64,000 bases of DNA from Blepharisma stoltei ATCC 30299 (taxonomy: Eukaryota; Protista; Ciliophora). Position 1 is the stretch's first letter, and each line of letters starts with the position of its first letter. Made by a program: the position numbers and the translations under genes. Below the pieces are notes generated by a model. That model searched no databases, was not told the DNA's origin, and worked only from the letters and a program-made list of their open reading frames with translations. Shown one piece after another: positions 1-64,000 of the stretch. The DNA is taken from the NCBI GenBank assembly GCA_965603825.1, contig CBFDEM010000057.1, positions 1 through 64,000 on the forward strand. The letters run 5' to 3'.

Positions 1-1805
1 AACACCCTAACACCCTAACACCCTAACACCCTAACACCCTAACACCCTAACACCCTAACACCCTAACACCCTAACACCCTAACACCCTAACACCCTAACA
101 CCCTAACACCCTAACACCCTAACACCCTAACACCCTAACACCCTAACACCCTAACACCCTAACACCCTAACACCCTAACACCCTAACACCCTAACACCCT
201 AACACCCTAACACCCTAACACCCTAACACCCTAACACCCTAACACCCTAACACACCTAACACCCTAACACCCTAACACCCTAACACCCTAACACCCTAAC
301 ACCCTAACACCCTAACACCCTAACACCCTAACACCCTAACACCCTAACACCCTAACACCCTAACACCCTAACACCCTAACACCCTAACACCCTAACACCC
401 TAACACCCTAACACCCTAACACCCTAACACCCTAACACCCTAACACCCTAACACCCTAACACCCTAACACCCTAACACCCTAACACCCTAACACCCTAAC
501 ACCCTAACACCCTAACACCCTAACACCCTAACACCCTAACACCCTAACACCCTAACACCCTAACACCCTAACACCCTAACACCCTAACACCCTAACACCC
601 TAACACCCTAACACCCTAACACCCTAACACCCTAACACCCTAACACCCTAACACCCTAACACCCTAACACCCTAACACCCTAACACCCTAACACCCTAAC
701 ACCCTAACACCCTAACACCCTAACACCCTAACACCCTAACACCCTAACACCCTAACACCCTAACACCCTAACACCCTAACACCCTAACACCCTAACACCC
801 TAACACCCTAACACCCTAACACCCTAACACCCTAACACCCTAACACCCTAACACCCTAACACCCTAACACCCTAACACCCTAACACCCTAACACCCTAAC
901 ACCCTAACACCCTAACACCCTAACACCCTAACACCCTAACACCCTAACACCCTAACACCCTAACACCCTAACACCCTAACACCCTAACACCCTAACACCC
1001 TAACACCCTAACACCCTAACACCCTAACACCCTAACACCCTAACACCCTAACACCCTAACACCCTAACACCCTAACACCCTAACACCCTAACACCCTAAC
1101 ACCCTAACACCCTAACACCCTAACACCCTAACACCCTAACACCCTAACACCCTAACACCCTAACACCCTAACACCCTAACACCCTAACACCCTAACACCC
1201 TAACACCCTAACACCCTAACACCCTAACACCCTAACACCCTAACACCCTAACACCCTAACACCCTAACACCCTAACACCCTAACACCCTAACACCCTAAC
1301 ACCCTAACACCCTAACACCCTAACACCCTAACACCCTAACACCCTAACACCCTAACACCCTAACACCCTAACACCCTAACACCCTAACACCCTAACACCC
1401 TAACACCCTAACACCCTAACACCCTAACACCCTAACACCCTAACACCCTAACACCCTAACACCCTAACACCCTAACACCCTAACACCCTAACACCCTAAC
1501 ACCCTAACACCCTAACACCCTAACACCCTAACACCCTAACACCCTAACACCCTAACACCCTAACACCCTAACACCCTAACACCCTAACACCCTAACACCC
1601 TAACACCCTAACACCCTAACACCCTAACACCCTAACACCCTAACACCCTAACACCCTAACACCCTAACACCCTAACACCCTAACACCCTAACACCCTAAC
1701 ACCCTAACACCCTAACACCCTAACACCCTAACACCCTAACACCCTAACACCCTAACACCCCTAACACCCTAACACCCTAACACCCTAACACCCTAACACC
1801 CTACA
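1..1805 (+). repeat. Telomere, (CCCTAACA)n, heterotrich type
   Basis: About 225 tandem 8-mers from base 1. Variant units near 253 (CACCTAACA) and 1758 (CCCCTAACA); the last unit is degenerate (CCCTACA) at the junction with unique AT-rich DNA. Confidence 0.99.
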
Positions 1806-2830
1806 TTTTTTTAATACCAATTCTATTTTTCTTACAGTTTAAAATAATCAAACTATGAATAATTTCTGACATTAAATAATGTTATCGAGTATTGATACCT
1901 TAAATTAAACTGGATTTAATATTTAGTTTTCTTTTCTCCATCTCTTTTTCTAAATTGAGTTTAGCCACTCGATATCATTATTAATAAATATTAATGGTCA
2001 AGTTAGGTAGTTCATTCTATAAAAATTTATGAAATTCATTATATTTAACATTGGATACCTTTTCCATGAGTGAACTTTTAATTGATAATAATAGCAATAA
2101 TTCATAATATTTTATTATATTTAAGCATATGATATTTTATATCAATCCTTATAGTGAATAATTGATAATTTTGTGATGCATATACTTCTGAACTGGCTAT
2201 TATAAAACAGATAAAGTTACTCAATATCACATTATATTAATTAGAATAAACTTAAAAGAATTCAAAAAATTCAACTTTTATATCTTAGAAATTTGGCTAT
2301 TTCTCAAAAGCAGGAAACATAAAAGGAGTTATATATATGGATTGAATCCTCTATTAGCTAATAAAATTTAGGAATAATTATGACTAACAGTCGTTAAGAA
2401 ATATTGGAATCTAGTCCAATTTCTTCCTTATTACTTCAAATAATCATGGGCTGCTATTCTATTCCCAGAAAAGGTAGCTCGCTATTTGAAGAGCCCAAAC
2501 ATTATCCATGAATTTATGATAACCTTGCTTACCAAACTGCATTCCTATACATACCAATTAAAGATCTATACACATAATTGCATTGCTTAGCCCACCAATA
2601 TACATAATTGGCAACTTCATAAAAATAATTGAGATACAGCCACATGCTCTTCCTAAATGAGTGTAATCTAATTTCAAATGCACAAGCCTAAAATATCCTC
2701 AAAAGCAGATAATTTCCTATATTCTACTATTACCTGTTGCTTTTAAGAAAATTACTTGACCATTTACTTGCCCAAAATGGATGATGTTATCGAAATTTTG
2801 CAATGTAATTGAATTCATAGTAATTATTAA

Positions 2831-3250
2831 ATGGACATAACCCCAAGCTTAACTGCAGAAAAAGAACCCTTACTTAGCAAGAAGGCTTCAGTTTTTGATG
2901 GTTTACAGAATTATAGACGAAGCTTTAGTGAACTATTAAAGTCCCCAATAGATATTTGGTACCTTTATGCTTATGAGCTTATAGCATACTGCTCTGCAAC
3001 AATGGTTGTCCTTAGCATGTCACTATATTTTACAGAAATCCTGAAATTCAGTGACATTATGACTGGAATTCTGATTGCAGGGTTCGGAGTTTCCGGAGTT
3101 TTGGTTTCAATTGGGTTTGGCCACTATATTGATAGGCACGGAATTAAAAAATCCTTGTTTTTATCCAACGTCTTTGGGATCCTAAACTTCGTGCTGCTAT
3201 ATTTATTTAATAATTCTTTATTTTATTGTGCATATGCTCCATCTAGCTAG
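2831..3250 (+). pseudogene. Truncated MFS transporter (N-terminal TM helices only)
   Basis: 139 aa with about 3-4 hydrophobic helices and MFS motif A-like GHYIDRHGIKK; ends at TAG with no recognisable continuation. Confidence 0.65.
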
Positions 3251-3399
3251 GCTTAGCTGATAGATCCTTTTTAATGAGTTTTCAGCTATTTGGTATTGCT
3301 TATATTTCTATCTAATGTATGCTGCAGCATGCTTTAGGTTTCTGCTTAATCAGTTTTAAACTTTTTGTTTTCAAATTAAATTTATAATATAATCTCTTC

Positions 3400-3900
3400 A
3401 TTGAGATAGCCAGACACTTATTAAAATTGCGTGTTCATAAAGCAAAATATATTGACCCTTGACTTTCTAATTGAGAAAGGCATCTAAATTTCATGAAACT
3501 AGTTAATGGTGCTCTTTCAGCAATATTTCAAGCATACTCATTGCTTTCTTCACATTCTTATAATATACACAACTTAGCTACTGCATAAATCCTAGAATTT
3601 CCTGTAAAAAAGAAATCAAATGGCTGCAGGGCTGATGGGTGAATTGATATTTCTGATAGATTCCTATAGCAATATCATATTTGTGAAAGCTTCGAGCACT
3701 AGCATTAAATAATAAAAGTGATTCCTTAAAAAATATAATTAAATTTATGTTTACTTGGCTTATCGCTGATAAAATTAGTCCTCTATTTTCAATAAAATTT
3801 CACCTATACACAGAACTGGCAGTAAGACCTCTTCATATCATGATGAAATAAATGCAGTTTCAATAGCAAACTGCCTTTAAATTCGAAAACGATAAATAAT
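3400..3900 (-). pseudogene. Highly decayed kelch-like family remnant
   Basis: Minus-strand peptides FHKYDIAIG and GNSRIYAVA resemble the neighbouring family; many stops. Confidence 0.35.
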
Positions 3901-4431
3901 GGTAGAACGTTTTCTTGATTTTAAAATTACCCACATCCAATATACAAAATTTCCACACTTCGCTATCATTGCTTATGCAAACAACTCACGATCCCCTATT
4001 TGCAGCATACTTCAAAAATTCTCCCATGTAAACTCTGGAATCAGTTTTTTCTCTTCACTATGAGTTTCGGTGTTGAAAATATATAACCATCTGTCACCTC
4101 GATTAATTTTTGGGGTCAAGACGGGCATATAGCTGCTTGCTGATAGGATTGGACTTTGAAAATTCATGAATTTTTGGAATCATTTTATTAGAGAGTTTAT
4201 TAAAGAGTATCGAAATATTAGTATTTATTGAAATAAAAGACAGGAAAAATATAAGCTTGTGGAATGAGATATGCGAAAATCGCGCATAATTGAGCAAAAC
4301 AGTCAGATACTGGGAGTTATGCTAAAAAAGATATTATAGAGTGATTTATAAAAATTTAGCATAGGTTGTTGAAGGAGAAATAGAAATTAAATGAGTTAGC
4401 AAAATTTATATTAATTTATGGCAGACTCAAT

Positions 4432-5502
4432 TTATATATTAGGATGAAATTGAAGGGCTTCTTCATATATAAAATTAGAAAGCTGGTCTCTTGTTAACTC
4501 AGAATTATCAAAACTGGCATCAAAATGCTTGTCTGCAAGAATTTCTTGAGACTCGTGCAAGTCTCGAAAATAAGGATGTGCTAAGCACTGTTCTGCAGCT
4601 CATCTTTTCTTGGGGCTAAATTGAAGCATTTTATCAAGCAAATCTAGCATATCTGTACTTGCTGTAGGAAACAAAACAGATCATTCTATTTTTTCAGTTT
4701 GTGGAAGGCTTTCAACAAATCTTTTAGCAGCTGAGTTGCTAATGAAGCCTATATCTTCGCGAGTAGGAGTTCCTAGTACCTTCACAATTACTTTTATCTG
4801 ATCGAGATAGTTTTTGCCAGGAAACACTGGATTTCTTCCAAGGATTTCTGCGAAAATACAACCGCAGCTCCATATGTCTATTGATTTTGTGTTTCTGAAA
4901 GAATTTAGAATCATCTCAGGAGCCCGATATCATCTGCTGCCAACGTATTCTTCTAAATTTTCAGCAATTTCACTACAACTCCTTGCAAAACCCCACCCAG
5001 AAATTTTAAGATCGCAGTTTCTGTTGAGGAGGATATGAATTGGAGATATATTCCTATGTGTTATGTTGGCTGAATGAATGTAGCAAACCCCTCTTAGTAG
5101 CTGGTACATAAAGTATTGGATATGTTCATCTGTTAGCTCTTGTCCAGAACGAATAACTCTACACAAATTAACTTCCATTAGGTCAGTTACTATATAGATA
5201 TCATTGTAGCAAAATCTTGACGGAGGGAGCTGAATATTGAGTAAATTAACTATGTTCTGGTGATTCAAGAATTGGAGTATTTTTAGCATTCACAAAATAT
5301 TTTTTGTATCAATCAAATCTTGAAATATGTTCGAAAATTTTTTAATTGCAACTTTTGTGTTGGTTTGATGGTCAATGGCAGAGACAATTGCATCAAAAGA
5401 GCCTGAACTCAGCTGATTGATGTATTCATAGCGGTCATCAACTATAAATGAAATGCTATTCGAGATAAACTTTGTTTTGCCTTTAGGAATTTCTTGCTCC
5501 AT
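4432..5502 (-). CDS. MAPK-family pseudokinase, 356 aa (UGA=Trp)
   Basis: ORF pieces 5502-5290, 5289-4930 and 4914-4681 are one frame joined by TGA at Trp positions (SRWYRAPE, KRWAAEQCLAHPYF); ends TAA at 4432. HRD is HRN, DFG is GWG, TEY is EEY. Confidence 0.92.
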
Positions 5503-6258
5503 TTTAATTTTTATAATCTAAGTAAGGCAACCCATCCTTTTATACCTTATTTTAAATTTAAATCTTCACAATAAGATTTCCTTCATATTTTTAGAATTTA
5601 TTTCTCAAAATATGGAGTCAAATGATGACCGGTCCAGTTTAATAATCATAATAATAAGCGGAATAGAAATCTGATTTTGAAGTCATGGCTTCTTTATTTC
5701 TTTGATTGAGAGATAGAATTGTTATGTGCTCAGCTTTCTCTTTTAGGTGATTAATAAGTTGAAAAGAAGATAGGATCTTTTATACAATGCATGAAGAGTT
5801 GACTTCTTATATAATTATGTGTTACTTAGATTTTATCTTATATTCCATATATCGGAAATAGTAATTAATATCTTGAGCCAGAGGGATTATAAAAAATTCT
5901 GAGAATATTTATTGAAAATGCTTTGGCGCCTTATTTCTCCCAGTAATAAGCAAATTCTTAGTATGAAATAAGGTATTTCACGAAGATAAAAATATTATTA
6001 CTATTCTATATAAAATGCAAAAAGTAATCAAAATTATCGAATCTCGACTCAACTCAAATCTGAATTTACCATCCTTAGCACAAAATTATAAAAATCACAA
6101 TTAAAATCTAATTATTTGAATCAAGAGCTAATAAGGATATGCAAGAGTAATTATTGTAGTGCTAGCATTTAGCGGCTTATTGAGAATCTTTATGTTGAGG
6201 AGGCAGATATGCTTTTTCTTGGTAGCTCCAGTAAATTAATTAATAATTTATTGGATAA

Positions 6259-7074
6259 TTATTTTATTATAGAAAGCTGTCTTCTATTTATATCAAACCT
6301 GTAAATTGGTATATCGGTGCCGTATTTTGAATAGCCACTAATATAGATCGATTCTTTATAACTTATTCAAAGTATTTGAAAACTGACTGTTAAAGGAGAT
6401 TTTCCAATAATCTTTCAAGAGTATTCATCCTCAATACCACTTTCAATAATATTTCCTTTTGTTTCTATCACATAAACTCTTGACTCGGCTACAAATATCA
6501 GCTTTCCATAAGGATGAACAATGCCTAAAATTTCTGAATAGCTATCCAGATCAATATTATACTGGTATATTGAGTCTTTTCCTCATCCTGCTATTATAAT
6601 AGAGTGCCTAAAAAAAGCACAGGAGCAATTAATTATACCGACTGGAAGAGTTGCCAATTTGGTCCATCGATTTTCTGCAAAATCGATCTTCTCCGCATAA
6701 CTTGCGCTTTGCCTGTTTTTAGACCTGCCAAAAACATAAATACATTGATCTCAATAAATCAATCCAAAACTAAAGAAATACTCTCTTAAAGAAGGGAAAC
6801 TCCTTATTATTGTTTGATTTGCTAAGTCAATTATTCCTGAACCTCTATTAAGAAATGTTTTTGATCCTACAAAAAACAATTCATTATTCGAAATCTGTAT
6901 AAAGCGTGTTAAATTGTCTAAATGGCCTGGCAACGATGCCATATCACTTATTTCTGTCTTTGCATTGGGATTATAAACCTGAAAGAAAGTGAATTTTTCT
7001 TCATTCTGATGAATTTTGCATAGTTTTTCAAAAGAATTTTGGCTGAATGCTGTTGGTCTTTGTTCAATTATCAT
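6259..7074 (-). CDS. Kelch-like beta-propeller protein, 271 aa (UGA=Trp)
   Basis: Hand-translated open frame from ATG 7074 to TAA 6259; kelch-like blades CIYVFGRS..AEKIDFAENRWTKLATLP and IIIAGWG..IYQYNIDLDSY. Confidence 0.85.
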
Positions 7075-7159
7075 ATTTATTTGTTAAATTTATTATAAAA
7101 ATTTTAAAAGCTTCAAATTTAATATTTCTAAGACAAATAAGCTGATTAATAATATTAAT

Positions 7160-8253
7160 TCTTAATAGTGCTAAAGTTTGTTTTTATCTCCCATATCTTG
7201 GTGAGTTTCTGAGCTGATTCAGCTGCTTAGTGCTAATATCAAATCTAAAAAATGGGACTCTATCCTTATATTCTGAATACCCATTAAAATAGATCGATTC
7301 TTTATCAGCTATTCAAAAAACTTGATAATAGACTGATAGAAAAGATTTTCCAATAATTCTTCAATTGTACCGCTCTCAATAATATTCCCTTCAAATTCTA
7401 TCGCATAAGCTCTCAGTTCAGCTACAAACATTATTAGCTTATAGTGGTTGCAAGCTAGACCTTCTATCTCTGAATAGCTATCCAGATCAATATTATATTG
7501 ATATATTTTGTCCTTTTTGTCTCCTGCAATTAGAATTGAGTGCCTATAAAAGACGCACAAGCATTCATCTACATCAGCTGGGGGAGCAGCCAATGCCTTT
7601 CATCGACTTTTTGTTAAACTTAGCTTCTTAGCTACCGAATTTTGGCTTCTATTAATCTTAGAGAGACCAAAAACATAAACTTTTGCTCAAAATAAGCGAC
7701 CCAAAAGCCAAAGAAATCATCTCCAAATGGGAAGGGGAAGAACTTGCAATCTCATATCTTGTAAAGTTAATTATTCCAGCTACACCCTCAATTAGAATAT
7801 GTTTTCGGTCCCACAAAAAATAATTCTTTATTTGAAATCCGTATTGCATTTTATCACATTTGCTTTCTATAAGCAGGGAGATTGGTTGCGAACTAAAATT
7901 GATAAGAAACTCTTTAACTGGCCTTTGCAGAAGGGCCAACTGAAAATTGGTTTGCAACTTAGGCGCACAAGCTAACCCCCAATTAGCTAATTTCCCCTCT
8001 CATAATAATTATATGCAGTGAGATGCTATAAAAAACTTGTTGAATCATCTAAATTGACTGACAATGAGTTTACATCATATATTTCCTTTTTCGTGCTGAT
8101 GTTATAAACTTGGAAATAAGTGGGTAATTCTTTATTCTGATAAAATTCATTCAATCTATCGTAAGTAGTAACTCTTTCTTTATATTGGGTAATTTTGCAT
8201 AGATTCTCATAAGAATTTTCGCTGAATTTAAGTGCTCTTTGTGGAATTGTCAT
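7160..8253 (-). pseudogene. Kelch-like paralog of 6259-7074, disrupted by an IES-like insert and frameshifts
   Basis: Colinear similarity (FQVYN, ELFFVG, IYQYNIDLDSYSEI, GNIIESG); 187-bp insert and a frameshift near 7785. Confidence 0.85.
7842..8030. mobile_element. TA-bounded IES-like insertion (187 bp plus one TA) with imperfect terminal inverted repeats
   Basis: Ends are TATTGCATTT and (reverse complement) TATAGCATCT. Excision leaving one TA gives DDSTSFLRISNKELFFVGPK, matching the paralog DNLTRFIQISNNELFFVGSK. Confidence 0.8.
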
Positions 8254-8295
8254 ATTAATTAATTTATCTGGGCACTTTAAATATTAAAATTAAGA

Positions 8296-8870
8296 CTATA
8301 ACTCTTTAACGTGGAGCAGCCTCTTTTCCTTGAGGTTGAATTCTAATAGCATAGGCAGGTCCAATCCTTGATTCCTAACGAAATAAAAGTTTTCCGCGAA
8401 TTTCGTAGCATGAGAGATAATAGCAAAATTGGAGGTTGTGTTTTCTACTACCTTTGCCCATGCAGTAGCATCGTTTATCCCGCTTTGATAAGTGCTCCCT
8501 AGGAACTCCATATATAAACTCTATTGTCATATGAAAAAATATCCTTGAGAAGGAGACCGCTCAAATTAAGGCCTGAGATTTCTTGGAAGCAATTCTGCCT
8601 TATATCGTAGCTTAGCAGCTTAGAAAAGTATCAAGCGACCATTAGAACGCTATCTCGAAGCACAGCAGGCAAGCATCAGTATATTCTCCTCCTCTTGGGA
8701 GAGTCTCACATGATTCCCATCTATTAGCTAATAAATTGTATTTAGCCGATACTATTTGATTATGACCTCCAAATGCATATACAAAATTGCTATGATAAGC
8801 TAAACCAGCCCCATGAGTGTTTACACCTGCAGAGAGCTCAATATAATTTTTGTCCTTATCAACTATTAAT
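8296..8870 (-). pseudogene. Decayed kelch-like gene
   Basis: C-terminal GSTYQSGINDATAW..LLEFNLKEKRL resembles family C-termini; upstream part is broken by stops. Confidence 0.6.
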
Positions 8871-9059
8871 TTTTTACCTGTAGTTCTGCCATTGAAGTAT
8901 CCTCCATAGAAAAATGTCGATTGGCTATCAGGGATGTATGTGGATCATAGGAAAATAAAAAGTGGGATAGGGGAGTCAGAAAGAATTTTAATTTCTGTTT
9001 CCACATCTTTTCAGCTCTTAGCATCTCCATACTTTTTTTACAACCGTTTTCACTGCATA

Positions 9060-9186
9060 GATCTTTATTGTCAGCTAAATAGCGATTACCAATTCTTCTA
9101 ACTTTGTAGACAACTCCGAAGAATCCAAAGTTAATGTCATCGACAACTTCAAATTCGTTTGTGATTTCTGCTGGGGAGTGTGGCAT
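9060..9186 (-). pseudogene. Protein-kinase N-lobe fragment
   Basis: EFEVVDDINFGFFGVVYKVRRI is kinase subdomain I; the rest of the kinase is absent. Confidence 0.55.
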
Positions 9187-9399
9187 AATTAATAAATCTT
9201 CATGCGAATTTTATTTCATCAAATCGAAAATATTAATTTAATAATTATCAGCTTTCCAAAATTCTGAAACCCAAGCAGTTTATTTATGAAAAATGTGACA
9301 AGCATTTATTTTAATGCAAGCTGTTTTACTATTTTTAAACTCAGTCTTATCAATGATAAGTAATAATTGAGAGATGAATGAATTGGCTAGCATAATTAA

Positions 9400-10080
9400 A
9401 GAATTCGAAATATTTTACTATGAAAGGCTTTTATATTTAAGTCACAAACTGCACTATTATCTTCAGAATAGTATACATGTTCACCTTATTGACACTTTGT
9501 AGGAACACTTATTCATTATAATGCCCCAATTGCGCATTTTGGATTTTATGCGTTTTAGCGGAATGTTCGAAATTGGATTATTTGGCCCACTCTCATAAAT
9601 CCAGCTACTGCAGTGTATACAATAGCTTCTGTATTTCCAGGAACTATAACCTTCGAAGCTTCAGAAGCAGCATTTGAAAGTATTGAAAACTATTCAAATA
9701 TAAATATTATATACAGACATCCTTTTTGTCTGATTTTGCTTTTAAAAATAAAAGCCAAAAATGAAATTTCATGAGAATTCGCGCTGTTTTCATCAGCATA
9801 TTTCTATTTACAAGCAATCAGCTTTGGATAAGCTTGTAAATTATATACTGAATCCTTTCATTATAGAAGTTCGCCGTTGGCAGTGCACCAGCTAGAAGAA
9901 GTCCATGTCTTGCTACACTCTTAATCAAAGGCTATTTACGTGAGTTTAGATTGCGTTTGTTTTAAATTTTATTATTTCTATGTTAGTCAACTTGATAACT
10001 TATTAGGATTATCTTGCTATTTTTCAGCTTAACAAAAAAGAGGCATGCATTTTGTCTCATTTTAGATAATGTCCTCTTTC
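9400..10080 (-). pseudogene. Decayed kelch-like remnant
   Basis: Minus-strand IYESGPNNP motif (family IYESGFKNP) near 9580-9600; many stops. Confidence 0.45.
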
Positions 10081-11084
10081 AGGTAAATATATTAATCGAT
10101 CTAATTGCTGACTCTTCTTTCCTTTTAAATGAAAATAATAATTTATTTTTACTGGTGTTTCTTGAAATTCTTTTTAATTGCAGCTAATTATAAATGAGCA
10201 CTATGCTAGTATAAAGAGTATTGATTAATATTGATATTATACCTCTATTCGAAGAAGAAGTAAAAAATGAATCTTTGCTATCTGAACATTTTAATAAGAC
10301 TATTTAATTATACCACAAATACTGTAAAAGCCAAACATAAAAATTCGTGATTATTCTATTAAAATTTTTATTAAAGCTAAAAGCTATGAAATACTCAATC
10401 CTCTTTGTATATTTACAATTGCTTTCCTAATTTTTGTAATAAATATTTACACATTCAAAGTGCTTTAATGCCTAATAAATATTGTGATAAATTATTCTCT
10501 TCAAGTTAATAAATTATGAGTAATTGAACTTATCAAATTAATTACCAGGTAGAATTCTTCGTTTTAAAAGCTTCATACCAATCTATATAGATGGCTGCTT
10601 TTTTGCTAGTATAAATCGTGCAGTTTACTTTTGTATATTGACAATCACTAACCCTTGATTTTCTGTAATATTTAATTTATAATTATCGGCTTTCCTTTTA
10701 TCTCATCACTAAGATTTATGTAAGAAATTCTTAATGATTATCTAAATTTAAATTAATTTATTGTTTTACATTATCAGATTAGAATAATTTTACTTATTTG
10801 TCATATTTACAATATGGATTATAAATATTTAATTAAAATTATAATTTAAATAATTTATTACCTAAATTACATTTTTCTAGCCCAAGTAAATTAATAAGAC
10901 CACTTATAGAATAAAATTGAACCCAAAAAATTCTTCTTTTTATATTCAAATAATATCTCCCTTTTTGTAACTATCTGTCAACAAAATCAAATTCTGTCGG
11001 CCATTTTGATTTTATCTGTAAATTTTATTGCGAAATATCATCACTAAAAAAACCAACAAATTAATAATTATAAGTTAATAAAAT

Positions 11085-12499
11085 TGCTGGAGATTAGCTA
11101 CCTGCAGCCCCGTAGCAGAGTCCTTATGCATACTGGGTGAAGTTTTGAGCTATATTAATGATCTTTTAAGTCAGCAGCCTAAAGCAAAAGATGCTGTACC
11201 GAAAGCCACTTATTTTGGGCTGACTTCTTAGGGAGTCAAATGCATCTTTTTGCATGCTCACCTAAGCTCAGTGGGTGCCCGATATGAAGCAGAGCGAAAC
11301 ACCAGCTAAAACAGCTACAGGGGCTTACCCAAGTGACGATATCTGTTAGTTCTTTCTCGAGATGACTCGAAAAGAGGTAAAGCAATTTAGACAGCCAAAT
11401 AAAAATCTCTTCAGTTGTAAAGGTCTGGATGCGAGCTCTGGATTAGAAGGCATAGTGCTGGTGTAGACTTTAGCCATATCTTGGGACAGGAATGGAGTCG
11501 ATATCAAAATCGTTAATTGACCTAAGACCTTAACCTCTACCTGGAAATCAAAGCTTTAGCCAAGCTTAGGCAAGCACATTCCGCTACCCGCAGCTTACCA
11601 CTGCAAGTAGCGCACACGACAAATAGAGCTAAAAACTTTACTATTGAAGCTATTTGACCAAGCATTTGCAATTGAAGCAGGAAAAACTTCCAGCCAAAAT
11701 TTTAAGTCTTATCCTTATCTCCATGACTTAGCTTTTGGGGCCTCAATTATGCTGCAAGCTAAAATCATTGAAGACTTGGAAAACAAAGCAGAACATCTGA
11801 AATCTGAATACGACTTATTTTTTGACAGCAATGATTTAATTTCCTATGCAAGTAGCCTACCAAATGACTACCCAACCACAGAAAAATTATATAAATTTAT
11901 ATACAGCCTTTATCATTACCATCATTTCGGGGTGGAGAGCTGTGTATGCATGCTATTTTATGTTCTAAAATTTTTAAAGGAATCAAAAATTCCGCTATTC
12001 AGAAAAACCTGAAAAAAAATTTTGATCACTGCAGCACTAATTTCTCAAGAGGTTACGAACGAGAACTATTTGAACAATTATGAGTTTGGGCTTATTTTTG
12101 ATAATCTATCAGATTGTGCTCTTTATGAGATGAAGAAAGACTACTTAAATGTGTTGCATTTGAGCTATGAAATTGATGAGCAAAAGTATGAAGCAGTGAT
12201 TGATGGGTCGATCATAAATTATATATTAATATTTTTTATATTTTAATTGTTTTTATAGGTAATTGCCTATAGAAAATTTTAAAAATATTTTATTCTTATG
12301 AAGTGCGCATGAGCCCATGTTTGATATTCTGAAGTCAGTATTTGATGCTAATCCTGGCTGGGAGATTGACTACAATAGTATCAATAAGATAGTGGAAAGA
12401 TCAAAAGAGCTCACAAGGGAAATCAAAGAAATGAAAGAGGAAGACGAGTTTACGATCAGAAGAGTCGATGCTATGATTCTCGATGACTATGCTTATTAA
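11085..12499 (+). pseudogene. Cyclin-Y/PHO80-like cyclin, 5' part decayed
   Basis: PTTEKLYKFIYSL..ESCVCMLFYVLKFL..RKT(TGA=W)KKILITAALISQEV matches the cyclin-Y box pattern; no clean ATG; upstream GC-richer block has stops. Confidence 0.7.
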
Positions 12500-13568
12500 G
12501 AATAATTTTCAATAAAAATAATAAATATTGTTTTAAGTCTCAAATTATCTAACCTGCAAATTCGAAATTCATTATTGAAAAAGCTGCTTATCGGGAGGTC
12601 GAATCCTAAAGGACGGAATTTTTGATAAAAATTATTTTCATTTGAACCTTTGATGCTTTCAGTGCTTTTCCTACAATCTGGAGCTAAGTAAAGAAAATAT
12701 CTATTGAATATTAGTTTCTTGAGCTCAGATTCAGTTTCCTTTAATATACAGGAAATAAGCCTCTAAAAGTTTAGCAGTCAAGCCATCTACTGTTTCAATG
12801 TGATCAGCCAAATAAGTAGAGAAGGCACAGATAGTTCTATTATGAGGTCCTGATGGAATTAAGCTAAAATGCCTGCCAATACTAAAATCACAGAGAAATA
12901 GAGCAACAGAATTGTATTTTACTTTAAAATTTAAATGAATATAACTAATTCTCTAGTAATTAAAAGAATGCATCTAAAATTGTATTAATTTTATGAAGTC
13001 ATCTTAATTATTAAATGAATCTGAAAGCTTTAATTGAAACTTGTGATGCGAGTCAAAAAAAATCTTCCGAGGCCTGCCAATGGAAAGCTTGAGTCTTGCA
13101 ATCACGACGAATGTTTATCTATTTTAAAACTAGGTATTGACATCGATTTGGCTTCCACAATCACCTCACTCCATCAATTAAGAAAAAATAATTATTATGC
13201 CTCATCAATTATTCCGAATTTACTCATAGCAATTTTGCATTTATTGATGCATTTAGCTTGGCTGGTAAGTGATAAATAAGCAAAATGGCTAATAGCCTTC
13301 AGTCTGTTGCTTTATATCTTATGCTCAATAAGATATCAATTTCTTAAAATTGGGATAATTAAGCAATTATGCAGGACTTCAGAGAAGACTGCCAGCATAT
13401 CATATTATATTTGCCACATAATGCACTGAAAATGCTATATCTTCTAGTGATACATTTTTAGAAAGATATCAAAAATTGAATTAAGATGAGAAAGATGTGA
13501 AAAGTATGAAAAAGTAAGGTCATAATATGAGTATTTAATGCTGTAGGCTATAAAAATATTAAAATAAA

Positions 13569-14516
13569 CTAGGTTAAGTGATTTATTTTTGCTTCTCTGC
13601 AATAAATTACCGCTGAGTTAGCTAAAATTAAATGTTTTACAATATCCAAAACCATAAAAGCGATCCTTTTTCTACTTTTAAACCAAAATAAATCACTAAA
13701 TTTCTCACAAATCCCATGACAACTTTGTTTGAATAATTCTAATAGATTCCTGTCTATATAAAAATAGACGTGCTGATAAGAGGAAACTAAATAAAATGCA
13801 TCTCTTTGGCTTGTTAAATAAATTCTTGCCTTTTGCTGCCTTGTTGAAGAGTTTCTATTGCATGACCCAATGATTAGTTCAAAATTTAAATATTTTTCAT
13901 ATGCCCATTCTTCGTCAGAGTTCTTGAAATCTGAAATTAAGTTCATTGTGCCGATATCAGCTACAAATTCAAATCAATACCGCGAAATTATATATCATTC
14001 ACTTGGATCTGGACTTTCCAAAGTTATAGGGTGGTCTTCATTTCTGATATTATTGTATTTATGGTAATGGTTAGATAATATATGTAAATAAAAGCATTTA
14101 TTGAATGCAATAAGTCGATGCTTTTCATAGAAAATTTTATCTAAATTCACACCTCCAAGTTTTATCTTTTCTTCTTCAGTTGCTGGTCTCACAAATATAT
14201 CATAGCTGTTTGGCCCAAGCTTTTTAAGAAATCTTCCGCAATCATTGCACATACTTAAATTTTTGATCATTGATCTAACTCTTTTATTTTTATGCTTTAT
14301 TAACCCAGCAAAAATATGTATTCCTGGATTTTCGATTGGGCGTGGCAATCAAAAGATATCTGAAAGCATGTTCGATAATATTTTTTCTATTTCCCAGTAC
14401 GATTTAGAAGCATAGTTAAAACTCTTGTTTACCAGCAAAATTGATGTAAACAGCTCAAATGGGTTTAAAAATGATAAAATGTTGCCGAGCAAGTTCAAGT
14501 TTTTAAATACATTCAT
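13569..14516 (-). CDS. F-box-like protein, 315 aa (UGA=Trp)
   Basis: Open from ATG 14516 to TAG 13569; N-terminal NLLGNILSFLNPFELFTSILLVNKSF..YW resembles an F-box. Confidence 0.75.
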
Positions 14517-14544
14517 TTTGTAATAAGATTGACTGGGGGATCAT

Positions 14545-15848
14545 AGTTAAGCTTTTAAATCATAATTTTAATAAAATGAACCTATTTGCATAAAATTTGC
14601 ATACTTAACTATGATCACTGCTTTGAGTGGATAAATTTTCTAGCAATATTGAAAATTAGTTCTGAGATATGTCGCCTGATTTAATTAGTATACGAAGTCT
14701 TCAATCATAAACTAACCATTGCTCTTCAATGCCAAATTGCCTTATGCATCTCCATCTTGTAAATTTTTACCAACTAAGATTCTGATTTATATAATCTCTT
14801 TATTGATTCTTAATTTTTCTAACTAGTCCATGTTGATTCTTAGCCTTTGAGCTTTTTATTTCAGCGATTTTAACTTTTAATCGGCTCTTTTATTAGATAA
14901 AGCCATTTACAAAATAAAAACGTTTCATTTTTAATGATTGCAGCACCTCCATCTATTGGTCGCTCTTAAATTAAAAAAAGCAAACAATTCAAGAAAGACT
15001 CAGCAAAGCTCCATGCTTAGAGTAATTTGGAGAAAAGGTAAGTAAAATGGTATTTTCACAGCTCCCTAAAATGCGTTAGATTTTTTAAATCAATGATTCT
15101 TTTTCTATCTGGCTCGAGCTTTTAATTTTATAAATTAAATTTATTTTTAATATTCACTTTTTACAACTTGAGATTTTCAAAATAAATTATCTTATCTTAT
15201 AATCTTTTTACTCTGAGGATACAAATTTCTCAAATTTTAAAACATAAAATTATGCACTAACATCATTTCTCTATAAAGCAACTTCAGTAGCAACTCCAAC
15301 AATTCTAGCAGCAATTTAACCATAGCAAACTTTAGCAGCAAGCACAGCAGCTACTTAAGTAATAATCTCAGCATTCATCTCATTAATTACCTGTGTAAAA
15401 AATCTCATAGCTTCAACTCATCACTGAGCTGCTCATTCCTCAGCCGAATTCAGCCATCAAAACCTGAGATTTCCACCCTCTCTAACTCCAGAACTTTAAT
15501 GCACATATCCCAAAGAATTCTTCTCGAGTGCGAAGGTGATATAATCCTTGATGAAGGATCTGCTCTGCCTTTCAGCCAATGTTATTTATTATAAGTTGCA
15601 AGTTTTTAAATCCCCTGGGCATCAAAGTTAAGTTTTTAAATCATAATTGAGATAAAGCCGACCTATTTGCATAAGATATGACATACTTAATTATGATTAC
15701 TGCTTTGAGCGATTGAAATGTCCTACCAAAACCGAAAACTAGTTCTTAGATATATAGCACCTATTTAATTCAGCATTGACATATAAAATCTTCGATCATA
15801 ATAAATAATCATTCTTCAATGCATAATTGCCTTAATATATCTAGATCT
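14545..15848. repeat. Diverged ~210-bp non-coding direct repeat (14545-14757 and 15626-15848)
   Basis: Shared blocks TTTTAAATCATAATT, ACCTATTTGCATAA, CATACTTAAyTATGATyACTGCTTTGAG and TCTTCAATGC..AATTGCCTTA. Confidence 0.85.
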
Positions 15849-16575
15849 GCATTTCCTTAACTTTAAGGAACTAAAATTGTAGCTAATTGAATGATGCATA
15901 AGAATCAGCGGGATAGAATTTATCACAGTACTGGAGATTTTCCCTTATTACTCCTATTAATAAAGAAAAATTAACATCTTAATAAGCTTAATTTATATAA
16001 AGTTAAATTATAAATCCATAAATTGCTTAAATATGAAACTCCCGATCTTAGAAAATACGATAAAAATAAAAATATGCATATTTGACATCAAATTATTTCG
16101 CAATTCAAAAGTCGTTAAAGCATATATAAGTGTATTATTTTAACTAATTAATCTTGCGAGATAATAAAAATCAATTTTTTGATATTCAAAAAAGATGAAT
16201 CATTATAAATTATAGACATAATGAAGAAGAATCAAGCATTTACTCCCCACCAATGAGAAACGAAAATATTGAAGAACCTTATTTTTATGATAAAAAGCCA
16301 TTCTCCTGAGACTTTAACTTATGAAAAAATAATTTAAAGAAGGAGGAATTAATAATAAATGAATATCCTTTTACTCCAAATAAGTTTATATGCAATATAA
16401 ACATTGTTGAGATTATTGGATTAACCATAGCATCCACTCATGGCCTCGAAAATTGATTAGTTCCAATAAAGCCATTTTTCCTAAATCGAAACGGAAACTG
16501 GAGCCTTAGAATTTAAAAATCAGCAAATCATAAAATTTTATTTATTCTCACATGGAGAGTATGCTATAATATAAA

Positions 16576-17439
16576 ATGGAAATAAAAATCTCAAAATTTT
16601 GTGAACATATTTACAGAAGAAATGATGAATTTTTATATGTCCCATTTCCGAGTAACCAGAAAGCTTCCACTTTGCTTACTTTAAGTATAAAATCTTATGA
16701 ATTAGCTGAAAACTTCATTCCAAACATTTCTTTTCCTTATTCTACTCTAGTATTAAACCTCCCGAACTCAGAATTTTTATGCATATGGCAAGAAAACGGT
16801 AACTGAAATATATATTTAATTGATACAAAAGCATTTACTATTAAAAAAAAACTTCGTTCTCTGCAAGAATTCCGTTGTTTATTACCTGTGTATAGCCAAA
16901 AATTCGCCTACTTTCTTACCTCCTCTTCAAAAAATTATAAAAACATGATAATTTGGCAATTGGATCTAGCTGAAAATAGATGAAGAAAGCTAAATGAATT
17001 TATAGGAGATTGGATGGTAGATTCCTTTGTATTTTTCAAACAATCATTATTAATTTTCGGGCTAAAACGAGGTGCTATTGAAAAATATGATATTATTACT
17101 GACAGCTGATCAGAAATCCCTTTTAATATTTTAAATAAAGGAAAATTTTTTGCATTTAATGCGAGGTCAACTGTTATTGCTTTTGATAAAAGTGGAACTA
17201 TTTTGGAGAGTGCTGACAATAATGAATATAACTGAAAAAAAATTGGGAGCATTAGCATTAAAAGCTTTATTTTGAAGCCAATATCTCAATCATCTAGAAA
17301 AAATTCAATATTTTTCGCATATATAAAGCCTGAAAATGAAGATTGAGAAAGAAAGCCATTTTATTATAGGTACAACTTTGCAAATAAAACACTTGAAAAT
17401 GTAAAAATAAAGGAGGAATGTGGTTGCGACTTATTTTAA
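16576..17439 (+). CDS. Kelch-like beta-propeller protein with C-terminal CaaX-like motif (CGCDLF), 287 aa
   Basis: Hand-translated open frame with UGA=Trp; LDLAENRWRKL, IEKYDIITDSW, TILESADNNEYNW. Confidence 0.85.
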
Positions 17440-18102
17440 TATATTTAAAAATGAAATAAAATTGAAATATCAAACTAATATTTTTTATACAATTTTTAGC
17501 CAGGAACTTTGCCTAGTAAAATCAGCTCTGCTTTAAGATCTCATTTTCCATTATAAAACTTATGAAAAATTCTATTATTAAATAGGTAAAATTAAAGCAG
17601 CTGCTTATAACCAGTATAAAAGATACATTTATATCATATTTATGCTATTAAAAATATACCGTAACCTGATTTTTTTAAATATCCTGGACTATTTCGTGTC
17701 TTTTGCTGAACTCGATGCTAAAATATCTCACATGATTTTTATAAAAATCTCATTTGTCACTATAATTGACTCAGGCATTTATTAAAAAGACAAATGGTTT
17801 TATAATGTAATGGTTTTAGCAGATCCATCTGCTTTTGACAGTCCTATTTACCGAATGATATTCTTATTGAAACTAAAGTAGATCTTAAGAATAAGAGAGT
17901 AATTATGATTAAATCATTAATTTAGCATGATTTATCTTCAAGTGGTTTAGCTTGCTAGAGCTATTTGAATTAGATATTGATATTTAAAATTCTCATTTAA
18001 TAAATGATTATCTGGAATATATAAAATTCATTCAAAAGAGGAGCTATATCGCATAAAAACTACTTAATAAACTATATATAATATAAAAACAATTTTAAGA
18101 AC

Positions 18103-18714
18103 ATGGATAGCCTAACGTAAATGCGACTTAGAGCTTACTTTATTAGAATTGTAATACTAGGAAAGGATCGCGCTGGGAAATCGTGCTTATTGCTTTCATA
18201 CACAAGTGAAGGATTTTCTGAAGATTACTTAAATACGATTGGAGTTGATTATGTAAGTTTTATTAAGAAAGCAAAATTAATTGAATTTGAAGGAAAATTT
18301 ATAAGAGTCCAGTTATGGGACACTGCAGGGCAGGAAAGATTTCATGCAATAACTAGTTGATATCTTAGAGGCGCAGACGGATTTATAATTGTTATGGACT
18401 TGACAAGTCCAGCTGCATTAGATACTGTAACCTCATGAAGAAGTAAGGTAAAAGAGAAGCTTCCAGAAAATAAAGTACCAATTCTTCTCATTGGAACCAA
18501 AGTAGATCTTGATCATGACAGAGTGATCAGTTATGATGAAGCCAAGAAGCTTGCAGATGAATTGAATTTTATATATGTAGAAACCTCAGCTAAGACAAGA
18601 AAAAACGTAGATAAAGCATTTGAAATTTATCAAGAAGCATCATGAATAATAAACAGAATAACAATTTATTTTAAAAATAATGATTTAAAATGCAGCTCTT
18701 GCTATACGCTCTGA
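18103..18714 (+). CDS. Divergent Rab GTPase (Rab1/Rab8-like) with two 15-nt introns
   Basis: GKDRAGKS, IGVDY, WDTAGQE, GTKVD, ETSAK; introns 18117-18131 and 18253-18267. Ends CSSCYTL then TGA; the next TAA is at 18753 if read through. Confidence 0.9.
18117..18131 (+). other. 15-nt spliceosomal intron GTAAATGCGACTTAG
   Basis: Removes an in-frame TAA and joins ATG 18103 to the Rab frame; A at -6. Confidence 0.8.
18253..18267 (+). other. 15-nt spliceosomal intron GTAAGTTTTATTAAG
   Basis: Removal restores IGVDY-KAKLIE spacing of the Rab effector region; A at -6. Confidence 0.9.
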
Positions 18715-19169
18715 GATCAAATGGATTGTTTATACTTTGATATAACTTATTAAGGAAATTTATTATTTTAATTTATTAAAATAATTTTTAAGTAGAGTAT
18801 TTTCTTTAGTTTTAGAAAATAATATTAAATTATTAATTTAATGTGGTTTATCTAAGAGTGATTTGTGGTTAGAATTTATCCAAAGTAATTATTTTATTTA
18901 TAATTTACATATAATAAATAATTAATAAATTTCGTAGTCATATTTATAAGAAAATATGATTTATAATTCATATCTAATATAAAAAAAATTGAAGATCATG
19001 AATAGGCAAGTGTAAGCTGAACTTACCTCTTTATAATTTCTCCTCCCGGAGTTCATCAAAAAATAAATCCCTCGCTCTCAATGTTTATATTTTTCCATCA
19101 TTAGATCCTAGAGCACAAAGCACACCATTTAATTACATAAACCTATATTATAATATATCATTCATAAAA

Positions 19170-20200
19170 ATAGCTATGCACTGAAAAAATTCAATTTATT
19201 GCTTTATTATAATTGGTGAACTTATTAGCCTGCTAACTCTCATTGGGAATAGAGAAATTAATGGCCTCATATGCATTTTTGACTCAAAAACCAGACTAAA
19301 TAAGGATTGTTGCCACTAGCTTCAAAGACCAGCTGGAAGCTTCGCCTTAAATTTGAGCTAAATAACTAAAAATTGCAGCTAAACCTGATCAATTTGTTAA
19401 TTCAATTTATATGCATTATTCTCCTAATAGAGAATTTCTATAGTTTTATGATAACTGCTCAGTGATGAATATAAACTAACTTCAAGTCAACATTGGCTAA
19501 AGTCCTTCAGGACGCAGATTTAGTGAGCCCATAAACACCCTAAATGTTCAAATATCCATCTTTAGATAAAAATTTGCAAAAACTATAACTCTTAAGGTCA
19601 GGAAATACTGAGAGTGCATCTCCTGAAATTTCTTCTTTTGCATAGTCTGGTGGCTAACACATAGAGTAAGCGGCACCATATTTTGATAATAATTATGGAG
19701 AAAAGGGCATAGTATTTCAAATGAAATATGAATTGACCAAAGATAAACATGCATATTTGGCTCCGCTTTTATCTAGAAATCTTTATGCTTCAATTATATT
19801 TGCTTCAAAGATGAAATGCTGATGGGAACCTCAGAAGATGGCCTATGTTTGTATGATTTCTACACAAATAGCTATTCTAAAATTGCAGTATTTGATAATA
19901 TAAAGCGGCATTTTCTCATCTCAGGAAAAACAAATGCTTATATTATGGCATCTCAAAGTGATATTTATGAAAGCGGGTTCAAGAACCCTCATATTTGGAG
20001 TAGGATCGCTATCTCAGTTTGAAATCAAAATAGCAATTTTTTCGTGGACATATCACAATAATTTTATATTCATAAGAGAAATAACATATGACGAACACGA
20101 TAAAGCAACAAAGGCAGATTGCGTTTATGTTGAATTCAATTTGATAGATAAGACTTCTAATGTAAAAATGACTGCCGAATGAAAGTGCCAAACATTTTAA
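19170..20200 (+). pseudogene. Kelch-like paralog with two IES-like inserts, 5'-truncated
   Basis: Colinear with 20497-21607; inserts 19197-19407 and 19417-19678; frameshifts; ends KCQTF-stop. Confidence 0.85.
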
Positions 20201-20496
20201 ATAAATAAATTATTTTTATTATAATCAAAATCATGAATTATACTTATAATGTTAAAATATGAAAATTGGCAAAAAAGCTGAAGGGTGAAATAGAAATTTA
20301 CAAAGAAAATAATAGACTACAATTTTTCAAATTAATAGGATTAAAATTGCATATAAGTTGAAAAATAGCTATGGCAATTCAAAGCAGGCTAGTATTGTGC
20401 AAAAGTAAGAAATATGTTAAATTAGCAATATTGAAATAATAAACCTTTATCAGATCTCATGGCAAATCATTGGATAAGAAATATCAATTATAAATA

Positions 20497-21607
20497 ATGA
20501 AACTAAAAGTAAAAGAGACTGAACACCAGCATAGCCGAAATTTATACAGTTTAGCAGGAGAGCCTGGCAGATCTTATATGAAACTTCTTAAATTAGATGC
20601 TAAAACTAGAAAAGAAGAATGAGAATTGATCAGATTACCTTATAGACGTCAATGAAGTTTTTTGATAATTCAGCTGCCAAATAATGAGGTGCTTATTTTG
20701 GGACTTGAGTCAATGACGACTTATTTTGGATTCATCATTAATAGCTTGACAATGAAAATAAGAAAAGACATAAATCTATATAAAATTGAAAAAATAACAG
20801 GAATCACACTTTGAAAGAATTCAATTTATTGCTTATATTATAATTGGTGAGCTTATTAGACTACTGCAGCATAACTCTGCCCTCATTGAGAATAGAGATC
20901 GTGTCCGTAGGGATTTCTGGCTTAAAAGGGCAGCCCAAATAAGCATTGTCGCCACTATCTTCCTAGACTATTTTGGCACCGCCCCTTAAATATTGGGCTA
21001 AATAACTAAAACTGCCGCTAAACCGAAGAAGAAGCTTTAATTTGTGTTTAATTCAATTTATATGCATGTTAATTATGGATTCGATGATCTCTTATGAGTT
21101 CTATGAAAATATGATATGGCAAGAGATAAATATGCAAATTTAGCTCCGTTTTCATTTAAAGATCTATATTGCTTTAATTGTATTTGCTTCGAAGACGAAA
21201 TGCTGATGGGAACCTCAAAAGGTTACCTATATTTGTATGATTTCTACACAAATAGCTATTCTAAAATTGCAGTATTTGATAGCACTAAAATTGGAACATT
21301 TAATGATATAATAAAATATATACTTCTGTCAGGAAGAACAAATGCTTACCGCATAGAATCGAAGGGAGATATTTATGAGAGTGGGTTTAAGAACCCTTAT
21401 ATTTGGTATAAGGTGAGAAGATCGGAGTTTCCAGAATGATTTTTTGGCTCATCGTGAACATATTACAATAATTTTATATTCATAAGAGAGAGCTCTTTAA
21501 GCGAATTCGATAATATAAAGGCAGAAAGCATTTACTTTGAATTCAATTTGGAAGATAAGACGCTTAAAAGAAAAAAGGTTGCTAAAAGAAAGTGTCAAAT
21601 CTTTTAA
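20497..21607 (+). pseudogene. Kelch-like CaaX protein gene interrupted by a single 232-bp insert
   Basis: Open frame 20497-20829, resuming at 21062 to TAA 21607 (RKKVAKRKCQIF); the only lesion seen is the insert flanked by AATTCAATTTAT direct repeats. Confidence 0.85.
20818..21061. mobile_element. IES-like insertion with 12-bp terminal direct repeat AATTCAATTTAT
   Basis: Repeat at 20818-20829 and 21050-21061; excision gives WKNSIYMHVNYG, versus paralog WDNSIYMFYNDYG. Confidence 0.75.
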
Positions 21608-22189
21608 AAAAAATACTCTTTAATATAATCAAAATCACGAAATTATATTTATAATGCTAGACGTATGAATAAATAAATAATTAATTAAAGTCTATCGCTT
21701 ATTTATTAGGACCAACGAACTTCCTTATATTTGTCATTTATATTTCCAACTTCAGTTACCGTATGCTTCAACACACATCTTCTATTCGTCATTTGCAAGT
21801 CTATTCACTCAAATTAGCAGATAAAAGAATTCAAACAATTCTTTCAATAATCAATAATATTCACCTTGCCCAATAAGCACCTTTCGTTCGCATTCTCATA
21901 ATTACGCATCCTTTTTATATGATCTTTTTCTTCCAATCGCCATTTTTACTCTTTTTGCTGCTAAAAGATATGCGCTTTTTACCTCCCCGCCAATTCTGAC
22001 TTTGACTCTGCTGCATTTTCCTATCTCTTGTCTGTCTTCATCCCTTTTTGCCGCGCAGCACTGCTCTATTCTCCTTCATCAAACCCACAAGGAACTTCAA
22101 TTGTCACTCATTTATAACTTATTCTATGCACGTATTGAAGCATGCCGTCCCTCTAAACAAGTCTCATCTCATCCTGCTTAAGGAGAACT

Positions 22190-22600
22190 ATCACGATTTT
22201 TGAAAATTATTATCGTGGCTCTGGAATTGTGTCTTGAAATGATTCAATCTGTATTTTTCTGGGGCATATTATTCCTCATCTTCAATTCTATTAAAATACG
22301 ATATAGAGAGAAATAGATTAATTAAACTTAGTTGCATAAACTTTGCAAGTGATTCTTATAGTTGCATTTAATTTAGAAGGCAAGGATATTTATGCATATG
22401 ATTTGCACATAAATAGCTATTCGGTTCTTCCGCTTATTATTTCTGAAGTTCGAAAAGTGCTATTTTCAATAAGCTCAAGGGATGATATTATTGAATTTTA
22501 TGGATATTTTTATGAAAGCGAGATTAAGAATTCTTAATCTTGAAATCTAATTAGAGTATCAATATTTCAGATAAAATAATTGTACCAAAAATCATATCAT
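22190..22600 (+). pseudogene. Kelch-like remnant
   Basis: IYAYDLHINSYSVLP..FYESEIKNS. Confidence 0.65.
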
Positions 22601-22609
22601 AGATATACT

Positions 22610-23534
22610 GTAATGATTGCATTTTTTTATCTCCTCCTCAATTCATAGAGAAATTATTATATAGATTGCTTTGTTTTGAAAATTCTTGGTAACTAAGTTA
22701 AACATCCAATAATTTTTCTTCGGCATTATTTTATCACCATCTGCTGACCAGCCAACACCTCTTATAAATATAAAATTGCTATTGTACACTCATGCCCACC
22801 GCTTGGAATTGCACATGTTTTGTGATTTTATATTTCCGATCTTATTCCAAGTATAAGGGTTCTTGAATCCACTTTCATAAATATTGCGAGAGCCTACTTC
22901 TATGAAATAAACATTTGTTTTTCCTGAAATCAAAATGCAATTTCCTCTTCTGCTAAAAGGTATGTCGATTAATGAATAACTATTTGAGTAGAAATCATAT
23001 AAAAAGACTGGTACAGGCAAATGCTAAAATTAATTTTTCTTCGAAGCAAACATTATGACAGAACATATCATCAACAGGAATTGGAAAATTAGCTAAGAAA
23101 ATGTTTTTACCTGTAGATAAATCATATCTTGATAGAATTGGACAGTTTTTGAGTCCATAATCGTTATAAAACATATAAATTGAATTATCCCAATAAACAG
23201 CACCAATCACTTGCTCATAGTCTGGAAAATCATATCTATTATTATATAAGTTTCAAATTTTTCGCGTTTTTGATGTTAAGCAATTAAGAATATAAGCAAC
23301 AGAATCGTCTTGATCGTTAAAAATTAGCAATTCATCTTTTGGCAGCCTAAGAATAATATGATGATGAAGTTCAAAATGTCTGGGAAAAGCAACACCCTTT
23401 ATTTCTTCAACCATTGTTTCTACATCTAATTTATGAACTTTCGATCAGTTGTTATCTTTATCGCCTGATAGATTGTATAAATATTTGCTATGATCGGGCG
23501 TCTCTTCTAGTACTTTTGTCTTAAGTTTTATCAT
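22610..23534 (-). pseudogene. Kelch-like gene with a frameshift near 23020
   Basis: Open from ATG 23534 to about 23020, then continues in another frame (FLYDFYSNSYS, IYESGFKNPYTW). Confidence 0.8.
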
Positions 23535-25099
23535 ATTTATTACTATTGATATAAATAAAGTTTTTAATATAAACAAGCAATAAGCTTACCTAATTTATTT
23601 CTGTTGTGCCTTCAATAAATAGATTAAATATTTGTATTAATTTTCTATATTTATGCTATTTATTGTATTTCTTGTGCTTTCTTTTTATTAATGCTATATT
23701 TTATGATAATTCTTCTATTGTTGTGTATCAATATATGTATTTTTATTGTATCATAAGATTGTTGGTTGGAATTTCGCTTATTTTTTCCCTTTATTATTTG
23801 TCTCTTTCGTCCTCAAGCATTCCTCATAACCAAAAGCTCAAATCTGAAAATGTGAAAATTTAACTTAAAAAAGCTATAAGAATGGCGCCAATTTTAACTT
23901 GAAATAGATGCTATAGAGAAGAATAAGGATCTAAATAAGAATATTTTATGTTAGATTAACATTCCTACTCTTATTGCTAATTCAGAGTGATTTATGAGAT
24001 AAATTTTTAATTCCAAAATATTAGTGAAAAGTTGTTTATGATCTTTTCGAGCATTTTTTTACTTCATAATCAATTAGAAGCTGGTCTTATAAAACAATAT
24101 TTAGGTATAAAAAGAATTCTATGCGATATTATAATCTATATTGGCTATTGCTATGGTTAGGACTAACTATAAGTATAGTCAGATTTTTTTAATATATATT
24201 TAAAAGCTTTGAGGGTAATCTTTATTCTCCTTTGCAAATTCACCGTAATCTAAATTTAAAAACTCTGAAACATAGGCTTCTCTTCTTTTTCAGTAAATAA
24301 GCGTTTTGTAAATACTATTAGAGCATTGGCTAGACTTTTTGTTCAAAATTTTGAATCTTAGCTAATGATTCCTCTTTAATAGCTTCCCTTAATAAAGTAT
24401 GTATTTAAAGTTCCTATATTAGCAACATTTCTAAAAGGCATTTATAAAACCCAATTGGATGCATACTTAAAACTTGGCAGCGCTCTAAAATTTTTGTTTT
24501 CGATTTCTTTTGTTGCTTGATATCATTTAAAATCAGATCTTTTCTGTTAATTAAAATTATTCAAGCTGCTTTTATCAGATTGTTTTAGTATCATCATGCT
24601 TATAAGATATTCATTTTTCATGTGAAAAAGCTGTGATTGAAATGTCTTTATTCCTTTTTCTATTTTATATTTTCTAAAGTTGAATGGCTAAATAATTGTT
24701 TCACGCTTCGAATAAGTTTAAACTTATTTCAAGAACTTTTTCGTTTGGAAAGGAGTAGAATTATAACCTTCCAGTTTTTGATTTTCAAAAAAATCGTTAA
24801 ATTTCTGTTATAAAATAAATATGTTTATAAATAAGATACGAAAAATCAAAAGATTAATTAATAAGATAATTGCACAAGAGTTTCAATTTTAAATTATTTC
24901 TCTTATTTTTAAAAGCAAGTTCTAATTAATGCCTGCAATCTCGAAATTTTAAAAAATAGAGAAAAAAATTTATATTCTTTCATCTTATTAAAACACCAAA
25001 TAGTCTATATAAATAGTTTATTAACAATAAAATATCATGTCTAATTTTTTTTCAAAAAAATTTCTGTTTTTGAAATTTTTAAAGCCCCACGAATAAGCA

Positions 25100-25540
25100 G
25101 GAAATTATTTTTCATGTCTTTTGTGAGTTTTTGAATCAATTCGTTTTATATCAAATCTATAAAATGAGACGCTGTCCTTATGCTCAAAATAGCCATTAAT
25201 ATAGATCGATTTTTCAAAAAATTTGATAATAGGCAGCTCAGCTACAAAGATTATTAGCCTATAATGATTGCAGGCTGCACCTTCTATCTCAGAATAGCCA
25301 TCCAGATTAATATTATATTTTTATTTGCCTCTTGCAATTAGAATTGAGTGCTTATAAAAGATGCAGGTGCATTCATCAATATCATCTGGGGGAGCTGCCA
25401 ATGCCTTCGATTGACTTTTTCTTACATTGAGCTTTTTAGTTACAGAATTTCGGCTTCTAATAATTTTAGAGAGATTAAAACACAAACATTTTGCTAGAAA
25501 TAAATTAAACAAAAGCCAAATAATGTTCCTCCTCAATCTT
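25100..25540 (-). pseudogene. Partial duplicate of the 7.2-7.7 kb kelch-like sequence
   Basis: ALAAPPDDIDECTCIFYKHSILIA versus ALAAPPADVDECLCVFYRHSILIA; internal deletions. Confidence 0.8.
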
Positions 25541-25621
25541 CCAAAATAATATATTAAAAATAATCAAAGTTTTTAATCATCCTAGACCTTAATTAATCCA
25601 ATAACTCAATATTACCTATAC

Positions 25622-27010
25622 TTATAGATTTTCTCTACTGGATCTAAGTTTCGCTATAGCAAGCTCTAGCTCATTTTCTGACTGCTCCAGCGCTTCTCTC
25701 GCTTCTTCTTGTGTAAACCCAAGACTAAAAATGATCGCAATTTTCTCTTCTAAATCTTCCATCTCTTTTTTCAAAGCCTGCAAAATCACATGTAGCTTAT
25801 CCCCAAACTTAACTCCAAGTGGAGTGCTAAGTCTCCAAATTCCATTATATCTTCCTTCTTTTTCTGGAATTTGTATAGGAGCTCCAATCTCGATTTCTTC
25901 CCCAGGCTTTGCAGAAACCACTGCAGTTTTTTCACCTCCTAACTCCCCTTTTGCATGGGTCAATAAACACCCATCAGGCCAAGTTTCGTGTCCGTCATTT
26001 CTGACTTTTCAAATTTTGAAGACTGTTGACCCTGGCTCAAAAGTGCCGCATTCTTTCATATTTACATGATTGATAAATTGCATTTTTGGCTTTTTGGGTT
26101 TCACAAGTTTTTTGATGTTTTTTCAGGTTTTTTTCATGAAGCAGCATTTACGAGGATTTTCGGGCTTGGAGCAGAATCATTTTCTGCTTGGAAATGGAGG
26201 GGTTTGGACAGGTGGAGGAAAAGGAGGAAGCGTTTGGAAAGGCGGATGAGGGAAGGTTTCAAAAGGCCGAGGAGGGAAGGTTTCGAAAGGCCGAGGACGG
26301 AAGGTTTCGAAAGGCTGAGGACGGAAGGCTTCGAAAGGCAGAGGACGGAAGGTTTCGAAAGGTGTAGGAGGGAAGGTTTGCACTGGTGGAGGTGAAGTTT
26401 GGACTTGAGGAAGGGCTTGTGGAGAAAGTTGAGCTTTTATAAAAGAAACTGGATTTTCTAATGATTTCAGCTTCAAAAAAGGATGAGGGTGCTTAAGAGT
26501 GTCTTCACAAAGCCCACAGTAATCTAGATTACTACAAACTGTACAGTGATATCTTGCTCCAATAATCGGAGATTTCCCACATCCTCCACAAGAATAATTT
26601 TCCCAAATCGTCCCTTCAGAAGTCTTGTACCCCATTGTCTTCTCCAGCTCAGTCCTAACCATGTCCTTTACATACCCATTCCATTTATCGTCAAAAATCC
26701 AGTCAAATTCTGATTTTGGTATTATTTCAGGGATTTCTTCAACAGATTCAATAGGAGGGATTTCTTCATCCAAAATAACTTTAAAGCTTGGCAACTTTAG
26801 CCTCGTAGCCGTGTTGTAAGCATCTTGAAGCTCCTGGTCACAAGAAATGGTGATCATATCATTTTCTTCATCTCGGTACCGGATTCTGAAATTGGCATGG
26901 CCATAGAGCTTGGCGATTTCTTGTCTGAGGTCTTCTATTGTGTGTGGGATTCTTTTTAGTTTTCGGATTTGATCTTTGTAGGAGATCTTAAGAGGTGTGT
27001 TCAGACTCAT
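25622..27010 (-). CDS. NBR1: NBR1/p62-like selective autophagy receptor (PB1-ZZ-Pro-rich repeats-FW-UBA), 462 aa
   Basis: PB1 (IRYRDEENDMITI), ZZ (CGGCGKSPIIGARYHCTVC), FW (FKIWKVRNDGHETWP), UBA (SLGFTQEEAREALEQS); single frame with UGA=Trp. Confidence 0.92.
26190..26410 (-). repeat. 24-nt coding minisatellite (PFETFRPx) in NBR1
   Basis: Units such as GGAAGGTTTCGAAAGGCCGAGGAC on the + strand. Confidence 0.9.
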
Positions 27011-27241
27011 TAGTCCTTGAACAGAAATTTATTATGAAAATGTCAGAATAAATAGAAGTGGTGATCTTAGATTTACTTAACCATCAATAATAAAGGAAAT
27101 TTCATAGATTATAAGAATTTATTTGGGATTCTTGAATTTTGAATGAAAAATTTTTATATAATCTTTTTTCAATTTAAACGACAAATGGGTTTTCAAGCAC
27201 AAATTATTTTCAAGCTTGAAATTATATTTTGGATCGAGTCC

Positions 27242-27840
27242 TTAGTGAGTTTATAAACACCCTAAATATTCCAGTATCCATCTTTAGATAAAAATTCGCA
27301 AAAAATATAATCCCTAAGGTCAGGGCTACTGAGAGTGCATCTCCTGAAATTTCTTCTTTTGCATAGTCTGGTGGTTAACACATAGAGTAAGCGGCGCTAT
27401 ATTTTGATTATAATTATGGAGAAAAGGACATAGGATTTCTAATGAAGAATGATTTGGCCAAAGATAAGTATGCATATTTGGCTCCACTTTGATAGAAATC
27501 TTTACTGCTTCAATTATATTTGCTTGAAGACTCCTATTTATTTGAAAAATTGTCGCTACTATTTTTTTTTGTTAATTTCTAGTCCACCCTCCAGCTTTTT
27601 CGCCAATTTTCATATTTTAATATTATAAATATAATTTATTTATTCAAATATTTGGCACTTTCTTTCAGCAATCATTTTTACTTTAGAAGGCTTATCTATC
27701 AAATTGAATTCAGCATAAATACAAGCTGCCTTGACCTCATCATTATCGTCATATGTACTTTCTCTTATGAATATAAAATTATTGTGATATGTCCAGGACA
27801 AAAGTTCTATTTTGATTGGAAACTGAGCTTGCAACCCCAC
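27242..27840. pseudogene. Rearranged copy of the 19.5-20.34 kb kelch-like locus (direct part plus inverted part)
   Basis: 27242-27530 matches 19520-19810 in direct orientation; 27532-27830 matches 20015-20340 inverted. Confidence 0.85.
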
Positions 27841-28101
27841 CTTATTCCAAATATAATTTTTTTCTTAATTTATCGATATCTAAATTATAAAAGGCTGCTT
27901 AAAAAGGTTTTGCAATTTGACTTTAAAGATTAACACTCAATTAAGGGAATGTATTATGTTGTCTTTTGGCTGGAAATTACGCAGTTTCTTTTATAGGGAG
28001 CACTGTTCCAGTTAATTAGATTTTAAGATTCAGCATTTTAATGGCTTTTATCTATTTAAAGCTAGCCTCTGTTTATACTCTATAATTATTGAAAATTATT
28101 A

Positions 28102-29412
28102 TTAGCTTTTAGCCTGTATTAAAATGCATAATTTTTTACACCCTTCAAATTCTTCAGATATTACGAGCATGTGCTTTTCAAGTATGTTTAAATTTAAACA
28201 AAAAGGCATTTCTCTATACTCTTCATTTCAAAATTCTAAAGACTCTGTTCTTAATGAATATTGCATTTTTGCTCCAGAATTAGCAAAATTTAGCTTCAAT
28301 TTTATTCTTTTTGCTTCTAAGTCATAAAACTGCACATAAAAAGCTTTATCATCGCAAAAAGATTTCATGATAATAGGGACACCAGAAGCCAATTTTAAAA
28401 TTCATATATCTCATTGACAGTTTTTCCAGACCTTGACGTGCCAGTATCTTATAATTCCATTTTTCACCATTAAAAATTCTTCGCAATTGTGATTAGCCTT
28501 TAAGTGTTCAATAAGATCTCCTCCAGGTCAATCACAGTTATTAGAAATGCAGCTAGCATATGGGTTATACTTTTCTCTTTCTTTAGTAAATAGCATTTTT
28601 TGAATAAAATTTGGATTTTGTGGACTCTCCAGGAATCTCGCTAAAAATAAATTAGCTTGCATTAGTGCCTCAAGTTGAAATTTTTTTCGGTTTTTTTTGT
28701 CTTTGATGTGTTTGACAGCTTTTTCAAGCTGCTCCATTTTATTTTCGTTTTCTATGAAATGCTTATTCATTGTTCTGCTGGAGTCGTAGCCTGATTGGAG
28801 TATTTCTTGAATCATCAGCTTATTTTCTGACATAGCTGCTTCATATTTATTTATTACTTCATTAAGATCTTTTTCCAATTTTACGGTTTTGGATTTTTCA
28901 AAAGCTAGTGATAACCTTAGTTCTTCAAGCTCATGTTGTTTGCTGATTATTTTGTTTTGGGAATTCAAAAGATCATCAAGACTGGCTCAAGATTTTATCT
29001 GGTCTAAATAGCTAATCGTTTTTGCTTCCAATTTTTCGAAATCATCTTCTAAAACAAATTCATTTAGAAAAAATCGTCTTATTGAAGCTAGCAAATCATT
29101 CTCAAGGCTATGAATATTTCCAAGGTATTCATATACTCATCTATTTATATCATTGATTTTTTTTGCGGCGTTTTGCAAGGCATTATTCTTAGCTTTGTCT
29201 AATTCTTTTGATGCTGAGTTAAAGAGTATTTTCGTTCGTTTCCTAATCTCTGATTGAGCGTCTATAAAAGCTTGCAGATATCTGTGGTTAATAGCAGGAT
29301 AGCTTTGGATGTGGTTTTTTAAATGGTTACTGCAAAAATAAAGCTCATTTGTATCACAAAAACAAGCATAAATCACCGGAATTCGGCATCCTATGTATGA
29401 GCAAATTGACAT
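28102..29412 (-). CDS. Zn-finger / coiled-coil / Sina-like Zn-finger and beta-domain protein, 436 aa
   Basis: One frame with UGA=Trp; N-terminal B-box-like Cys/His cluster, coiled coil, then CISNNCDWPGGDLIEHLKANH (SIAH-type finger). Confidence 0.75.
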
Positions 29413-29555
29413 AATTTTTAAATACTTTTATTAAAACTTATATTTTAAGAATAATTTATATAAAATAATTAAATTCACTCATAATTTCTCTGCTCTTACA
29501 AAAATTTCTATACACAATTTACCATAATATTTACAATTTTACCAATATAAAGTAA

Positions 29556-31925
29556 ATGGACACTCCTTTAACCGAGCTCCAAAGCAATGTGAAAAAAGAC
29601 CCAGACCTTTATAAAGAAATCGTCTTACAGCACATTGAAGAATACACACAACTAATCACAAATTTCCCTGAAAATCCTTCAGGTCCAAATGAGCGACTAG
29701 GAGAGCTCATTTACTTTCTCTCACAAATTTCCCCGTTTTTTGTGGTAGAACTCAAGCATTTTCCATCACAAATTTTAACAATTCTCGACAACTATTACGT
29801 AGCTTTACACCAGGAATTCAGAAAAACCTTGTTTTCCTCTCTAATAATCCTGCGTAATCGTGAACAAATTCCAGCCATGAGCATCTTGCCTCTATGTTTT
29901 AAGCTTTTCCGCTGCCAAGACAAAGGTTTACGCCTCCAAGCCTTCAATTTCCTTATATCAGATATCAAAAAAATAAATAAATCCTCACAAAATTACAAGC
30001 TAAATAAGCAGCTTCAGGGATTTATTTTTGATATGATAAAAGACTCAAACGTGACAGCTGCCAAAAAATCGCTGCATGTCGTGATGACACTCTATAAGAA
30101 AAGGGTATGGAAAGACTCAAGGACTGTAAATGTAATAGCCAATGCATGCTTATTGAAAGAGCCAAAACTTGTTCAGATTGGCTGCACATTTTTATTAGCA
30201 GCTGACACAGATTCTTTTGAAACTGATGACGAAGAAGATGAAGAAGCTCCTGAAAAAACTATTATAGGAGCTAAAAAATCCAAAGGAAAAATCAATAAAA
30301 GAGAACGTGAAATTGCTAATTATGAACGCAAAGAACGTCGAAAAGAGCGAAAAATCGAAAATAAAGCTCCTGATTTTTTAACAATTGACCAAATTAACAA
30401 CCCTCAAGGCTTCGTAGAAGAAATGTTTTTAAATTTACAAAAAACCTTTTCCAAAGCAAAATATGACCTAAAAATCGTAATGCTCCAAGTAATCGCAAGA
30501 ATTGTGGGAAGACATAGACTGATACTTTTAGAATTGTACCCTTATTTACAAAAAATTTTGTCACCGAAGTCCAGGAGGATTACACATATTTTAATTGTGT
30601 GTGCCGAAGCGACACATGAGCTGGTGCCTCCTTCAGATTTGCAGCCTTTGGTGAAGAAGTTGATTGACAATTTTATAGGCGAACAATGTGCAGAAGAGAC
30701 CTTAATTTTAGGGCTAAATACATTGAGAGAAATATGTAAAAGACAGCCATTAGTCGTTGATGCTGATGTACTGGAATATGTAGCTGGGTTTAAGAATTAT
30801 AGAAATAAATCTGTTGTGGTGGCTGCTTGCTCTATTATTAGTTTATATAAAGAAATCAAGCCTTCTTTATTGAAAAAGAAATTAAGAGGAAATGGGGAAG
30901 ATCAGGTAGGAGAGTTTGGAGAAGTCAAAGTTTTTAAAAGAATTCCTGGAATAGAGCTATTAGAAAGTCAAAATGATGGAAAAGGACTGAGCACTAATCA
31001 GACGGTTTTTCTGAGGCAGCCAATTGTGAAATCAGATAACTTGGAAAGGCTAGAAAAGGTGCTGGAGAAAAGGAAAGAGAAGGAAGATCAAAATGAGGAG
31101 AAAAATAATCAGGAAGAAGAGGAAGGAAGTGAAGAGGAAGGAAGTGAAGAGGAGGGAAGTGAAGAAGAAGGAAGTGAAGAGGAAGGAAGCGAAGAAGAGG
31201 AAAGTGAAGAAGAGGAAAGTGAAGAGGAAGGAAATGAAGAGGAAAGAAGTGAAGAAGAAATTGAAGAAGAGGAAAGCCAAGAAGAGGAAAATGAAGAAGA
31301 GGATAGTGAAGAAGAAGAGGAAGGTGATGAGGATTCTAAAAATGAAAGAGACAGCGAAGAAATAGAAGAAGAAAATTCCAACTCTGAGCTTACTGAAAGT
31401 GAGAACTCAGGACAAGAATCCATGTCAAACGAAGAAGATATTAGCCCTCCTGAAGAAAACACCCTTTTGCAAGGAGCTCAATATCTTCCACAATCTAATC
31501 CACAGCTTCCAATTGAATGTGACCGTATTTTGACTCAAAAAGATTTCAATCGCATAAAGCAGCTTCAAAGAGAAGCCGAAGCCAGACGAAAGCATGAGCA
31601 ATTCGTTGACGACTCAGAATCTGATAGCAACCCTCACGATTTCCTTGAAGACAGCGATCTTGAGACAGGCCAAGTCTCAAAACAAGAAAAGCGCAAAGCT
31701 ACAATTGAGGAAAAACTCAAAAGAAAATATGAGCGAAAAAAGAAAACTGGAGGAAAAACCCATAGAGAGCATAAGAAAAACAAGCCAGCTTTGATGGTAA
31801 TGAAGAAGAAACAGTCAGGAATTAAAGAACAGCTGCAGCAGGTTAGAAAGAAAATAAGAAGAAGCAAGCAGCAGCTTGGAAAATTCAGTAAGAGATTTAG
31901 TCAGACAAAGAAAAAAGCAGCTTAA
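29556..31925 (+). CDS. SDA1: SDA1 homolog (60S biogenesis)
   Basis: LQSNVKKDPDLY N-terminus, VWKDSRTVNVIANAC, RILTQKDFNRIK, KNKPALM basic C-terminus, acidic tract. Confidence 0.95.
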   Translation: MDTPLTELQSNVKKDPDLYKEIVLQHIEEYTQLITNFPENPSGPNERLGELIYFLSQISPFFVVELKHFPSQILTILDNYYVALHQEFRKTLFSSLIILRNREQIPAMSILPLCFKLFRCQDKGLRLQAFNFLISDIKKINKSSQNYKLNKQLQGFIFDMIKDSNVTAAKKSLHVVMTLYKKRVWKDSRTVNVIANACLLKEPKLVQIGCTFLLAADTDSFETDDEEDEEAPEKTIIGAKKSKGKINKREREIANYERKERRKERKIENKAPDFLTIDQINNPQGFVEEMFLNLQKTFSKAKYDLKIVMLQVIARIVGRHRLILLELYPYLQKILSPKSRRITHILIVCAEATHELVPPSDLQPLVKKLIDNFIGEQCAEETLILGLNTLREICKRQPLVVDADVLEYVAGFKNYRNKSVVVAACSIISLYKEIKPSLLKKKLRGNGEDQVGEFGEVKVFKRIPGIELLESQNDGKGLSTNQTVFLRQPIVKSDNLERLEKVLEKRKEKEDQNEEKNNQEEEEGSEEEGSEEEGSEEEGSEEEGSEEEESEEEESEEEGNEEERSEEEIEEEESQEEENEEEDSEEEEEGDEDSKNERDSEEIEEENSNSELTESENSGQESMSNEEDISPPEENTLLQGAQYLPQSNPQLPIECDRILTQKDFNRIKQLQREAEARRKHEQFVDDSESDSNPHDFLEDSDLETGQVSKQEKRKATIEEKLKRKYERKKKTGGKTHREHKKNKPALMVMKKKQSGIKEQLQQVRKKIRRSKQQLGKFSKRFSQTKKKAA
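31114..31330 (+). repeat. 15-nt coding repeat (EEEGS/EEEES) in SDA1
   Basis: GAAGAGGAAGGAAGT-like units in tandem. Confidence 0.9.
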
Positions 31926-31934
31926 TTAATTATT

Positions 31935-32279
31935 TCATTTTTCATAGTCATTTTTGGTACCGTTTTTCCAAAACTTGTTGGAAATTATAAGAGAAGTTTC
32001 TTCGTTGTAAGCTGGAAGTGGGCTTTCTTCTGCAGGAGAGGATTCAAGGTAGTCATTAATAGGGTTGAGAGGTGAAGATTTCGGCGGGGTAGAAAATCCT
32101 ACTGTGCGGCTTATTTTTGGTCTGTTTTGGCTTCTTAGCTTACAGGTTAGGCAGTTTTCTTTTACTAAGTGTGTGCACACCTGTTTGTACTCAGTCTGAT
32201 TCTCGATTGGTTTTAAGGGAACTCTATGATTTTCTTGTCTGGAGCTGATCCTATAAGCAGGAAAGTATCTACTATTCAT
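31935..32279 (-). CDS. Hypothetical protein, 114 aa
   Basis: ORF in the compact block; ends TGA 31935, with TAA three codons later. Confidence 0.65.
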   Translation of the reverse strand: MNSRYFPAYRISSRQENHRVPLKPIENQTEYKQVCTHLVKENCLTCKLRSQNRPKISRTVGFSTPPKSSPLNPINDYLESSPAEESPLPAYNEETSLIISNKFWKNGTKNDYEK

Positions 32280-32311
32280 ATTTAATATTATTTACAGCTG
32301 ATAAATTAAAT

Positions 32312-33340
32312 ATGGGCTGTTGTCATACAACGGCAGCATCAACAGAAAGTCATATCTCACTAAGCCTCTGTGATGAAGAAATCACAATCAGCCAATATGA
32401 AGCCTCAAGTCCATTTTCAAGCAAATCATCTAAGCTCCTTACAAGTGAATTTTTGATGTTAGGAGAATCCTCATCTATCAATTTTTCTCAATTTGAGCTA
32501 GCTTGTTCTCATTTAGGGATAAATCCAAGGCTATTTATTTCTCAATACCCCAATTTTATAGAAAGTTTAAAAGACAGTCCACAGACATATGATATAAAAA
32601 AAATTATACTTGTTTGCATTTTATTAGGTAAAGGGAAGCCGAGGGAAAAGTGCAATTTATTATTTGATTATACAGATGCGAACTCAGACGATATAGTCAG
32701 TGTAAAAGATGTAGAAAAAATGCTAAGTGATTTAATTGATGCATCTTTAATCCTGACTCCTATGACAGCAATCGGTCACAATAAATTATCTTTAATTGAA
32801 ATCGAAAATTACTGTGAAGGCCTTGTGCAATCCAAAAGAAAATTAATCAAAAAATTGAAATATTGCATCATGGGTGAAGAAAAAACCTTGGATTCAAGTC
32901 AATTTGATGTAAAAATTTTCGATTCAGAAATTTTGCAAAATATTATTAATCCTAATGGTATCAGAATTTTACTCAAAAATCAGCATTTTTCTTTATCATC
33001 ACTAGAAGAAAGCCCAATTACTTCTGACAATAAAAGTGATGCATTTTTTGGCAGGGAAAGCTCTGGAAAAGACCTAAGTCTTCAATTAAGAAGCCTTAAT
33101 GATGAAGGATCTCCTAAAGAAGTACACACAGCGACTGAGTCAATGCAAACCCCAGAAAAACCAATGGTAATTGATCTGAATTTCGGCCCAGGTCAAAAAG
33201 AAAAACTTTATTTATACAGAAATGATGATCTCGACACCAAGGTAAAAAACTTTGCAAGAACACACAGACTTAATAAAAAGGAGGCTGACGGACTGCTAAA
33301 TTACATTGAAAAAATAAGACAAGACGCTTACAAAAGCTAA
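32312..33340 (+). CDS. N-acylated EF-hand protein
   Basis: MGCC N-terminus; EF-hand LFDYTDANSDDIVSVKDV. Confidence 0.8.
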   Translation: MGCCHTTAASTESHISLSLCDEEITISQYEASSPFSSKSSKLLTSEFLMLGESSSINFSQFELACSHLGINPRLFISQYPNFIESLKDSPQTYDIKKIILVCILLGKGKPREKCNLLFDYTDANSDDIVSVKDVEKMLSDLIDASLILTPMTAIGHNKLSLIEIENYCEGLVQSKRKLIKKLKYCIMGEEKTLDSSQFDVKIFDSEILQNIINPNGIRILLKNQHFSLSSLEESPITSDNKSDAFFGRESSGKDLSLQLRSLNDEGSPKEVHTATESMQTPEKPMVIDLNFGPGQKEKLYLYRNDDLDTKVKNFARTHRLNKKEADGLLNYIEKIRQDAYKS

Positions 33341-33359
33341 GTTATTATTATAATATGTA

Positions 33360-34199
33360 TTATTCCATAGGAATTGCAAGCATCATTGACAAAAATTCCT
33401 CTAATTTAATTCTGTTTTTTGGGGTTCCTCTTCGTTTATTAGCTTTTTTCAAAAAGAAAAATGCCATTTTCTCGATTGCACGGTTTTCACCTTTAGATTT
33501 CTTATGGGCCATGTTCACGACAGTTTTTAGATCTTCGAAATTTAGATCGTCCTTTTTTTCATTGTATACCAAATTAAAGAAAAATACTAATTTTTGCTTG
33601 GTAAAACAGCATTCTAGCTTGGGGTCACGGGAACTTTGTAGGAAAAACTGAGCGATTGGCTTTTGATGGATTCCTTCAATACAGTTTACAAAGGTGGTCA
33701 GATCAACTCAGTCTTTTTTTCCTATACCAAGAAGCAGAATATTGAGAAAACTTTGATCGTAAACGTAGCAATTTAGAAAAAACTGTGCAATTGCAATTCT
33801 GTGGACTTCATAATGATTTTTTATTTGCTGAATTCAACTGGTTCCTAAGTAGTCTTTCACAATATTGATGTACACTGAATGGATGATAGAAAACTCATCC
33901 TTAGTATATTCTTTATAATTGAATTTTTTCCCCAAAAATTTCTTTGATGAGTAGCTATCAGCTTCTTGAGCTTTATTTGGGCCCAATAAGCAAGGAACTG
34001 AATAATTCATGCTCAAATTATGAGTTAAATCTGCTTCAGTTGCAAAAGTGCCTAGGGTAATCATTGAAACATTTTCCCGATATCTTGGATTCCGAAATCT
34101 GCTTTGCTGGTCAGATTTTTTCCTTAATCCACAATATATTTTCACGAATAATTTTAAAGTATCAATTATCTCTCCATCTGAATTTTTATATTGCGACAT
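33360..34199 (-). CDS. Protein with degenerate C-terminal EF-hands (start uncertain)
   Basis: ORFs 34283-33834 and 33572-33360 join via UGA=Trp; WVDLTTFV, DLNFEDLK, RIKLEEFL. Confidence 0.7.
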
Positions 34200-34657
34200 A
34201 ATCTTATTTTTATCAAAAAAGGTTTCCACAAATTTGAAAACTGAAAAATTATTGTGAAACGTGGAATTTTTATGTGTTTGCAATAAGGATTTGGTCAGCA
34301 GATGACTTATATAGGAAATATAAAAGAAAAAGTAAAGCCAGAATTTGTTTACGAAGTTTAAGAGAGCTTTACTTTGTTAAAGAAACTGATTAAGAGAATA
34401 AAATAAATTAATTAAAGAGTATTAATAAATATCATGCGAATTTAAATTATAAAAACTTAAAGCTGTGCCGAAATTAGTGAGACTGAAAGTTCTCCTATGC
34501 AAATGCAAAAAATGTGGACATTTTTCAAGTCCTCGTAAATTCTTGATTTATGCAAATTTCTTCAAGTCCTATATCTCCATTTATAATGCAAGCTATTTTT
34601 GAAAATACATTAAATATTTAAATTAAGTATCCCCTTCAGATATTGAAAATATATTAG

Positions 34658-35221
34658 ATGGAAGATAATACAGCTCAAATTGTATCCTTTATCTAGCTTG
34701 TTGATCTAATGCGCTTAGCTTCAAATTTCTTCAACCAAGCTGCTGACCTTCTTCAATCCCGAGTTTCCTTCCACCCTATCGAAACTCCAACTTTAGACAA
34801 ACAAGAAAAAAGAAAAAAATGCAAATTACAATACAACAAATCTTGCTATCAGCTTTTCATGCTCGAAAGATCCAAAACCCTTAAACAAAACCCTGAAAAT
34901 GCTCGTATATTTTATTTAGCGTTAAAACTTAGTGAGATTTCTAAATTAATTTCTCAAGAATGGAAAACTATGCCAGACGAAGAAAAGAAAATCTGAAAAG
35001 ACAAGGCCGATCTCCTTAGAGGTATAGTAAAAAACCCTAAACATAATGATGAAAACCCTAAGCTTTCTCTGCTAAAGCTTCTGGAGGATGAAGACGATAT
35101 TTTTGACGTTTCACAAAACCACAATGTAGCAATAAAAAATGAGTCGCCAAGTCAAACTGATGAGAACACTGAAAGTGATGAAGAGGAGCCTAAAAAGCAT
35201 ATGAAGCTTGAAAGTTGCTAA
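34658..35221 (+). CDS. HMG-box protein with two 15-nt introns
   Basis: SCYQLFMLERS..LSEISKLISQEWKTMPDEEKKIW; introns 34682-34696 (GTATCCTTTATCTAG) and 34905-34919 (GTATATTTTATTTAG). Confidence 0.88.
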
Positions 35222-35332
35222 AATTACAATTAAAAGCCCTCATCAGGGATAAATTTAGTTTTATTTAGATTATATTTTTTATATTAGATAATGCATTTTC
35301 TCGAATGGCTATAAAGCTGGTTTATTATAATT

Positions 35333-36106
35333 ATGAAGCTGTGGAGGAGATTAGTTGCTGAAACATACGGGACAGCTGCGTTAGCATTCGTTATTTTTGC
35401 TAGCGAAGGAGAAGCATGGTCTGTAGGAATTGGCTTCTGGGTCATTATTGTTGGGTGCGGATTTATTGGTGGTGCCCACTTTAACCCTACTGTTACTTGT
35501 GCAGCAATTGCCAAGGATCTTTACTTCAGACACCTCCAAATCAAAAAGGCTAAGGACAAGTCATTGAAATATTTCACTGAATCAGTCCAAGAAGACCTTC
35601 TTTACTTGGTCGCTCAAATTGTCGGAGCATTGCTTGGAAGCTTCTTCGGACAAGCAGTCTGGGATAGCCCTTGGAGTGTATCTATTGCTGGAGGCAGCAC
35701 TGAAGTCCAAGCCATCTTTGCAGAACTTATTTTCACTGCTCATCTCGTCCTTGTGGTCTTGGTCTCTGCTGAACTTATGGACTCTGTCATTGCTTCAGGT
35801 ATGGCAATTGCGTTTACAGTGCTCGCAGGCATTTTAACCGTAGGAGATATTTCTGGAGGTTGCTTTAACCCAACTGTTTGCATTGCAATTGATGTTGTCA
35901 AAGCAATTTTTGCAAATGATACAGCTAGCTTAACTAACTGGTGGGTTTATATTGTGGGTCCATTCCTTGGTGCTGTTCTCGGAACTATCATTGGCATCAC
36001 CTTCTTAAGAGAAAAGATCCAGATCAACAAGAAGAAAAAGATGAAGTGGCATCCTAAAGAATTCGGCCTAGCACTCCTCAAGGACCACATTAAGAGCGAC
36101 AATTAA
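35333..36106 (+). CDS. Aquaporin/MIP channel with NPT/NPT motifs
   Basis: GGAHFNPTVT and SGGCFNPTVC, six hydrophobic helices. Confidence 0.93.
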   Translation: MKLWRRLVAETYGTAALAFVIFASEGEAWSVGIGFWVIIVGCGFIGGAHFNPTVTCAAIAKDLYFRHLQIKKAKDKSLKYFTESVQEDLLYLVAQIVGALLGSFFGQAVWDSPWSVSIAGGSTEVQAIFAELIFTAHLVLVVLVSAELMDSVIASGMAIAFTVLAGILTVGDISGGCFNPTVCIAIDVVKAIFANDTASLTNWWVYIVGPFLGAVLGTIIGITFLREKIQINKKKKMKWHPKEFGLALLKDHIKSDN

Positions 36107-36175
36107 TTAACTAAGTCTTAAGTTACCTTATTATTTCTAATTTTTTAATTATTTTTTCTGATTTATTTAGAAAAA

Positions 36176-36619
36176 TTATAAGTCAACATCACTAGAAATC
36201 GGTAATTTGGCAGCATGCTGAGAAATTGCATAAATAATCCCTGTTATCACTAAGCACAGCACTACAAACATGCACCAATCTACTCCTTTGTGGAAGCCTG
36301 ATTCGTGGTTTTTTTCTTTGTCTTGTAAATCTTTTATGTAACTTTTAAATATTTCTTGCTCGTGTGGAGTCATTGCGCTTAAAATTCTTTCTTGTCGTTC
36401 TTTTGATCTTTGTTTCATTGCATCTAGTTCTTCTTGGGTGTAAAATTTTTCTTGCACTGGCTCTTCTTTTGGAGAGTCTTCAGGCTTTTCAAGTGTGGGC
36501 TCAATAGGGACTGGGCGGGTGCTGTAGTAGATTAAAGGGATTGATATAAGGCCTCCGATTAACAAATATTCCATTATATTTGGAATTAACAATTTTTTGA
36601 TTATAGAGTGGGATGTCAT
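36176..36619 (-). CDS. Small two-TM hypothetical membrane protein
   Basis: Hydrophobic segments at both ends, charged middle; the second Met may be the true start. Confidence 0.7.
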   Translation of the reverse strand: MTSHSIIKKLLIPNIMEYLLIGGLISIPLIYYSTRPVPIEPTLEKPEDSPKEEPVQEKFYTQEELDAMKQRSKERQERILSAMTPHEQEIFKSYIKDLQDKEKNHESGFHKGVDWCMFVVLCLVITGIIYAISQHAAKLPISSDVDL

Positions 36620-36997
36620 GAAATTTAGATGTGATAAATAAAGGAAGATTTGGATATTTAATGAATTTTAAAAAGTTTATGCTAAAGTTTGCGAAAAAAG
36701 GAATTTTCAGTTTTATTTTTGCGATAATGTAATTCTCGTATTAAATCTTTTTTTTCTTGTTAAATATGAAATTAATTTCTTATATCTATATCAAGCAGCA
36801 ATAAATATTATCTACTCAATATTTATTTCAGAAAATAATTTTTCTTATGGATTAGCCATTAATAAAGGTAATTCTGATATTAAAAGTAGTTTAAATTAAT
36901 TTGAATATGTCTTATGATAGATATAAGCAAAAAGACTAGCTTAGAGCTAAAAATAAAGCAGAGCATCAGGTGAGACAAAATGGTATTAATTTAATAA

Positions 36998-38020
36998 ATG
37001 GGAAACAGACCATCAAAAAAGCCAGCTGTTGAGCTGAAAACCCATGAAGAACATCCAATGACTAACGAAGAAGCCAAAACCATCCAAAAACTACAACGAC
37101 TGCAGTCTAGAAAACGCACAAAACGGAAGCTTGTCAATTTCTGTGACATAGAAGCCACCCCACCACAATCTCCTCGAGATGGCCAAAAAGATGATATTCA
37201 AAAAGAAATCCAAACGTTAGTAAAAAAAAAGAAAAATGAAGAAGCTTCGAATGGAAATTTTATGCCTTTAGCATTAATGAAAGCAGATGTCACTAAAATC
37301 GATGTGACAAAAGGACAAAGCTATCTAAAGAAAAAAAATAAGTCCGAGTTCCAAATAAAAGTCCCAATCCCACCTGTCAAAAGGCACTCAAAATTCAAAT
37401 CAATCCCCTTTGAATATGAAAAACAGCTAAAAACTTATGATGTGGCTCGACATGACTGATTCGGTGAAACCGAAAATATTTTTGAACCACAAACCACCAG
37501 AAGAGACTTTTTAAATTCTCCAAAAGCGGTAAATTTTAACTTAAAATTCACAAAAAACGCCAAAAAAGAGCGTGTGATGACTGAGGGGAATGAAGAAAGT
37601 GTGCCTTATGCTCCCATTTTTAAGCCAAAAAGACCTTCAAAGCTTAACTTGAATTTTGAAGGAATGCACCTTGAAGTGCCAAAACCTAAAGCTAGTGAAA
37701 ATTTATTGCCTGCCACTCCTATGATAAATAGAGGCCAGCCGGGGCTTAGAAGTTTGGTAAAGGAAAGAAGCTTACAATTTATAGATCCTATGCCATTTGC
37801 ATCGTTTTCTGGTAAAGACTCATCTATAAGATCTCCACCCCCTTCAGCATTGCCAGTATTGCCAGACACTCCAATTGGGCCGAAAAATAAAATCATTAGA
37901 TTAAGGACAAAAATCAGATCTAATCTAAGTAAGGACTTAGCAAATGAAAAATTGGAAGCTCCAAAGAATCTAAAAGACCAAATTGTATGGAAAGGTCAGA
38001 ATGGTTATATTGATCGTTGA
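36998..38020 (+). CDS. Basic/Pro-rich hypothetical protein, 340 aa, with MGNxxS myristoylation-like start
   Basis: ORFs 36998-37459 and 37574-38020 join via UGA=Trp; the terminal codon is TGA, in frame with the next gene. Confidence 0.75.
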
Positions 38021-38047
38021 ATTATTAATTTGTTTCTTAATAAGAAT

Positions 38048-39349
38048 ATGTCTTTAAAAGACTTTTTATTAATTTCAAAGCTCGGCGAAGGAGCCTATAG
38101 CGTCGTCTGAAAAGCTCTCCGAATCTGTGACAACGAAGTTTACGCCTTAAAAAAAGTATCCCTCGGCAAATTGAAACCAAAAGAAAAATCAAACGGTCTT
38201 AACGAAGTTCGAATTTTAGCAAGCATAAACCATCCCAATGTAATTGCTTACAAAGAAGCATTTTTCGATGACGATAGCAACAGCTTATGCATTGTGATGG
38301 AATACGCCGATGACGGCGATTTATACCAAAGAGTCCTAGAATATCAGAAAAAAGGCACTTATATGGCAGAAAATTTTATATGAGATGTTTTAATACAGTT
38401 AACGAAAGGCCTTAAAGCGCTCCACAAGCTCAATATAATGCATAGAGATTTGAAATCTGCTAATGTATTTTTGTGTAAGGACGGAAGTGTAAAATTAGGG
38501 GATATGAACGTTTCGAAAGTGGCTAAACAGGGGATGATGAACACACAGACAGGGACACCTTATTATGCGAGCCCTGAGGTATGGAAAGATGCACCATATG
38601 ATATTAAGTCTGATATTTGGTCACTTGGCTGTGTAATTTATGAAGCAATTACGCTAAAACCGCCTTTTCAGGCTGAAGATATGCAAGGGCTTTATAAAAA
38701 AGTGATAAAAGGGGATTATCATCCTATACCCAGAGGGTTTTCGCAAGATTTGGCTAATGTAATATCGCAGCTTATACAAGTTGACCCGAAGCTGAGGCCA
38801 AGCTGTTCACAAATTTTGATGATGCCTGCTGTGACTAGGAGGGTAAATTTAATAGAGGAGGACGAAAATATTGACAATTATTTGTTAGGGACTATTAAGA
38901 TGCATAAAAACATGCCACAAGATAAGCTGCCAAGAGCCAAGTATAGAGATGATTTAAGACAGAATTTGAGTGAGCCGCCTCCTGAAAATGATTCCGATAT
39001 AAAACAATTGACGAGTAAACAAAAAACGAAAGATTCTCTTAAGATGAAAAAGAATGCGTTTTCCGGTAGAGTTAAAGATTATAGTTTTGATAGCTTAGGA
39101 AATCTTGAGAAATTTGGACTTTCTTCAGTAAAGAGAAAAAGCATTCGGAATAAGAGCGAAATGAGAGAAAATTATGACACTTTGAAACTTCCTGGTGTTT
39201 CACAAAAGACTAGGAAATATAAGGTCTTTGACGGTATTGAATCATTAAAAAGGGAAGGATATTTAATGAAATATATGCCTTTACCACAGCGAAGAAGAGT
39301 TTTTCAAAGAAACCCGAACACGAATCAAAGCTACATTGTCCATCTTTAA
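38048..39349 (+). CDS. NIMA-related (NEK) Ser/Thr kinase
   Basis: MSLKDF..LGEGAYSVV, YALKK, HRDLKSANVFL, GDMNVSK, GTPYYASPE; UGA=Trp joins the pieces. Confidence 0.95.
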
Positions 39350-39441
39350 CTAATGTAAGATAAATTCAACAGTTTTAGTTGCTCAATTAATAATTTCACC
39401 TTCCCTAAAATTAAATTTTTTGATTGCATATTTATTTATAG

Positions 39442-42400
39442 TTAAATTATCTCAATTAAGAAACATATTGCAAGAATCACCAACTGTTTTGCAGAGTCTA
39501 AACTAAGTGGTGTTAGGGCAGGGACAGCAAGTGTTTTAATAGTTAATGCAACCTCATTTTCTGAAAACTGTGGATTACCTGGATAATTATTTCCACAGAT
39601 AACGTATACATTGTAGTCTGTAGACCCATTTAATCCACTAACAGTTACATTAGTCGCTACTCTTGCACTCATTTTTGCAGAAATAGATGGAACTATTTTA
39701 TTTTCTGAATCAACCCCTAATACAACTTGCTGAGGTATCAGCACTGAAGCATTATTTTTATTAGCCACCGCAGTTGCATATATATACCCATCCTCTTTAA
39801 GAGCCACTGAAATAGTAATTTCACTATACTTGCCAGTTGTATAAACTTTAGGAGATAATTCATAAATACAAGGCTGAAAATATACAGCTTGGATTTTTGC
39901 TTTAGAAGATTGATCATAATAAGGGATGAGGCTGGAAAACGCTGGTTGGAATAGCCTAGTAATAATTGTTTGTGGGGTCGGATAGTTTGTACTTGACAAA
40001 TCATCAACAATATAATAAAAAAGAGTCCCATTGCTTTGTGAAAGCCTTCTTGACACACTTGATGTAGAAATTAGCCTTGACTCAGGTAAACTTAAAACAG
40101 TCATTAGTGCCGATTCTATTTTTTCCACTTGAGATTTCGTTAAATAAGTTTGGTTAAAATGAAGCTCAGCCATTGCAGCAGAATACCTAGAATCTGTGCC
40201 AAACTCACAAGAAGCCGCATCAGAAGAGGTTCTTCCAGCCATATCTTCAAGTCACACATAAAGCACATATGAAGTTTCGGCTAAAAGACCATCAAAATCA
40301 ATACCATTATTAATTCCTCCATACAGAATTAAAGACCCAAACACAATTTTCGTCACATTGGAGCTTAAAACTTGGTTTTTTGTGTCTAAAAAGGAGGGTT
40401 TTGGTGCCCCAAATAGTGATAACGAGTAGTATGCGATGGCTGCTTTATTTGAGGATACAGAAAAGCTTGCAGAGGATTTTCCTGATTTATCTAAAGTAAG
40501 AGAGTTTATTGCTGGGGATATGCTGTCGCTTGAAATAATTCCAAAAGAGATGTTAACTGGGATATTTCTGTAGATAAATCTGTTTGTGCCTGATAAAGAA
40601 ATAGTTAATAGAGGAATACCTGAAAGCGTTATATCACTGGATGCGGAAATATTGAATTTCTGTATATAAGAACTTGAAGTAAATTTTAGAATAGAAGGTG
40701 AAACAGTTAAGCCAGAGCTGGTATATGAAATTCCTAACGAAACTGATACATCTTCTGCAGGTGCCGCATCAAGAATAAACGATAATGGCAAACTCGTCCC
40801 GCCCACTGGAACCGATAATATTCCATTGATTCGTGAGCCTAGGTTTCTTAAATGAACTACTCTTAAATAGCTTTCAAAAATGGGTGTATAGAATGGAGAT
40901 GACAGTTCTCCACTTATTGCCCATTGAACAATATAAGTGTCTGAAATTGTTATATAAGGAACTGAAATTGTAAATGACGCTTTTACTTGTCCTACAGACA
41001 ATGATATTTGGTTTGGCGTAAAAATGAAGCCTTCACAGTTAGGTATTAAAATCAAGCCTAAAGCACAGGGGTAGTCAAGTGTTATAAAAATGTCTTTAGA
41101 AGTTGACCCTGCTTCTACGCTGACAATTTCATCAGAATTTATTTTAATTAAAGGTCCTGGGTATACATAGTCAAAATCATAGTAATTTACATTCTGATAA
41201 GTCCGGCCCATTACAGCCTGATTTACACCATCATAAGTCCTGACTACCAAAGACCCCACTTTTCCTTCATACAGAGGGTTCGAAATATTTTTAATCTTAA
41301 TTTCTAAATTTCCTGCATAAGCGGCGCTATTTCCTTCAATTTTTATAGTATTATAATATTTTTCTATATCTGGTGCTCCATTTTGCCAGAAATTACTTGT
41401 AGTACATTCAGGATTTGCGTTATCTAAAGAATACTGACTAGGAAAATCCACAAAAATTTCTCCTCCATTATCTTTGCTAGGCACCATATCATTAAAAGTG
41501 ATATCCAAAGAAAAGCTATTAGAATACCTCGTATACAAATTTAAGTTTACTAAATAGTTCAGGATCATTATGCTAGGAGACTCATATATTAAAGCAGGCC
41601 CTGCTTTATCATTATACTGAATTCATGCATTTTCGCTTATTATCCCTACCTTAAAATAATCAGTTTTAGCAGAAGTGTAGGATGGGTTAATAATTCCGTA
41701 TAGAGAAATATCAATTTTGCATGATTTACAATAGGTGTAATCAGAGGCTAAAGTAATTAAAATTTCATGGTCATTAGAGCTGTTTCAAGACATATCATAG
41801 GATCCTGAACATTTTATCGTATTTCCTAGCCAATTGTCATAGGAATTTGGGAAAATAATAGAAATGCTATAGTCTGTAGTAAAACTAGCAGAAGGTAAAA
41901 TAGAAAATTCATAAGTAGCGATTTCTCCTTCATTTCTAGGGTAAAAAACTATATCAGATATAGACAAAGATTTTGGATCTTCCAATATTTTAGCCGAAAA
42001 CGTGCTTGGTAGCGTCGTATCTAAAGTAACCCCATTAAATTCTGTATGTGCATAAAATGACGAAAAAGTCCCTTGGCCGGGGTTTTGTATTTGTCTTACC
42101 CTTAAAATAAAATTTTCCTCAATTTTACTTGCTGTTACAGCCACAATTTCTGCACCATTCATAGTGCATGATTTTAAAATTCCACTATCTAAAATACAAG
42201 ATAAAGGTGACGGAAATGCTGCATATTGGCTTGGGAAATATATATGAATAGACCCTCCTATATGTATATAATTTGTCACTGCACAAGAAAACATATAATC
42301 AGCATATAAATATCTATTGCTTGGAAATGGGCTTAAATCTGCACAAAATAGCTCCCCAGCTGTATATTGGGTATCAAAATTTAATTCTGGGATAGAGTTA

Positions 42401-45363
42401 AAGCTATCTATTGTATATCCCTCATTGGTTTGTACTTTAACTGAAAATGTGCCTGAGCTTGAAGGGTTTATGAAGCCAAAAATCATGATGTTTATATAAG
42501 ATTTTTCTGGAAGACTTAAAAAGTTAGAAATTGTGATGGTAGTTGTGGAGGCTACGCAGGAAATTCCTGCATTAGAAGCTTGTTGCAGCCCAATATATGA
42601 ACAAATTAATCCTGGGCTGAGACTAGTCAAAGTGTACATATTTGAAAAATTTATCAAAATTTTTGAGTTTTCAGGAAGTTTATTTAAGGTCTGCAACTTA
42701 ATTGTATATGTAACCCCAGCTGAGCCTTTATGCAAATCGTCAGCTTCTAAAGTTGCTTTTAAAAGAGTCCCTTCTGTTAATGCTGGAATATACGTGGATT
42801 CAGTGACTATATTTTCAGCTAGACTATTTTGGCATGCATATATAATTATTCCATTACGTCCTGCTGGCACTGATCCTGGATTTTTAAGTCCTGATATTCT
42901 TAAAGTATGAGTAGCCGCCGACAAGGCAGAATTTTGGATATAAATCATATTTGAAGCGCTGAAGCAAAAACATGTTTTTGAATTATTATCTACTTTACAT
43001 GATATTGAATCAGTGCAATAGCCTTCTCCATGCACAGGGCTTATTCTCACTAAAATTGCTGAGTTTAGTCCTGATGTTGTATCTGTTGATATTGTAAAAC
43101 TTGTTATTGTCAACTCACTATCTGCAAATAAGTTTAAATTTGATAAAGAAATCGTCGCACTATCTGTTGATGACTGTGTGGGGTCACTTCCTGCAAGATA
43201 ATTAACTGTGTCTCTATTTAAAGTGGTTGTTTTATAACTACTTCTTAAATATGCTGCTATAAAACCTATTGATGATACTGCAGATTGTGAATATTTTATA
43301 TTAGGGAACATAAATTCTACAGTACTCCCTGAGCTTATCTGGCTATAGCCTGTTATTCTGATTACTACATTATTTGAAGCTCCAGTTGAAGCTGGGACTT
43401 GTGCCAAATAACAATTAATTTGTTTTTGAGGACTTTTGCATTCTATTAATGATTCTTGTCCAGCTCCTAGCCCTAAATCAGTCCTAAATAATAAATTAGT
43501 CGAATCCTTTGTGGGGACTGAAATTTCAATATAGCTATAACTATTTGTTAAATCATTAGGGATTACTGCAGATGGGATATTTACAGATGGGCTTATAGTA
43601 AAGCTTAAAAGTGTAGGGGTATCTTTAACTGTATGCACAGGCAAGAATCCAGAAGAAGTAAACGCTGGGTACGTGATATGGACTATTACAGACCCAGTTT
43701 CTAATAAAAGAGAATTTTGGTCATAGGACTGGACGTCTATATAGTAATATCCTTCATACTGAGGGGTTGTTAGGACTGAAGAAATAGCGATTTTTGAGTC
43801 ATGATAAGAAAGAAAGTCTCCTGAGCCTGCAGGGTAGGTAGAAGTGCTTGAAAAAAGCTTGACTTTTATAGTAGTGCCTGCAGAAGTGCATGATAAAGAA
43901 TTATCAGTTGCTACATTTTTAGGGGTGATTTGGCAATTAGAATTTGTCGGATTTCCAATAGTAAAATCACTTGGAAAAGTAAACCAGACATACCCTTGGT
44001 TTGGGATTAATATATTAGGGATTATTGTAAACGTCGCTGTTTGGACACTATTTGGTGTATTTGCCATATTTAAAGAAACAGAAAGTGAGGTATAGCTAGA
44101 AATAATGGTTTTTGCGTCAGATAAATTTTGGTCTATTGTATTCCCATTCTCATTCAGGGTAGATATAGCAATGGCTTTTGTGGCTCCTGAGTTCGGCAGA
44201 TTTGTTAATTGGACTGTCAGTGATATTTCTTGTGGCTTAAAAGCTTGAAAATTAGTTATTATTAGAATTTTGGTACTTGTAGAGTATGACATAGTTACGG
44301 TCTGAAACTGAGAAATATCGATAAGCCCATAATTCATATACAAAATACTGCTACCATCACAATTAAAATTTGAGCTAAATCCAAGAGTAATTGACCCACC
44401 TAGGGGTATAGAATGGGCAGGGGTAAATTTTAGTGTATAAAGTTGAGTTTTCCCACGTGAAGCTATAAAAGAGTTATTAGGGGTTAATGATATGTTAGTT
44501 ATATCACCAGCTGTTATAGATATACCTGGGATATTTACCGCTTTGTCTATAATAGAATTTGTTTTCGTGGTCCCTGTTTGAATGCTAAAACTCCCAGTTG
44601 TCTGGACATAGCCTGGAGTTGTAGCAGAAATGCTTATTGATATATAAGAGCTTGCTGAAATATCAACAGGCAGCTCATTAAGCGTCACCTCATTCCCAGA
44701 AACCACACAATAATTGTTAGCTTGAGCCAATTTTCCATCGATTTTCAAATTTGTGCAGCTTGGGGTATTGCTTATAAGAAAACCATTAGGGAACGTAAAT
44801 TTCATCCAATTTCCTTTCTGTAAGCTTGTCTGGGTTTTAAAGCTAAATAAATAATTTGTCGAGGAATTTACCTTGGAGTTCCCATTGGTGTCTATAGCTA
44901 CCTGAGCAGACGTCAAAGCTCCAGGAGAAGGAGAAATCCCAATAACCCCAAACACAGAATTGCGTTGGGTTAAATATTGAGAAGAATAAGCTGAAATTTG
45001 AAAAGGTCCGGTACCTCCAGATGTGGAAGGATTCAGAACGCTATAAACTGCGACTGAAGTAAAGCTTTGGGTATATATTAGTTTATTACTTGTAAGAGTA
45101 ACTTGGAGGTTTGATATAGTGCATGGCATGCTGCAAGTTACTGCTGTAGTTAGAGATGAAGAATATTGTCTAGGAAAATCAATAATTATAAAATCTCCAA
45201 TAAGAGCTTGTCTTGACAGCTGAAATGTAAATGTATAATCTGCATATTCATTGGCATTGTTTTTAGAAGGGTTTATTGGTAAAATATCAGCTGGGGTTAT
45301 AGTGCCAATAGAGCTGAATGATCTTCCTCATGCTTGGAAAATTGTTAAGAAAAATATTAGCAT
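39442..45363 (-). CDS. Large secreted/GPI-anchored Ser/Thr-rich surface protein with tandem beta-sandwich repeats, 1973 aa
   Basis: Three ORF-track pieces are one frame with UGA=Trp, from ATG 45363 (MLIFFLTIFQAWG signal-like) to TAA 39442; hydrophobic C-terminal tail; recurring YxFxF..FP..C..NP repeats. Confidence 0.88.
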
Positions 45364-45391
45364 TTATTATTAAAGATTAATTAATTTAAGC

Positions 45392-46162
45392 TTAATGCTT
45401 GGATTTCTTTTTCTTTTTATCGAGCTTTAAGTCGACTTTCTTTTTATCAGTCCAGAACTTCGCACAAATTTTGATTGGCTCAAAAGTATTTGCCGCAAAA
45501 GCTGCTTTGCCTACAACATGGGTTTTTGCCATTTCTTCAGTAGCAAATCTTTCTGAGAGTCCTTTAATGGCAGTGTTCAAATTTTCGATAACTTCTTTAG
45601 TTTCTTCCAAGACCTTTTTTACCCCAGATAACCTGCTGCAATTAACCGCTATACATTTAGTGGCTTTTAGTTTGTCCATAGGACCAAGACTTTCCATGCC
45701 GCTTTTAGCCTCTTCAGGGAAGTTTGGGATTCTTTCAATGATATCATTAAGTTGAGGTCTCAGTTCTTCAAGTCTGTTAGGTGCCGTTTCTAAGGTTTCA
45801 ACAAGATCGTTCCATCTGTCGACGATTGAATAATGATCGCTCTTTAAACCTTGTTTATCTACTTCAATATACGGTTTATAGTCAACAAGCCTCAGATGAA
45901 TTTTTTCAAAATCCCCATCAGTTGAAGCTGAAAAACAATAAAGCATCATTGTGATCGCATCACTAAGAGTTTGATGCTTTATCACATGAGCTCCTGTAGC
46001 TCTCGTGAAGTACTTTATAGCTCTTTTAAGCGACTTAGAAACATTGTGGAGATTCTGAATTGGGTCTTTGACATTGTAAAACATGTCATCAACAACTGCA
46101 ATTTTGCATCATTCTAAGTTAAGATTGACGCTCTTTTTCTTTTTGCTGTGGTGGCCACCCAT
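45392..46162 (-). CDS. N-myristoylated helical protein, paralog of 46616-47386, 256 aa
   Basis: Extends via UGA=Trp to MGGHHSKKKK at 46162; shares MLYCxSASTDGDF. Confidence 0.88.
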
Positions 46163-46615
46163 TAGATTTAGATTATAATGACAAAAATTAAGTCAACTGA
46201 TTATTGATTAAATGGATAAAATTTTAATTAATGGCAGAGATGGGATTTTTATCATTATTGGACAACTCATAAATAAATATTTTAGTGTTAGGGTTTAATA
46301 AATTGAGAAGTCGTCTGAAAGAGATAAATAAAAATAATTCGAGCCTGTCAGAAATGTACAGAAAATGTACTTTCAAAATTTTAAAATCCTTGGCTGACGT
46401 TACTTTTCTATTCAATTGCTAATAACTTCTATTGATTTAATTTTTTTTCTAATTTCCGATCTTTATATTTTAATTTTCTAAGCTTCAGCTTTTTTATATT
46501 GAAACAAAAATGTCTACCCTTTCCCTTACATTTCTAAGATTAATAAGATTAAACAAAATATACACACACAGTTATTTCGATAAATATTGAATTATTTATT
46601 TGGCATCAAGCCTAT

Positions 46616-47386
46616 TTACTTTTTCTTTGGTTTTGGAGGCTTATCCAAAGTGAGATCGATTTTAGTAGGGTCTGGCCAAAACTTCCTTATAATATCTTTT
46701 GGCACATAAACATGGTCTTTATGAGCGTCCTTGCCAATTTTTTCTATCTTTGCTCGTTCTTCGCTTGTGCATTTACTTGCAAAACTAGCTAGTGCTTGAG
46801 TAACCTCAGCAATAGTTTTCGTGAACTCAGTAAGGATTTTGCTAGCTGCAGTCAGCCTAGATACATTTGTAGCACAGCACTTTATTCCTCTAGCTTTGTC
46901 TATCATATTTGCGTTTTCTAATGCACTTTTTGCTTGGCTAGGGAAATCGGGGATTTTTTCAAAGAATTCTTTTAATTGTCCTGGGAGCTCGGCTGCTTTT
47001 GCTACGGATTCTTCTATTGCTTCTAGCATGTCGTTCCAAGCGTCTGCAATATGATGATGTTCAGGCTTGAGACCGTGCCTTTCTATGTTCACATATGGCT
47101 TTTCTGGTACAATTTCCAGATTGATTTTGCTGAAGTCGCCATCAGTTGACGCTGAGTAGCAATAGAGCATTGAATCCAGCGCGTCTTTGAATGTAGCGTC
47201 TTTGATGATGTGGCAGCCAGCTGCCTTTTTCAGCTTTCTGATATGTTTGTTAAGTTTATGACTAACCTTGTCAAGAGTTGCGAGAGGCTCAGCTGCCGCA
47301 CTGAACATGTTATCGATATCTACAAGATTGCAGACCTCCATCTCAATGTTGATTTTCGTTTTCTTCTTGCTTCCACCACAGCCCAT
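46616..47386 (-). CDS. N-myristoylated/palmitoylated helical protein, 256 aa
   Basis: MGCGGSKKK start, Lys-rich tail; tandem paralog. Confidence 0.9.
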   Translation of the reverse strand: MGCGGSKKKTKINIEMEVCNLVDIDNMFSAAAEPLATLDKVSHKLNKHIRKLKKAAGCHIIKDATFKDALDSMLYCYSASTDGDFSKINLEIVPEKPYVNIERHGLKPEHHHIADAWNDMLEAIEESVAKAAELPGQLKEFFEKIPDFPSQAKSALENANMIDKARGIKCCATNVSRLTAASKILTEFTKTIAEVTQALASFASKCTSEERAKIEKIGKDAHKDHVYVPKDIIRKFWPDPTKIDLTLDKPPKPKKK

Positions 47387-48283
47387 GGCTATTAATTATT
47401 ATTACGATTTGTATAACTGCCCAAAAAATCCTTAAATATGGATTATCACTGAGAGACTGTTTTTAAGCTTATACAGCTAATGGAGTTTGAAATTTGAGAA
47501 AATTAGGCAAAATCTGACGGAGAAACATATAAGAAAATATTGATGTTTATAGTTTAAATATTATTAGTAATCAAAATATTCTTTATATTTATAATAAAAA
47601 AGCAAGCAAATCAGAAAATACAAATAATAAAAAAATACTAATTGGGAACTGAAAAGCCTTAAGTTTTTTATTTCAATAGTTCAACGAGGTGAGGTAAAGT
47701 GCTTTTGTTTTATTAGAAAGTATTTTATATTAAAAAATTAAGTTAAAATTGCCAATGCTTTTAATTTAACTTTAATTTATATTAATTCACCGATTTTTGG
47801 TAGAAATCACTTAATAGTAAGGACTTAAATGGAGTAAATAAAGCAAATTTATATCAAGTTGATATTTCTGGTCATTTGCCTCAAAATTTTCTTATCAAAA
47901 TAATTCTAATTAAGGTCTATTTCATTTTCCAACCTATTAAATTAAAAATTTGAAGATAAAATAAATAAGTAAATCTTTGAATTATTCTTGTCTATTTAAA
48001 AATACACCTCTCTAGAATAAATTGCTGAAGGGATGATCTTTTATGATCCCACAATTTAAAATTATTAGGAATATGTAGCAGGCATTTAAGTTTTAAAATT
48101 TTTAGTGGGTCTAGTAAATTCCTGGCGATTCAATACGATGATCTGAATATTTCTGTCTCCTCAACTTTAATTATTATAGCTATGAAATTGGATATTATAT
48201 TTAGAATGATTAACAGAAACTAATCTGATTTCTATAAAAAATACTCCAAACTGTGGGTATATGGAGAAGTAGGACATTTTATA

Positions 48284-48567
48284 GGCAGATAAAGTGGATG
48301 CCTTAGATTTTAAGCATGGAGTTTGAAGATACATGCCGAAAAGGAAGGGGTTTTTCATTAAAGCTTCCTTAAGCAGTTACTTTTCTCATTGAGTCTTCAC
48401 ATATTGCGACTTCGGGCGGTCAACAGAGCTGCCCTAGTTGATGGAGTTAATCCTAGTCAGGCTGTCCAACGAGTGCTCAAGACTTTTGGCTAATTATTTT
48501 TATCTGGTCTGCAAGCCATCTTCCTATTAGCGAGGTGATGCCAATCAGTGGCTCATCTGCTTAAAAT
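48284..48567 (+). ncRNA. Candidate structured non-coding RNA (unassigned)
   Basis: GC-richer island in a 1.4-kb intergenic gap with nested complementarity; G-U pairs favour the + strand. Confidence 0.3.
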
Positions 48568-48794
48568 AATAATTTCATATTTTCTACTTGAAAAAACTGT
48601 TTCAGAATTTTATATATTTTAAAGCAAAAAATTTATCATTTAAATTTTGCATGTATAAAATATACATAAATACTTTAAACCAATTTTTGACCTCTTTTAA
48701 AAACAAACTATTTTTAGAATCATTTCATATTTATATTAATTAAAACCACAAATATGAGTTTCTATAAGGCTTTAAATTATCAGCAAGCATTTTT

Positions 48795-50012
48795 TTAGAT
48801 TATTAAAGGCTCCATCATCGGTCCTTGCTGCACTTGATTTGAATCACAAGGTCCTAGCATTACACAGAATATTTTCATCAAAAAGAAAAACATCCCAACT
48901 GCCGGAGACAATACAAAAGACAATAGCAGCACAGTCAGGAATAAAACCTCCATTAAAAACCCGAACACCAAAATAAACGGTGTAAATAAGCATTTTCTCT
49001 TGCAAGAATAATATCTCCCTTCAAATGTAATTTTAAACGCTAAAAAGTGGCCACAAAATATCATGATAAGTATGACAGCTATTGGGGACAATATTATTAA
49101 AAGCAGATATAATATAAACCTATGTGAAAATAAAAATTTGAGACAGCACGGCAGCCCAGTTGGGTCAGGAAAACCTTGACTTCTTTCAATATAGTTATAA
49201 AGAACAGCAGCTGCAAAAAGGTACCAGAATGGAAACAGCATAATCATAAAAATTATATGCCAATACAAATCCAGTTTACTTCGCCCAAACATACACTTAA
49301 ACTCACTGTGCTGAGCTACAGGATTTCCACAGTTCCAGCACCAATAATGCCCACATTGAATACAAGTCATATGTGAGCATCCTCCATTTTTCTCAACCCT
49401 CCAAAAGCATTTTGGGCAAGCTTTTGCATTTCTTTGAGAAGCCCATCGTTCGAATTTTTTATCAGTTTTGCATTTTTTCCTGCCGTGCCAAATTTGATTG
49501 CATTTTGCACAAAAATAATTATGACAGATATTGCATTGGAGCTTTAATTTTCCGCCTCCAATTGTATCGTAGCCTTCACAGTTAGGATAAGGACACCATT
49601 TAATATTTGGGTCGCTTTGAAGCTGAATTCTTTTCATAAGTTTATCATACAGTTCTAATCTTTCTCCAGATAATAGTTGTCGGATTATATTAGCAGGGAA
49701 AATATTGCTGCAGGTATATTCGCAGCATTTTATTTTGACAACTTGGCCTTCATGGACTTGTAAGTCTAAGTATTGATTGAAGCAAGATTTACAAAAAGTG
49801 TGGGAGCATGGGGAAAGTTTAATAAACTCTGATCTGATTTCGAAGCATATAGGGCATTGTTTTTCTTCAGTAGTTTCAAATTCTATACCTGTGATTGTGC
49901 CTAAAGGAATTATAGCTTGCACTGTTTCTCTTATAGCATCTCCACTGTCATAGAAAGGATCTTCTACCCAATTTCTCTCTTCATAATCTGGTATATCACT
50001 ATATAAACTCAT
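48795..50012 (-). CDS. RBR (RING-IBR-RING) E3 ubiquitin ligase with C-terminal TM helices
   Basis: CPIC..CSHTFCKSC, WCPYPNC, CPKC..KNGGCSHMTCIQCGHYWCWNC. Confidence 0.93.
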   Translation of the reverse strand: MSLYSDIPDYEERNWVEDPFYDSGDAIRETVQAIIPLGTITGIEFETTEEKQCPICFEIRSEFIKLSPCSHTFCKSCFNQYLDLQVHEGQVVKIKCCEYTCSNIFPANIIRQLLSGERLELYDKLMKRIQLQSDPNIKWCPYPNCEGYDTIGGGKLKLQCNICHNYFCAKCNQIWHGRKKCKTDKKFERWASQRNAKACPKCFWRVEKNGGCSHMTCIQCGHYWCWNCGNPVAQHSEFKCMFGRSKLDLYWHIIFMIMLFPFWYLFAAAVLYNYIERSQGFPDPTGLPCCLKFLFSHRFILYLLLIILSPIAVILIMIFCGHFLAFKITFEGRYYSCKRKCLFTPFILVFGFLMEVLFLTVLLLSFVLSPAVGMFFFLMKIFCVMLGPCDSNQVQQGPMMEPLII

Positions 50013-50130
50013 TTTTCCTTTGAATAATTTTAATCAGATACAATTGGAATAATTAATTCCTTAACGAGAAAAACTTATTATGATTTGAAAAATAATTTTA
50101 TTTAAATTAGAAACTAAAATAATTTCGAAA

Positions 50131-52173
50131 ATGGAATTAGACCGTTCTCGCTCAATTTCTCCTTCCCAAAGCTCCAGTGACTCCCACAAAAAGCCTACCA
50201 TGAACCGACTAGGCTCAACTCCACTATTCAAAAAGCGAAATGCCCCATTTTCCCACGATCTCAACATCCCAGACAGTGCTTCAAAAGCATCGCGTAGGCC
50301 ATCAGCGCCTGGGATCCCTCGATCCAGAGAGCCAGAAACCCAAATAACTCCAGAAATAGCTGCAATGGTGGTCCGACAATACTTGCTACCTATGTTTGAA
50401 TCTGACAATGTCGGAAAAGGCAGAAACATGTTTTTCGGGCTCCCAGGGATGAGCGATATTAATAAACCTCTAGAAGTAATATCAGGCACTGTATACGGAG
50501 AACTAAAATTGGCTGACCAGCTGATGAATCAGCTGACACAGGCCCGAAAAGAAATGAACCAAATCGGCCAAAATTTAAAAGACGCCGAGCAAGAAAGGAA
50601 AAGTGTTTTAGCTGAGCTGGAAAATGTAAAAAAGCAATATTTATCAGTAATATCAGAAATAGAAACCTGTCAATACCAATTCCAAGAAACCCTCTGTGCC
50701 CAGCAGCAATCCGATTTGAAACTGTCGTTTATGAACAACCAGCTTTATGAATATAAGCAGCTTTACGCCTTAAACGACGCTGAAAATAAACAGTTTACTG
50801 TAGACCTCCACGAAGAAAAAGCTTTAAACGACAAGCGTAGAAATACAGCTGCAGAGCTGGAGCATGGAAACCAGCTTTTAAGAATGGAAAATGACATCAT
50901 GTCAGAAAGACTTGGCGGACTCTACCAAGAGCTAGACAAGCTTTCCCAACGACGGTTTATAGAAGACAAATTAGTAGAAGAAACCGACATTCTTGTCCAT
51001 TGTCTACGCAATCTTGCTGATTACTGCAATAATTTGTCACTCAGCTTGATTTCTGCGATGAATCAAAGAGATGAGCTTAAAATCCAGCACGCTGATATTG
51101 AAGCTTTAACTGAAGAAATCAAGACTTTAAGAGATAAATTAGTATCTAAAAGCAAAGAAGCCAGAAATAGCATAGAAAAAGAATATAATAGTGTCGTAGA
51201 GCAGAGAGAAGAATATAAGTCTAGGTTGTCGAAGCTAGAAAAAGCTTATAAAGATATGAGTGAAAGCTACGAAAAACTCCGCCAGAAGCTAAAACAGTGG
51301 AAACAAAGAGGCAAACAGTACGGTGAACAAGAAGAAAAAGTCTGCAGCAAGTGTCGGCAGACTTATACAGAAAAAGAAAATTATAATTGGTCGTGCAAAA
51401 CCCACAGTGGACAGTTTAATGGAGAAATGTATTGGTGTTGTGGGAGAAAAGGAAAAGAAGCCTTAGGCTGTCAGACCTCAAAGCATGTGTCAAAAGAAGA
51501 CGAAGACGAAGAAGCAGCCAAAGAGAAAGAAGACGACAAGTTTAAGCAAGGCACGGCTAAGTGTTCCAGCTGCAAAGAAATAGGTCACAGAGCCCACGAA
51601 TGTCCAAAAGACCCTAATATCAGAAGTGCCCTAGATGCAGTTGACGAAATTGATAGAATTGATGGGATAAAATCAAGGAAAAAAGCTAATGTGAATAATA
51701 TTGACGTAAACCAAAAATTGATGGGAATTCTTAATGCGAGGTTTGGGCAGATCGGGTTTGGAGACGATATGGCCTCGTCAGCAGGGACTGAAACTTTGAG
51801 AGGCATGGAAGAGGAAGAAGAAAATGCCGAAAATAATCAGCATGAGCACGACCCATTTAAAGATTTACATAGCATGAGAAATGAAGTCAGCTTCCAAACA
51901 GAACAAAATGCTGTAAAAATAGATGATATCCAGACAAGAGAAGAGACTGAAAATATAAGATCAGGCAAAAGAAGACAGACCACTGGGTTTAGTAACTCGA
52001 AAAATTTTAGTATAAACCCAAGAACGTCAGGGCAGCCGAGCCAAGATATGAGGAGCCCAAGCATTGACTCAGATTTCAAAATCCCTAATGTCCCTGGTGT
52101 GCCAAGCCAGGACTTAAGAAGTCCCAGCATTGATTCTGAATTCAAGCTGCCAAGCGAGCTAAAATTAGATTAA
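50131..52173 (+). CDS. Coiled-coil protein with Cys/His zinc motif and CCHC knuckle, 680 aa
   Basis: CSKC..NYNWSCKTHSG..YWCC..GCQTSKH, CSSCKEIGHRAHEC; duplicated PSQDxRSPSIDSxFK tail. Confidence 0.85.
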   Translation: MELDRSRSISPSQSSSDSHKKPTMNRLGSTPLFKKRNAPFSHDLNIPDSASKASRRPSAPGIPRSREPETQITPEIAAMVVRQYLLPMFESDNVGKGRNMFFGLPGMSDINKPLEVISGTVYGELKLADQLMNQLTQARKEMNQIGQNLKDAEQERKSVLAELENVKKQYLSVISEIETCQYQFQETLCAQQQSDLKLSFMNNQLYEYKQLYALNDAENKQFTVDLHEEKALNDKRRNTAAELEHGNQLLRMENDIMSERLGGLYQELDKLSQRRFIEDKLVEETDILVHCLRNLADYCNNLSLSLISAMNQRDELKIQHADIEALTEEIKTLRDKLVSKSKEARNSIEKEYNSVVEQREEYKSRLSKLEKAYKDMSESYEKLRQKLKQWKQRGKQYGEQEEKVCSKCRQTYTEKENYNWSCKTHSGQFNGEMYWCCGRKGKEALGCQTSKHVSKEDEDEEAAKEKEDDKFKQGTAKCSSCKEIGHRAHECPKDPNIRSALDAVDEIDRIDGIKSRKKANVNNIDVNQKLMGILNARFGQIGFGDDMASSAGTETLRGMEEEEENAENNQHEHDPFKDLHSMRNEVSFQTEQNAVKIDDIQTREETENIRSGKRRQTTGFSNSKNFSINPRTSGQPSQDMRSPSIDSDFKIPNVPGVPSQDLRSPSIDSEFKLPSELKLD

Positions 52174-52221
52174 ATTTTAATTATCATTGTGTAATAATAT
52201 AAAAAATCATTTTTTTATAGG

Positions 52222-53511
52222 ATGCTGAGGCAAATAGATGAAGAATTTTATGATGCATGCGAAAATATCAATGAGATGTCGAATTTATATATGACAATGC
52301 CTGTAATTATTCGTGAAAACACTAATGAATCGCCTATCGCTACAACTCAGACTTCAAGATGTGAGTCGCCTCCTTCTAGAAATAGCAGCCATATGAACCA
52401 TGTCGAAATTATATCAGCAGGTCTAAAAATCATAAATAGAAGCAAAACAATCTCAAATAAGCCAAAAGAGCTATACCAATTTAATAATATTCAATTAATC
52501 CAAGAAATTGATCTTGTTGATAAGCGTGAAAGTGGCACATGAGTTATCAAATTTTCTCCAGACCAAAAATCATTGGTGATTGGCGGACAAATAGGAGTGG
52601 TTTGCTTATATGATATAATGAATACCCAGCAAAAGCTCATCGAAGAAGCTCCTTCACGAATTTTTGCAGAGCATGAAGGGATGATCACAGATATTGATTT
52701 TAATGCTGAAGGAAATATTCTGACCTCCTCATTAGATGGCTCTGTTAAGTTATGATGAAAATGCCAGGAAAACTCGATTTATACGTTCAAGCATGCAACA
52801 GCGGTTAATGCTGTATGCTCTCATCCTTTATGTCGAAATGTGTTTGCTACTGCATCAAAAGACTCAATGATAAGGCAGTTTAGACTGCCTGAAAAGTATG
52901 CAGAAAGCTTATATAAAACTCCAAGAGAGGTGACTGCGCTGGCTTATTCTCCTGATGGGGAATATTTAGCTGCTGGACTTAAAAAAGGAGAGGTCATCAT
53001 ATATCAGTCATTGCCTGAGACATATAAGTTGAGGCTTAAATATACTTTAAAATGCAGGAATCGTTTTGGACTGAAGAGAGGAGGGAGAAGAGTCACTAAT
53101 TTAGAGTTCATGAACCATGATTATTTGCTTGTCACCACAAATGATTCAAGGATTCGATTATATAAATTTAAAGAAAATTTGCTTGTGCAAAAATACAAAG
53201 GAAACATTAATAGCAAATTTCCTATAAGAGCTAGTTTTTCTCCTCATAAAGCACATATTATATGTGGATCAGAAAAGGGAAGGTTTTTTATATGAAATAC
53301 ATTTAAGCAGACAGAAGGAGAAAAAATTGAGAAAAATACAGAATTTGAAAGCTTTGATGCAAGAGTCAATAAAGGTGGAGAGTTTTCTATTTTTGCTCCA
53401 GAAGGAGTAGTAGAGGCTGCTAAAGAATGATATAGAGAAGGAGAAGTGACTCATATGATTTTATCAGCAGGGTCAAACGATACATTACGAATATTTTTAA
53501 ATGTTGCTTAA
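52222..53511 (+). CDS. WD40-repeat protein (WDR44-like), 429 aa
   Basis: One frame with UGA=Trp, including TSSLDGSVKL-TGA-TGA; LLVTTNDSRIRLY and IICGSEKG. Confidence 0.88.
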
Positions 53512-53584
53512 ATTGTTATATACATAAATAATTCTTATCTATCCAGACTATTAAGTAAAATACATTTCTTGAAAATTAAATTTA

Positions 53585-54508
53585 TTACCTACTCTTAGCT
53601 AACACAAGGGCACATTTAGGGCACCTATGCATTCTTAGCTTATCAAGCCATTCAGGCACTCTACAGCATGAAGTAATTGTTGAAAAAACTTTTATTAAAG
53701 GCCGAGGGATTTTTGCATTGAAATCTAACGTTGTGTGCACAACTTCTTTACAAAAATGGCAATAAGCTGTGCATGGCATGTTTCCAAATATTGGTAAACT
53801 TCCTCTCATAAAAGATTTCTCAGGGAATTTTCCAGCTTCTGATGCTATAGAATCATATTTTTCTGTCTTTGCTGTACAAGCAGTAAAAGCTGTCGGAGCT
53901 TTTTTGTGAAAATTTGATTTTAATTCATCTGTCTGCTCTAATGAATCTATAAAGGTATTTTCTTTTTCTCTTGAAGGCTCTTCTCCATGTCCTAAATAAA
54001 TCACAGAGTCACAATCACTGAGATTTCTTCCATGGCATGATCCAGTACTTATTGGGCTTTGATTTTTTACAAATAATTTATTTTCATCAATTGCGGTAGC
54101 CTGTCCTGGGGCATTTGCAACTTGTTGAGTGATTTCTTTTAAAACTTGATCATCTGGAACTCCCATAAGGACACAAATGCTGCTGCTTCTTCTGTGTGAA
54201 TTTTTTCGGCTATGATTTGGAGGAGGCTGTGGAGAGGTTTCTTCAGCATAATTCAGAAATTTTCCAGATTTAAAGTCAATAAGGCCTTCTTGAACAATCA
54301 AGTTTTCATCAATAATTTTATCTGCCAATATTTCATCAAGAGCTTGGGATTGACGGATATTGGTATATCGTCTTTGGGATGCTCTTGATTGGGTTTTCTT
54401 ATGCTCTGACGAAAAAATGCATTCATTTTGAGTTCTTTGAACTGTTTGTGGTGCCTCTTTGATAAGATCAGCAAGATCTTTTTCTGGAGTGGAAAAATCT
54501 GTAGTCAT
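53585..54508 (-). CDS. LITAF-like zinc-ribbon protein
   Basis: C-terminal FGNMPCTAYCHFC..HRCPKC. Confidence 0.85.
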   Translation of the reverse strand: MTTDFSTPEKDLADLIKEAPQTVQRTQNECIFSSEHKKTQSRASQRRYTNIRQSQALDEILADKIIDENLIVQEGLIDFKSGKFLNYAEETSPQPPPNHSRKNSHRRSSSICVLMGVPDDQVLKEITQQVANAPGQATAIDENKLFVKNQSPISTGSCHGRNLSDCDSVIYLGHGEEPSREKENTFIDSLEQTDELKSNFHKKAPTAFTACTAKTEKYDSIASEAGKFPEKSFMRGSLPIFGNMPCTAYCHFCKEVVHTTLDFNAKIPRPLIKVFSTITSCCRVPEWLDKLRMHRCPKCALVLAKSR

Positions 54509-54749
54509 GTTCAGTTGATTTTTTAAATATGAAAGTGTATTGAAGAGTCAAATTAAAAAAATATTAGAAAAATAAAGAATATAATTTATTTTGATGTATT
54601 AATAGTCAATTTATGCTTAAAACTGCTAAAAATCGTAAAAAATTCTGAAATTATACCAGAGTTCAAATCTAAAGAAAAAATCATTTAAAAATAAATATTG
54701 TCATGATTAGGTTGCAAATGCAGTTTAGATAGAATTAATTTATATAAAT

Positions 54750-55547
54750 TTAATAGGTTATATAATTTCCTTCTATATTATCCAAAGGTATGAAAGGCTG
54801 ATTTTTTTCTGGAGTCTGTGTTGATTTGTAAATGAATTTAGCTTTTTTATAAGTTTCATTAAAAATTTCAACTGATTTTTTCATAAGAAACCCTGTCATA
54901 GGTTTAATTTTTACATTATTCTTTGCTATACTTTTTGGGTATCTAAATGTCTCATGATAAGGGAAATAATGCAAATCTCTTATAAGCATTTCTTCTTCAA
55001 TGTGTGGCTTTTCTTCATTAATAATTTTTTGAAAATTATTAGTAAGTCCAATATTGGGAATTTTCTTGATGTTTCTAACTAGTGCCAAAACTTTAGGCTC
55101 TTTTATCATTTTGTCAGCTGAAAACATCAAGCCTAGCGCTTCATGGCTGATTTTGTGGCTTTCGTCATTTAACATTCTGTCTTTCATAACGAACTGCACA
55201 ACCCTTTTCATTACGCTCAAAGCGATTTCTTTTGTATCAGGAGAATCCAATACTTTCAAAGTCAAATCCTTGATAGAACTTTCCATTATTTCTGTGCCCA
55301 TAACTTCATTAAAGAACAAAATCAATTCCTCTTTGGTTTCAGGATCATCAAGCATCCTCTGAAGAAGGTCTTTAAAAAGATTTTCTACCTCCTCTTTGAC
55401 TTCTGGATGATCCATACAATCACGGGTCGATTTAATTAATCTCTTAGTTACGATATCCTGGATGATTGCAATAGAATAGACTGAAGTACCAAATAGGATT
55501 GTGCTTGGTAAATAAGTCCTAAATACCTCAGTAAAGAACTTTGACAT
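54750..55547 (-). CDS. Hypothetical helical protein with N-terminal TM segment
   Basis: 265-aa ORF with amphipathic repeats LDDPETKE/LDSPDTKE. Confidence 0.75.
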   Translation of the reverse strand: MSKFFTEVFRTYLPSTILFGTSVYSIAIIQDIVTKRLIKSTRDCMDHPEVKEEVENLFKDLLQRMLDDPETKEELILFFNEVMGTEIMESSIKDLTLKVLDSPDTKEIALSVMKRVVQFVMKDRMLNDESHKISHEALGLMFSADKMIKEPKVLALVRNIKKIPNIGLTNNFQKIINEEKPHIEEEMLIRDLHYFPYHETFRYPKSIAKNNVKIKPMTGFLMKKSVEIFNETYKKAKFIYKSTQTPEKNQPFIPLDNIEGNYITY

Positions 55548-56044
55548 TTAGAATTTACAAAAAAATAATAAACTGGAAGCACATATTATAACTGATCAGG
55601 GATGATGTCATAAATATTAATGGGATTTATCAAAAATTACTGGATTTTAGAGTGGATAGTAGGATTATTAATAGCAAGGATTGCTTAGGAAAGTGTAGAG
55701 TGTCAAATTAATTATTATTTAAGTTATCACAGCTTCCAAATGACCTGCAGTTCTTCAGCTCTGGAAAATCGATGAGGTCTGCTCTTGATTTCAGGTTTGA
55801 TACTCTCTGGTTTTTGAATTTTCTCTGATTGAATTCCCATTATCTCTCGAAGGAGTGTCGGATTGAATCCGACTAAGCTTTGTATATTTTCTAAGAGAGT
55901 CTGCTTTCATATTCATGCTACATTTAATTGAATTTGCAATTTTTATTACTCATTAAAATTTGATTAAAATATACACTTTATGTTAAAATTAATTTAAGTG
56001 TGGGCAATTTTAGCATTTCATTATCTACAGCTTCTCTTCCTCAA

Positions 56045-59000
56045 CTCATTTCCTACCAGAGCTTGAAGAAAACAAATTTTTAGAATTGTCAGTGAAATTT
56101 TATTTGTCTAAATTTCTCAAAGACTGCAACCAAAACAAGAAAAAAGAGCTCTTTTCAGCATTCTGCATCTCAGTTAACCAAAAATTTTCCCCAGAATCAA
56201 TCCTAAGATGTCATAGATTGCCTTCAGGAGATGCTATCCTGATTCCTAAAGAAAAATCGATACAACAAGATTTACTGAATCAAATCACATATGAATTAAA
56301 ATACAAAGGAAGAAACATCATGACACCAACCGGAATCTTATGACTAGGTGGTGAAATCAACTACAATAGGTATCGGATTAATTTTGCATTACCTCCTGGA
56401 ATATCGATTGAGGAAACAATTAACTCATTGAAGCAAATCTGCAATATAAAAGAAATAATTATGAATAACACAATCAAAATGAAGGCAAGTTTCACAGTCT
56501 TAATTTTATACCAGAAGCAAAATACACAATATATGCTGAATTTAATTCACTAGAGGAAGCATTAGATCTCACAGATATATTGAAGATAGGAAATAATTCA
56601 ATATGATTAAATCACGCAGGAACAATGCAATGCAACACTTGTAACGAAATCGGACACCTTGAATCAAACCTCGATAAAATTATTGAAATCAGAGAAAAAA
56701 GAAAAAGAATTAAGCAATCTAAGAAAATCAAGAAAGGTTCAAGAAATTTAAATTTAATCGATCAAAAATACTTAGTATCTGATAATAAACATGAAAAAAA
56801 CTTAAAAACACGCAAGATCTCAACAATTAAGCCACCCAAAAAAAGCATTCATCCTCCTGTTAAAAATCAGAATAATGAACCAGTTAATGCCTACAACTAT
56901 GATATCAAGACATATATTCCTCTAAAGAAGAGCATCATAAAGCCGATAGAAATCATAGGAAGAACTATTCTAAAAGAAAACCACAAAAATACAATCAAAA
57001 AAATTTTTATAATTAAATTGAAAGTTTATTAATGAATCTTCGCAATCCTATAATGAAACTGCTTCCAAATCTCCAAAACTTTCTCCATCATCAGAAATAA
57101 ATTCATCCACTTTGATGACAGATTTTTCTGAAATAAACATTTCTAAAATCGAAAACCCATTCTTACATAAAAAAGAAAAGAAAGAAAAACTGATAGTTGA
57201 ACCCTTGATTTCAATTTATAACACCCAAAATAAGAAAAAGTTTGGAAATCTTTTCATCAATAAAGATGAAAAAGAAATTTACAAAAATAAAAAGATACAA
57301 ATACTAGAGAGCAAAATGTTCCAAGATATGATTAAACCTCTGTGCACAATTCTCTTTATTGAAGCATCTGATAATTTCACAGATCGAAAAAATGATTGAA
57401 AATAACCCATTCTCCCTTAAGAAAAAATAATGTCCTACCCGTGCAAGTTGAAGAGGAAATTATAATTCTAAATCCAAGAAGATTGTGCGAAAAAATATTA
57501 AGAAAAAATTTTGGATTCATCAACATTTCAGGCATTGGAAAAGACAATCTATCACGAAGACAATTAAGAAATGTTATGATCGAAAACGATTTTACTATCT
57601 TAGGAATAGCAGAAACTTGATTAAAAGATAAAGTTTATATTGATGGTTTTGTGTGAATAGGTAATAATGGACCTATAGTAGGCTACAGAGGATCAGGTGG
57701 AACTGGCTTATTAATTCATAATTCACTGGCAAATGAAATAACTTGAATTGAAACTAATAACCATAGAATAACTGCAGCAAAGATAGATGATTTTTTGATA
57801 ATATGCATATATGCTCCAGACTTGCAAATCACGAAAATGAAAAATCAATTAACGAATATAAATGAAACTTCTATATCAACTTTCAGAGGAAATAATAGAC
57901 ACACTATTATCGATTATATTATTTCAGAAACCCTATCAAAGATTAAATACATAGAAGTCCCACAATTAAACACCAATCACGTATTATTACTATCTCATGT
58001 AAAAAGTGTCCAGATAATACCAAAGCAAATATCTGTGATTCCATGATATAAATTAGAAGGCAAGGAATTAGAAGCGTTCCAACACAGAATCTGAATCAAT
58101 TTCCAGAATAAAGGAATCTACAAAACTCTTGATCCTTTAGCAATATTTAATAACATCAAATCAACAATTGATGAAGAATCAAAATAACTACTAAAACATT
58201 TAAAACCAGATCATTTTAGAACCCCAGAAATGAAAATTTTATTAAATAGAATAAATGACTCGAGGAAATGAATAAAATTTTGCTGAACACAAAATAATAG
58301 AGAACTTGCTAACAAACTACAAAAGGTAAAAAAGACATGAATAAATAAACTAAAAAGACTATCTAACTATGAAAAAATCAGTGAAAGCAGATTGAAAGAA
58401 TGTATGCAAGATCCATATGGAGCCTGAAACAAAATAAAACATCAGATGAATAAAAACAGAATCGTATTATCATTAAACAAAGAAGAAATTAAAGCTTGAG
58501 CAACAGAATTTGAAAATCAATTTAAAAGTAAAATAGAATTCATACCACAAAAGGGATGCTCAAAAGAAGAACTATGAGATTTCCAAGATATCCAGAAAAT
58601 CATTAAAAAATTACCAAACAAAAAAGCTCCTGGATCAGACAATATAAGAAATGAGATAATAAAGAAAGGTGGAGATATAATGACAGAAACAATTGCACAT
58701 TTCCTTAATAGTTGCAAATTAAATGGAATCCCAAATAAAGCCATTGAAGCAAAAACAATCCTTATATAAAAAGGAAAAGGTAATGCGAAGGAACTTAATA
58801 GCTATAGACCCATAACCTTAATGAATAATTTTATGAAGATTCTTGACAAAGTAGAACTAAAAAGAATTGAAAATACGGTTAAGATCTCAGAAAGACAACA
58901 TGGATTCACAAAAGGAAAGTCATGCATGACTCAGATTTTTCTCTTAAAATCTACACTGGAATATCGTAAATATTACAGGAATGGAAAAGGTAGAGACTCA

Positions 59001-61337
59001 TATATATTATTTATTGATTTCTCAAAAGCTTATGACTCAGTTAATAGAATTAGACTATTAGAGAAATTTAAAGCAAAAAATGTAAAAAATGATAGCTGAA
59101 AAATAATCTCACAAATGCTAAAAGGTGAACAAACTACACTTGTCTAAATGAGATTGAAACAGAAAAATAAACATAACAAGAGGTGTGAGACAAGGAAGTG
59201 CAATATCACCATTGCTACTTAATATATATATAGATGATATAGAAAAGGAAAATAATGATATCAATATAGAACTCCTCCCCAATCACCAATTAAAATCAAA
59301 AATCAATTTTCAATATGAGGATGATACAGCTTTTGTAATAGAAGATTGAAAAGACATTGAAAACATTTTAAATAAACTTGATAAATGATCAAAAGATAAT
59401 GATATGAACTTGAATATAGGACCGGAAAAAACAGCAATAATGCCAATCATAACAAAAAATAGGAAAAATATTATAAGTAAACTACCTAAAATATCATACC
59501 AAAATCATGAAATACCAGTTGTTGAAAAATATAAATATTTAGGCAAAATAATGAATGGAAATATAAGAGGTTCAGGATTCGACCAAGCGCATTATAAATA
59601 CCTCAAAGATAAAGCAAAAATATCTACTTGCTCTCTAATCCCTATGATTAGAAGAATGCTTAACATCCCAAGTAAAACTCTTATAAACTGCTTCAAAGCA
59701 ATATTCTTACCAAGATGCACACATGGTCTTGAAATATGCTCAAGAATTAAATGCAAAACTGCAATTAAACAAATTCAAAGATCATTCAATAAGATTATAA
59801 GAGAATGTTGCCATGTTTATGACAAAACACCTATTGAACCCATATTACTTGATTTAAATATTCCAACAGTACAACAATATACTGACCAAAAATCATTGAT
59901 ATTTTTACAAAAAATTTGTGAATTAACACATATATCTGAGATTGCAATCCATTTCCTAAGAAATTTCGATAATGCAATTACACCGACAATGAAAATCTAC
60001 CAAGAAATGCTTCAAAAATATAATTTTACAAAACCATTCGATTTTAATAACAACATGATTAGTTGAAATGACAAAAATTGAAAGGGAAATGTCAAAGATA
60101 AACTTAGAATCTATTGAAGAAACGAAAACATGAGCATAATCAATAAAAAAGTAACATTAAAGATGCTTAAAGAATTAAGGAATCAAACTTTACCACGAAT
60201 AAACTCCCAAAATTCTGAATACTGAATAAAAACCTAATTACTGAAACAAGAATAAAGGCTACTTGAAGATATGGTGCTGGTCCATCTAAAGTATTAGTTC
60301 TATTGAGAAACAGAAATAATCAAGATAACACTTAGAATTTATGTGAATTATGTAAAGTCAAGGAAACAGATAAACATATTCTTAACGAATGCATAAAATA
60401 TAAAAATGAAAGAATCAAATTTATACAAAGATTACAAGATATGATAGGCAGACATATTAGCAATACAAGCATATACAATTGACTTATTGCAGATGTTACA
60501 GAATTAAAATTTTTAGAAGAATTAGGTGAAGAAAAATGAGAAAAGATTGACTTTTTAACAAAGATCACACTAAGAAGTATTGATGATAAATTACGAACTA
60601 GCAGAGAAAACAGCAAACACAAGCATTTCTTTGAAGTCCAAAATATTGAAGATGACCTCAAAAAAGAAAACATATCTATTCATGATTTAAATTATTGAAG
60701 ACTCGTTAAAAGTGTAAGGCGTTTGAAATAGTACGCCAATAATTAATTTAATCCTAATCAATGAATCTTCTAAAAATTTTAGAATCACATAAGCAAAAGT
60801 AACTTTGAAAAAATTTATAAAATACAAAGAAAACCAAATCAGAATAGGTGAAAAAGTACAATTTTGGAAGTTAAATACTAATCTAACAAGAGAAACTAGA
60901 ATAAAGGCAGCATGAAGATATGGCTCAGGGCCATCAAAGAGCTTAGTAGTTTTAAGAAAGAAAAAAATCAAAAAATGGCATTTGTGAAGAATGCAAAACA
61001 AAAGAAACAGAAACTCACACAATTAATGAATGCAGAAAGTCCAACCGAGAAAAATTTAATGTTATGAATAGATTAAAGGATCAGATTGGAGAAACAGCCA
61101 ATCAAAAATCCCCTTACGAATGGATGATTGGCGACGTCTCAGAATTAGGAATGATGAAAATTTTGGAAAAATATTGAATTTGTTACAAAACTTAATTTAA
61201 GAATTTTTAATGATAAATTAAGAAGAAATAGACCAAATAGCAGACATGATGAATATTCTCAAGTTGATGGCATCAAGATCAACTTAAAAAAATTTGAAAT
61301 TTTAATTGAAGAATTTAAAAGATTAAAAGAAATTTAA
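56045..61337 (+). mobile_element. Decayed non-LTR retrotransposon (ORF1/Gag-like, APE, RT, duplicated CCHC C-terminal domain)
   Basis: CNTCNEIGH knuckle; APE motifs ILGIAETW, GGTGLLI, IICIYAP, TIIDYI; RT motifs KAPGSD, SYRPITLMN, QHGF, FIDFSKAYDSV, GVRQGSAISP, YEDD, YKYLG. Lesions: stop at 58767, frameshifts, missing GDFN segment. Confidence 0.95.
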
Positions 61338-61947
61338 ATTAGGACTTGCCCCTGAAATAATGGGCAAATCATTGTGGAATTTCCAGAATATTTCTCTTGA
61401 AAATTAGAGCAATCCATACAAGATATTGCCTCAATAAAATCAACTATTGCTGAAGTCTTAGAAGATATATCATTTAAAATTATAGCACAGCTGATAATTC
61501 TAAAAGGATTGTGTTTATGAAAGAAGTGCTATACTTTTCGGAAAGAATCCAATAAAATGAGCAAGCGAGAGAAAATTTACTAGAGTGCTCTCATCGGGTT
61601 TATGCAGATATTATTTTAGTCAATAACTTTTTGCAAAGAGTTTTTAAGCCCATTGAAGAGCAAAAAATTGAGGATGATATGGCACTAAAAAAGCAAATTT
61701 ATGACCAGTTTGGCAGAATCTCCATATATCAGATCTTGAAGCGGATGCAATCTCTCAAAACATTTTATTGCATATTTTTGATTATTTATTATAGCTACTG
61801 ACTGGGCTTCATCGTTTATGACAAGTTACAGCTAAATAAATGCTTCATTGCGGGTAATTTCTGATTTAATCCTTAAACTCATAAATATCGTTTAGTTAGA
61901 AAATTAATAAAAATCTAAATAAAATGCAATATTAAAGTTAAAGAATA

Positions 61948-63009
61948 ATGGAAGAAACTGTCCCTGAGGGAAAAACAAAATTTACTGCCGGAGATTCTAC
62001 ATTTATAATTGATAATCGCTATGAATTCCTCAAATATATGGGCAGAAATGCATGAGGATTTGCTATTTCTGCAATGGATCATAAAATAAATACAAGAGTT
62101 CTAATCCATAAGATATCAAGAGAAGATAGTCTAAATAAAGCAAAAAATATTCTTCGAGAAATAAAGTTGTTGAACTTCTTCGACCATGAAGATATAATTA
62201 AGCTGTATAACATAGAGTTATACCCTGACACAAGAAATTACAATGAAATATATATGGTGACTGATTTCATGGAGGCAGATTTGAGCCAATTAATCTATTC
62301 TGAAGTAGAATTAACTAATGAGCATGTTCAATGTATTATGTATCAGCTCTTAAGAGGTGTATTATATATGCATTCTGCTGATATATTCAATTTGGACTTA
62401 AATCCACATAATGTATGGCTAGATAGCAGCTGCGATTTAAAGATATGTGGGTTAAAACTTGCAAAAGATTGCAGAAAAGTGGTAAAAATAGATGAATGAA
62501 TCTGTCCAATATGATATAGATCTCCAGAATTAATTCTGGGTTGCCCTGCATTAACAAAAAATGTTGATATATGAAGCTGTGGATGCATTTTTGCAGAACT
62601 TCTTGGCAGATCACCATTGTTTCCTAGTAGTGACTCTGTAGATATTCTACAACGTATAACTCAGCTATTAGGTAGTATTGCTCCAGATGATATCTTTTTT
62701 ATTACTAACACTGCTGCTGAAGCATATATTGCTAATCTTCCAGATCAACAAAAAGCAAGCTGATCTAGTTTGTATCCTAATGCAGATCCACTTGCGTTAG
62801 ATTTGCTTGATAAAATGATAGTAATTAATCCTGAAAAAAGATGGGCTGCTTCCCATTGCTTAGAGCACCCTTATTTTAAAGATCTGCATGACATAGAAGA
62901 TGAGCCTCTTGCAGGTGAGAGTTTTAATTGGGATTTTGAAAATTGTGAATTATCAATAGACTCAGTTAAAAATTTGGTGTATGAAGAAGCTTCAAAGTTC
63001 CATCATTAA
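61948..63009 (+). CDS. MAPK-family pseudokinase, 353 aa (UGA=Trp)
   Basis: Open from ATG 61948; paralog of 4432-5502. VAIK is VLIH, HRD is NLD, DFG is GLK, TEY is DEW. Confidence 0.9.
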
Positions 63010-63387
63010 TTAAAATCGGGCAAATTTTAAAAAAAAATTAATCCGTCCAAAGAGTGAATAAAGTTTTTTTAGAGAACGATGCACAAAGAAAATAACTTAA
63101 GAAATAAATTTTTTTATTAAATAATTAAAGTATTTTATAAACCAACTCGAATTTTCGCTATTAAAAATTTGTCGATTTATAAAGTTTAAACAACTTGTCT
63201 GATTTGCAAAAGCACAAAATTTTCTATTTAAAATTTATTTAATTTGAATGAATTTTGGGCTTTAATAAAGTTTTTAGTATTATTCTTTAAATTACTTTCC
63301 ATCTCACAAAACTAACTGCCTGATATTTTGTAGTTGTTAATTTTTCGAAAGCAGGCTATTTATGATTTTTATTACTATGGAGTGGAG

Positions 63388-64000
63388 TTAAGAAATGTAG
63401 AATGTCAAATTAATTATTATTACAGTTATCGTAGCTGCAAAATGAGCTGACAATTCTTTTGCATTGGAGTATTGATACATTCGCAAGCCTTAATTTAAGA
63501 CTTGATCCTTTCTAGGTTTTGAAGTATTAAAATATATACTTTTAAAATTAATTTAAGTCTGCAGAATTTTAAAATTGGCTTTGTTTCTTCATTACGCTCA
63601 ACTACTCTCCATCAAACCTTATTATTAGTATTGCAATAGAAGATGCTGATGTACTAAACGATTTAGATTTCACTGGATATCACATTTATACAGATTATAG
63701 TGAAGATGATGAATAGAATCAGAAACAAATTCGGAGGATACACTTCTGCGGTCTTTAGCTGATCTACAGGGTGAAATTCTGGCTGATGCCGAATTAATCC
63801 TGGCCATTGAGAAATCAGACCATAAATTTAAAGACTTACTTAAAGATTTGAGTGATATTTGCTTTATTTCATTGTAGTTTCTGACTGAGCTTCATCGTTT
63901 ATGGCAAGTTACAGCTATTTCTGATTAAATACTTAAACTCATAAATATCGTTTAGTTAGAAAATTAATAAAAAGCTAAATAAAATGCAATATTAAAGTTA
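63388..64000 (+). repeat. Duplicated segment: 63388-63615 resembles 55684-56045 and 63881-64000 resembles 61798-61940
   Basis: Shared TGTCAAATTAATTATTATT, TTAAAATTAATTTAAGT and a near-identical CTTAAACTCATAAATATCGTTTAGTTAGAAAATTAATAAAA..AATATTAAAGTTA block. Confidence 0.85.

Follow-up and report, generated by a model that had tools for sequence, protein, structure and literature searches.

A 232-bp insert, probably an old IES, retained in a Kelch-like gene of the Blepharisma stoltei reference somatic genome

Why should a gene of a ciliate somatic genome remain split by a segment whose exact removal would make it whole again, and does this segment work as a switch of the gene? The question is raised by positions 20,497 to 21,607 of the window, by which we mean the whole stretch of 64,000 nucleotides of B. 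stoltei ATCC 30299 DNA analysed here. The window is a somatic (MAC) contig, the first ~1.9 kb of which is filled by CCCTAACA telomere repeats, and its genes are open only if TGA is taken as Trp. The published MAC assembly of this strain comprises 41 Mb and 64 telomere-capped contigs, with UGA coding for Trp and introns mostly of 15-16 nt (PMC9942806). Since the window is somatic MAC DNA, the finding concerns DNA which is expected to be already free of germline IESs. About 40,000 IESs are described in B. stoltei, three quarters of them with TA-containing direct repeats, with a median length of 255 bp, a 70% intragenic location and precise excision; their residual retention in MAC-enriched DNA is 0.02 or less, and excision is regarded as a continuum, the elements described including some that are partly excised in the soma as well as 'cryptic' IESs of low frequency (PMC9942856). 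A preliminary description of the stretch had proposed that the segment is excised facultatively and holds the gene on or off.

The features of the locus, each with the evidence on which it was delimited, are the following.

20497..20829, + strand: 5' coding segment of the Kelch-like gene, 111 codons (MKLKVKETEH…LWKNSIY), left repeat copy included (frame, family alignment)
20818..20829, + strand: left terminal direct repeat AATTCAATTTAT, with one TA at 20827-20828 (sequence)
20830..21049, + strand: body of the probable retained IES, 220 bp (X6 and X8 contig depth, composition)
21050..21061, + strand: right terminal direct repeat AATTCAATTTAT, with TA at 21059-60 (X8 junction contig)
21062..21607, + strand: 3' coding segment, 181 codons (MHVNYG…KRKCQIF) plus TAA (P0001, frame)
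21593..21604, + strand: C-terminal CaaX-like box, Cys-Gln-Ile-Phe (sequence, endings of close relatives)
19188..19410, + strand: insert homologous to that of the target and bounded by the same 12-bp repeats, in a 5'-truncated, decayed tandem paralog (sequence alignment)
20591..20609, + strand: candidate conventional germline IES site with a 19-nt junction overlap (X6 contig tails absent from the MAC assembly)
21396..21410, + strand: second candidate germline IES site with a 15-nt junction overlap (X6 contig tails absent from the MAC assembly)

The split gene, its insert and its family

The insert lies between two perfect copies of the 12-bp direct repeat AATTCAATTTAT, at 20818-20829 and 21050-21061, which are 232 bp apart from start to start and have 220 bp between them. 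In the insert-bearing sequence, the first frame terminates 10 codons into the insert (…NSIYCLYYNWWAY followed by the stop) and the 3' part is in another frame. The reference-strain MAC carries the gene as two ORFs, a truncated N-terminal one of 120 aa and a C-terminal one of 181 aa, and only the latter was found on record in the protein collection (P0001, 100% identity), where it starts at the ATG adjoining the right repeat. Joining of 20497-20829 to 21062-21607, with TGA as Trp, gives a 292-codon ORF with no stops and no frameshifts, which ends in KRKCQIF before TAA. Hence the sequence confirmed the earlier claim that the insert between perfect 12-bp direct repeats is the only lesion and that its removal leaves a 292-codon open frame. 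This joined model was used in local scripts only (frame check, alignment and simulation), whereas the searches used the separate pieces.

In an alignment with eight intact family members, the joined product runs across the junction with no gap, and an insert-free paralog on the minus strand has a single copy of the 12-mer (…WDNSIYMFYNDYG…). Repeat-to-repeat deletion therefore restores the ancestral uninterrupted sequence. At least 56 relatives of the gene are present in the genome. The description of the gene as 'Kelch-like' is supported indirectly, through its distant relatives: two TGA-free proteins matched by a piece of the target (L015 and L022, E ~1e-6) pass the Kelch_1, Kelch_4 and Kelch_6 models, whereas the target pieces themselves have no match above Pfam thresholds. 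Through these relatives the gene is linked to the Kelch-repeat beta-propeller proteins (Pfam Kelch_1 and clan); it differs from them by the lack of a Pfam match of its own pieces and by a CaaX-like box, which is restricted to the close subfamily. The insert interrupts …NSIY|MxxxYG…, which aligned with …vYvfGG… of the Kelch-passing relatives. Its position is in blade region two or three of this Kelch-like gene with a CaaX-like end. The C-terminus of the target, CQIF before TAA, agrees with the pattern of a CaaX box (a Cys fourth from the end, then two residues that are mostly aliphatic, then X), and the close relatives end in CDLF, CNLF, CVIF and CQTF. Such C-x-x-F endings of the close subfamily suggest geranylgeranylation as the predicted modification.

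The term 'subtelomeric family' was found to fit the neighbourhood, in which the 28 kb next to the telomere contain eight complete or fragmentary family copies, but not the family as a whole, which is spread over many contigs. A word search with the 110-aa TGA-free piece of the target matched only two proteins encoded in the window, and the exact-protein look-up among the contigs of other runs gave no matches. The neighbouring insert-free paralog (22547-23585, minus strand) is read in two overlapping frames with a switch near 22980-23023, which may be a frameshift or a 16-nt intron, and its C-terminus is devoid of the CaaX-like box.

The GC content of the insert is 40%, against 30% for the coding parts. 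Its body contains no inverted terminal repeat and no significant ORF, and it could not be linked to any repeat family of the germline. Only two homologous copies of it, the target one and that of the tandem paralog, are present in the 41-Mb MAC genome; the lack of inverted ends and this low copy number in the MAC speak against a MITE or a cut-and-paste transposon. BogoMITE was rejected as well, as the insert has neither a TAA/TTA repeat nor C-rich inverted ends, and so was the 228-bp IES size class, which spans 225-231 bp and is largely palindromic, whereas the 232-bp insert is non-palindromic and lies just outside this range. A structured RNA or a tRNA-derived element was also considered; the insert and the paralog region gave no Rfam matches (E up to 1) and no tRNAs in ARAGORN, and folding of both strands was no better than that of shuffles (z -0.26 and +1.25).

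Exact repeats of at least 12 bp at a spacing of 50-500 bp occur 36 times in the window, and ~14 of these are not of low complexity. The 12-bp repeat alone is not rare, so the significance of the insert rests on the restored, family-consistent frame and on the DNA evidence from run X8 given below. Collapsing of other 12-bp repeat pairs as IES bounds (7821/8125 or 3374/3737) rebuilt no ORF. The hexamer TATTGC, earlier taken as an end motif, was not enriched in the window (64 occurrences, 57.7 expected) and has to be given up as such. Elsewhere in the window, close to the 7821/8125 pair, an IES-like insert at 7842-8030 begins with TATTGC after TA and has three GCTAA/TTAGC motifs (P = 0.01 in comparison to shuffles).

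DNA forms in two strains

Four public runs were compared over 18900-22100 as assembled contigs, which show the presence of a form and not its absence, since rare variants drop out. Run X6, an independent sample, has no differences from the window, and its insert lies on a 482-nt contig (20780-21261) at a depth of 104, in comparison to 81-93 for the flanks. No insert-free junction contig was found among the X6 contigs over 18900-22100. Moreover, 99% of the words of 19900-22100 are present in X1-X4. Taken with the full depth in X6, this makes the insert a real and near-complete feature of the reference strain DNA, in which essentially all somatic copies are shown to keep it.

Run X8 carries the same species label and comes from the same study as the assembly, and it is ~4% diverged from the window (~2% in coding and 3-6% in non-coding parts). 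Going by the data listing of PMC9942806, it is probably the Illumina run of strain HT-IV. Its 3.9-kb contig 13 ends at 20829, and in its junction contig GGAATTACACTTTGAAAG stands directly before 21050; this equals 20800-20817 with one SNP, and one repeat copy is kept. The 12-bp repeat is shorter than the 31-mers of the assembler (k=31), so that the junction words must exist in the reads and the junction is no artefact. The insert-bearing contig of X8 has 283 nt (20800-21079) at a depth of 7.9, with 8 substitutions and 3 gap letters relative to the window; by this divergence it is X8's own copy and not contamination from the reference strain. The depth of X8 is 7.9-10 in the insert bins and 50-62 in both flanks. 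The exact insert-free form makes up ~85% and the insert-bearing form ~14% of the DNA, and the coexistence of both forms in X8 is thereby shown. The earlier claim that the segment is excisable at the DNA level is borne out, the exact repeat-to-repeat junction being the major DNA form of X8, whereas that of facultative on/off control is not, because in X6, a separate sample of the reference strain, the insert stands at full depth and a junction contig is absent, and the difference lies between strains. No X8 contigs lie on 18900-19434, and upstream of 20001 the sequence of the 3.9-kb contig departs from that of the window; in this strain the truncated tandem paralog may have been rearranged or may be missing.

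Two further places in the gene were found at which X6 contigs depart from the MAC sequence. The contigs leave the window at 20609 and re-enter at 20591, and again leave at 21410 and re-enter at 21396; contig 11 (X6, depth 93.5; record 11) has 271 letters outside the window sequence before 21396. None of the four 30-nt tails (20591/20609 and 21396/21410) has a counterpart in the 41-Mb MAC assembly when up to 3 mismatches are allowed, whereas a positive-control tail, that at 20013, finds its place in the MAC paralog (27828-27857). The outgoing tails of the two sites resemble each other (GAKAAATAAAATGG…, 14/16 first letters), and so do the incoming ones (…CCTTAWTAA..GTTWAA). Two related germline-limited insertions with direct-repeat overlaps of 19 and 15 nt, which are unusually long, were probably removed correctly from this MAC, and the 232-bp unit would be the only one of three insertions kept in the reference MAC. 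The tails at 20591-20609 and 21396-21410 are missing from X8, and for this reason the contigs point to partial somatic retention as a more likely source of the 14% form than micronuclear DNA.

Age of the insert and selection on the frame

The tandem paralog at 18.98-20.2 kb carries the same 12-mer at 19188 and 19399, flanking a homologous insert of 199 bp. The identity of the two inserts is 72% over 1-195, or 74% with about eight indel events, and their ends are better conserved (28/30 matches in the first 30 columns, 66% overall). As the insert is common to the target and the tandem paralog, the insertion is older than the duplication. The paralog itself has lost its 5' coding part and has gained a frameshift and a second insert (19425-19700). 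This second insert lies ~20 nt after the right repeat of the first one, and a 90% copy of it is found 8 kb away (27242-27421), adjoining another family fragment. The X6 depth at 19425-19700 and 27242-27421 is 2-4 times that of the flanks, and RNA-like X9 and X10 contigs, one of them an exact match, lie on 19531-19725.

Over 77 aligned codons, the target and the tandem paralog differ by a dN of 0.19 and a dS of 0.61; the resulting dN/dS of ~0.3 is not near 1, the value which had been set beforehand as speaking against the proposal. In a neutral simulation with substitutions alone, 0.7% of the frames of this composition had acquired no TAA or TAG when 10% of positions were substituted, and 0.2% when 13% were, and the alignment of the inserts predicts many indels for neutral DNA of that age. 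Moreover, the window and X8 differ by no indels in 879 coding bases and by 10 events in 989 flanking bases (Poisson P ~1e-4). All gap letters of the X8 contigs fall outside the gene, 7/7 of contig 13 upstream of 20497 and 6/6 of contig 16 downstream of 21607, with none in contig 15. These comparisons support selection on the ORF while the germline copy carried the insert, and an ORF kept functional in spite of a germline insert requires routine removal of the insert. Two statements of the preliminary description stand on these data: that the insert is old, from the homologous and diverged insert of the paralog at a dS of about 0.6, and that the ORF is still under selection, from the dN/dS of ~0.3, the 0.2% survival in simulation and the 0 coding against 10 flanking indels.

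Origin and retention of the insert

The best explanation is that the 232-bp unit is probably a weakly excised old IES, fully retained in the reference-strain MAC. The unit (220 bp plus one 12-bp TA-containing repeat copy) would be an old germline IES of Blepharisma, and its precise cutting during development of the new macronucleus, presumably by a PiggyBac-type excisase, would rebuild the 292-codon gene. It would be a weak IES, with a retention of ~0.14 in the X8 strain and ~1.0 in the reference strain. Retention would then be a failure, either maternally inherited or cis-genetic; a gene which belongs to a set of at least 56 relatives, and lies in a neighbourhood of decaying copies, could plausibly tolerate it. 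Maternal protection by an insert-containing MAC, as in Paramecium (PMC6182129), changes in cis, the insert copies of the two strains differing at 8 or more positions, or a missing factor may be the responsible cause.

As expected of an IES, the unit has a TA-containing terminal direct repeat, one copy of which is left after a precise, frame-restoring removal. IESs of the Blepharisma type are removed while the macronucleus develops, by the domesticated PiggyBac excisase and with 24-nt small RNAs. With regard to presence in the germline and absence from the soma, the unseparated nuclei of X8 give the insert a depth of 7.9 against 50-62, whereas the somatic DNA of the reference strain retains it. 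The unit shares with the IESs of B. stoltei (Seah et al. 2023, PMC9942856) its intragenic location, the TA-containing repeat, a length of 232 bp within the main distribution and the precise frame-restoring removal. It differs from them in standing at full depth in the published somatic assembly, and so outside the IES catalogue, and in its repeat of 12 bp in place of the usual 2-4 bp. A repeat so much longer than the usual TA/TAT/TAA is atypical for the species and may count against the IES reading.

Close parallels are found in Paramecium. In its strain- or clone-specific retention (the mtA promoter and mtG-dependent IESs, PMC6182129; PMC6771405, PMC8670300), a segment is likewise excised in some lines and kept in others, retention inside a CDS inactivates the gene, and larger IESs (~200 bp) are more variable. 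In our case, however, two wild isolates ~4% apart in sequence are compared, which leaves a cis-genetic cause equally open, and the Blepharisma lineage diverged early from Paramecium. The ohnologous and paralogous IESs of Paramecium (Arnaiz et al. 2012, PMC3464196) similarly keep an identical position through duplication, with a diverged interior and better-conserved ends, whereas here the paralog with the second copy is truncated and dead, and neither copy has been removed from the somatic genome. The left end TATTG (20827-20832) and the motif GCTAA at 20997-21001 and 21017-21021, which are conserved in the insert of the paralog, resemble the TATTR ends and internal GCTAA of the mtG-dependent IESs (PMC6182129). 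This resemblance was treated as chance, as 2 motifs stand against 0.5 expected (P = 0.09) and exons have as many.

An unlikely alternative is a germline indel polymorphism, in which an old insertion other than an IES, with a 12-bp target duplication, would be present in both nuclei, the X8 lineage would have lost it by recombination or slippage between the 12-bp repeats and the two X8 forms would be alleles with skewed somatic representation. Strain HT-IV is heterozygous (4.7e-3, PMC9942806), so the two forms could be alleles; further, a 12-bp repeat lends itself well to precise deletion by microhomology, and a duplication of 12 bp is atypical of the species' IESs (PMC9942856). Simple heterozygosity, however, does not predict a ratio of 14:86. 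An ORF kept open and constrained over a dS of about 0.6 with the insert in place needs routine removal rather than one recent loss, and the two further junction pairs into non-MAC DNA show that the gene is demonstrably edited.

The programmed facultative switch, a counterpart of the mtA promoter excision of Paramecium in which regulated or epigenetic retention and excision would turn a family member on or off, is improbable on the present data. It is consistent with the occurrence of both states in nature, ~100% retained in one strain and ~85% excised in the other, with the intact ORF of the retaining strain, with the complementary mating types of the two strains (PMC9942806) and with the maternal inheritance of retention established in Paramecium (PMC6182129). 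The variation, however, is seen between strains, and none among the stages, conditions or cells of one strain; the gene has a family of at least 56 paralogs and a neighbourhood full of decayed copies; and no junction transcript is present among the X9 and X10 contigs. Runs X9 and X10 are RNA runs only by guess. Within the gene, their exact-match contigs lie on 20510-20784 only, at a depth of 3-4x, and none of these low-depth assembled contigs is on the insert or across the junction. A 374-nt contig of X9 has 93% identity to 21162-21522 and no counterpart of >=90% in the reference MAC genome. The mRNA time course of B. stoltei mixes both strains (PMC9942856), and this contig is probably an expressed relative from the partner strain of that mixed time course.

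Removal of the insert from RNA as an unusually long or non-canonical intron, with the insert-free DNA of X8 as an intron-loss allele, is highly improbable. The 13 equivalent repeat-to-repeat cuts have ends such as AA..TT, AT..TA, TT..AA and TA..TT, and none is GT-AG, GC-AG or AT-AC. Six other GT/GC..AG pairs, of 268-415 nt, do restore an open frame in an ORF that is conserved, but none yields the NSIY|MHVNYG family product and each deletes family-conserved residues, 9 or more of them. A spliceosomal intron was hence rejected for the lack of canonical ends and for a length of 232 nt (268-415 for the alternatives) in a species with introns mostly of 15-16 nt (PMC9942806); the region is not spanned by any RNA contig, and the earlier view that splicing is unlikely is upheld by the 13 non-canonical cuts and the conserved residues which the alternatives would remove. 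Barely credible is a gene killed long ago by the insertion, whose open frame after conceptual removal would be due to chance: the neighbouring copies are decayed and the expression signal is minimal (a depth of about 4, confined to the 5' part), but the neutral open-frame probability is 0.002 or less (substitutions alone), the CDS has 0 indels against 10 in the flanks between strains, and dN/dS is about 0.3.

A strain-dependent retained IES, which the unit probably is, represents a known kind of genome-editing variation, and a gene switch is not demonstrated. On its own the locus merely adds to the retained IESs, in a gene that can be spared, and it would mean that gene models of the reference somatic assembly are split by IESs left unexcised, as here, where only the 181-aa 3' ORF is recorded. 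It adds the coexistence of both forms in a second strain with its own diverged insert copy, and two non-MAC junction pairs in one gene. It is chiefly useful as a crossing marker: the strains are inter-fertile and of complementary mating type, retention is ~100% in one and ~14% in the other, and the germline sequence is in both, with strain-specific SNPs in the flanks, that at 20805 among them. We consider it rather doubtful, but worth stating, that retention is passed on through the cytoplasm by maternal MAC protection, or that a trans-acting factor for the few IESs with long repeats is missing in one strain. If this were true, such control of DNA elimination would already be present in the earliest-branching ciliate lineage studied, and through such variants, dispensable genes of a family could be kept on or off in the soma in a heritable way. 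The logic of maternal 'genome scanning' is known from Paramecium and Tetrahymena. The marker would bear on the maternal inheritance of IES retention in heterotrichs, and hence on the ancestry of genome scanning in ciliates.
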